DNA of 64,000 nt. Origin: Nitrospirota bacterium (GTDB lineage Bacteria > Nitrospirota > Thermodesulfovibrionia > Thermodesulfovibrionales > SM23-35). Below are positions 1 through 64,000 of this stretch, in pieces. The number at the start of each line of letters is the position of its first letter. The stretch's first letter is position 1. Under the pieces are notes generated by a model. The model ran no database searches, was not told where the DNA came from, and worked only from the letters and a program-made list of their open reading frames with translations. A program made the position numbers and the translations under genes. The DNA is taken from positions 43,620 through 107,619 of the forward strand of contig JBFMCL010000010.1 of assembly GCA_040754395.1 (NCBI GenBank), read 5' to 3'.

Positions 1-17506: not shown

Positions 17507-19084
17507 TTACAGACGTATCTGTTTGATTGACAGGATATTAGGAAGCTTTTTGATTTCATTTATGACCTTTGGTGATGCATGTGTATCTATGCTGACCACA
17601 GAGATAGCCATCCCGCCGGGAGTTTCCCTGCCGAAATGCATCCTGGCGATGTTAATCTTGTTTTTGCCCAGGAGAGTCCCGATATTTCCTATCACCCCGG
17701 GCCTGTCGTTGTTGTACATGAAAAGCAGTTCACCTTCAGGCACAATCTCTACCTTGAACTTGTCAATAAATACAATGCGCGGGTCCTTTTTGCTGATCAG
17801 CGTGCCGGCAACATAACTTTCCTTTTCTTTTGCCTTCAGCCTGAGCGCGACCATGCTCTGATAGTCCCCTTCATCGGAGGTCTTCATCTCTTTTACTTCT
17901 ATTCCCCGTTCCCTGGCTATTATGGGGGCATTGACGAAGTTCACTGTCTCTTCAAGAATGGGTGTGAGAAATCCCTTAATGGCGGCGATGGTAACAGGAG
18001 CGGTATTGATCTTTGACGCCTCGCCCTTGAATTCAATGGTAATCTCAGTCACACCGCCCTTGAATATCTGTGTTGCGAATCCGCCCAGTTTTTCTGCCAG
18101 ATTAATGTAAGGCTGTAACTTCTGAATCTGGTCTGCCGGAATTGAGGGAAAGTTGACCGCATTTCTTATTGTTCCGTTGATCAGGTAATCCACGATCTGT
18201 TCTGCCACCGCAATTGCCACATTTTCCTGGGCTTCCTTTGTTGAAGCGCCAAGATGGGGGGTGCAGATGATATTGTCAAGGGTGAGGAGCGGGTTGTTGT
18301 CCGGAGGCTCTTTTTCGAAGACGTCAAGGGCCGCTCCGGCAACCTTTCCTTCCACGATTGCATCATAGAGGTCTTTTTCGTTGATGATGCCGCCTCTCGC
18401 ACAGTTGATTATTCTCACTCCCTGCTTCATAATCCTGAAGGCATCCTTGTTCATCAAGTATTTCGTTTCCGGAGTCAGCGGAGTGTGGATGGTAATAAAA
18501 TCAGAGCGCCTGAATACCTCCTCGACATCGACCTTTTCAACGCCCATGCTCTTTGCCTTATCCTCGCTCAGGAACGGGTCATACGCGATGATGTTCATGG
18601 CGAAAGCCTGCATTCTCTTGGCAACCTGACCGCCGATATTGCCTATGCCGATGATTCCGAGCGTTTTATTGAAGAGCTCCACCCCCATGAATTTCTTCTT
18701 GTCCCATTGACCGTTCTTCATGGACATGGTAGCCTGTGGTATCTGCCTGGCCAGCGATACGATATGGGCAATCGTATGTTCTGCAGTGGTAATGGTATTT
18801 CCTCCCGGGGTATTCATCACCACGATACCTTTCTTTGTCGCCGCTACCCTGTCGACATTGTCAAGCCCTGAACCTGCGCGTCCTATGACCTTCAGGTTTG
18901 TCGCAGCGTCAAGAATATCAGCGTTCACCTTTGTTGCTGACCTTATCACCAAACCGTGGTATTCTCCGATACACGCCCTGAGCTCTTCGGTCTTCATGCC
19001 TACCTTTACGTCGACCTCAAGACCGGAGTTTTTCAATATCTCAATTCCCTTTGGAGAGATGTTATCACTGACGAGAACCTTCAT
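17507..19084 (-). CDS. serA: D-3-phosphoglycerate dehydrogenase with ASB and ACT domains
   Basis: GRAGSGLDNVD, GIIGIGNIG, INCARGG, TPHLGAST; C-terminal ACT (NDRPGVIG). Confidence 0.97.
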   Translation of the reverse strand: MKVLVSDNISPKGIEILKNSGLEVDVKVGMKTEELRACIGEYHGLVIRSATKVNADILDAATNLKVIGRAGSGLDNVDRVAATKKGIVVMNTPGGNTITTAEHTIAHIVSLARQIPQATMSMKNGQWDKKKFMGVELFNKTLGIIGIGNIGGQVAKRMQAFAMNIIAYDPFLSEDKAKSMGVEKVDVEEVFRRSDFITIHTPLTPETKYLMNKDAFRIMKQGVRIINCARGGIINEKDLYDAIVEGKVAGAALDVFEKEPPDNNPLLTLDNIICTPHLGASTKEAQENVAIAVAEQIVDYLINGTIRNAVNFPSIPADQIQKLQPYINLAEKLGGFATQIFKGGVTEITIEFKGEASKINTAPVTIAAIKGFLTPILEETVNFVNAPIIARERGIEVKEMKTSDEGDYQSMVALRLKAKEKESYVAGTLISKKDPRIVFIDKFKVEIVPEGELLFMYNNDRPGVIGNIGTLLGKNKINIARMHFGRETPGGMAISVVSIDTHASPKVINEIKKLPNILSIKQIRL

Positions 19085-19093
19085 GTATCCTCC

Positions 19094-20233
19094 CTAAACC
19101 ATTAATAACTCTTGCGCAACCGCAACACCTGTGCCGAGTGTGACCGGATGCCCCATCCCCTTCAGTACCATCTCAATACCGGCAATTGCGGTGATTACGT
19201 CGAATCTGTCTGCATACCCCAAATGAGCGATCCTGAAAATCTTGCCCCGCGCCCTGTCCTGTCCCCCTGCTGCAGTAATCCCGTATTTTTCACGGAGGTT
19301 TTTGTAGACTGCCTGTCCGTCAATTCCGTCAGGGGTCATGATCGCGGTCACCGCATTCGATGGCGACTCTTTAGGATACAGCTTCAGGCCGATAGCCAGA
19401 ACAGCCTTTCTGGTTGCATTTGCAAGCAATTCATGTCTCTTAAAGACATTCTCTAGACCTTCTGCCTGGAGCATTTTCAGGCTTTCGTTCAATCCGATGA
19501 TAAGGGTTACCGGTGAGGTAAAGTTGGTCTGGTTCTTGGCAAGGTTCTCCCGTTCTTTTTTGAAATTAAAATAGAATTTTGGCATCTTCGAAGTTTCTGC
19601 CCGTGCCCATGCCTTTTCGCTGACACTGACAAAAGCGATGCCCGGCGGCATCATTACACCCTTTTGCGAGCCGCCCACCATGATGTCAATACCCCACGCA
19701 TCTGTCTTAAGGTCGTGGGCGACCAATGCGCTGATCGCGTCTACAATGAAGAGGGTATCAGGGTATTTTTTCACCACTGATGCCAGAGCTTCTATGTCAT
19801 GGTACACGCCTGTTGATGTCTCTGATGCCTGCACAAACACGCCCCTGATGTTTCTGTTCTTCTGCAGTCTCTCTTCCACTTCTTCGGGGTTGATCGCATA
19901 CCCCCATTCAACGGTTATCTCTTCCACATCGAGGCCGTAGGACTGGCAGATTTTTGTCCATCTCTCCCCGAACTTGCCGCCGTTTATTACAAGCACCTTA
20001 TCTTCCTTATTGAAGAAATTGTTTACGGCGCCAACCATGCCGCCGGTACCGGTAGAGCTTAAAATAAGCACGTCATTCTTCGTCTGATACAGCCACTGGA
20101 GGCCTTTCTTCGCGGAATCGAGAACAGGCAGGAAATCCGGGGAACGGTGGTGGATGATCGGCGCTGCCATGGCGAGCAGTACCTCTGAAGGCACGGGTGT
20201 TGGGCCGGGTGCCAAAAGATAACGTTTTAACAT
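19094..20233 (-). CDS. Class-V PLP aminotransferase (alanine-glyoxylate/serine-pyruvate type; probable phosphoserine aminotransferase)
   Basis: APGPTPVP, SETSTG, DAISAL, GSQKG (PLP lysine), FRIAHLG; true start 20233 follows SD AGGAGG. Confidence 0.9.
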   Translation of the reverse strand: MLKRYLLAPGPTPVPSEVLLAMAAPIIHHRSPDFLPVLDSAKKGLQWLYQTKNDVLILSSTGTGGMVGAVNNFFNKEDKVLVINGGKFGERWTKICQSYGLDVEEITVEWGYAINPEEVEERLQKNRNIRGVFVQASETSTGVYHDIEALASVVKKYPDTLFIVDAISALVAHDLKTDAWGIDIMVGGSQKGVMMPPGIAFVSVSEKAWARAETSKMPKFYFNFKKERENLAKNQTNFTSPVTLIIGLNESLKMLQAEGLENVFKRHELLANATRKAVLAIGLKLYPKESPSNAVTAIMTPDGIDGQAVYKNLREKYGITAAGGQDRARGKIFRIAHLGYADRFDVITAIAGIEMVLKGMGHPVTLGTGVAVAQELLMV

Positions 20234-20370
20234 GCAAAACCCTCCTGAAAACTTTTTATTACAGGTAATTGTATTGATTAGCCAGACTTTGGAAATTAGC
20301 ACAAGACAGGCTATTTGGTCAAGGGCAGCTACTTTACAACGGCTTAATATCATTATTATAATGAATTATC

Positions 20371-21837
20371 GTGAAGAAAAAAATAGCGATCAGTATCTCG
20401 ATTCTCCTTCTTGGTTTCCTGCTCGGAGGGATATCATTCTATTTTCTTGGCAAGATCAACGGGAAGTACCGGTATTCGCCCTATGCTGTCGCGCCGAACG
20501 TCCCCCGCCAGATTATGGAGACAGGAAGAGCATTTTCGGATATTGTCAATGCTGTCTCACCATCGGTAGTGAATATCTCTACCACAAAAGTCGTAAAGAG
20601 AAATGTTGCTCCCTTTGACGACCCCTTTTTTGATTTATTCAGCCCTTTTCATGAGTTCGGTGCGCCGAAAAGATTCAAGGAACGGAGTCTGGGATCAGGA
20701 GTGGTTGTATCTGCGGACGGATATATCATCACCAATAATCATGTTGTGGAAAAGGCTGATGAAATTAAGGTGACCCTGCTCGACAGGCGGACATTCAGAG
20801 GCCGTATCGTGGGTGCTGATACCAAAACAGACATTGCCATAATAAAGATAGACGCAAGCAATCTTCCCATGCTGACATGGGGTGATTCGGAAAGACTGCA
20901 GGTGGGGGAGTTTGTCCTTGCAATAGGCAGCCCTTACGGCCTGAGCAATACGGTTACGATGGGCATTATCAGTGCAGTCGGACGGGCTAATGTGGGAATT
21001 GCGGATTACGAGGATTTCATCCAGACGGATGCCGCGATAAATCCGGGAAACTCCGGAGGGCCTCTCGTGAACATAAAAGGGGAGCTTATCGGGATTAATA
21101 CCGCAATATTTTCGAGGACCGGCGGATATCAGGGAATCGGTTTTGCGGTTCCCTGCAATATGGTGAGACTCGTGATGGACCAGCTAATCCAGAAAGGAAA
21201 GGTTGTCAGGGGATGGATCGGAGTTACCATTCAGGAGCTTACGCCTGAACTCGCTCAGGAATTCGGGTTGAAGAAATCGAAAGGGGCTCTCGTAAGCGAT
21301 GTGGTGAAGGACAGCCCGGCATCCAGGGCAGGAATTATGCAGGGGGACGTCATTCTTGAGTACAACGACAGGGAAGTGAAAGATGTCAGCAGTCTCAGGA
21401 ATCTGGTAGCCCAGAGCAAAGCCGGAAACGAGATTCACATGAAGCTGCTCCGGGATGGGCGGGAATTTACGGTGAAGGTGATAATTGTCGAACTGCCAAA
21501 AGACGTCGCTGAGGTGATACCCGACCGTTTGCCGGCCGAACAGGAAGCAAGAGTGCTCGCCGGTCTAACGGTCATGGACCTCTCAAGAGAGATTGTCAGG
21601 CAGCTCGGGTTCAGTAAAGATGAAAAAGGGGTTGTTGTCGTGAGGGTAGAACCGGGGAGTCCTGCGGAGGATGCAGAGATTAAAAAAGGAGATATAATCA
21701 AAGAAATAAATAAAAAGGCGATCAGCAGTCTGGAGGAATATAACAGAATAGCCGCCAGCATAAAACAGAATGAATCCGTTCTCCTTTTTGTCAACAGAGC
21801 CGGCAAACGGTTCTATATCATCCTCAAAGCTGCATAG
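20371..21837 (+). CDS. degQ: Do/DegQ family serine endopeptidase with two PDZ domains
   Basis: TNNHVV, TDAAINPGNSGGPL, N-terminal TM segment, two PDZ domains. Confidence 0.92.
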   Translation: MKKKIAISISILLLGFLLGGISFYFLGKINGKYRYSPYAVAPNVPRQIMETGRAFSDIVNAVSPSVVNISTTKVVKRNVAPFDDPFFDLFSPFHEFGAPKRFKERSLGSGVVVSADGYIITNNHVVEKADEIKVTLLDRRTFRGRIVGADTKTDIAIIKIDASNLPMLTWGDSERLQVGEFVLAIGSPYGLSNTVTMGIISAVGRANVGIADYEDFIQTDAAINPGNSGGPLVNIKGELIGINTAIFSRTGGYQGIGFAVPCNMVRLVMDQLIQKGKVVRGWIGVTIQELTPELAQEFGLKKSKGALVSDVVKDSPASRAGIMQGDVILEYNDREVKDVSSLRNLVAQSKAGNEIHMKLLRDGREFTVKVIIVELPKDVAEVIPDRLPAEQEARVLAGLTVMDLSREIVRQLGFSKDEKGVVVVRVEPGSPAEDAEIKKGDIIKEINKKAISSLEEYNRIAASIKQNESVLLFVNRAGKRFYIILKAA

Positions 21838-21939
21838 CGATCGAATATGCAAACAAACCCGGGCACTTCCGCCTGTTTTCCGTAATACACGGTCTGCCCC
21901 GTCGGGCACATTACTTTTTTTTGAAAGGAGGTGATACAC

Positions 21940-22944
21940 ATGTTTCTCATCACAAGAGCCGGGGTTTTTCTGCTCTTTGTACTGTCAGGATTCATTATCG
22001 GATCTGAGTATGATCTTGCTGTGTATGGTGTCCTGATGGGAGGAGGCATAGGTCTTATTGCGATAGTTGCAGAGCTAAAAATACATAAGATTGATCTGGG
22101 TCCCTTTATAGGAGGGTTGATAGGTATTTCTTTAGGTCTTTTATTTGCTTACCTCATTATGCTTCCCTTGCGACTGATTCTTTCCGAGGAGGTAAAAGCC
22201 ATATCATTCGGATTAATGGCCGTGTTCGGATACGGAGGACTGCTCCTTGGCCTGAGCAAGGGGAAGGCAATATCCTTTACAAGTCTTTTCAGGTTTTTCA
22301 GGGGACAGGGCATTGATGAAAACCTGAAAATTCTTGATACGAGCGTAATAATAGATGGACGCATCGCGGACGTCTGCGAGACAGGGTTTCTTGAAGGAGT
22401 TTTTATCCTGCCGCAGTTCATCCTTCAGGAGTTGCAGCATATTGCTGATGCTCCTGACCACATGAAGCGAGCGAGGGGAAGGCGGGGACTCGATGTGCTC
22501 CACAAGATCCAGAAAATGTCCCGCATTACTGTAAGGATTGTTGACGAGGATTTTCCCAAGATAAAGGAGGTTGATGCAAAACTTGTGGCCCTTGCAAAGG
22601 TCTTGAACGCAAAAGTCATCACCAATGATTTCAACCTGAACAAGGTTGCCGAACTGCAGGGGGTTTCGGTGCTGAACATCAATGAACTGGCGAATTCGCT
22701 GAAACCGGTGGTGCTTCCCGGAGAATCCATGAAAGTTTTTATTCTGAAGGAAGGAAAGGAATACAATCAGGGAGTTGCATATCTTGATGACGGCACGATG
22801 GTTGTGGTGGAAAACGGCCGGAGGCTTATCGGAAAGAACTCTGAGGTGATTGTGACCAGTGTCCTGCAAACTACCGCAGGGAGAATGATATTCTCGAAGC
22901 TCGGAGAAGATTATGAAAGGGATGAAGGAAAGAACGCAAAGTAG
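21940..22944 (+). CDS. PIN/TRAM domain membrane protein (YacL-like)
   Basis: Four TM segments, LDTSVIIDGRI, TNDFNL, YLDDGTMVVVE, TTAGRMIF; SD GGAGGTG before ATG 21940. Confidence 0.92.
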   Translation: MFLITRAGVFLLFVLSGFIIGSEYDLAVYGVLMGGGIGLIAIVAELKIHKIDLGPFIGGLIGISLGLLFAYLIMLPLRLILSEEVKAISFGLMAVFGYGGLLLGLSKGKAISFTSLFRFFRGQGIDENLKILDTSVIIDGRIADVCETGFLEGVFILPQFILQELQHIADAPDHMKRARGRRGLDVLHKIQKMSRITVRIVDEDFPKIKEVDAKLVALAKVLNAKVITNDFNLNKVAELQGVSVLNINELANSLKPVVLPGESMKVFILKEGKEYNQGVAYLDDGTMVVVENGRRLIGKNSEVIVTSVLQTTAGRMIFSKLGEDYERDEGKNAK

Positions 22945-22979
22945 AGGACAGTACCGCGCGAAGACGGGAAAGTGAATCT

Positions 22980-23702
22980 ATGCAAAAACAGAAAAAGGTG
23001 ATAGCGATTGTCCCTGCCGCGGGACTGGGCAGGAGGTTCGGTACTGGAACAAACAAGCCCTTTCAGGAACTCGATGGCAAACCGCTCATTGTCTGGTCGC
23101 TGGATGTGCTTGCTTCGGTCAGTCAGATCGACGAGATCATACCGGTCTTCAAGCGCGACGAGATGGAATTCGGGCGGGGTCTGATCGAAGAGTACTGTCT
23201 TCAGAAGATACAAAGGATTGCACCAGGAGGGAAGGAACGTCAGGACTCTGTGTTCAGCGGCCTCAGGCTCATTGAAGACAGGGAAAGTGTTATCCTCATC
23301 CATGACGGAGTCAGACCGTGTATAGACAGGAATCTTGTCGAACGGGTCCTCGGGGCACTGCAGGATGGCGATATACCGTGTGACGGCGTGATCCCGGGGG
23401 TACCGGCAAAAGATACCATTAAGGAAGCCGCAGAGGGAATAGTCACAAAGACCCTGAGGCGGAGCTCCCTCTGGGCGATCCAGACGCCTCAGGCCTTCCC
23501 GTACGAAAGTGTCATGCGGGCCTATGAGAGAGCAGGGAAAGAGGGGTTTTACTCAACAGATGACGCTGCCCTTGTGGAAAGAAACGGCGGTATTCTGAGA
23601 GTTGTCAAGGGTTCATATAAGAATATCAAGATCACTACACCGGAGGACCTTATCATCGCAGAGGCATTCATAAAGTGCGGGTCTGCCGGCTGCAGGGATT
23701 AG
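22980..23702 (+). CDS. ispD: 2-C-methyl-D-erythritol 4-phosphate cytidylyltransferase
   Basis: PAAGLGRRF, ERQDSV, IHDGVRP, QTPQAF, TDDAALVE, NIKITTPEDL. Confidence 0.95.
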   Translation: MQKQKKVIAIVPAAGLGRRFGTGTNKPFQELDGKPLIVWSLDVLASVSQIDEIIPVFKRDEMEFGRGLIEEYCLQKIQRIAPGGKERQDSVFSGLRLIEDRESVILIHDGVRPCIDRNLVERVLGALQDGDIPCDGVIPGVPAKDTIKEAAEGIVTKTLRRSSLWAIQTPQAFPYESVMRAYERAGKEGFYSTDDAALVERNGGILRVVKGSYKNIKITTPEDLIIAEAFIKCGSAGCRD

Positions 23703-23761
23703 GATATGGCTGCATTGCTTATGCACCTATGGTTCTCAGTGAAGGAAAAGGTGTTCGGGAG

Positions 23762-24235
23762 ATGCGAGTCGGCATAGGCTATGATTCTCACAGGCTGGTT
23801 GAGGGCAGAAAACTCATCATAGGAGGGATCGCCATCCCGTTCGAAAAAGGGCTGCTCGGTCATTCTGATGCTGATGTGTTATGCCATGCGATTATCGACG
23901 CGCTTCTCGGAGCTCTCGGGCTTGGAGATATCGGACAGCATTTTCCGGATACGGATCCGCAGTGGAAGGACGCCTCGAGCATCGAACTCCTTCATAGGAT
24001 TGTGAAGCTTATTCATATCAATGGATACGAGATCACGTGGGTAGATTCGAATATCATCGCAGAGAGGCCGAAACTTTCCCCGTATATCGAAGCCATGAAA
24101 CAGGCCATTTCAGAATCGGGGATTCCGCCGGGTGCGATCAATATTAAGGCAAAGACGAATGAAGGCATGGGGTTTACTGGTCGCGGAGAAGGTATTGCAG
24201 CCTGCGCCGTATGTCTGCTGAGAAGGATCACGTAA
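23762..24235 (+). CDS. ispF: 2-C-methyl-D-erythritol 2,4-cyclodiphosphate synthase
   Basis: MRVGIGYDSH, GHSDADVLCHA, GDIGQHFPD, KAKTNE. Confidence 0.96.
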   Translation: MRVGIGYDSHRLVEGRKLIIGGIAIPFEKGLLGHSDADVLCHAIIDALLGALGLGDIGQHFPDTDPQWKDASSIELLHRIVKLIHINGYEITWVDSNIIAERPKLSPYIEAMKQAISESGIPPGAINIKAKTNEGMGFTGRGEGIAACAVCLLRRIT

Positions 24236-24242
24236 CCCAGAT

Positions 24243-24407
24243 TATTCATGATGCGTGGAATAGCAGATGAGATACAGCATCATCGCTCATTCTCGGTCTG
24301 CGTTGCAGACCTCCGAGGTACAGAGTGTTCTTCGAAGGCATCGAACACTCTGTAAATCCGCGCTGATACTGCATCTCATCTGTAATTGAGGAAGATATCT
24401 ATGAATA
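24243..24407 (-). ncRNA. Candidate structured RNA or folded repeat element between convergent ispF and selB
   Basis: 19-bp stem 24264-24282/24364-24382 whose two mismatches become G-U on the minus strand; inner hairpins 24292-24317 and 24319-24354 (12-bp perfect); outer TATTCAT/ATGAATA pair. Confidence 0.45.
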
Positions 24408-24472
24408 CTACAGGCTAGCCCGCTCTTTGCTGACAGGGCAGGGCATGTCCTGCGGAGGGTCGTTCCTGCCGT

Positions 24473-26359
24473 CTAATCCTTCAGAAGGAGCTTCCTCACA
24501 TCGCCGACTCTCAGGGTAACCTTGCTTGAATCGAGATATTCAAGAAAAGGCAGGGCGTATTTTCTTGTGGTATTGAGGACATCCCTGAATTCCGCCACCG
24601 TCATTTCAGGCTTTGTGCTGAAAAAGTCTCTCAGGTTCCGGATCAGCTTTTCGTAAGTACGCGCGGAGACATACAATGATTCATTGATCCGTACGAGGCT
24701 TTTTTCATTGACCATGAGTTTCAGAATATCCGACAGACGCTTCTGGTCCATTTTCAGGGACTGGGAAAGTTCCTCCTTCGTCGGAGGCTGAAAATCGTTT
24801 TTTTCGAGCAAGGCAAGGATTTTTGTCTTGATTGTCTCGTCAACCTGGGACAGGGCGATCTTAAATGTAGCAAGACGGACGAGCTCCTTTTCGGCAACTA
24901 TGTCCTTGAGAGAAGGCAGTACGTTACCGAAAAGCCGGGGGTCAACAGAAAGATGCGCCCTCAGTTCCTCTTTCAGCATGCCAGGTTTGAGCGGGTTTTT
25001 TTTGTGAAAATCCTCCATAACCTTTTTTGCCGTCTCTCTCAGGGCATGACAGGCATTTCTGTGCAGCAGGATATCGTCAAACTGCATGATGATGCCCTTT
25101 TCCTTCAAATCATGGACTGCTTTCTGTATGGAGGGAATTTCTTCCTTGATCCATCCTTCGATCATGAAAATCTTGATCCCGTAGATGCCGGCCCTCTTCA
25201 CCTTTGCCGCAATCTTTTCTGCAAAGGTGCCGTTTTCGAATATCTGCATGTCATCCAGTCCGTCTTTGTAACTGCGGCGGAAGGACAACGGGTCCAGCAC
25301 TTCACCGCCGCCAATTGTATCGAGTGGAGAAAATCTCCGTATTATGTAACGGTCTCCTGACATGGCAACGACCGGTTCCTGCAGTCTGAGCTGGCAGTAA
25401 CAGGTTTCCCCGGCCTTTAATTCCGTCCTGCCGAACAGGATTATCCTTGCCGTGGTCTCTGACGTGCCGAGATGGAAATGCACGAGCGCCTTGCTTTTCA
25501 GGACAGGAGCGTCCGGCAGCAACTCAACCTTTGCATCGATCTTTTTTGTCGGGGTGAGCCTTTCAGGGACGACTACCGTATCGCCTCTGGACAATTCATC
25601 CTTGTCCACTCCCTGGAGGTTGATGGCTACCCGCTGACCGGCAAACGCGGTCGGGATCGGTTTGCCGTGACTGTGAAGACCCCTTACCTTGCTCTTTATC
25701 CTGCTGGGAAGAATCTCGATGTCCTGATCAACCGAGATGCTTCCTGCAATGGCTGTTCCGGTCACTACAGTCCCGAATCCCTTCAGGGTGAATACCCGGT
25801 CAATCGGCAGACGGAAGAGACCCTTTGTCGGTTTGGGGTCAACCTGCAATGCCACTTCCCTGATTTTTTCCTTCAGCAGATCGAGATTTGCCATGGTCCT
25901 TGAAGAGACAGGCACGATCGCTGAACCCTCCAGAAAGGAGCCCTTGACAAAACTTCTCACTTCGTCTTTCACAAGGTCGAGCCAGTCCTTCTCAACCAGG
26001 TCTGCCTTCGTAATCGCGATAAGGCCGGACTTGATTCTGAGAAGGTCGCAGATATGCAGGTGCTCACGGCTCTGCGGCATGATCCCCTCATCCGCTGCAA
26101 TAACCAGCAGTACAAGGTCTATGCCTCCGGCCCCTGCAAGCATGTTCTTGACAAGCCTTTCATGGCCGGGCACGTCCACAATCCCAACGGTCAGTCCGTC
26201 AGGATAGCTCAGGTCAGCAAACCCGAGATCAATAGTAATGCCCCGCTCCTTTTCCTCCTTAAGCCTGTCCGGATCCGTCCCTGTCAGTGCCTTGACCAGG
26301 GAGCTCTTTCCGTGATCAATATGTCCTGCTGTCCCGAGAATGATATGGCGCATATTCAT
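24473..26359 (-). CDS. selB: Selenocysteine-specific elongation factor
   Basis: [27 protein letters not shown]-terminal winged-helix domain with [14 protein letters not shown]. Start at 26359 or 26353. Confidence 0.96.
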
Positions 26360-26493
26360 AACCCTGCCTCGCGTTCTATTATAGCGCAAGAAATGTTTTC
26401 ATGAATGAACCTTCGAGAAATCTCCCCTCACCGCCTGTCTACACAGGAGGTGCACGGAGATGAGTCGCTGCACTCAACTGGCAGTTATGTTGC

Positions 26494-27660
26494 TCAGCAG
26501 AGCAATTTGCCGGCCCTGAGAATCTCTTTTCTGCTTTTGTCAGGATGGACCAGGGTAACCGTCGGTCTGAAAAAAACAAAATCCTGATGGAAGGGCGTCT
26601 TGATGGTTCCGCCCATGGAGCTGTTGTCTCCGAGCGCCATGTGTATAGTGCCCAGTATTTTTTCTGACTCCAGTATATTATCCGGTCTTGTAGCCGCATT
26701 GTTTGTCCCTATGCCAAGCTCCGCGATATTGCCGTTTTCCTTTTTTTCAGCGAGTTTTTTTCTGAGGTATCCGACATATTCATCGGCACCTGAAATGTGT
26801 ACCACATAGCCGTTTTTTATGATAAGCGTGACCGGCGACCGAAGCTGCCTTGTGGGTGCCCATTCGAGGACGAGCTTGCCCTGTGCGGTCCCTTCCACCG
26901 GTGCAAGATATACCTCACCCGCAGGAAGGTTTCCGAAGGCCCCCTTTCTGGTCAGGATGCCTGTATCTGACAATACCTTGCGTCCTTTTTTCGAAAAAGA
27001 GATGCGGGTGCCGTTCGGGGTCCGCACTTCGATCCGTTCCGCCAGGTTCACAACCTTTGCAATGCCCATGGTTCTTCTGGCCAGTTCCTTCCAGTCAACG
27101 TTCATTGACCCTTCAAGCATCGTGATGTCAAAAAGAGGCAGGCTCGCGTATCTACACCCGCAGACAGTCGTCAGAAGATCCCTGAAGCTGGTATGGCTTG
27201 TGGAGTAATTGGAGAGCGCGATTACGCAGTTTACCGCAGCGTTCTTGTGTCGCCCGATGATTTCCCGTGCCTTTCTGATCTCCGGGTCCTTTGCGCGTTT
27301 TTGCAGTATAGGTTTCAGAAGGTGCTCTTTCTGCAGAGCTTTTATTGCTTTTTCACCGAACGAAAGCTTCCAGAGCCCCGCAGGAGGTTCAGCACCGTGT
27401 GTGCCGGTTGCCGGAAATTCAAAGTATATGACTGAGTTGCAGAACGCCTTGCCGATTTCTGATGCCAAAAGGGAAAGGCTTCTGATCTTCAGCCGCCTGT
27501 CCCATTCCGCTTCTGTCACTTCTTCATTATCAGAAATCCTGTCATTGAAGATAAGCACCCTCTCATGTCTTCTGACACCGAGGTTGATTCTGAATATATC
27601 CCTTAGGGTAGTGTTAATTAACGTATCCAGGACATTTCCGATCTTCTGCTCTTTTTCCAA
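26494..27660 (-). CDS. M29 (thermophilic metalloprotease) family aminopeptidase
   Basis: NLPAGEVYLAP, ELGIGTN, ESEKILGTIHMALG, HQDFV; TTG start. Confidence 0.85.
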   Translation of the reverse strand: MEKEQKIGNVLDTLINTTLRDIFRINLGVRRHERVLIFNDRISDNEEVTEAEWDRRLKIRSLSLLASEIGKAFCNSVIYFEFPATGTHGAEPPAGLWKLSFGEKAIKALQKEHLLKPILQKRAKDPEIRKAREIIGRHKNAAVNCVIALSNYSTSHTSFRDLLTTVCGCRYASLPLFDITMLEGSMNVDWKELARRTMGIAKVVNLAERIEVRTPNGTRISFSKKGRKVLSDTGILTRKGAFGNLPAGEVYLAPVEGTAQGKLVLEWAPTRQLRSPVTLIIKNGYVVHISGADEYVGYLRKKLAEKKENGNIAELGIGTNNAATRPDNILESEKILGTIHMALGDNSSMGGTIKTPFHQDFVFFRPTVTLVHPDKSRKEILRAGKLLC

Positions 27661-27706
27661 TACCGAAAAAACCCGGCGTGAAGGAACAGTGCAGAGCCGA
27701 GCATTT

Positions 27707-29107
27707 TTACTTGAACAAAAATTCCATCTGTTTGAGATGTTCGCCAGGGAAACTTATCGGATAATCACAGTCAAAACAGGCAGTACAGTAATTGTGAGAA
27801 TCCGGGACGATCTTCTTGAGCCCTTCAAGGCTGAGATAGGAAAGCGTGTCTGCGGTGACATACTTCCTGATCTCGTCAAGGAGATGGGTAGACGCGATCA
27901 GTTCCCTTCTCGTAGGGGTGTCGATACCGTAAAAGCAGGGACCGATGGTCGGCGGGGAACTAATCTTGAGATGCACCTCTTTCGCGCCTCCGCCTTCCCG
28001 GAGCATCTTGACAATCTTCTTGCTCGTAGTGCCTCTGACGATCGAATCGTCGATCACAATGAGCCGTTTCCCCTCAAGAAGCTTCCGAACGGGGTTCAGT
28101 TTTATCTTTACCCCGAAATGCCTGATGCTGTGTTTTGGTTCGATGAATGTTCTTCCGACATAGTGGTTTCGTATGAGACCGAAATCGAAGGGAATTCGGC
28201 TCTCTTCCGAAAACCCGATGGCAGCAGGAACACCGGAGTCAGGGACAGGGATGACAAGGTCAGCATCTATCCTGGACTCCCTTGCAAGCTGCCTGCCGAA
28301 TTCCTTCCTCATTTCGTTCACGTTCTGACCCCCGAAGATGTTGCTGTCCGGTCGTGAGAAATAGATGAACTCGAATACACAGAATGCTTTCCGGTGACTG
28401 TTGAATATCTTCAGAGACTCAAGCCCCTGTTCATTGACGATCAGCACCTCGCCCGGTTCAATGTCACGGATATAGGTTGCGCCGATCAGGTCAAATGCGC
28501 AAGTCTCTGACGCGATAACCACCGCGCCATCTTTCATTCCGAGACTGAGCGGTCTCACTCCGAAGGGGTCGCGTACGGCGATGAGCTCTTTTTCTCTCAG
28601 AATAAGCAGGCTGAATGACCCGCTGATCTGGGAAACGGCGTGGGCAACTCTTTCATAAAAGTCATTTCCCTTTGAATGAGCGATAAGATGCACGATGACT
28701 TCACTGTCAGATGATGACTGGAAAATAGCTCCTTCATCCTCCAGAGAATTCCTGAGGTCCGATGCGCTGACAAGGTTTCCGTTGTGCGCGATCGCGAGCG
28801 TACCGAGCGCAAAGTTCGCCACGATGGGCTGCACATTCTTGAGCACACTCGTTCCTGCGGTCGAATATCTGTTATGGCCGATCGCTATGTGGCCCGGAAG
28901 CCTTCTCAGACGTTTTTCACTGAAGATGTCGGCGATAAGCCCCATGGACTTTTCGAGAAAAATCTGCTTTCCGTCAGAAGAGCATATGCCTGCACCTTCC
29001 TGGCCCCGGTGCTGCAGTGCATACAGCCCGAGATATGTCAGATTTGCTGCTTCAGGATGTCCGTAGACCCCGAATACGCCGCACTCTTCATGAATATCAT
29101 GGAACAT
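27707..29107 (-). CDS. purF: Amidophosphoribosyltransferase
   Basis: ECGVFG (Ntn cysteine), [31 protein letters not shown]. Confidence 0.98.
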
Positions 29108-29191
29108 GACAGATATATTTTAACATATATAAGTTCCTTGAAAAAAAGAAATTTTGTTGACCTTAAAATTCGTTCTATGGTAGAAAATTAG

Positions 29192-30595
29192 ATGAATGAA
29201 AAGCAGAAAATGCTTTCCCATCTGCCCTCGGTTGATGAGATCTTGAAGCAAGAGCAATGCATTGCATGGCTTCACACCTATCCGAGAAGATATGTCCTGC
29301 AGGCGGTGCGGCAGGGGATAGATGCGAAGAGAAAAGAAATCATCGAAGGCCTCGCTGCTGACCTCTCGGACGAGGTGATGATGGCTGACATCGCGAGGAA
29401 TCTGGAAAAACTTGCTTCTCTCAGCCTGCAACCGCTCATCAATGCAACCGGGGTAGTAATCCATACCAACCTCGGCCGCTCCACATTATCGGAGCGGGCG
29501 CTTGAGAATATCAGAAGGGTGTCCGAGAGCTATTCGAATCTTGAATACGATATCGCGCAGGGCAAAAGAGGAAAACGGTATACGCATATCAAGCGCATCC
29601 TCAGGGAGGTTACCGGAGCAGAGGACGCACTGGTCGTGAACAATAACGCGGCGGCCGTGCTGCTCTGCCTGAATACCCTTTCGAAAGGGAAAGAGGTGAT
29701 CGTTTCACGGGGAGAACTGGTCGAGATAGGAGGTTCTTTCAGAATGCCGGATGTCATGGCCGCAAGCGGCGGTATTCTCAGGGAAGTGGGGACGACCAAC
29801 AAGACCCATCTCCATGATTACGCACAGGCAATCAATGAAAATACCTCTCTGCTCCTGAAAATACATACATCCAATTTCAGGATCGTGGGATTCACCGAAG
29901 AAGTATCCATAGAGGAACTTGTAACGCTCGGGAAGAAACATCAGCTTCCGGTCATGTTCGATCTCGGAAGCGGATGTCTTGTCGATCTGAAGCAATATGG
30001 CCTGCACGATGAACCGGCTGTCAGGGAGATCGTCGCAAAAGGGGTTGACATCACGACCTTCAGCGGGGACAAGCTCCTGGGAGGCCCCCAGGGAGGGGTC
30101 ATTGTCGGGAAAAAGGAATACATAGAGAGACTCCAGAAAAACCCGATGACACGGGCGATGAGGATAGACAAGCTGACACTTGCAGGATTCGAGGCAACAC
30201 TGATGGAGTATGTCGATGAGGAGAAGGCAATGAAGAATATCCCGACTCTCAGGATGCTCCTTCAAAAGCCTGAAGAGATAAGGGCCAGGGCAAACAGGAT
30301 AGCAAGGAAAATAAAGGGCCGGATCAGCGGCCTGCAGATTAAGGTTATTCAGGATGTATCAAGGGCAGGCGGCGGAGCGCTCCCTGAGGTTGACCTTCCT
30401 ACCTATGCAGTAGCAGTCACTTCCAATGAACTCTCGGTCAACGAATTCGAAGAACGGTTGCGTAAGGGTACCCCGCCGATTATCACGAGGATCAAGGAGG
30501 ATTCCCTGATCTTTGATGCAAGGACGATCAGGGAAAGAGATTTCGACGGCATCCTGCAGGGAATCGAGGCGGTGCTGTCAGGGAATTCCCCGTAA
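29192..30595 (+). CDS. selA: L-seryl-tRNA(Sec) selenium transferase
   Basis: INATGVVIHTNLGR, VNNNAAAV, ELVEIGGSFR, EVGTTN, FSGDKLLGGPQ. Confidence 0.97.
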   Translation: MNEKQKMLSHLPSVDEILKQEQCIAWLHTYPRRYVLQAVRQGIDAKRKEIIEGLAADLSDEVMMADIARNLEKLASLSLQPLINATGVVIHTNLGRSTLSERALENIRRVSESYSNLEYDIAQGKRGKRYTHIKRILREVTGAEDALVVNNNAAAVLLCLNTLSKGKEVIVSRGELVEIGGSFRMPDVMAASGGILREVGTTNKTHLHDYAQAINENTSLLLKIHTSNFRIVGFTEEVSIEELVTLGKKHQLPVMFDLGSGCLVDLKQYGLHDEPAVREIVAKGVDITTFSGDKLLGGPQGGVIVGKKEYIERLQKNPMTRAMRIDKLTLAGFEATLMEYVDEEKAMKNIPTLRMLLQKPEEIRARANRIARKIKGRISGLQIKVIQDVSRAGGGALPEVDLPTYAVAVTSNELSVNEFEERLRKGTPPIITRIKEDSLIFDARTIRERDFDGILQGIEAVLSGNSP

Positions 30596-30634
30596 CGCGA
30601 CCTGTGCCGGACTGAGCAGTCTCACTCCGTACAG

Positions 30635-30703
30635 GTGGAATGCCGGAAAGTGTTCAACTGCAGCAATACGCAATGCCCGTGCAATTCCAATCCTTCTGCA
30701 TAA
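30635..30703 (+). pseudogene. Possible decayed remnant of a Cys-rich (two-CW-type) sensor domain
   Basis: VECRKVFNCSNTQCPC resembles KCWEVFQCAERDCPA of the 35735 gene; followed by stops. Confidence 0.25.
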
Positions 30704-30865
30704 TACCTGGAAATTTACAAATACGCAGACACATGCGATAATTGAAATGCAAAGCATATGTGTTACGAACAGAAAAGGCTTTTTCATACGCGACAACAGA
30801 GCAGGATTTGACATGGCATACGCAGGCAGGCTGTCCGGTTGCTATATCAAAGGAGGAAAAGGAGC

Positions 30866-32806
30866 GTGAATATCCCGCTTGCTGTCCTGATCATAGAGGA
30901 TTCGGACGATGACACTCTGCTCATTGTCCGCGAACTGCGGCAGGCGGGTTATGATCCCCGATATGAAAGGGTTGAAACCGCCCAGGCGATGAGAAAAGCC
31001 CTTGAGCAACAGATGTGGGATATCGTCGTTTCGGATTATGTGATGCCCAGTTTCAGCGGACTGGACGCATTGAAACTCATGCAGGAGAAAGGTCTTGACC
31101 TCCCGTTTATTATTGTTACCGGCAATATCACCGAAGATATGGCTGTTGAGGCCATGAAAGCCGGTGCCCATGACTGTGTGATGAAAGGCAAACTGTCGCG
31201 TCTCGCTCCCGCAGTGCAGAGAGAACTGAGAGAGTCGGAAGGACGCAAGAGACGCAGGCAGGCGGAAGAGAAACTGCGCCAGATAGAGGAACAGTATCGT
31301 GCTGTTATTGAGGATATGCCGGCGCTTATCTGCCGCTTCCTGCCCGATGGCACCCTTACCTTTGTCAACGAGGCATACAGCCGGTATTTCAACAAAAACA
31401 GTGCGGAACTCATAGGGAGCAATTTCTTGCATTTCATCCCGGAACATGAAAGAACGCATGTCAGAAAATTGTATTCGTCGCTGACTCCTGAGAAACCGAT
31501 CATTCACTATGAGCATACCGTATTGGCCCCTGACGAAACAATCAGGTGGCAGCGGTGGATTGACCGTGCGATCTTCAACCCGCACGGCGTGCTCATTGAG
31601 TATCAATCCATCGGAGAAGATGTGACTGATCTCAAGAAGGCTGAGGAAGAAAAACTCAGGCTGAGAGAGCAACTTCTTCAGGCCCAGAAAATGGAAGCCA
31701 TCGGCCAGCTTGCCGGCGGCATCGCCCACGACTTCAATAACATTCTGACAGCAATCATGGGGTATGTGCATTTTTTGAAGGCAAGCCTGACTGCTGATAA
31801 ACCTGCACGGAAATATGTCGACCAGATATTGTCAGCCGCAGAAAGGGCGGCAAAACTTACCCAGAGCCTTCTGGCTTTTAGCAGAAAGCAGATCATCAAC
31901 CCGAAACCGTTGAGATTAAACGAAATTGTCGAACATATCCAGAAACTTCTCCTCCGGATTATCGGGGAAGACGTAGAGCTGAGTACTATCCTGACCGGGA
32001 AAGATACCGGGGTAATGGCAGATGCCGGACAGATTGAACAGGTATTGATGAATCTTGCGGCAAATGCAAGGGATGCAATGCCCGAAGGAGGGCTCCTCAG
32101 GATAGAAACCGAGGTGATCGAACTGGACGAAGCATTCGTGAAGATGCACGGATATGGAAAAAACGGCAGGTACGTGCTGATGACAGTTACGGATACAGGA
32201 ACAGGCATGGATCAGGGAATCCGGGAAAGGATATTTGAACCGTTCTTCACCACAAAGGAATTTGGCAGGGGTACAGGTCTTGGCCTGTCCATCGTGTATG
32301 GCATCATCAAGCAGCATGAGGGATTCATCAATGTCTACAGCGAACCCGGCAAGGGGACAACATTCAAGATATATCTTCCCCTGATCACCGCAAGAACAGA
32401 AGAAGTGCAGCCGGAGAGCGTGAGCCCTTTGGCTGGTGGTTCGGAGACCATACTCCTTGCAGAGGATGATGACGGTGTCCGGATATTCACCAAATCCCTG
32501 CTTCAGAAGTTCGGATATACCGTCGTGGAGGCGTCGGACGGGGAAGACGCAATACGCAGGTTCAGGGAATATCAGGACCGGATACATCTCCTCCTCATCG
32601 ATGTCATCATGCCGAAGAAGAACGGCAAAGAGGTATATGATGAAATAACAAAGGTAACCCCTGAAATGAAAGTGCTCTTCATGAGCGGGTATACCGCGGA
32701 CATCATCCACAAGAAAGGGATTGCCGAGGAAGGACTGGATTTTGTCCTGAAACCTGTCTCGCCGACCGAGCTGCTGAGAAAGCTGCGGGAACTGCTTGAC
32801 AGGTGA
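30866..32806 (+). CDS. Hybrid sensor kinase REC-PAS-HisKA-HATPase-REC
   Basis: H-box [10 protein letters not shown] boxes (EPFFTTK, GTGLGL), N- and C-terminal receivers; GTG start after SD GGAG. Confidence 0.92.
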
Positions 32807-32895
32807 TTCAGCATGAAGGAGTATATGGGCACAGATGATTGCTGCATGTGCAGGAGCCGGAAACACTGAACATGAGGGAGTGAAAACCGTATGCC

Positions 32896-34329
32896 ATGAC
32901 GAGACATAAGACTCGCACAGGACGCATACTTGTTGTCGATGATGACACTGCCGTACTGGCCCCGCTATCTGACATTCTGTCCGAAATGGGCTATGAGGTT
33001 GTAGGGTACCTTTCGCCAAATGAGGCTTTGCCGGTATTGGAGGAAAAGGATTTTGACCTGCTGATTACCGACCTTATGATGCCGGAAATGGACGGCATTT
33101 CCTTTATTAAGAAAGCTCAGGCAAAAACCCCTCTTCTTGTGTGTGTTGTGGTGACCGGACATGCGACGGTCAGGACCGCAGTGGAAGCAATGAAGGCCGG
33201 TGCATTTGATTACATCACAAAGCCCATAGAATGGAAAAACCTGCGGCTGATACTGGAACGGGCAATGGAAGTCAGCCAGCTTCGGAAATCAGAGGAAAAA
33301 TACCGTGCGATTGTTGAAGATCAGATGGAATTTATCTGCCGTTTCCTGCCCGATGGTACCATTACTTACATCAACAAGGCATATTCACGTTTTTTCAGCA
33401 GCATACCCGAAGAGCTTATCGGCCGGAATTTCTTTCAGTTTCTGTCTGACGCGGTGAGAGATTGTGTAAGAACGCATTACTCTTCCCTGAGTCCGGGGAA
33501 TCCGGTCACAGCCTATGAGCTTTGCATGACTAAACCTGACGGGGGAATCAGCTGGCACCGGTGGACGGGCCGGGCATTATTCGATGACCTCGGACGCCTT
33601 ATCGAATTTCAGTCAGTGGGCCATGACATTACCGAACGTGTACAGGCAGAGCTGGAGCTGAAAGAGTCGAGAGATCAGCTGAAAGCGCTCACCAAGCGCC
33701 TGGCAGAGGCAGAAGAGGCTGAGCGCCGGAGACTTGCCCGCGAACTGCATGACCTGGTGGGACAGAACCTCACGGCGCTCGGGATTAATCTGAATATGCT
33801 TCATGACCAGCTGTCCCCGGTAATGACACAAGAGATCGGGATGCGGCTGAATGATGCGCTCTCCATACTTGCGGAGACAGCAAAGAGCATACGGGATGTC
33901 ATGACCGATCTTCGTCCTTCTGTTCTTGATGACTATGGCCTGTTTGCCGCAATGCGCTGGTACAGCGACCAGTTTTCAAAGCGCACCGGCACCGATATCG
34001 TTCTGCAGGGCAATGAACTTGTTCCGCGATTGCCCGTTGAAGCCGAAACGACTTTTTTCCGCATTGCCCAGGAAGTATTGACCAATGTGGCGAAGCATGC
34101 GCAGGCACAGCACATCACAATCTCCCTTCAAGAAGAGAGGGGAATTGTACAGATGGCCATTACTGATGACGGCAAGGGATTTGCACACACTCTGCTGAAA
34201 GAGATTCCCGGCAGGAAAGGGTTGGGGCTGATCAACATTAAGGAGAGAGCGGAAACAATTGGCGGAAATGTGCAGGTGACCTCCGCGCCGGGAAAAGGTA
34301 CACGGGTCGCAGTTGAAATAGCGAGATGA
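32896..34329 (+). CDS. Hybrid kinase REC-PAS-HisKA_3-HATPase (NarX-like kinase core)
   Basis: ARELHDLVGQ, DLRPSVLDDYGL, FRIAQEVLTNVAKHA, DDGKGF, GLGL. Confidence 0.92.
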   Translation: MTRHKTRTGRILVVDDDTAVLAPLSDILSEMGYEVVGYLSPNEALPVLEEKDFDLLITDLMMPEMDGISFIKKAQAKTPLLVCVVVTGHATVRTAVEAMKAGAFDYITKPIEWKNLRLILERAMEVSQLRKSEEKYRAIVEDQMEFICRFLPDGTITYINKAYSRFFSSIPEELIGRNFFQFLSDAVRDCVRTHYSSLSPGNPVTAYELCMTKPDGGISWHRWTGRALFDDLGRLIEFQSVGHDITERVQAELELKESRDQLKALTKRLAEAEEAERRRLARELHDLVGQNLTALGINLNMLHDQLSPVMTQEIGMRLNDALSILAETAKSIRDVMTDLRPSVLDDYGLFAAMRWYSDQFSKRTGTDIVLQGNELVPRLPVEAETTFFRIAQEVLTNVAKHAQAQHITISLQEERGIVQMAITDDGKGFAHTLLKEIPGRKGLGLINIKERAETIGGNVQVTSAPGKGTRVAVEIAR

Positions 34330-34333
34330 AGGG

Positions 34334-34987
34334 ATGACGATAAGGGTTTTTATTGCTGACGACCATGCGGTGGTGCGGGATGGACTGAAACTCCTGCTGG
34401 AGGCGCATGGTGACATCGTGGTCGTTGGCGAAGCAGCAGACGGACGCCAGACAGTGAGAATGGTAAAGCAGTCGCGTCCTGATATCGTGCTAATGGATGT
34501 TGCCATGCCGAAGCTCAATGGCATAGATGCTGCCCGTCAGATCCTCGAATGCTGCCCTTCCATTAAGGTGGTTGTGCTCTCCATGCATGCCTCAAATGAA
34601 TACGTCTATCAGGCATTGAAGGCAGGTGCGAGGGGATATCTTCTGAAGGAATCGGCGGGCAAAGAGGTGGTAAATGCTGTGCGTACCGTTTACAGCGGCA
34701 GGAGGTATCTGAGCCAGCAGATTACCGAAACAGTCCTCGAAGGCTATATGCAAAAGGCAGGCGCAATGTCTTCCAGAAGTCCGGTGGAACGTCTCAGTAC
34801 CCGTGAACGGGAGATCCTGCAGTGTATTGTTGACGGAAGATCCAATGCCGAGATTGCAAAACACCTTTCTCTTTCCATTAAGACAGTGGAAACATACAAA
34901 AGCCGCCTGATGGCAAAACTCAACATACATGACCTACCCGCTCTGGTAAAATTTGCGATCAGGCATGGACTGACAACAGTCAAATAA
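34334..34987 (+). CDS. NarL/LuxR-family response regulator
   Basis: ADDHAVVR, LMDVAMP, LSTREREIL...SIKTVETY HTH. Confidence 0.95.
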   Translation: MTIRVFIADDHAVVRDGLKLLLEAHGDIVVVGEAADGRQTVRMVKQSRPDIVLMDVAMPKLNGIDAARQILECCPSIKVVVLSMHASNEYVYQALKAGARGYLLKESAGKEVVNAVRTVYSGRRYLSQQITETVLEGYMQKAGAMSSRSPVERLSTREREILQCIVDGRSNAEIAKHLSLSIKTVETYKSRLMAKLNIHDLPALVKFAIRHGLTTVK

Positions 34988-35054
34988 ATCCGTACCGTCG
35001 TCAAAATATCCCCTCAGGTTCTGTCAAGATCTCCTGACAGACAACAACACAACA

Positions 35055-35086
35055 AAATACTACAATAGTATTTATTTAAATATTTA
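35055..35086. promoter_or_regulatory. Two adjacent palindromes in an AT-rich promoter region
   Basis: AAATACTA-CAA-TAGTATTT (35055-35073) and TAAATATTTA (35077-35086). Confidence 0.35.
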
Positions 35087-35109
35087 TGTAAAAATTTTGG
35101 GTAAAACTT

Positions 35110-35538
35110 GTGTCTGGCGCAGATAGCACACAGAAACCTCAGAAGCCAACGATCCTTGTGGTAGAAGATCATGACGCCTTGCGTGATTCTTTGAAAAAAT
35201 GGCTCAGTTCGATTTTCCAGGACTGCAGCGTGCTCCAGGCCAGAAGCGGAGAAGAGGCGCTGGATGCGCTTTCGGACCATCCGCCGGATGTCGTCTTAAT
35301 GGATGTCATGCTGCCGGGGATGAACGGTATCGAAACTGTCCGGAAGATAAAGCATTCGCTGCCGGATGTCAGTGTGGTAATGCTGAGTATCTATGAAGAC
35401 CCTGCGTATAAGACAGATGCAGCGGACGCAGGGGTGGATGCATATGTGTCAAAGCGGAAAATGGGAACTGAATTGATTCCGGTCATTACAAAGCTGCTGT
35501 ATGGTCAGGGGTTCAGAAATGCGGGTTTGTCAATATAA
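35110..35538 (+). CDS. Stand-alone receiver-domain protein
   Basis: VVEDH, LMDVMLPGMNG, YVSK; no output domain. Confidence 0.88.
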   Translation: MSGADSTQKPQKPTILVVEDHDALRDSLKKWLSSIFQDCSVLQARSGEEALDALSDHPPDVVLMDVMLPGMNGIETVRKIKHSLPDVSVVMLSIYEDPAYKTDAADAGVDAYVSKRKMGTELIPVITKLLYGQGFRNAGLSI

Positions 35539-35734
35539 TGCTGTGAAACATGACATATACCGGACCTTATTGCCCACAGGAAACAATCTTCCCAATCTCC
35601 TCTTTTTTCGGCAACATGCGAATATTCAAAAAAATATGTGATAAAATCATGATAACGCAATCTGACATGAACACCATCCGGATATGGCCCCGGAAAAAAC
35701 TTGTGTGTATTGTATCGCTGTCCGGATCAGACAA

Positions 35735-38170
35735 ATGACACAGAAAAGGAAAAAAACAGCGCGCAGCACCGAATTACCTGCAAAGATGAAATGCTGGGAG
35801 GTTTTTCAGTGTGCAGAAAGAGACTGCCCCGCATTCAGGAAACGCGACCTGAAATGCTGGCTCAAATCAGGGACTCACTGCAGGAAAGAGATCCATGGCA
35901 AATTTGTGGAAAAGCTGGAAATGTGCCTTGCGTGTAAGGTATTTAAAGCCAATATGGATGTTGCTGCAATGCACAAGACCCTGAAATCGGTCAGCGTCCA
36001 GCTCAAAGAATACAGGAAAAAGGTTGCTGCCCATGACCGCGAACAGGAACACATGAATATGGAACTCGCGATAGGGATGTCCGAGGTCTTTGAGGCATTG
36101 AAAAAGATTTCCCTGGGCGACCCTTCGATAAGAATCGGGGAAGCTTCGAAAATCGAGCTGGTCAGGAAATTGAAACAGATCGTGAACCTCACCGCGGAAA
36201 ATATCGGGGAGATTGTTAACCAGTCTCACGAGTTCGCGATGGTGCTTGCCGAACATTTTGATGTCCTGCATCGGGTATCACAGGGGGACCTGCATGCACG
36301 GGTCTCCGGAAAATCTCCCATTGAACTGCTGGAAGCGCTCAAAAACGTCACCAATGACATGATCGTGAGCATTGAACGGGAAATTGCCGAGCGCAGGCAG
36401 ACCGCGGAAACCCTGCGGAGTCTGGAGGCGCTTGAATCATCGATCCTCAGCGCGATCCCTCACGCGGTCGTCGGGCTCCGCGAGCGCAGGATATTTTTTG
36501 CGAATAACGCGGTTGAAGCGGTTTTTGGATGGAAACCGGAAGAGCTGATCGGCAGGAACACGCGCGTTCTGTACCGGAGTGACGAAGAGTATGAGGAGAT
36601 AGGAAGGCACTTCTATCCTGTTCTTGAAACGCAGAGAGTCCACGGGGAGGAATTTCCCTGCAGGAAGAAGAACGGCGCAGACATGATGTGCATGGTGAGC
36701 GCATCGGTGATTGGTCCGGCATTGGAGCAACAGGGCATCGTTGTCATTTATGAAGACATCTCTGAACGCAAACATATGGAAGCAGCGCTCAGGGAGAGCG
36801 AAAAGAAATACCTTGACCTCTATCAGAATGCGCCTGACGGCTACCATTCACTGGGACCTGACGGCACAATCCTTGAAGTAAACAATACATGGCTTGAGAT
36901 GTTCGGATACGATCGGGATGAGATCCTCGGTAAAAGTACATTTCCTGACCTCCTCACCGAGGAAGGGAAACAAATCTTCCGGCAATCATTTGCCGAGCTG
37001 AAACAGAAGGGATCAGTCGAAAACATCGGGTATTCTGTTCGGCGGAAAGACGGCACCCTGCTCCCTGTGGTGATTAATGCCACTGTGGTGAATGATGAAC
37101 ACGGACGATTTGTGAGAACACGGACGATTGTTCGTGACAACAGCGAAAAGATGGTATACGAGAAACGGCTTATGCGTGCATCAAATGAATGGCGTGCAAC
37201 ATTCGACTCCATGCCGTACGGCGCCATGCTGCTTGATAGAGACCTGAAAATCATGCGGGCCAATATCTACCTTTCCGGCATATTTCAGAAACCTATTCAG
37301 GATTTCATAGGGGCTGATTGCAGCATATTGCCATTCACTCACAGCGGGCCGAAAGAGTTCTGCACTATGCTCGGGACCAAGGATACACATGCCACAGAGA
37401 AACTGGAATTTCATGATACGGTGCTCAACCGGCATTTTCTGATGCAGGGAACCCCTGTACTGGACGATGAAGGGCTGATAAGGGCTTTTGTGATCTCCCT
37501 GATCGATATCTCCGAGCTCAAGGAAAAGGAACAGAGACTGACCGAAGGCAAGGACGCGTTTTTCAACATGCTCAAGGAACTGGACGTTTCCTATAAGGAG
37601 CTCAAAGGGCTTTATGAGAGCCTCATCCATTCATTTGTCAATGCGATAGATGCAAAAAGCCCGTGGACAAAAGGACACTCCGAACGGGTCACCCGCTATG
37701 CAGTTGCTATTGCACGCGAGCTCGATCTCAGGGAGAAAGAGATCGATATGCTCAGGATCGCTGCCCTCCTTCATGATATCGGCAAGATCGGCACGTACGA
37801 CCAGATTCTGGATAAGCCGGGAAAGCTGACCGACGAAGAATTTGCCCTCATACGGATGCATCCGGTGCGGGGGGAGGAGATCCTGAAACCCATAAAACAG
37901 TTCCAGGATCTGCTTCCGATTGTACGGCATCATCACGAACGATTGGACGGAAGGGGATACCCCGACAAACTTACAGACGGACAGATACCGCTCCTGTCAA
38001 AGATTATCTGTATCGCCGATTCGTATGATTCCATGACATCCGACCGGCCGTACAGGCCTGCTCCGCCACCGGAATACGCGCTCTCCGAACTGGAAAAATG
38101 CAAAGGCACCCAGTTTGACCCGGACGCTGTAGATGCGTTTCTCAAATTTCTCGCAAAAAACGGAAAGTAA
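35735..38170 (+). CDS. HD-GYP phosphodiesterase with N-terminal Cys-rich domain, tandem HAMP-like repeats and three PAS domains (start could be 35684)
   Basis: CWEVFQC...CP...CW...C...CxxC; GHSERV, HDIGKIG, HHERLDGRGYP, ADSYDSM. Confidence 0.9.
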   Translation: MTQKRKKTARSTELPAKMKCWEVFQCAERDCPAFRKRDLKCWLKSGTHCRKEIHGKFVEKLEMCLACKVFKANMDVAAMHKTLKSVSVQLKEYRKKVAAHDREQEHMNMELAIGMSEVFEALKKISLGDPSIRIGEASKIELVRKLKQIVNLTAENIGEIVNQSHEFAMVLAEHFDVLHRVSQGDLHARVSGKSPIELLEALKNVTNDMIVSIEREIAERRQTAETLRSLEALESSILSAIPHAVVGLRERRIFFANNAVEAVFGWKPEELIGRNTRVLYRSDEEYEEIGRHFYPVLETQRVHGEEFPCRKKNGADMMCMVSASVIGPALEQQGIVVIYEDISERKHMEAALRESEKKYLDLYQNAPDGYHSLGPDGTILEVNNTWLEMFGYDRDEILGKSTFPDLLTEEGKQIFRQSFAELKQKGSVENIGYSVRRKDGTLLPVVINATVVNDEHGRFVRTRTIVRDNSEKMVYEKRLMRASNEWRATFDSMPYGAMLLDRDLKIMRANIYLSGIFQKPIQDFIGADCSILPFTHSGPKEFCTMLGTKDTHATEKLEFHDTVLNRHFLMQGTPVLDDEGLIRAFVISLIDISELKEKEQRLTEGKDAFFNMLKELDVSYKELKGLYESLIHSFVNAIDAKSPWTKGHSERVTRYAVAIARELDLREKEIDMLRIAALLHDIGKIGTYDQILDKPGKLTDEEFALIRMHPVRGEEILKPIKQFQDLLPIVRHHHERLDGRGYPDKLTDGQIPLLSKIICIADSYDSMTSDRPYRPAPPPEYALSELEKCKGTQFDPDAVDAFLKFLAKNGK

Positions 38171-38317
38171 TCCCGCCAGGTACACATAAACAGCTTCCTT
38201 CTCTGTAAATAGGTTTTACATGAAGGGGTGTGCAGGTGTGGTATCATGAAAAAATGAAGATCCTGATACTGAATACACTGAAGATCTTCCTGAGAAGCTT
38301 TTTCCAGGGATGCCGGG

Positions 38318-39025
38318 ATGTCTGATGAAAAGTGCATACTCCTTTTTGTAAAAACCCCCGCACGGGGGAAGGTAAAATCGCGCCTCGCAGCGGAACTGGG
38401 CGAAGAGAGTGCCCTGCACCTGTATGAAAATTTTGTCCTTGATATGCTGGATACCCTGAAAGGGGTGGAACACAGGCTGAAAATCTGTTTCTTTCCCCCG
38501 GATTCGGAAAAACAGCTGACTGACTGGCTCGGAGAAGGCTATGCATATCTGCCCCAGAGAGGTTCCGATCTGGGTGAAAGAATGAAGAATGCCTTTCTCG
38601 CTGCCTTTGCGGAAGGGTTTTCCAGGGTCCTGATCATCGGCAGTGACATCCCGGATATCCCATATGCACTGCTCAATGAGGCACTGGCATCAGACACAGC
38701 CGATGCAGTCATCGGACCGTCATCTGACGGAGGCTATTATCTGATCGGGTTTACGCGTCACTCCTTTCTCCCTGACATATTCAGCGGGATCGCGTGGGGC
38801 ACTGATACAGTCTTCGAAAAGACAATGGAGATATTTGCGGAACGCAGGAGCAACGTGCACCTGCTGCCGCAATGGCAGGATGTGGACAGGCTCCGGGATC
38901 TCAGGGAGTTGTTTGCGAGAAACAGGGATTCGCAGTTTGCAGAATCAAGGACAATGGCGATTCTGAGGGAAAATCAGGAAACGTTTTTTCAATACACAGG
39001 ACGGGGTTTCACGACACACCAATGA
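38318..39025 (+). CDS. TIGR04282/DUF2064-type transferase (CofC-like nucleotidyl/glycosyltransferase fold)
   Basis: FVKTP..GKVKSRL, QRGSDLGERM, IGSDIP, GPSSDGGYYLIG, DVD. Confidence 0.88.
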   Translation: MSDEKCILLFVKTPARGKVKSRLAAELGEESALHLYENFVLDMLDTLKGVEHRLKICFFPPDSEKQLTDWLGEGYAYLPQRGSDLGERMKNAFLAAFAEGFSRVLIIGSDIPDIPYALLNEALASDTADAVIGPSSDGGYYLIGFTRHSFLPDIFSGIAWGTDTVFEKTMEIFAERRSNVHLLPQWQDVDRLRDLRELFARNRDSQFAESRTMAILRENQETFFQYTGRGFTTHQ

Positions 39026-39714
39026 ACCATGCATTTTCCGTGGTAATTCCGGTCCTCAGTGAGTCATCGATAATCAACCGGACTGTTGAGCATGTCTGCA
39101 ATGCGGGGGCAGGCGTTAGTCTCGAAGTGATAGTGGTCGATGGAGATCCCGGGGGAAGTACGATCCGCTGCATTCGCCATGAAAAGGCGGTGACGCTGAT
39201 ATCTCCGAAAGGCCGTGGGCGGCAGATGAATACAGGGGCATCTGTTGCCCGCGGAGATATCCTGCTGTTCCTTCATGCGGATACGGAACTTCCTGACCAG
39301 GCCTTCAGCGCCATCGCGTCATGTATCGACAATCACTATGCAGGAGGGGCATTCGATCTGGGCATCAAATCGCAGCGGTTTGTATTCAGGCTGATCGAAC
39401 AGATGGTCCGCATCCGGACACGTCTTACCGGGATACCATACGGGGATCAGGCCATTTTTGTCACAAAGGAGTGTTTTGCAGAGGTGAAGGGGTTCAGGGA
39501 GATTCCGGTCATGGAAGACGTTGACTTCATGAGGCGCATTAAAAGGGCTGCACGCAGGTTCTGCATCATTCCATGCAAGGTAATGACGTCTTCACGGAGG
39601 TGGGAGAAAGAGGGCGTGCTCTTCTGCACACTGCGCAACTGGATGCTGATCAGTCTTTACCTGTTGGGCGTGCATCCTGACAGGCTGACAAAATTCTATC
39701 ACAGAGACCCCTGA
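39022..39714 (+). CDS. TIGR04283-type family-2 glycosyltransferase
   Basis: SVVIPVL, VVDG, GRGRQMNTGA, LFLHADT, YGDQAIF, MEDVD, TSSRRW; ATGA overlap with the upstream gene. Confidence 0.9.
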   Translation: MNHAFSVVIPVLSESSIINRTVEHVCNAGAGVSLEVIVVDGDPGGSTIRCIRHEKAVTLISPKGRGRQMNTGASVARGDILLFLHADTELPDQAFSAIASCIDNHYAGGAFDLGIKSQRFVFRLIEQMVRIRTRLTGIPYGDQAIFVTKECFAEVKGFREIPVMEDVDFMRRIKRAARRFCIIPCKVMTSSRRWEKEGVLFCTLRNWMLISLYLLGVHPDRLTKFYHRDP

Positions 39715-39887
39715 CCCTGAATTGACCGCAGAACTGCCCTCTGAAAATCCTGTTCCGCTGTTCCCCGGAAATTCCCATGAGGATTCGGTGATACTTTATA
39801 ATACTACCAGGGCATGAATAAACATCGTCCGCAAGGGAACGGGCTGAGTACCCGGGATAACGACTCAATTAATACACAGGGAGTACC

Positions 39888-41252
39888 ATGTTTGACAGAT
39901 TACGGTCTATACTTTCGCACGCAACAGCTGAGTATGCGGATATCCGGTACGAGGTAAAAAAGGATACAAGGATAGTTTTTCACGGAAGGGAGCTTTTTCA
40001 TATCGGCTCGAACGCAACGGACGGGTTTGTCGTAAGAATCCTGAAAGACGGGGGATTGTCTTCTGTTGCATTCACGCGTGCGGAGGATGCCGTAAAAGCG
40101 GTAAGCACTGTGCAGGAAAATGCCGCACTCATGGCCAGCCATGCAAAAAAACCTGTGGTGTTTGCGAATACCGATGCGATTAAGGATACGTTCCTTCCTG
40201 ATATCGAAGAGGACCCCCGGATTATCCATATCGATGAGAAACTCCGGCTGACAGAGCACTATAATTCCATACCGATACGGCACGAAAAGATAGCCACGAC
40301 ACATATCCACTACAGCGAAGTCATACGCGAAAAGCACTTCCTGAGTACAGAGGGATCTGAAATAAGGGAAGATCTTATTACTACCTATGTGGGAGGAATG
40401 ATTACCAGCAAGGACGGGACATTGACACAGAATGTACGGGTATCTGCAGGGGGGAGTCACGGGTTTGCGCTGCTCAGGAACCAGGAAGAGGAATTCGAGA
40501 AAAAAACCGCAATAGCCATAGATCTGCTTTCTGCACAGCCGGTGCAAGGGGGCACATATAATGTGGTGCTCAATCAGGACCTGGCAGGCGTTTTTACCCA
40601 TGAGGCATTCGGGCATTTCTCAGAGGCTGATCTGATTGAGGATTCCCCGACCATGAGGGAAAGGATGCAGATCGGCGCATGTCTTGGCAGCGAAGTGCTC
40701 AGCATCACTGATGACCCTACCGTGCCGCGGCAGCTGGGTTTTTACTGCTACGACGATGAAGGGGTGAAGGCGCGTCCTGTAACACTGATGAAACAGGGCG
40801 TCCTTGCGGGCCGTCTGCATTCAAGGAGAACTGCTGCTGCCTTCGGAGAGGCATTGACCGGACATTGTGTCGCGGAGGATTACCGGTATGCCCCATTGGT
40901 GAGGATGGGGAACATATTTATCGAACCCGGCATGCATTCCCTTGAAGACCTCCTGTCGATGCTTGGAGACGGCTTGTATATTCTTGATCATAAGGGGGGA
41001 CAGACGAGCGGGGAAAATTTTACCTTCGGCGCACAATACGGCTATATCGTGAAGAGAGGCAGGATCGGGTCCATGATACGGGACATAAACATTTCCGGCA
41101 ACCTTTATCATACCCTCAAGAACATCTCTGCAGTCGGGAACGATCTTGTGCTGAGTAATTCAGGGGGATGCGGGAAAGGGCAGCTGAATATCCGCTCCTG
41201 TCACGGGGCTCCTCATACGCTCGTCAATACGGTGATTATAGGAGGAATATAA
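39888..41252 (+). CDS. tldD: TldD-family metalloprotease, catalytic-type subunit
   Basis: HEAFGH zinc motif, DDEGV, RMGNIFI, GCGKG. Confidence 0.88.
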   Translation: MFDRLRSILSHATAEYADIRYEVKKDTRIVFHGRELFHIGSNATDGFVVRILKDGGLSSVAFTRAEDAVKAVSTVQENAALMASHAKKPVVFANTDAIKDTFLPDIEEDPRIIHIDEKLRLTEHYNSIPIRHEKIATTHIHYSEVIREKHFLSTEGSEIREDLITTYVGGMITSKDGTLTQNVRVSAGGSHGFALLRNQEEEFEKKTAIAIDLLSAQPVQGGTYNVVLNQDLAGVFTHEAFGHFSEADLIEDSPTMRERMQIGACLGSEVLSITDDPTVPRQLGFYCYDDEGVKARPVTLMKQGVLAGRLHSRRTAAAFGEALTGHCVAEDYRYAPLVRMGNIFIEPGMHSLEDLLSMLGDGLYILDHKGGQTSGENFTFGAQYGYIVKRGRIGSMIRDINISGNLYHTLKNISAVGNDLVLSNSGGCGKGQLNIRSCHGAPHTLVNTVIIGGI

Positions 41253-42544
41253 TGGAACACCTCCTGGAGAAAGCCGGAAAAATCTGTGACCAGGCAGAGG
41301 TGTACGCCTCGGAGAGCAGGGGAGACAGGGTATCCTTCGAGAACGGGCGGTTAAAGGACATTGAGAGCAGCTTCCAGTACGGAGTGAGCCTGCGGATCAT
41401 CAGGGATAATATACTGGGGTTTGCCTACACGAAAAATCTTGCGGACGAAGACGAACTTATACGGAACGCCCTTGATTCCCTGAAGGGAGGTGTAGAAGGT
41501 TCCTTTCGCCTTCCCCTCACAGAGAGAGTGCCTTCCCTGGATACCTTCGATGCTTCTCTCGAGACCCTCACGAATTCCGCACTGGTCGGGGAAAGCGCAA
41601 GGATATGTGATCTCCTGTCCCAGAAGACGAAAGGACAGATCAATGTATCGGCGAACAGGTCGGTTCACAGGAAAAGGCTCATGAACAGTTCAGGGTCAGA
41701 CCTTGGCCTTCGGTCATCCGCATATGTGCTGAATGCACGGGTCCTTTATCCCTATTCCTCTGCATCCCTGAACCGCCCCCATGTCGTAAAAACTTTCAAA
41801 AGAGTCCCTGATGAATACCTGGATCATCTTGCCGGAATGTACAATCAGTCAGTAAGGGAAGCGACGCCTGACCGGAAGAAACTGAAAGTCCTGTTTCTTC
41901 CTGAAACTGTCTATGTGCTCATGTGGAGACTGCAGCACGCGGTCAACGGGATGAGCATCTACCAGAGAACATCGCCTCTTGCAGGAAAATTGGGCGAGAA
42001 GATATTTGATGAAAAACTCACTGTCGTGAATGATCCTCTGAATGATTCTCTTCCCGGTGCAAGGGCATTTGATGATGAAGGGACCCTGTGCGGCAGCTTC
42101 CCTTTGGTCGAACGCGGTGTGCTCCGCAATTTCTGTTATGATCTGTATTTTGCCAGCAAGCTGAAAACCGTCTCCTCAGGGCATGGATTCAAAGGATCGT
42201 TTTCGTCAAAGCCGCTTCCGTCGCTCAATCATCTTGTGATCATGCCCGGCAGCAGATCATTTTCCGAAATCGTGCAGTCCGTTGACTTCGGCATAATCGT
42301 TGCCGGAGCGCTGGGTGCACACAGCGGCAACATACCCAACGGGGACTTCTCTGTAGGTGTTTCACCTGCACTCTATATTGAGAAGGGCGAAATAACCGGG
42401 CATATAAAAGATGTGATGGTCGCCGGCAACATATACCACGCCCTGTCAGATATCATTGAGGTGGAGAACACCCTGCATCCCTCTTTCGGAGGCGAATTCC
42501 CTGCGCTGTTACTGGACAATGTCCACGTAACGTGCAAAACATAG
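41252..42544 (+). CDS. pmbA: PmbA/TldE-family partner subunit
   Basis: FDDEG, GDFSVG, MVAGNI; no HExxxH; TAATG coupling to tldD. Confidence 0.85.
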   Translation: MEHLLEKAGKICDQAEVYASESRGDRVSFENGRLKDIESSFQYGVSLRIIRDNILGFAYTKNLADEDELIRNALDSLKGGVEGSFRLPLTERVPSLDTFDASLETLTNSALVGESARICDLLSQKTKGQINVSANRSVHRKRLMNSSGSDLGLRSSAYVLNARVLYPYSSASLNRPHVVKTFKRVPDEYLDHLAGMYNQSVREATPDRKKLKVLFLPETVYVLMWRLQHAVNGMSIYQRTSPLAGKLGEKIFDEKLTVVNDPLNDSLPGARAFDDEGTLCGSFPLVERGVLRNFCYDLYFASKLKTVSSGHGFKGSFSSKPLPSLNHLVIMPGSRSFSEIVQSVDFGIIVAGALGAHSGNIPNGDFSVGVSPALYIEKGEITGHIKDVMVAGNIYHALSDIIEVENTLHPSFGGEFPALLLDNVHVTCKT

Positions 42545-42669
42545 TCCTGACTTACCGTCCCCGGGGATTCACCCTCATCACGTCAGCAGTATTGTATACG
42601 CAATAGCTGCGGGAAACTGGTAATATACAGCAAGTTTCCTTGACATCTCATGTGCAGAAAGACACATCC

Positions 42670-43563
42670 ATGAAAATATTGTTGCCGACAGACGGCTCGG
42701 AAAACGCTGAATCAGCAGCACTGTTTCTGAAGCGGCTCAATCTGACGTCCGGAGACGAGATTACCCTGCTTCATGTAATCAGTGATGACCCGTTTCAGGA
42801 TAAAGATGATTACTATTATTTGCGGATCAGACAGATCAAACAGGCAGTGGCACCAGGGATACTGCACGCTGCAGAAAACAGTCTGAGACCCGTTGCGGCA
42901 GTAATCCGCACCGCGGTCATGAACGGGTATCCTGATCAGTGTATCGTTGAAGCTGCGGTTGCTGCGGACGCTGACCTTATCATCATGGGGCCAAAGCGGC
43001 TGAAGGGAATTCGGTCACATATCGTGGGAAGCGTGACAAAATCCGTATCTATCAGTTCTCCCAAACCGGTTCTGGTGATCAAGCCTGTCAAAAAAGACAC
43101 GCAGGACAGGATTACCATACTTTTTACTACAGACGGTTCTGATCATGCCAAAAAAGCAGGAGAGACATTGATGGGAATCCCGTTTCATGACAACGCGGAA
43201 GTAACCGTCCTGAATGTAACAGCCCCTGCCTTCCATGACATTCCGGAAAGGTTCATGTCCAGTATAGATGCGGGATTCACGGAAGACCTGAAAACATACA
43301 GCGTTGCTGAATCAGAGAAATCTCACACGATTCTCGAACAGGCAAGGGAGCATTTACGCGGGAAATTCTCCCGTATCAGCGTGCGTGCAAAGACCGGGGA
43401 ACCATCAGATGAAATACTTCAGACCGCACATGATATCGGTGCGGACATGATTGTCCTTGGCAGCAAGGGCATGGGAGGGTTTAAAGGGGTAGTAGGCAGC
43501 ATATCCAGATATATCCTCAGCGTTGCGGAATGTTCTGTGCTGGTCGCAAAAATACAGGGGTAA
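42670..43563 (+). CDS. Tandem universal stress protein (two USP domains)
   Basis: ILLPTDGS...GSV and LFTTDGS...GSKGMG...GSIS repeats. Confidence 0.92.
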   Translation: MKILLPTDGSENAESAALFLKRLNLTSGDEITLLHVISDDPFQDKDDYYYLRIRQIKQAVAPGILHAAENSLRPVAAVIRTAVMNGYPDQCIVEAAVAADADLIIMGPKRLKGIRSHIVGSVTKSVSISSPKPVLVIKPVKKDTQDRITILFTTDGSDHAKKAGETLMGIPFHDNAEVTVLNVTAPAFHDIPERFMSSIDAGFTEDLKTYSVAESEKSHTILEQAREHLRGKFSRISVRAKTGEPSDEILQTAHDIGADMIVLGSKGMGGFKGVVGSISRYILSVAECSVLVAKIQG

Positions 43564-43587
43564 ACGAATTAGGGAACAGAAGATCGT

Positions 43588-44274
43588 CTATCGCGTTTTT
43601 CTTCTCGGCCAGTTTTCGACGAATGAGACGATCTGCAGGCTGACCGAAGAGGGAAGGTCAACAAACCGTACCCCATAGTCTTTCAGTCCGGGTTCTTTGT
43701 CCGTTACTCTCACTACGACCCCATCGGCATGGATCCGAATTGAATTCGGGAGAAAAAAAGAACAGCTTATCCTGTCGCCTTCCTTCAGAACCCTGTCTGT
43801 TTCGAGCAGGATTCCCGATGCGCTGATATTCTGCGAGGTACAGAAAAAAGGCGGATCGTGTACGTCACCGCTCAGGGAAACCTTCACGACAACCCGGTAA
43901 GACGTCCTCTCTGAAATATTCAGAAGCTGCAAGACCTTCCACAAGAACGTTGCGGGTGCCAGAGGCTCGGTGATGTAGTCGCTTGCCCCGCACGTGAGGC
44001 ACCTTTCGATGTCGGCCAGGGAGTCCGGACAGACTATGAGTATCGATACCTTTTTCAGCATATCATCCCCCCTGATAGTTGCACAGAACTGTTCACAGGG
44101 CAGATCAGAAAAATCCAGTGCGGCAATGATAAGATCCACATTTTCCTTCCGGTGAATGTCCAGTGCCTCATGCCCTGACTTTACGTAGAAAACAGTATTG
44201 TCATATCCGGCAAGCAGGCTTACATGCTGCCGGACGAAATCCTTCAGGGTATCGGTGATGATGATCTTTTTCAT
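43588..44274 (-). CDS. Pseudo-receiver + PilZ protein
   Basis: REC fold with DLIIAALD (phospho-Asp replaced) and YITEP (Lys replaced); PilZ motifs RTSYR and NISASG. Confidence 0.8.
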   Translation of the reverse strand: MKKIIITDTLKDFVRQHVSLLAGYDNTVFYVKSGHEALDIHRKENVDLIIAALDFSDLPCEQFCATIRGDDMLKKVSILIVCPDSLADIERCLTCGASDYITEPLAPATFLWKVLQLLNISERTSYRVVVKVSLSGDVHDPPFFCTSQNISASGILLETDRVLKEGDRISCSFFLPNSIRIHADGVVVRVTDKEPGLKDYGVRFVDLPSSVSLQIVSFVENWPRRKTR

Positions 44275-44487
44275 GGTGGTGATCCTGTGACAGTCTCCGG
44301 CAAAAGAGACAGTCTTCTCCTTTCCGTCAAGAAAATGTTTTACAGATATTATGAGGGTATCGCTGCCTGAATGCAAATACACCGATCAGATGTGAACATA
44401 TCGTCATTTTTCTGCTCCTTCGGCAGGCAGGAAAAAATCCCGCATTAGTGCTTTATAAACAAATAAGAAAATGTTATAATATTTTCC

Positions 44488-44697
44488 ATGAAGCCGAAAT
44501 ACAGAGAAAAAACACAAACGGGCTTTTTGTGCACACGGTACAGCTGCTCATTCACCAGTTCCGATTTCTGCAGGAAAAGAGCGGAAAACAATGTAAGTGA
44601 ATGTCCTGCCTGCACAGGAATCAGACCGGGGGACAAGCGCAAGTCATCAAATCTTGAGTTCTGCGTGAAGCGCATGAAACCCAAAAAAGCAGCCTGA
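44488..44697 (+). CDS. Small 69-aa Cys-rich protein, probably leaderless
   Basis: Extended -10 TGTTATAAT (44472-44480) 7 nt before ATG; C-x4-C-x7-C-x10-CxxC pattern. Confidence 0.45.
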   Translation: MKPKYREKTQTGFLCTRYSCSFTSSDFCRKRAENNVSECPACTGIRPGDKRKSSNLEFCVKRMKPKKAA

Positions 44698-45126
44698 TTC
44701 CGGTATCTCTGAGGGGAGTGACCAGGTAATAATCGTTCAGCGCCATCTCTTTCCGGCGTACCCTGAATGGTTATACCAATCCGGATGCATCAATTCCGCA
44801 GAGGGATTTCCGCGGAGCGCAGATATTGACTGGCAATCCGGCCAGAAGCCCTAAGGAACGCGTGCATGTATGCGTTTTTCAGTGTGGAAGTGCGTGTGTT
44901 GCCTGCTGACACCTCATGAAGGAGCGCATCCCGGCTGGAGATAGAACAGTATTGTATCCCTTCAGACATATCATTACTCGTGCCGGAGCATCGGATTGAC
45001 TCAGACATCACAAATCCTTTAGACTTTAAACTCTTGTTTAGGTGTGCCTGCACGGTTATACCCGCAGTTTCCGAAGGGCCGAGTTCCCTGAAAAGACTCA
45101 ATTTTTAACAGAGAGGGTGAGAAATC

Positions 45127-46617
45127 ATGTCTGATGAGCATATCGAAAATAATTCCACTGGCAATGAAATGCACGGAGAACAGGAAGAGGACTTCGCCGT
45201 ACTGTTCGCACAGAGCAATATGGCCGAAAGGCTGTTTCCCGGGCAGAAGGTCAGGGCACAGGTGGTGAGTATATCGGGCGAATTTGTATACATCGACCTT
45301 GGCGGAAAAACTGAAGGCGCGATAGACCTGAACGAATTCGTCAGTAAGGATGGTGGAATCGGTGTCCGCGAGGGTGATGAGATAGAGGCGTTTTTTGTCT
45401 CTGTCCAGGACGGTCTTCTGAAGCTCACGACCCTTATAGGCGGGTATTCAGCAGCGACATTGCACGCAATCAGGGATGCGCACGAAGCCGGCGTTCCGGT
45501 GAACGGAGATGTCAAGCGGGAGATTAGGGGAGGCTTCGAGATATCAGTGGGAGGCGTAAGATGTTTCTGTCCTTTTTCTCAGATAGACCTGAAAGGTGGA
45601 AGTGACAATAACGGGTATGTCAGACGGACATTCCCCTTTAAAGTACTCGAATACAGAGATGAAGGAAAAAAAATAGTCCTCTCAAGGCGGGTGCTCCTTG
45701 AACAGGAGAAGGAGGAAAAGGTCCGGAAGTTAAGGGAGACCCTCGTTGAGGGCATGGATGTCCCTGCAGAAGTGAAATCCGTACAGAAGTTCGGGGTTTT
45801 CGTAGACCTGGGAGGCATTGACGGACTTATTCCCGTAAGCGAAATATCGTGGGACAGGAATATCAGTCCCGGGGACGTGCTCTCTGTCGGGCAACACATC
45901 AGTGCAAGGATTCTTTCTCTGGACTGGGAGAAAAACCGTATCACTTTGAGTTACAAGGCGATGCAGCCTGATCCCTGGGACTCTGCAGCGGTCAGGTATC
46001 CGGCAGACAGCAGAGTGAGCGGCACTGTTGTACGTCTGTCTCCCTTTGGAGCTTTTGTCAGGCTTGAACCCGGCATTGACGGCCTCGTCCATATCTCCAA
46101 TCTCGGCGCCGGAAGAAGGATCAACCATCCGAAGGAAGTTGTGGCAACTGGTCAATGGGTGGATGTCTATGTGCTCTCGGTAGACCCGCAGAACCGGAAG
46201 ATTGCGCTCTCCATGCAGCCGAGGGTTGAGCCGGCTAAGATCATTCTCCCCTCCGAGGGAGATATCGTAGACGGAATAGTCGAAAGAATCATGCCGTACG
46301 GGATATTTGTAAAATTGAATACCGGCATTACCGGTCTGGTACCGAACCAGGAAATGGGAACTCCCTCAGGCACAGATCACAGGAGCATGTTCCCTCCCGG
46401 CAGAGAGATGCAGGTTGCGGTGATTGAAGTGGATACGGTTCACAACAAGGTCCGCCTCAGCCGCAAGGCGGTGCTCGAAAAGACTGCACAGGATGAGTTT
46501 AGAGAGTACACGGAATCTGTCAGGAAATCTGCTGCATCCTCTGGAGGACTCGGAAATTTGGGCGACATCCTGAAGTCTAAACTGGAAGAAAAAAACGGGG
46601 TCAGGTCTCAACATTAA
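45127..46617 (+). CDS. rpsA: Ribosomal protein S1-like multi-S1-domain protein (probable paralog)
   Basis: Repeated S1 motifs (YIDLGGKTEG, FGVFVDLGGIDGLIPVSEISW, FGAFVRL..GIDGLVHISNL); last codons and stop lie within the transposon-end repeat. Confidence 0.8.
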   Translation: MSDEHIENNSTGNEMHGEQEEDFAVLFAQSNMAERLFPGQKVRAQVVSISGEFVYIDLGGKTEGAIDLNEFVSKDGGIGVREGDEIEAFFVSVQDGLLKLTTLIGGYSAATLHAIRDAHEAGVPVNGDVKREIRGGFEISVGGVRCFCPFSQIDLKGGSDNNGYVRRTFPFKVLEYRDEGKKIVLSRRVLLEQEKEEKVRKLRETLVEGMDVPAEVKSVQKFGVFVDLGGIDGLIPVSEISWDRNISPGDVLSVGQHISARILSLDWEKNRITLSYKAMQPDPWDSAAVRYPADSRVSGTVVRLSPFGAFVRLEPGIDGLVHISNLGAGRRINHPKEVVATGQWVDVYVLSVDPQNRKIALSMQPRVEPAKIILPSEGDIVDGIVERIMPYGIFVKLNTGITGLVPNQEMGTPSGTDHRSMFPPGREMQVAVIEVDTVHNKVRLSRKAVLEKTAQDEFREYTESVRKSAASSGGLGNLGDILKSKLEEKNGVRSQH

Positions 46618-46643
46618 ACATTTCTTGTTCCTGCCCTCTCACG

Positions 46644-47558
46644 CTAAATGGTTGTCTTGTTTTTCGTCTTCTCTTCATACCGCTTGCATGCCTGGGAGAC
46701 CGCGGCATAATCCATCTGGAACAAGGCGCCTATTTCTCTCAGGCTCATTGGGGTGAACTGCTTTATCAGAAAGAGTGTCATCTGGCGCAGAAAATTGCCC
46801 CTCCTCCTGCTAAGTATTTCTTCCCTGGAGACTGAAAACTCAGACATGACTTGCTGAATGATCTCTTCAGCCGTATGTGCGGTGAGCATTCTGGTCTCCG
46901 GAATCTCCCGCATATTGCCTATTTGTTCCGCCCGTTCCCTGATGGCGTGCAGGAAGTCTTCATCGCCAAGCACAACGCCCCTGAAGGAGTCTTTCACAGG
47001 GTTCTCCATCTTCAGATTTTCCATCACATACGATTCGTATTTCTTTCGGGACCTCTCAGGATCAGTGTCAAACTGCTCCAGAATAAACCCTGTATCGAGC
47101 TTTACCGATGATTTCTCTCCAATGACATAACCTCGATAACTGCTCCACGGATATCCCTTTAAATTTTCGACAATACCTGCCCTGTAAGGATTGAGATGGA
47201 TATACGTAGAGAGCTGGATTCCATAATTGTTCTCATCGACAAGGAGGGATTTGTATCTTCCCTGGAAAACCACCCCCACAAGTTTATGACGCGCCTTGAA
47301 CCAGTTGACGTAGGAGGTGTTGAGATAGTGCATGCCTTCAGAGATATTGGCCAAAGGGGTCTTAAGGAAAAGATGGTAATGGTTGTCCATGAGACAATAC
47401 GCAAAACAGACAAAAGAATATTTCAGGCAGGTCTCATTAATCTTCCGGAGGAATGTCTGCCGGTCTTCATCATCATGAAAGACTGGTTCCCTCCGGTTGC
47501 CCCGGACAGTGATATGATACACTGCATTCTCAAAGGAGAGCCTCAAAGGTCTCGCCAT
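46644..47558 (-). CDS. RAYT/Y1-type HUH transposase with C-terminal DnaA-C-like HTH
   Basis: MARPLR, YHITVRGN, YCLMDNHYHL (HUH), QGRYKS, YIHLNP (catalytic Tyr), WSSY; HTH SLREIGALF. Confidence 0.92.
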   Translation of the reverse strand: MARPLRLSFENAVYHITVRGNRREPVFHDDEDRQTFLRKINETCLKYSFVCFAYCLMDNHYHLFLKTPLANISEGMHYLNTSYVNWFKARHKLVGVVFQGRYKSLLVDENNYGIQLSTYIHLNPYRAGIVENLKGYPWSSYRGYVIGEKSSVKLDTGFILEQFDTDPERSRKKYESYVMENLKMENPVKDSFRGVVLGDEDFLHAIRERAEQIGNMREIPETRMLTAHTAEEIIQQVMSEFSVSREEILSRRRGNFLRQMTLFLIKQFTPMSLREIGALFQMDYAAVSQACKRYEEKTKNKTTI

Positions 47559-47564
47559 ATTGGG

Positions 47565-47593
47565 AGATTACCACACAAGGCTATTTATGTCAA
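47565..47593 (-). promoter_or_regulatory. Transposase promoter partly embedded in the terminal repeat; predicts a leaderless mRNA
   Basis: Minus strand TTGACA (47588-47593), 17 nt, TG-n-TAATCT (47565-47570), 6 nt, ATG; no SD. Confidence 0.6.
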
Positions 47594-47605
47594 ATTTTGA
47601 GACCT

Positions 47606-47627
47606 GACCCCGTTAAGACCCCGTTAA
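47606..47627. repeat. 11-bp tandem duplication at the right element end
   Basis: GACCCCGTTAA at 47606-47616 and 47617-47627. Confidence 0.85.
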
Positions 47628-47643
47628 TTTTTATAAAGCGACA

Positions 47644-47892
47644 CTATTTTATTCCTTTTGAAATTTTTTTAGGGCCGGGAAGATCGGCAAGAATCATGCA
47701 TGACCGCTCTAATTTAGCTGCTGCCAAACGTATACGCCGGATGTCTTCCCTGTGTCCCTCAATCGTGCCGTGAGCAAAATTGAGCCGGGCGACGTTCATT
47801 CCCCACCTCATCAATTCCTCAAGGACGGTTTCTGAACGAGAGGCCGGGCCGATTGTGCATACGATTTTCGTTTTGTGATCAGACAATTTCAC
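47644..47892 (-). pseudogene. pyk: Truncated pyruvate kinase (first ~75 codons only)
   Basis: KTKIVCTIGPAS...MNVARLNFAHG...ILADLPGPK, then unrelated codons and a stop. Confidence 0.88.
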
Positions 47893-47899
47893 ACCCACA

Positions 47900-49012
47900 C
47901 TATTTCCCCCTAATCTGCACATACCGTGCAATGCCGTTTCTGGTAATCAAGCCGGAAAGTTTGTTGTTTTCTATAATGACTAACCGTCCTTTGTCTTCTT
48001 TTATCATTAATTCAAGTGCTTTCATGACTTCGTCTTCAGGAGAGACCTCCCATCTTTTGTCATGTGGCACTAAAATATCAGCTACCTTCTCCCTCCCCCA
48101 ATTTTCTCTATGAATATTTTTAACCTCTTTGAGGGTAACAATGCCGAGAAATTTTTCGTCATCGATGATTGGGAATCCACCATAGCCATATCTGAGAAAA
48201 TAATTAGTCACAGCCTCATCGACGGTAATGAATGAACTGAGTGTCACTATATCCTTCACCATTATGTCTCTAACTTTAATCCCTGACAAGCTTTCCTGAA
48301 GGGTTGATTGCTGGTAACTCGCCTGCGCTGCTGTATAGAGGAACCACCCTATGAGCATCAGCCACAATCCCACCTGGATACCGGTAAATATGGAGAATAT
48401 TCCAAAAATGATAAAAAACAGGGCGATTTTCTGCCCGATGCTTGAGGCCTTCTGGGTTGCGTAATAAAAATTCTTTTTCTTCTCCCAGATTACGGACCTC
48501 AATACCCTACCGCCGTCCATAGGAAAACCAGGGATGAGGTTAAACACACCGATAATAAGATTGATCTGTGCGAGATAAGAAAAAAGCGCCTTTATGCCAC
48601 CTGTTGTATTCCCCGATAAGAAGAAAAAAAGAACAGACAGGAAGAAGCTTGAAAGCGGGCCTGCAATGGCAATCCTGAATTCTGCCTTTGGATTAGGCGG
48701 TTCCCCTTTCATCTGCGCAACGCCGCCGAAAATAAAGAGGGTAATGCTTTCTATAGATATCTTATATCTCTGGGCGACAAAGGAGTGGGCGAGTTCATGG
48801 AATGCTACCGAGGCAAAAAGCAATAGGGCTGCGAGAGTGCCTTTTATCCAGTATGAGGCTGTCGGAAGATCAGGCGCTGCATTCGGGAAATAGTACGTAG
48901 ACAGGGACCATGTTATCAAGCCAAAGACAATAAGCCATGAGAAATGCACCCGTATCGGTATCCCCATTATTTTCCCGATTCTCCATGCGCCCTGAAATAA
49001 TGCGCTATTCAT
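47900..49012 (-). CDS. Site-2 (M50) intramembrane metalloprotease with CBS pair
   Basis: HELAH, NLIPGFPMDGGR, multiple TM segments, C-terminal CBS repeats. Confidence 0.93.
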   Translation of the reverse strand: MNSALFQGAWRIGKIMGIPIRVHFSWLIVFGLITWSLSTYYFPNAAPDLPTASYWIKGTLAALLLFASVAFHELAHSFVAQRYKISIESITLFIFGGVAQMKGEPPNPKAEFRIAIAGPLSSFFLSVLFFFLSGNTTGGIKALFSYLAQINLIIGVFNLIPGFPMDGGRVLRSVIWEKKKNFYYATQKASSIGQKIALFFIIFGIFSIFTGIQVGLWLMLIGWFLYTAAQASYQQSTLQESLSGIKVRDIMVKDIVTLSSFITVDEAVTNYFLRYGYGGFPIIDDEKFLGIVTLKEVKNIHRENWGREKVADILVPHDKRWEVSPEDEVMKALELMIKEDKGRLVIIENNKLSGLITRNGIARYVQIRGK

Positions 49013-49085
49013 TTGTTGTCACCTCTTTCTTAGTTCTATCGAATTATATGGCAACTCTATCGTTATCTCCGTACCCTGTCCTGGA

Positions 49086-49208
49086 TTACAGGTCCTCTTT
49101 TTTCCAGAGAGTCTCACCTGCCGGGACATGCTTGATTTCAAAAAAAGCGGATAGATACTCGACATCTTCATCACTCAGGAAATTGAATGCGCTTTTTCCT
49201 TCTTCATA
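49086..49208 (-). pseudogene. Fragment of a cNMP-binding protein, paralog of 59653-60108
   Basis: KSAFNFLSDEDVEYLSAFFEIKHVPAGETLWKKED versus KSVFKFLSDEDFEDLSAFFESKHIPAGETLWKKED; DNA similarity 49091-49208 with 59958-60075. Confidence 0.8.
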
Positions 49209-49242
49209 ATAGTGCAGATTTATATATTCTCCAGCATAGTCT

Positions 49243-50328
49243 TTATGTCCGGGAATAGGTAATACTGTCTTTTTGAAATTCTTCAATGATTTCATCGGTC
49301 AGAGAAGGACGAATTGCTGACAATATTTGCATAAAAATATCTGTGGTTACCCGATAATCTTCCCTGCTGGCATATTCCTGTTCAAACGCGAATTGAGCAA
49401 CTTGTTGAAAGAGGTATTCAATATCCGCAGGCGTAAATCGGGAAGTCATCCTGACAATTAGATTCAGATCGATTTCTTCCGTATTGAGCTTGGACAGGTA
49501 ATATTCAAGAATCGTTCTCCTTCCATCCTCGTCCAGACCACCAACCGGTATGATGCAATCGAACCGTCCTGGACGAAGCAGCGCGGCATCCAGCTGACGG
49601 ATATAGTTGGTGGCACACACGAGCAATATTTTGTTCCCTTGATTCTTGAGCAGGGGAACTTGTTTGAGAAATTCATTGGTGATGGACTTGTCAACCCTTG
49701 ATGCGATATCCCGACTTGCCGCGATTTCTTCGAACTCGTCAATAAAGATAACTGATTTTTCCAGGTTTCTCGCCTTTTCCATTGTTTTGTGTAAATTAAT
49801 TCCAATTCTATCCACACCATCTACCATGAGCATGCTGGGCAAAATTTCGATATACCACCATGACAAGACACCTGCTATTGCTTTAACAAAATGAGTCTTG
49901 CCGGTGCCTGGAGGTCCAAAGAAAATAATGGTCTTCGGCGGAATTACTCCATGCTTTTTTGACAGGCTTTCTTCCGTCAGGGGAAGGATAATTCTTCGTT
50001 GAACCATCTGTTTTGGAGGCTGAGAATCAGATATAGTGTCCCATATTTCTCTGCTGATGATCTGAGCTCCCATCTCAGATAGGATATTCTGTCTTTCGTA
50101 GTCCATATATTCATTAAGGGCTTGATCCATATTTTCGAGAAAATCGATGCATGCAGTCCGCAATCCTGCATCGCGGCCGAGTTTTTCAGACATGAGCCAT
50201 TTATGCTGCAATATTTTTGCCCAAATGTCAGTGGCGGTTTCAGGATCAAATTTTGTACCACTAATTTCAAAGATAGTGCTCGCACATTCATCTGGTGACG
50301 GTGTTTCCGGAAAACTTATATTCATCAT
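49243..50328 (-). CDS. AAA+ ATPase with N-terminal DUF4032-like segment
   Basis: GPPGTGKT, IFIDEFE, ATNY...DAALLRPGRFD; N-terminal HKWLMSEKLGRDAG. Confidence 0.88.
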   Translation of the reverse strand: MMNISFPETPSPDECASTIFEISGTKFDPETATDIWAKILQHKWLMSEKLGRDAGLRTACIDFLENMDQALNEYMDYERQNILSEMGAQIISREIWDTISDSQPPKQMVQRRIILPLTEESLSKKHGVIPPKTIIFFGPPGTGKTHFVKAIAGVLSWWYIEILPSMLMVDGVDRIGINLHKTMEKARNLEKSVIFIDEFEEIAASRDIASRVDKSITNEFLKQVPLLKNQGNKILLVCATNYIRQLDAALLRPGRFDCIIPVGGLDEDGRRTILEYYLSKLNTEEIDLNLIVRMTSRFTPADIEYLFQQVAQFAFEQEYASREDYRVTTDIFMQILSAIRPSLTDEIIEEFQKDSITYSRT

Positions 50329-50388
50329 TTACCTCTTTTTGTTCTTTTTAAAATTGTATTGCAAAATATTATAAAGGCCTTCTGTTTA

Positions 50389-50454
50389 ATAAGCCCCTGG
50401 AGCAGAATGGATGTTTTTCCGTATGTCTGCCCACTGATCAGAGGGATAGAAATG
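50389..50454 (-). pseudogene. Remnant of a B12/radical SAM gene paralogous to 61427-62932
   Basis: 66 nt similar to 62457-62521, including 25 identical nt (TTCCGTATGTCTGCCCACTGATCAG). Confidence 0.75.
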
Positions 50455-50497
50455 ACTTTCTCATATCAACGGTTTTCATGATTACTACGCCAGCCTC

Positions 50498-50739
50498 CTA
50501 CTTCTGAAAGTACTTCCGAACTTTTGCAGCAATCTGACGATCTGTCATCTTGTCTACTGTTTCAATACCTACGATTCGTCCACCGAGGTTGTTTCTTTTA
50601 AGACGTTTTTTCAGTTCGTCTTTTGCGTCACCAGGACCAAATATCAGTATAGCTTCTGCATCACGAATACTCGCAATTACCGCATCGTAGTAGATATTGA
50701 GATTTCCCGTAAGCCTTCTCTGGCGGCTGTTGTTTTCAT
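50498..50739 (-). pseudogene. Internally deleted, frameshifted host-attachment/eRF1-domain-like hypothetical gene
   Basis: SD plus ATG (MKTT) is out of frame with SRQRRLTGNLNIYYDAVIASIRDAEAILIFGPGDAKDELKKRL...GIETVDKMTDRQIAAKVRKYFQK*; 242 nt span. Family assignment from recall. Confidence 0.7.
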
Positions 50740-50822
50740 AATTTTTCCTTTAGATATCAGATCATCTCAACTATTTCAGTATACTACTAATTATAAGAGC
50801 TTTTTAGAGCGGGCGTCTTCTT

Positions 50823-53800
50823 TTAATCGCCTGGGGAAGGTATTCTCACCTCGACCGAGTGTTCCTGACGGTCGTCAACAAGGGGGATAGCCTGATCGTC
50901 GCGCTCAACACCATCGACTATCACACGTGTCCCGCCATTTCCGGTGCGCGTTTGCAGGACAGTGATATGGTAGATAGTTTCCCGGTATCGGTAGTGTACC
51001 TTGAATGTCTCCCAATCAGCAGGGAGGCACGGTGCGAAACTCAGTTTGTCTATGTTAAGCCGCAGCCCTAGAAGTGATTCCACGATAAGCCGGTACATCC
51101 AACCGGCAGATCCAGTGTACCATGTCCATCCACCGCGGCCGGTGTGCGGCGGGAACGCATATACGTCCGCAGCGACAACATACGGTTCCACTTTATAGGT
51201 TGCAATCCCCTCCGGTAATTTCGCATGGTTTATCGGATTTATCATTGCCAGCAGTTCCCATGCACGTCTGCTGTCGCCTAATTGAGCGAACGCCATTGCT
51301 GTCCAGATTGCCCCATGAGTGTATTGTCCGCCATTTTCCCTGACGCCGGGGACGTACCCTTTTATATAGCCGGGATTCAAATTCGATCTATCGAAGGGCG
51401 GGTCCAGGAGCTGGACCAGCGCATGCTCTCGGTTAACGAGGCGCTTATCCACAGCTTCCATTGCCATACGCGAGCGTTCAGCATCTCCGGCACCTGATAG
51501 AACGGACCAGCTTTGCGGAATGGAATCAATTTGGCATTCAGGATTACTCGCCGATCCGAGCGGCGATCCGTCGTCGAAGTAAGCACGGCGATACCATTCA
51601 CCATCCCAACCATTCTGCTCGATGTTCCGGCGCAGCTGAGCCGCCTCCCTCTCACAGCGTTCGACGAAGGGCAGGTCATCATGTATGCGTGCAATATCAG
51701 TGAACCTCATGAGCACTTCATAGAGGAAGAATCCCAACCATACACTTTCGCCTTTGCCGTGTTCGCCCACAACGTTCATGCCGTCGTTCCAATCACCCGA
51801 GCCGATGAGCGGCAGGCCGTGTACGCCTACTAAGCTGATGCCTCTCAGGATAGCCCGCACACAGTGATCGTATAAACTGGTCGCTTGTTCAGACCGCTTG
51901 GGAAGATCGTAATACGAGTCCTCGTCGGCATTTACCGGGCGGCCCTCGATGAAGTAGACGGATTCATCCAATACCCCGGTGTCTCCGGTGCTGATAACGT
52001 AACGGCACGTGGCCAACGGTAACCAAAGGAAATCGTCCGAACAGTGAGTACGCACGCCGCGCCCTGACGGATGATGCCACCAATGCTGAACATCTCCCTC
52101 CTGGAACTGACGGGCAGCACAGAGGAGGATGTGTTCGCGTACGAGACGCGGCTCTGTGTGGATGAGTGCCATCACGTCCTGCAACTGATCGCGGAAACCG
52201 AAGGCGCCTGCCGACTGGTAGTATCCGCTGCGCGCCCAAAGGCGGCACGCTATAGTTTGGTATAAGAGCCAGCCGTTGGTCAGTACATTTACGGTCGGGT
52301 CGGGTGTTTCCACATTCACTGCGCCGAGCGTCTTATTCCAGTACTGCCAGACTGTTTCAAGCGTAAAGCGCGCTACAGCAGATCCACGAAAGCGCCGCAG
52401 CAGGTTGTCGGCGTCATTGGCATCTTGCCCTACGCCGAGTCTGAAGATGATCTCGCGTTCTTGTCCGTCGGCTAATTCGAATGGTATCTGTATAGCGGCG
52501 CAGGGATCCAAAGCGGCTCCTACCTTCCCGGAAAGCCGAGAGCGTTTCATCGCAGCCGGACTCCGAAGTGTGCCGTTGCGCCCAAGGAACTCTGTCCTGT
52601 CGCCGCTTAAGCTCCGGTTCGTATCGTCCACATCGAAGAAAGCAGTCCGGTTGCGAAATTCCGTGTTATATGAGTTGCGCGCAAAGAGCGCGCCGCTATT
52701 CGGGTCAATTTCGGTGATAACGTGCATGGACGATTTCGTCCGCAGGTCGCCAAGAACCCATTCAACGTATCCAGTAGTGGAAAGTCGGCGTGATCGCCCC
52801 GACTCGTTTCGCACTTTGAGCACCGTGAACTTGATAGGTGCATCCATGGCCACATAAACCCACACTTCTGAGTGGATACCACGCTCTGTGTGCTCGAAGA
52901 CGCTGTAACCAAATCCGTGTCGGGTGACGTAAGGTGTCGCCCCGCGGCTGGGCAGCGGCATGGGGGACCAGAAGTGGCCGCGCTCTTCGTCACGGATGTA
53001 AAATGCCTCTCCGCTCGAATCGCTCACGGGATCGTTCCCCCAGGGAGTGAGGCGGAACTCATGGGCATTCTCGCTCCAGGTGTAGGCAAGCCCGCTCTCT
53101 GAAATGATGGACCCGAAGTGCGGGTTTGCCAGCACATTCACCCACGGCGCCGGCGTCATCTGGCCATAAGCGGTCGTAATAACGTACTCGCGACCGTCAG
53201 CTGTGAATCCGCCCAGCCCGTTGAAGAACGCCAGATCGTGGCGAGGCAGCGCGCCGACCGCCAAGGGTTCGGAGCGGTGGGTTCTGGTCAGTGTAAGGAG
53301 CGGCACTGTTACTTCCACAAGACTGCGACGGTTGATCTGGTCTGCCAGCGCCCCACGGCTATCGGTGATGATGGCGCGAGCGACCGTTTGGATCAGGATG
53401 CGGTCCTCCTCCGATATCTGGTCCGCAGGTCTTAGGAAAATGCCGCCGGGTCGATTGGTCACGTTAGCTTCGGTGCCCGCGGCAATGAGCCCCATGATCT
53501 GGTCTTGCAGAAGTTGCCGGTAACCGGCGTGATCTTCGTTCCAGATCACCAGGTCAATCGCCAGTCCCTTCAAACGCCAGTATGCGTGAGCCTGCACGAG
53601 TTGGCGCACCAGTTCGATATTTGTAGGATCTTCTATCTGCACCAGCACGATCGGCAAATCGCCGGAGATGGCGTAGCCCCAGAGACCGGATTGACCCCGG
53701 TGGTTTTTAATGAGGACGCTCGGTTCAGCGCGCAGCGAAGAATTAGCATAAATTATCGAGCTGGCAAGGCGCCCATAGAGTTGCGCGTCGGCCTCTGTGG

Positions 53801-56800
53801 CATTGAACTGCCGCAGAAAGACCTGGCCATGTGTCCATGCCAGATCAAAGACGCGATCCGCGAGATGTCGATCACGGTATTTCTCCACAAGGCCCAGACA
53901 CACGTCGCGGGTTTCGCCGATGCCCGAGACAATATTTATCGTTACCGATTTTTCCGGATCCAGCGTTATCCGATACCGGATCGCGACAATCGGGTCGAGC
54001 ACGGAACCCTCACTGTCCGAGAGAGCACCCGTAAAAAAACCATCTGCCCCGCTCATCGCTTGCGGATTTTCAACGGTGTTTCCACGGCCGATGAACTGCA
54101 TGCGATCCGTCTCATAGGAAACTTCTCCGATCTCCGCCTCATGCACAGCCATCAGGTGAAACATCCAAGGCGTCTGCTCGCCTTGGGAGCGGGGTCGGCG
54201 AGTGCAGAGGATCGCCTGCTGCTGGCGAATGATCTCGGTCTGAACAAAGAGATTGCTGAACGCCGGATGCAGTGCTTCCGCGGCAGACGGTGCAAGAACC
54301 ACTTCCGCGTAACTCGTAACATCAATCGCTCTGCGTGTCCGAGCCCGGTTGGTGATGCGGACTCGGCGCAGTTCAATGTCATCCTCGGGTGAAACAGCGA
54401 TCTCCGTATGTGTGTCAAAGTCGTGGTCCCGGCAGCGAAACTCTACTTTCGCCTCCGAGAAAATCGCTTCGTAATTATTCGATTGATTGGCCGGTCGTTT
54501 GAGCGTCGGCTGATATGCGGTTGACCAGAACTCTCCGCTCGCCACGTCGCGGAGGTAACAGAATGTGCCCCAGTTGTCGCGGGTAGTGTCTTCGTGCCAT
54601 CGTGTCACTGCGATATCCTTCCAACGGCTGTAACCGCCCCCCGCATTTGTAATCATCACGTGGTATCTACCGTTGGACAACAACTGCACTTCAGGGAGCG
54701 GCGTATCCGGGCTGTTAAAAACGCGGACCGGCATCCCTGTGACACTGGAAGCCCCCTTTATGTAGGAGAGTTCGGCGGTGTGCGAATAAAACGCCGTTGC
54801 CTTTGGTACCCGCTCTTGGAGCAACAGCATGGTTGCCTGGAACACCGGGTCCGACTCGAATCGCTTCTGCATCGGACGGTCCAGGAGCAGATAGGCCAAA
54901 GAGAGCAAGCTCATTCCAACGTGATGTGCCATGAAGGAGCGAACCACAGCACTCGACTGTCCGCGCGGCAGACGTGAAGGTGTGTAGTCGATCGCTTCAT
55001 AGAAGCCGTATTTTCCTTCGAACCCTTCAGCAGAGAGCCGCTGCAGATTCATGCACGCTTCCTCTGGCGCTACCATCAACGCAAGCGCTGAGGCATAGGG
55101 GGCAATTACCAGATCCCCGGAGAGCCCGCGTTGGAGCCCCAGGCCAGGCACGCCAAAAGCGCGGTACTGGTAGTTAAGATGGCCATCGATCACGTTGTAG
55201 CCGGATTCCGAAATACCCCACGGCACTCCGCGTCTCTTTCCATATTCGATCTGCCCAGCCACAGCCGCCTTATAAGTCTGGTCGAGTAGCGTATTTTCAT
55301 ACGTAGGCATTACCAGCAATGGCATGAGATACTCAAACATCGATCCGCCCCACGAAAGGAGAATCGGCTCTCCACTCGTAGTGGTGAGCAGGCGCCCCAG
55401 GGTGAACCAGCTCTCCTGCGGCAGTTGTTCCTGCGCAATCGCCACAAAACTGCACAATCTCGCTTCTGAAGCCAGTAGATCGTAGTAACTCGAGTCCCGC
55501 CGGCGTTCACCTACGTTGTACCCGATAGTCAATAGATGGCGCTCCTCGTCGAAAAGAAAATCATATTCCATACGGGCGAGTTCGCCGGATTGCAATGCAA
55601 GCTGCTCGATAGCCGCGATTCTCTCAATGGCACTTTGGTTGCCAGTTCCTGCCAATTCGCGCAGTGTCGGTATCTCATCGATGACGCTAACTGCTGGCGG
55701 GTTAAGAAGGGTCAGCTCATCGAGGGCGTCACGGCATTGCCGGGCAAATGCACGCGCCCACCACCCGGCCAGGTTCTCACGGTCGGCATCAAAGCCAACG
55801 ACCACTTCTGCAGCAGATAGTGCCAGATGATCAAGGCACTGCCGAGCCGCCATAAGTGTAGTTGGCGGGGACTTGAGCGCTGACTCCATGCCTTGCCGAA
55901 GATGGGCAATCCCCGCTGGTGCGATTACTCCAGGAGTATCCGCAAAAATCCCCACGAGAATCATTAGTGTATCGCTGAGGCCGTCAAACAATCTCGCTCC
56001 AATGATCTTTTGATCGGGAAGCGCGAGCAGACCCTGCCGCAATGTCAACAGATGGCCTGCAAGGTTGCCGCTGTCTACCGTAGAAATGTAGTAGGGCGAT
56101 AGTGGTTTCAGAGATTGCGTGCTGTACCAGTTGTAAAAGTGTCCCCGGTATCGTTCCAATGTTTTCATTGTGTGGAATGCATTCGCCGTGCGCTTGATGA
56201 GCTGTCCTGTTGAAATATAGCCGAAGTCGTAGGCGGATAAATTCGCGAGCAGCGCAAGGCCCATGTTGGTCGGCGAGGTGCGATGGACGGCCACGGCAAC
56301 CGGATACTCCTGATAGTAATCCGGCGGCAGCCAATTATCTTCCGGGTCGACAAATGTGTCGAAGAACGCCCAGCTCTTTCGTGCAAGCTTCCGGAGAAAG
56401 AAGGTCTGTTCTTCCGTCAACCTTGCTCCACGGCGGGCGAGCGGTCGGCTAATCCACCACGCGATAGCAGGGGAAGCAAACCAGAAACCCAGTATAGGCA
56501 CAGCCACAGCTAATACCTCCGGCCTCGAAATAGTCAGATAAATCATCGCGACAAAAGCAATAATGGGGGCGATCCACATCATTCGGTAAGATGCGACGAT
56601 TTCCGCGTGGCTGCTATGGGCCGTGATGCCCGACGGACTCCATTCGAGAAGTCGCTTACGCGTAACCAGCATCCGCCACGTGGTGCGCATAAGCGCATCG
56701 AGACTGTAAAATGCCTCGTAAGGCAAGCAGACGAGCGAAAATACAACTTGAGCGAAACGCCTGCGCGCAGAGCGCACTGAGGCAGCAAGGTGCTGCCTCA

Positions 56801-64000: not shown

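Follow-up and report, generated by a model that had tools for sequence, protein, structure and literature searches.

The segment at 46597-47611 is likely a TIRtron, in which a TIRYT gene is held between inverted repeats of ~25 nt, and this judgement includes the single-strand mechanism proposed for it below; the element is most likely a single-strand HUH transposon. Throughout, the window refers to the whole 64-kb stretch of DNA that was analyzed. The TIRYT/TIRtron class was named in 2013 by Di Nocera, with the TIR motif GGGGWSAS and a similar CDS distance among its members (PMC3733652), and was linked in 2018 to a DnaA_C-type helix-turn-helix (HTH) as TnpAY1 subclass 2.1 by Quentin, who gave the class 2 signature as a HuH motif plus Y---NP and noted that the 2.1.2 C-terminal extension resembles Bac_DnaA_C, HTH_23 or HTH_28 (PMC6006769). 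The same class is RAYT group 1 of Bertels et al. (2017), which is mostly single-copy, with 6.3% duplicates (PMC5581495). Among RAYT groups, the TIR-flanked one is the largest, and one survey found it in ~15% of strains. A preliminary description of this locus had implied that the class was novel; since it was described in 2013, with the HTH link following in 2018, our finding is a correct re-discovery and not a new kind of element. The same description called the class poorly characterized, with which we agree, as we found no experiment on any TIRYT in the searchable literature.

Architecture of the element

The features discussed here are as follows.

46597-47611, minus strand: whole TIRtron, from GGGG to CCCC, 1015 bp (46594-47614 if the AAC/GTT extension is included)
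46594-46621, unstranded: arm 3′ of the TIRYT gene, with the conserved core GGGGTCAGGTCT at 46597-46608 on the plus strand
47587-47614, unstranded: arm 5′ of the TIRYT gene, with the core GGGGTCAGGTCT at 47600-47611 on the minus strand
46644-47558, minus strand: TIRYT gene, 304 aa, comprising an HUH/Y1 nuclease, a linker and a DnaA-domain-IV-like HTH
47196-47531, minus strand: Y1_Tnp (HUH) domain, residues 10-121, Pfam E 6e-14
46680-46868, minus strand: Bac_DnaA_C-like HTH, residues 231-293, Pfam E 4e-12
47565-47593, minus strand: predicted TIRYT promoter, read from the sequence and aligned loci
47606-47627, unstranded: tandem duplication of GACCCCGTTAA (two copies of 11 nt), from the repeat search
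47644-47931, minus strand: 5′ fragment of a pyruvate kinase (pyk) gene, a flanking remnant of 95 aa that abuts the element

A repeat search of the window returned two inverted arms of 28 nt that are complementary at 25 of 28 positions (89%) and share the perfect 18-nt core AACGGGGTCAGGTCTCAA. No exact inverted repeat in 46300-47900 is longer, and the best of 1000 shuffles reached 14 nt; shuffling, together with conservation in homologs, rules out a chance inverted repeat. The 15-mer core occurs at only two sites in the window, which are the two arms, and the TIRYT gene is the sole ORF between them. The TIRtron motif GGGGWSAS is present as GGGGTCAG at 46597-46604 and, on the minus strand, at 47604-47611, while the first G of the 5′-side core lies 53 nt before the TIRYT ATG, an offset common to 23 related loci. 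Because the repeat begins family-wide at GGGG (46597 and 47611), we take the element to be 1015 bp long. Judging from the sequence, the outermost AAC/GTT probably lies outside the repeat proper, and in a 96%-identical relative (L081) the AAC is missing on one side.

Neither arm forms a hairpin when folded singly as ssDNA (MFE 0 to -1 kcal/mol, z ~0), the GTAG hairpin is absent from both, and a hairpin or REP nature of the single arms was rejected on these grounds. The flanks of the element in the window contain no direct repeat of the kind left by target duplication. These results bear out the preliminary description, which had reported perfect 18-bp repeats (25/28 when extended) bracketing only a transposase, without a direct target duplication or self-complementary arms, and had set these terminal repeats apart from both REP and IS200-type hairpins. 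Its account of the repeats was correct for the arms and missed the 11-nt tandem duplication at 47606-47627. The sharp contrast that it drew with REPs has to be softened, as miniature elements of the family form REPIN-like hairpins and, on a single strand, a full element can build one long stem from its two arms.

The protein is the RAYT-like HUH/Y1 enzyme that had been recognized at the outset. It carries the HUH motif as H60-Y61-H62 (NHYHLF), the catalytic tyrosine as Y119 in YIHLNP, and then W138-S139-S140; the HUH, Y---NP and WSS columns are invariant in an alignment of 27 homologs. A sequence search of the PDB missed the HUH domain, which was detected by structure search: with the AlphaFold model (pLDDT 83.5), the top Foldseek match is E. 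coli TnpA_REP (4ER8, E 2e-7, TM 0.74), followed by ISDra2 TnpA and IS608 TnpA. The C-terminal HTH aligns to domain IV of E. coli DnaA (PDB 1J1V, E 8.5e-4), with the base-contacting DHTTV of DnaA replaced by DYAAV, and Pfam also gives a weak HTH_28 match. Scores against NCBIfam fall below the cut-offs for both REP_Tyr_transpos (NF047646, 68.1 bits, cut-off 80) and transpos_IS200 (NF033573, 14.1 bits, cut-off 55), and Pfam finds no DDE domain in the element. With dN/dS values of 0.09-0.18 (0.09 against the L081 copy), the gene is, on this comparison of sequences, evolving under purifying selection.

The predicted promoter has its -35 box, TTGACA, at 47588-47593 within the 5′-side repeat, a 17-nt spacer and then TGg-TAATCT, with the -10 element at 47565-47570 and the ATG 6 nt further on. 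Across related loci this geometry recurs, the -35 box being present in 22 of 22 and TAnnnT in 21 of 22 loci of the alignment. It was found by aligning loci and was not flagged by a generic promoter scanner, since its -10 element agrees with consensus at only 3 of 6 positions. There is no Shine-Dalgarno motif before the ATG, so the TIRYT mRNA is predicted to be leaderless, and because the promoter is predicted to lie inside the upstream arm, the mRNA would not contain that arm.

Taken by class, the element combines the RAYT-like HUH/Y1 protein, non-REP terminal repeats and GGGGWSAS at the characteristic distance of a TIRtron with the HuH plus Y---NP signature of class 2 and the Bac_DnaA_C-like C-terminal extension of 2.1.2; from this architecture and these motifs, the TIRYT is assigned to TnpAY1 subclass 2.1.2 / RAYT group 1. 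A strict RAYT/REPtron differs in scoring above the NF047646 cut-off and having REP hairpins, an IS200/IS605 element in scoring above that of NF033573 and having hairpins in place of symmetric ends, and a DDE-type insertion sequence in having a DDE domain and a target duplication, the latter lacking in the window and in 84 miniatures.

Conservation, junctions and genomic contexts

We compared the locus with ~200 related loci. A flanking inverted repeat was found at 57 of 67 homolog loci, with the family arm consensus GGGGTCAGGTCTCAACATTTGACAT, and identity over arm positions 1-12 is 0.98 within an element and 0.90 between elements. The preliminary description had proposed looking for conserved GGGGTCAGGTCT ends in homologs, and the outcome is strongly positive: this terminal 12-mer is ~90% conserved across phyla, for proteins down to ~36% identity, and copies carried on plasmids by Legionella adelaidensis and Sporomusa termitida, whose aa identity is 31-33%, retain (A/G)GGGTCAGGCCT ends. 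Compact elements elsewhere span 995-1090 bp. The TIR-flanked group comprises ~1,560 clusters (50% identity) at E ≤1e-30, and the taxonomic distribution of TIRYT loci is patchy. The HTH helix and the inner repeat show a trend of covariation, which is left out as evidence because it is confounded by phylogeny.

Blocks of 1.03-1.09 kb that are 78-95% identical are located in unrelated flanks among the related loci, and similarity between copies starts at GGGG and ends at CCCC. Two copies (L067 and L070) that are 95% identical lie on separate contigs of more than 1 Mb in one Aminicenantes MAG, where a binning error is conceivable, and an Aminicenantes/Clostridia pair is 88% identical. The locus in strain L081 is 96% identical to the window over the element and the side of the S1-domain gene; the match breaks off at the outer edge of the upstream repeat, making this end of the element a rearrangement breakpoint between the two strains. 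This switch of flank could have come about by homologous recombination between two copies, without action of the transposase.

The neighbors of the element are altered on both sides. The upstream S1-domain gene takes its last 7 codons and its stop (TAA at 46615-46617) from the 46594-46621 arm, such that homologs end in ...EEKKNQG* and the window copy in ...EEKNGVRSQH*. On the other side, the pyk fragment stops just past the DLPGPK motif (Pfam PK barrel positions 2-71 of 328, E 4.6e-20), and the 64-kb window contains no further pyk piece. A search for an empty site through S1 homologs recovered no precise, nucleotide-level one, because S1 relatives at 75% identity have different, unalignable DNA after S1. 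The window holds one copy of the element and no solo repeats, a copy number that gives no sign of activity in this genome. Phage carriage and other contexts of the exact element were also sought: the 19-mer had 0 matches in 2.9 M viral contigs, and a window-specific 31-mer had no match in JGI metagenomes.

The duplication at the right end of the element consists of GGGGTC (minus strand), the outermost 6 nt of the right arm, plus 5 nt of flank, and it is not an isolated case. Among 475 arms, 27 have a further GGGGTC at a distance of 3-20 nt beyond the repeat, where at most 3.6 are expected; ~17 of the 27 are tandem duplications of flank plus GGGGTC, with exactly 6 repeat nt duplicated wherever this is unambiguous, the window included. 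Micro-palindromes of the form GGGGTC-N-GACCCC occur three times. These recurrent junction duplications, ~17-27 in number, point to a candidate break at GGGGTC^A. Cleavage only at position 6|7 would leave the outer GGGGTC behind, yet GGGGTC travels with the element. An element proper that begins at A7, with GGGGTC as the target sequence, was considered and does not account for the full GGGGTC/GACCCC that both ends always carry.

Repeat-spacer-repeat miniatures of 79-107 bp are common, occurring on at least 120 metagenome contigs. A TIRYT gene lies near the miniature in only 3 of 120 loci, where the repeat variants match the gene's own, so that a miniature and the gene copy of its contig have lineage-specific repeat variants in common. 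Of 84 miniatures, 50 have an inverted repeat that stops precisely at GGGG and only 9 have one that extends past it; a target duplication (k ≥3) is seen in 0-1 of the 84. One family of miniature elements carries a perfect DnaA box.

Proposed mechanism and alternative readings

In the mechanism that we propose, the TIRYT protein would recognize both repeats, its HTH binding the double-stranded inner half (CAACATTTGACAT) and its HUH domain the outer 12-mer. Tyr119 would then nick one strand, with the candidate site GGGGTC^AGGTCT at 46602|46603 on the plus strand and 47606|47605 on the minus strand, and on the single strand the two arms may pair together, taking the role of a hairpin. The element would move by single-strand ‘peel and paste’ or by a replicative route, like IS200/IS605 and REP/RAYT, and by occupying the upstream repeat the protein would also repress transcription from the element's own promoter. 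A wider proposal, which is quite possible and advanced here tentatively, is that TIRtrons form an active, pan-bacterial IS family of their own, with a Y1 HUH nuclease plus DnaA-like HTH that acts on symmetric repeats of almost invariant 12-nt tip, a GGGGTC^A cut, arm pairing in place of a hairpin, and REPIN-like miniatures. If true, TIRtrons would be the ‘missing link’, in mobile form, that joins IS200/IS605 to the domesticated REP/RAYT systems, and the HTH would provide double-strand recognition or local melting, a step that we do not know of in any Y1 transposase.

The alternative that survives best, though we regard it as unlikely, is a domesticated, immobile host gene, as has been argued for RAYTs: the repeats would be operators or other binding sites serving autoregulation or DNA looping, or a master copy that maintains the dispersed miniature repeats, and the 1-kb unit would no longer transpose. 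The single copy without further repeats in the window, the strong purifying selection, the -35 box within the upstream repeat and the low copy number of the group in published surveys are all in keeping with it, as is the rarity of the gene near miniatures (3 of 120 loci), which is also seen with RAYT and REPINs. The closest genome relatives (L001 and L023) have kept the gene, promoter and upstream repeat and lost the downstream repeat, which fits a function retained by the host independently of mobility. However, near-identical repeat-bounded 1-kb units lie in unrelated flanks both within one MAG and across phyla, 96%-identical strains differ in flank at the repeat end, the element breaks into the end of the S1 gene on one side and adjoins a truncated pyk on the other, and the distribution is patchy, all of which argue for a mobile TIRtron over a domesticated gene.

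DDE insertion sequences typically have terminal inverted repeats of 25-30 bp, and the repeats could accordingly delimit a DDE-type element of the classical kind that another transposase moves in trans, with the Y1 gene as mere cargo. This is very improbable, as target duplications are all but missing from the miniatures and absent from the window, the element has no DDE domain, repeat and Y1 gene co-occur at a fixed distance at almost all loci across phyla, and lineage-specific repeat variants track the adjacent gene. A chance repeat, or a transcript-level structure such as a terminator or long-range RNA stem unrelated to DNA mobility, has nothing in its favor beyond an inverted repeat around a gene and has a negligible chance of being correct, given the 18-nt match that shuffling does not reach, the same sequence flanking homologs in many phyla, a predicted promoter placed such that the mRNA would lack one arm, and the lack of any Rfam match to the repeats or terminator-like site at the arms.

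To our knowledge, the HUH/Y1 mechanism is understood only for the hairpin-ended IS200/IS605 and for one REP-associated enzyme. For experimental work, our analysis supplies a consensus substrate of 25 nt, a candidate position for the nick, natural miniature substrates, a predicted self-regulated leaderless promoter and two cultured hosts with plasmid copies. For annotation, recognizing the TIRtron unit accounts for both the altered S1 C-terminus and the neighboring truncated pyruvate kinase.

Comparison with known systems

The locus resembles published TIRtrons in its RAYT-like HUH/Y1 protein with a C-terminal Bac_DnaA_C-type HTH, in the placement of the gene between long, non-REP terminal inverted repeats carrying GGGGWSAS (here GGGGTCAG), and in that some of the repeats also form moderately abundant dispersed families, as dimers. 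It differs in nothing essential and represents a member from a Thermodesulfovibrionales-like Nitrospirota genome. Our analysis adds several features that we did not find in the TIRYT papers (PMC3733652, PMC6006769, PMC5581495): the full 25-nt consensus and its cross-phylum conservation, the exact GGGG/CCCC boundaries of the unit, the absence of target duplication, the promoter within the repeat with its leaderless geometry, and the GGGGTC^A junction duplications.

Over its C-terminal 65 residues, the TIRYT protein aligns to the HTH with which DnaA domain IV (1J1V) binds the DnaA box. In contrast to DnaA, the TIRYT protein has no AAA+ or other DnaA domain, DHTTV is changed to DYAAV, and the window repeat is unlike the DnaA box TTATCCACA, a remark also made by Quentin et al. 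(PMC6006769).

With IS200/IS605 (IS608 and ISDra2 TnpA), the element shares the HUH/Y1 fold, the lack of target duplication and a presumed single-strand mechanism. Whereas an IS200/IS605 element has asymmetric ends, formed by subterminal hairpins that come with guide and cleavage tetranucleotides, the ends of the window element are symmetric and hairpin-free, and a tnpB partner is absent.

REPtrons provide the nearest solved fold, E. coli TnpA_REP 4ER8 (PMC3479197, PMC8266576, PMC3337134), and there too a usually single-copy gene lies between inverted copies (REP/BIME) of the sequence on which its product is presumed to act, while short dispersed doublets (REPINs) are able to fold into hairpins and have sequence in common with the copies beside the gene. 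Unlike those of REPtrons, the arms in the window are not palindromic and have no GTAG tetranucleotide, and the TIRYT protein has an extra HTH domain and a REP_Tyr_transpos score of 68 against a cut-off of 80. Finally, the TIRtron recurs as a whole unit, gene included, in unrelated contexts, and this insertion-sequence-like behavior sets it apart from REPtrons.

Organization of the unit and its protein

A repeat search placed two inverted arms around a single ORF, in a unit of 1015 bp, compact homologous elements being 995–1090 bp long. The features of the unit and of the junction on its right-hand side are as follows.

46594–46621 and 47587–47614: inverted arms of 28 nt, 25/28 matching
46644–47558, minus strand: TIRYT ORF, 304 aa, the sole ORF between the arms
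47556–47558, minus strand: ATG, TIRYT start codon
47565–47573, minus strand: TGgTAATCT, predicted −10 element, from the alignment of loci
47588–47593, minus strand: −35 TTGACA, inside the upstream repeat
47606–47627: tandem duplication, GACCCCGTTAA twice, 11 nt (six outermost bases of the right arm and five flanking bases)
47644–47931, minus strand: 5′ fragment of a pyruvate kinase gene (pyk), first ∼95 codons to the DLPGPK motif, directly adjoining the element

The preliminary description had claimed an inverted repeat of 18 perfect nucleotides (25/28 extended) around one transposase ORF, with neither a direct repeat nor hairpins in the arms, and repeat search, shuffling and folding confirmed this. 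The longest exact inverted repeat within 46300–47900 is the 18-nt core of the two arms, AACGGGGTCAGGTCTCAA, as against at most 14 nt across 1000 shuffles, and the two occurrences of the 15-mer core in the 64-kb window are the arms themselves. We found no direct repeat in the element's flanks, and each arm folded singly as ssDNA gave an MFE of 0 to −1 kcal/mol, not better than shuffles. An Rfam search returned no match for the repeats, the sole match within the window being a tRNA gene (11062–11134, plus strand). The window also holds two giant ORFs on the minus strand, one of 2430 aa with PKD, Ig-like, CarboxypepD_reg and Lcl_C domains (3469–10761; a surface protein), and one of 2877 aa that combines two GH94 domains with a glucoamylase domain, resembling cyclic β-1,2-glucan synthase (50823–59456).

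Pfam assigned Y1_Tnp (residues 10–121, E 6e-14) and Bac_DnaA_C (residues 231–293, E 4e-12) to the 304-aa protein, which scored 68 bits with the NCBIfam model for REP-associated tyrosine transposases, under its cut-off of 80, and 14 bits with the IS200 model (cut-off 55). Three motifs are invariant across 27 homologs: HUH (H60-Y61-H62), the tyrosine motif Y119-IHLNP and W138-S139-S140. A PDB sequence search missed the HUH domain; a structure search with an AlphaFold model (mean pLDDT 83.5) ranked E. coli TnpA_REP with a REP hairpin first (4ER8; E 2e-7, TM 0.74), followed by the ISDra2, IS608 and IS200 transposases. DnaA domain IV (1J1V) could be aligned with the C-terminal domain, in which DYAAV stands in place of DnaA's base-contacting DHTTV. 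Since dN/dS between element copies is 0.09–0.18, the gene is being kept functional by purifying selection.

Conservation of the repeats and a predicted promoter in the upstream arm

To survey homologs we scanned one genome per species, which gave 80 loci with proteins 36–73% identical to the query in Nitrospirota, Thermodesulfobacteriota, Planctomycetota, Dadabacteria, Omnitrophota, Atribacterota, Aminicenantes, Clostridia, Campylobacterota, Patescibacteria and others; an exhaustive profile-free search gave ∼1,560 clusters (50% identity) at E ≤1e-30. The preliminary description had proposed looking for conserved ends in homologs, and the outcome was strongly positive: an inverted repeat flanks the gene at 57 of the 67 testable loci, and practically one sequence, with consensus GGGGTCAGGTCTCAACATTTGACAT, is found throughout. 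Even plasmid copies (cultured Legionella adelaidensis and Sporomusa termitida, 31–33% protein identity) retain (A/G)GGGTCAGGCCT ends. Counted from the outermost GGGG, positions 1–12 are 0.98 identical between the arms of an element and 0.90 between elements, and positions 13–30 are 0.75 and 0.54 identical, respectively. Identity in this inner part is thus higher within than between elements, which means that both arms of one element evolve together. Covariation of the HTH helix with the inner repeat was confounded by phylogeny.

The gene is placed between its arms, with the downstream arm abutting or overlapping the stop codon, and the ATG lying 53 nt after the first G of the repeat in 23 loci and 54–61 nt after it in most others. 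One locus (L002, 2901–4923) has its upstream repeat duplicated (at 2901 and 2948) and its sole downstream-oriented arm 1 kb past the gene, behind a 186-aa ORF with a prepilin-like N-terminus; it may be a cargo-carrying variant, or the far arm may be an unrelated solo arm.

Alignment of 22 loci sharing the 53-nt offset revealed a fixed geometry of TTGACA (repeat positions 19–24), a 17-nt spacer, TAnnnT, 6 nt and ATG, with at least 5/6 positions of the −35 box in all 22 loci, TAnnnT in 21, and no Shine-Dalgarno motif. From this arrangement the mRNA is predicted to be leaderless, with the A of the ATG as its first base. TTGACA is retained in 31/60 upstream arms versus 19/60 downstream arms, which fits selection for a promoter on one arm only. 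A generic promoter scanner missed the promoter in the window, which any repeat-bound protein would occupy.

Copies, miniature elements and junctions

The window unit is probably an insertion-sequence-like TIRtron, mobile now or in the recent past. In an all-against-all BLAST of the loci, many pairs are alike in a block of 1.03–1.09 kb alone (78–95% identical) with unrelated flanks, and in every such pair the block runs, to within a few bases, from the GGGG of one repeat to the CCCC of the other. Such pairs include two copies from a single Aminicenantes MAG, lying on different contigs of >1 Mb (L067/L070, 95%), two in a second MAG (L060/L071, 91%), and an Aminicenantes/Clostridia pair (L042/L048, 88%). 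The window's left repeat encodes the final seven codons and stop of a four-S1-domain gene, whose product ends in ...LEEKNGVRSQH* compared with ...LEEKKNQG* in >100 homologs. The remaining pyk sequence is found nowhere else in the 64 kb, and the truncation suggests that a rearrangement or deletion took place in association with the element.

The same element (97% protein and 96% DNA identity) lies at the same S1 junction on a contig from another sample (L081). Homology of this contig to the window ends at the outer edge of the upstream repeat, where L081 has a Fic/DOC-family gene in place of the pyk fragment (L081 1–1210 versus window 47615–47950). Because the two differ beyond this repeat, one junction has been exchanged since two very close strains split. 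Recombination between two copies would account for the exchange, as would a transposase-mediated event, and both imply more than one insertion context. TGTCGAYA-like repeats also run through an intergenic stretch on the Fic side of L081, opposite the window's pyk fragment. S1 relatives yielded no nucleotide-level empty site, because those with a 75%-identical S1 protein have different DNA after the gene. A window-specific 31-mer was absent from JGI metagenomes, and the 19-mer repeat core from 2.9 million viral contigs.

Metagenomes also contain shorter units. The pattern GGGGTCAGGTCT-N55-85-AGACCTGACCCC matched at least 120 contigs and, among the matches listed, the units are 79–107 bp long and consist of two inverted repeats, mostly of 24–35 nt, around a short spacer, each repeat starting with the invariant 12-mer and continuing with family-specific inner sequence. 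Among the 84 non-redundant units in these matches, 83 lack a flanking direct repeat of ≥3 nt, the inverted repeat ends exactly at GGGG in 50, and the preceding base is mostly T or C. Of the 120 listed contigs (744 kb), three encode TIRYT in the stretch retrieved, and in these and one genome locus (L036) the gene's own repeats have the miniatures' lineage-specific inner sequence, the same gene-to-miniature relationship as between RAYT genes and REPINs. Members of one 104-bp family (L098 3735–3838, L107 6531–6634, L158 1529–1632) have a perfect DnaA box (TTATCCACA / TGTGGATAA) in each arm, which is noteworthy because proteins of the associated class have a DnaA-domain-IV-like HTH. Five identical 105-bp miniatures with identical flanks recur at an exact 1918-bp period on another contig (L135 349–8125), reflecting either a 1.9-kb unit repeated in tandem or an artefact of assembly.

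The preliminary description had overlooked the tandem duplication at the right-hand junction, which recurs elsewhere. An extra GGGGTC lies 3–20 nt outside the repeat in 27 of 475 non-redundant arms, where at most 3.6 are expected; control hexamers gave 0–4, save CGGGGT (11), five bases of which are shared with GGGGTC. In about 17 of the 27, 4–11 nt of flank plus GGGGTC are truly duplicated in tandem, and exactly six repeat bases are duplicated wherever the next base is informative (the window, L012, L065, L102, L113 and L142), while a smaller class of arms has ≥12 bases duplicated. Two kinds of palindrome share these break positions: three of 13 bp, GGGGTC-N-GACCCC (L102 2362, L171 2432 and 2471), and five perfect, REP-like ones of 26 bp, GGGGTCAGGTCT-NN-AGACCTGACCCC, occurring in pairs (L085 2169–2256, L163 2116–2196, L180 6–31). 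Such palindromes could be minimal elements or excision footprints. We read duplications and palindromes together as signs that the strand is recurrently interrupted between repeat positions C6 and A7, making GGGGTC^AGGTCT a candidate nick site. A nick there would not by itself explain how the outer GGGGTC moves with the element.

The main alternative is a domesticated, immobile gene whose repeats serve as operators or as the master copy for dispersed repeats. It has genuine support in the single copy in the window and the low copy number in surveys. It is also supported by the closest genome relatives (L001 and L023, Thermodesulfovibrionales), in which the gene, the upstream repeat and the promoter are intact and no downstream repeat is detectable; these may be immobilised or domesticated copies. 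We consider this alternative unlikely for the window; it leaves the exact-boundary copies in unrelated flanks unexplained. A DDE transposase acting in trans is highly improbable given the lack of target duplication and the tight coupling of gene and repeat. Chance or RNA structure is excluded by repeat conservation across homologs, the 1000 shuffles and the position of the promoter in the upstream arm.

Proposed mechanism and relation to known systems

For an insertion-sequence-like TIRtron we propose a mechanism whose individual steps are each about evenly balanced between right and wrong. The enzyme would recognise both ends, its HTH contacting the inner half as double-stranded DNA and its HUH domain the invariant tip, nick one strand through Tyr119, and move the element via a single-stranded intermediate, like IS200/IS605 and REP/RAYT systems. 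On the single strand the complementary arms could pair, forming a panhandle from the full element and a REPIN-like hairpin from a miniature, so that arms without hairpins of their own do not necessarily imply a different chemistry. Occupation of the repeat would repress transcription from the element's own promoter. Co-evolution of the arms fits either shared protein specificity or correction via arm-to-arm pairing.

RAYT-like genes with long terminal inverted repeats instead of REPs were described by Di Nocera et al. 2013 (PMC3733652), who named the proteins TIRYT and the units TIRtrons, found GGGGWSAS common to many repeats at a similar distance from the gene, and noted that some of the repeats also form dispersed families in dimer arrangement. 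Quentin et al. 2018 (PMC6006769) assigned 20/26 of these examples to TnpAY1 subclass 2.1, whose members bear a C-terminal Bac_DnaA_C/HTH domain and which they treat as equivalent to RAYT group 1. In Bertels et al. 2017 (PMC5581495), group 1 is larger than any other RAYT group and resembles insertion sequences most closely; it shows 6.3% duplicates, and some of its copies lie on plasmids. The window repeat starts with GGGGTCAG, an exact GGGGWSAS match, and the element shows all the features tested that define TIRYT/TIRtron and subclass 2.1.2 / RAYT group 1. Strict RAYT (REPtron) membership was rejected on the equivalog threshold and the lack of REPs, IS200 membership on the IS200 model and the lack of subterminal hairpins, and a DDE-type element on the lack of both a DDE domain and target duplications.

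The preliminary reading, an HUH element with terminal inverted repeats from a poorly characterised class, was thus correct and, since that class has been published since 2013, the element is a further member of it. The class is already known and named; we found no experimental work on TIRYT or TIRtrons in the searchable literature, where the term is confined to the Di Nocera, Quentin and Bertels papers. We did not find in these papers the consensus and its cross-phylum conservation, the exact boundaries without target duplication, the leaderless promoter in the repeat, the metagenome abundance of miniature elements or the junction duplications, all of which may be new in detail and together put the TIRtron's mechanism within direct experimental reach. 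Among known systems the window element works most like a REPtron with its REPINs, from which it differs in that the gene-bearing unit of a TIRtron acts like an insertion sequence.
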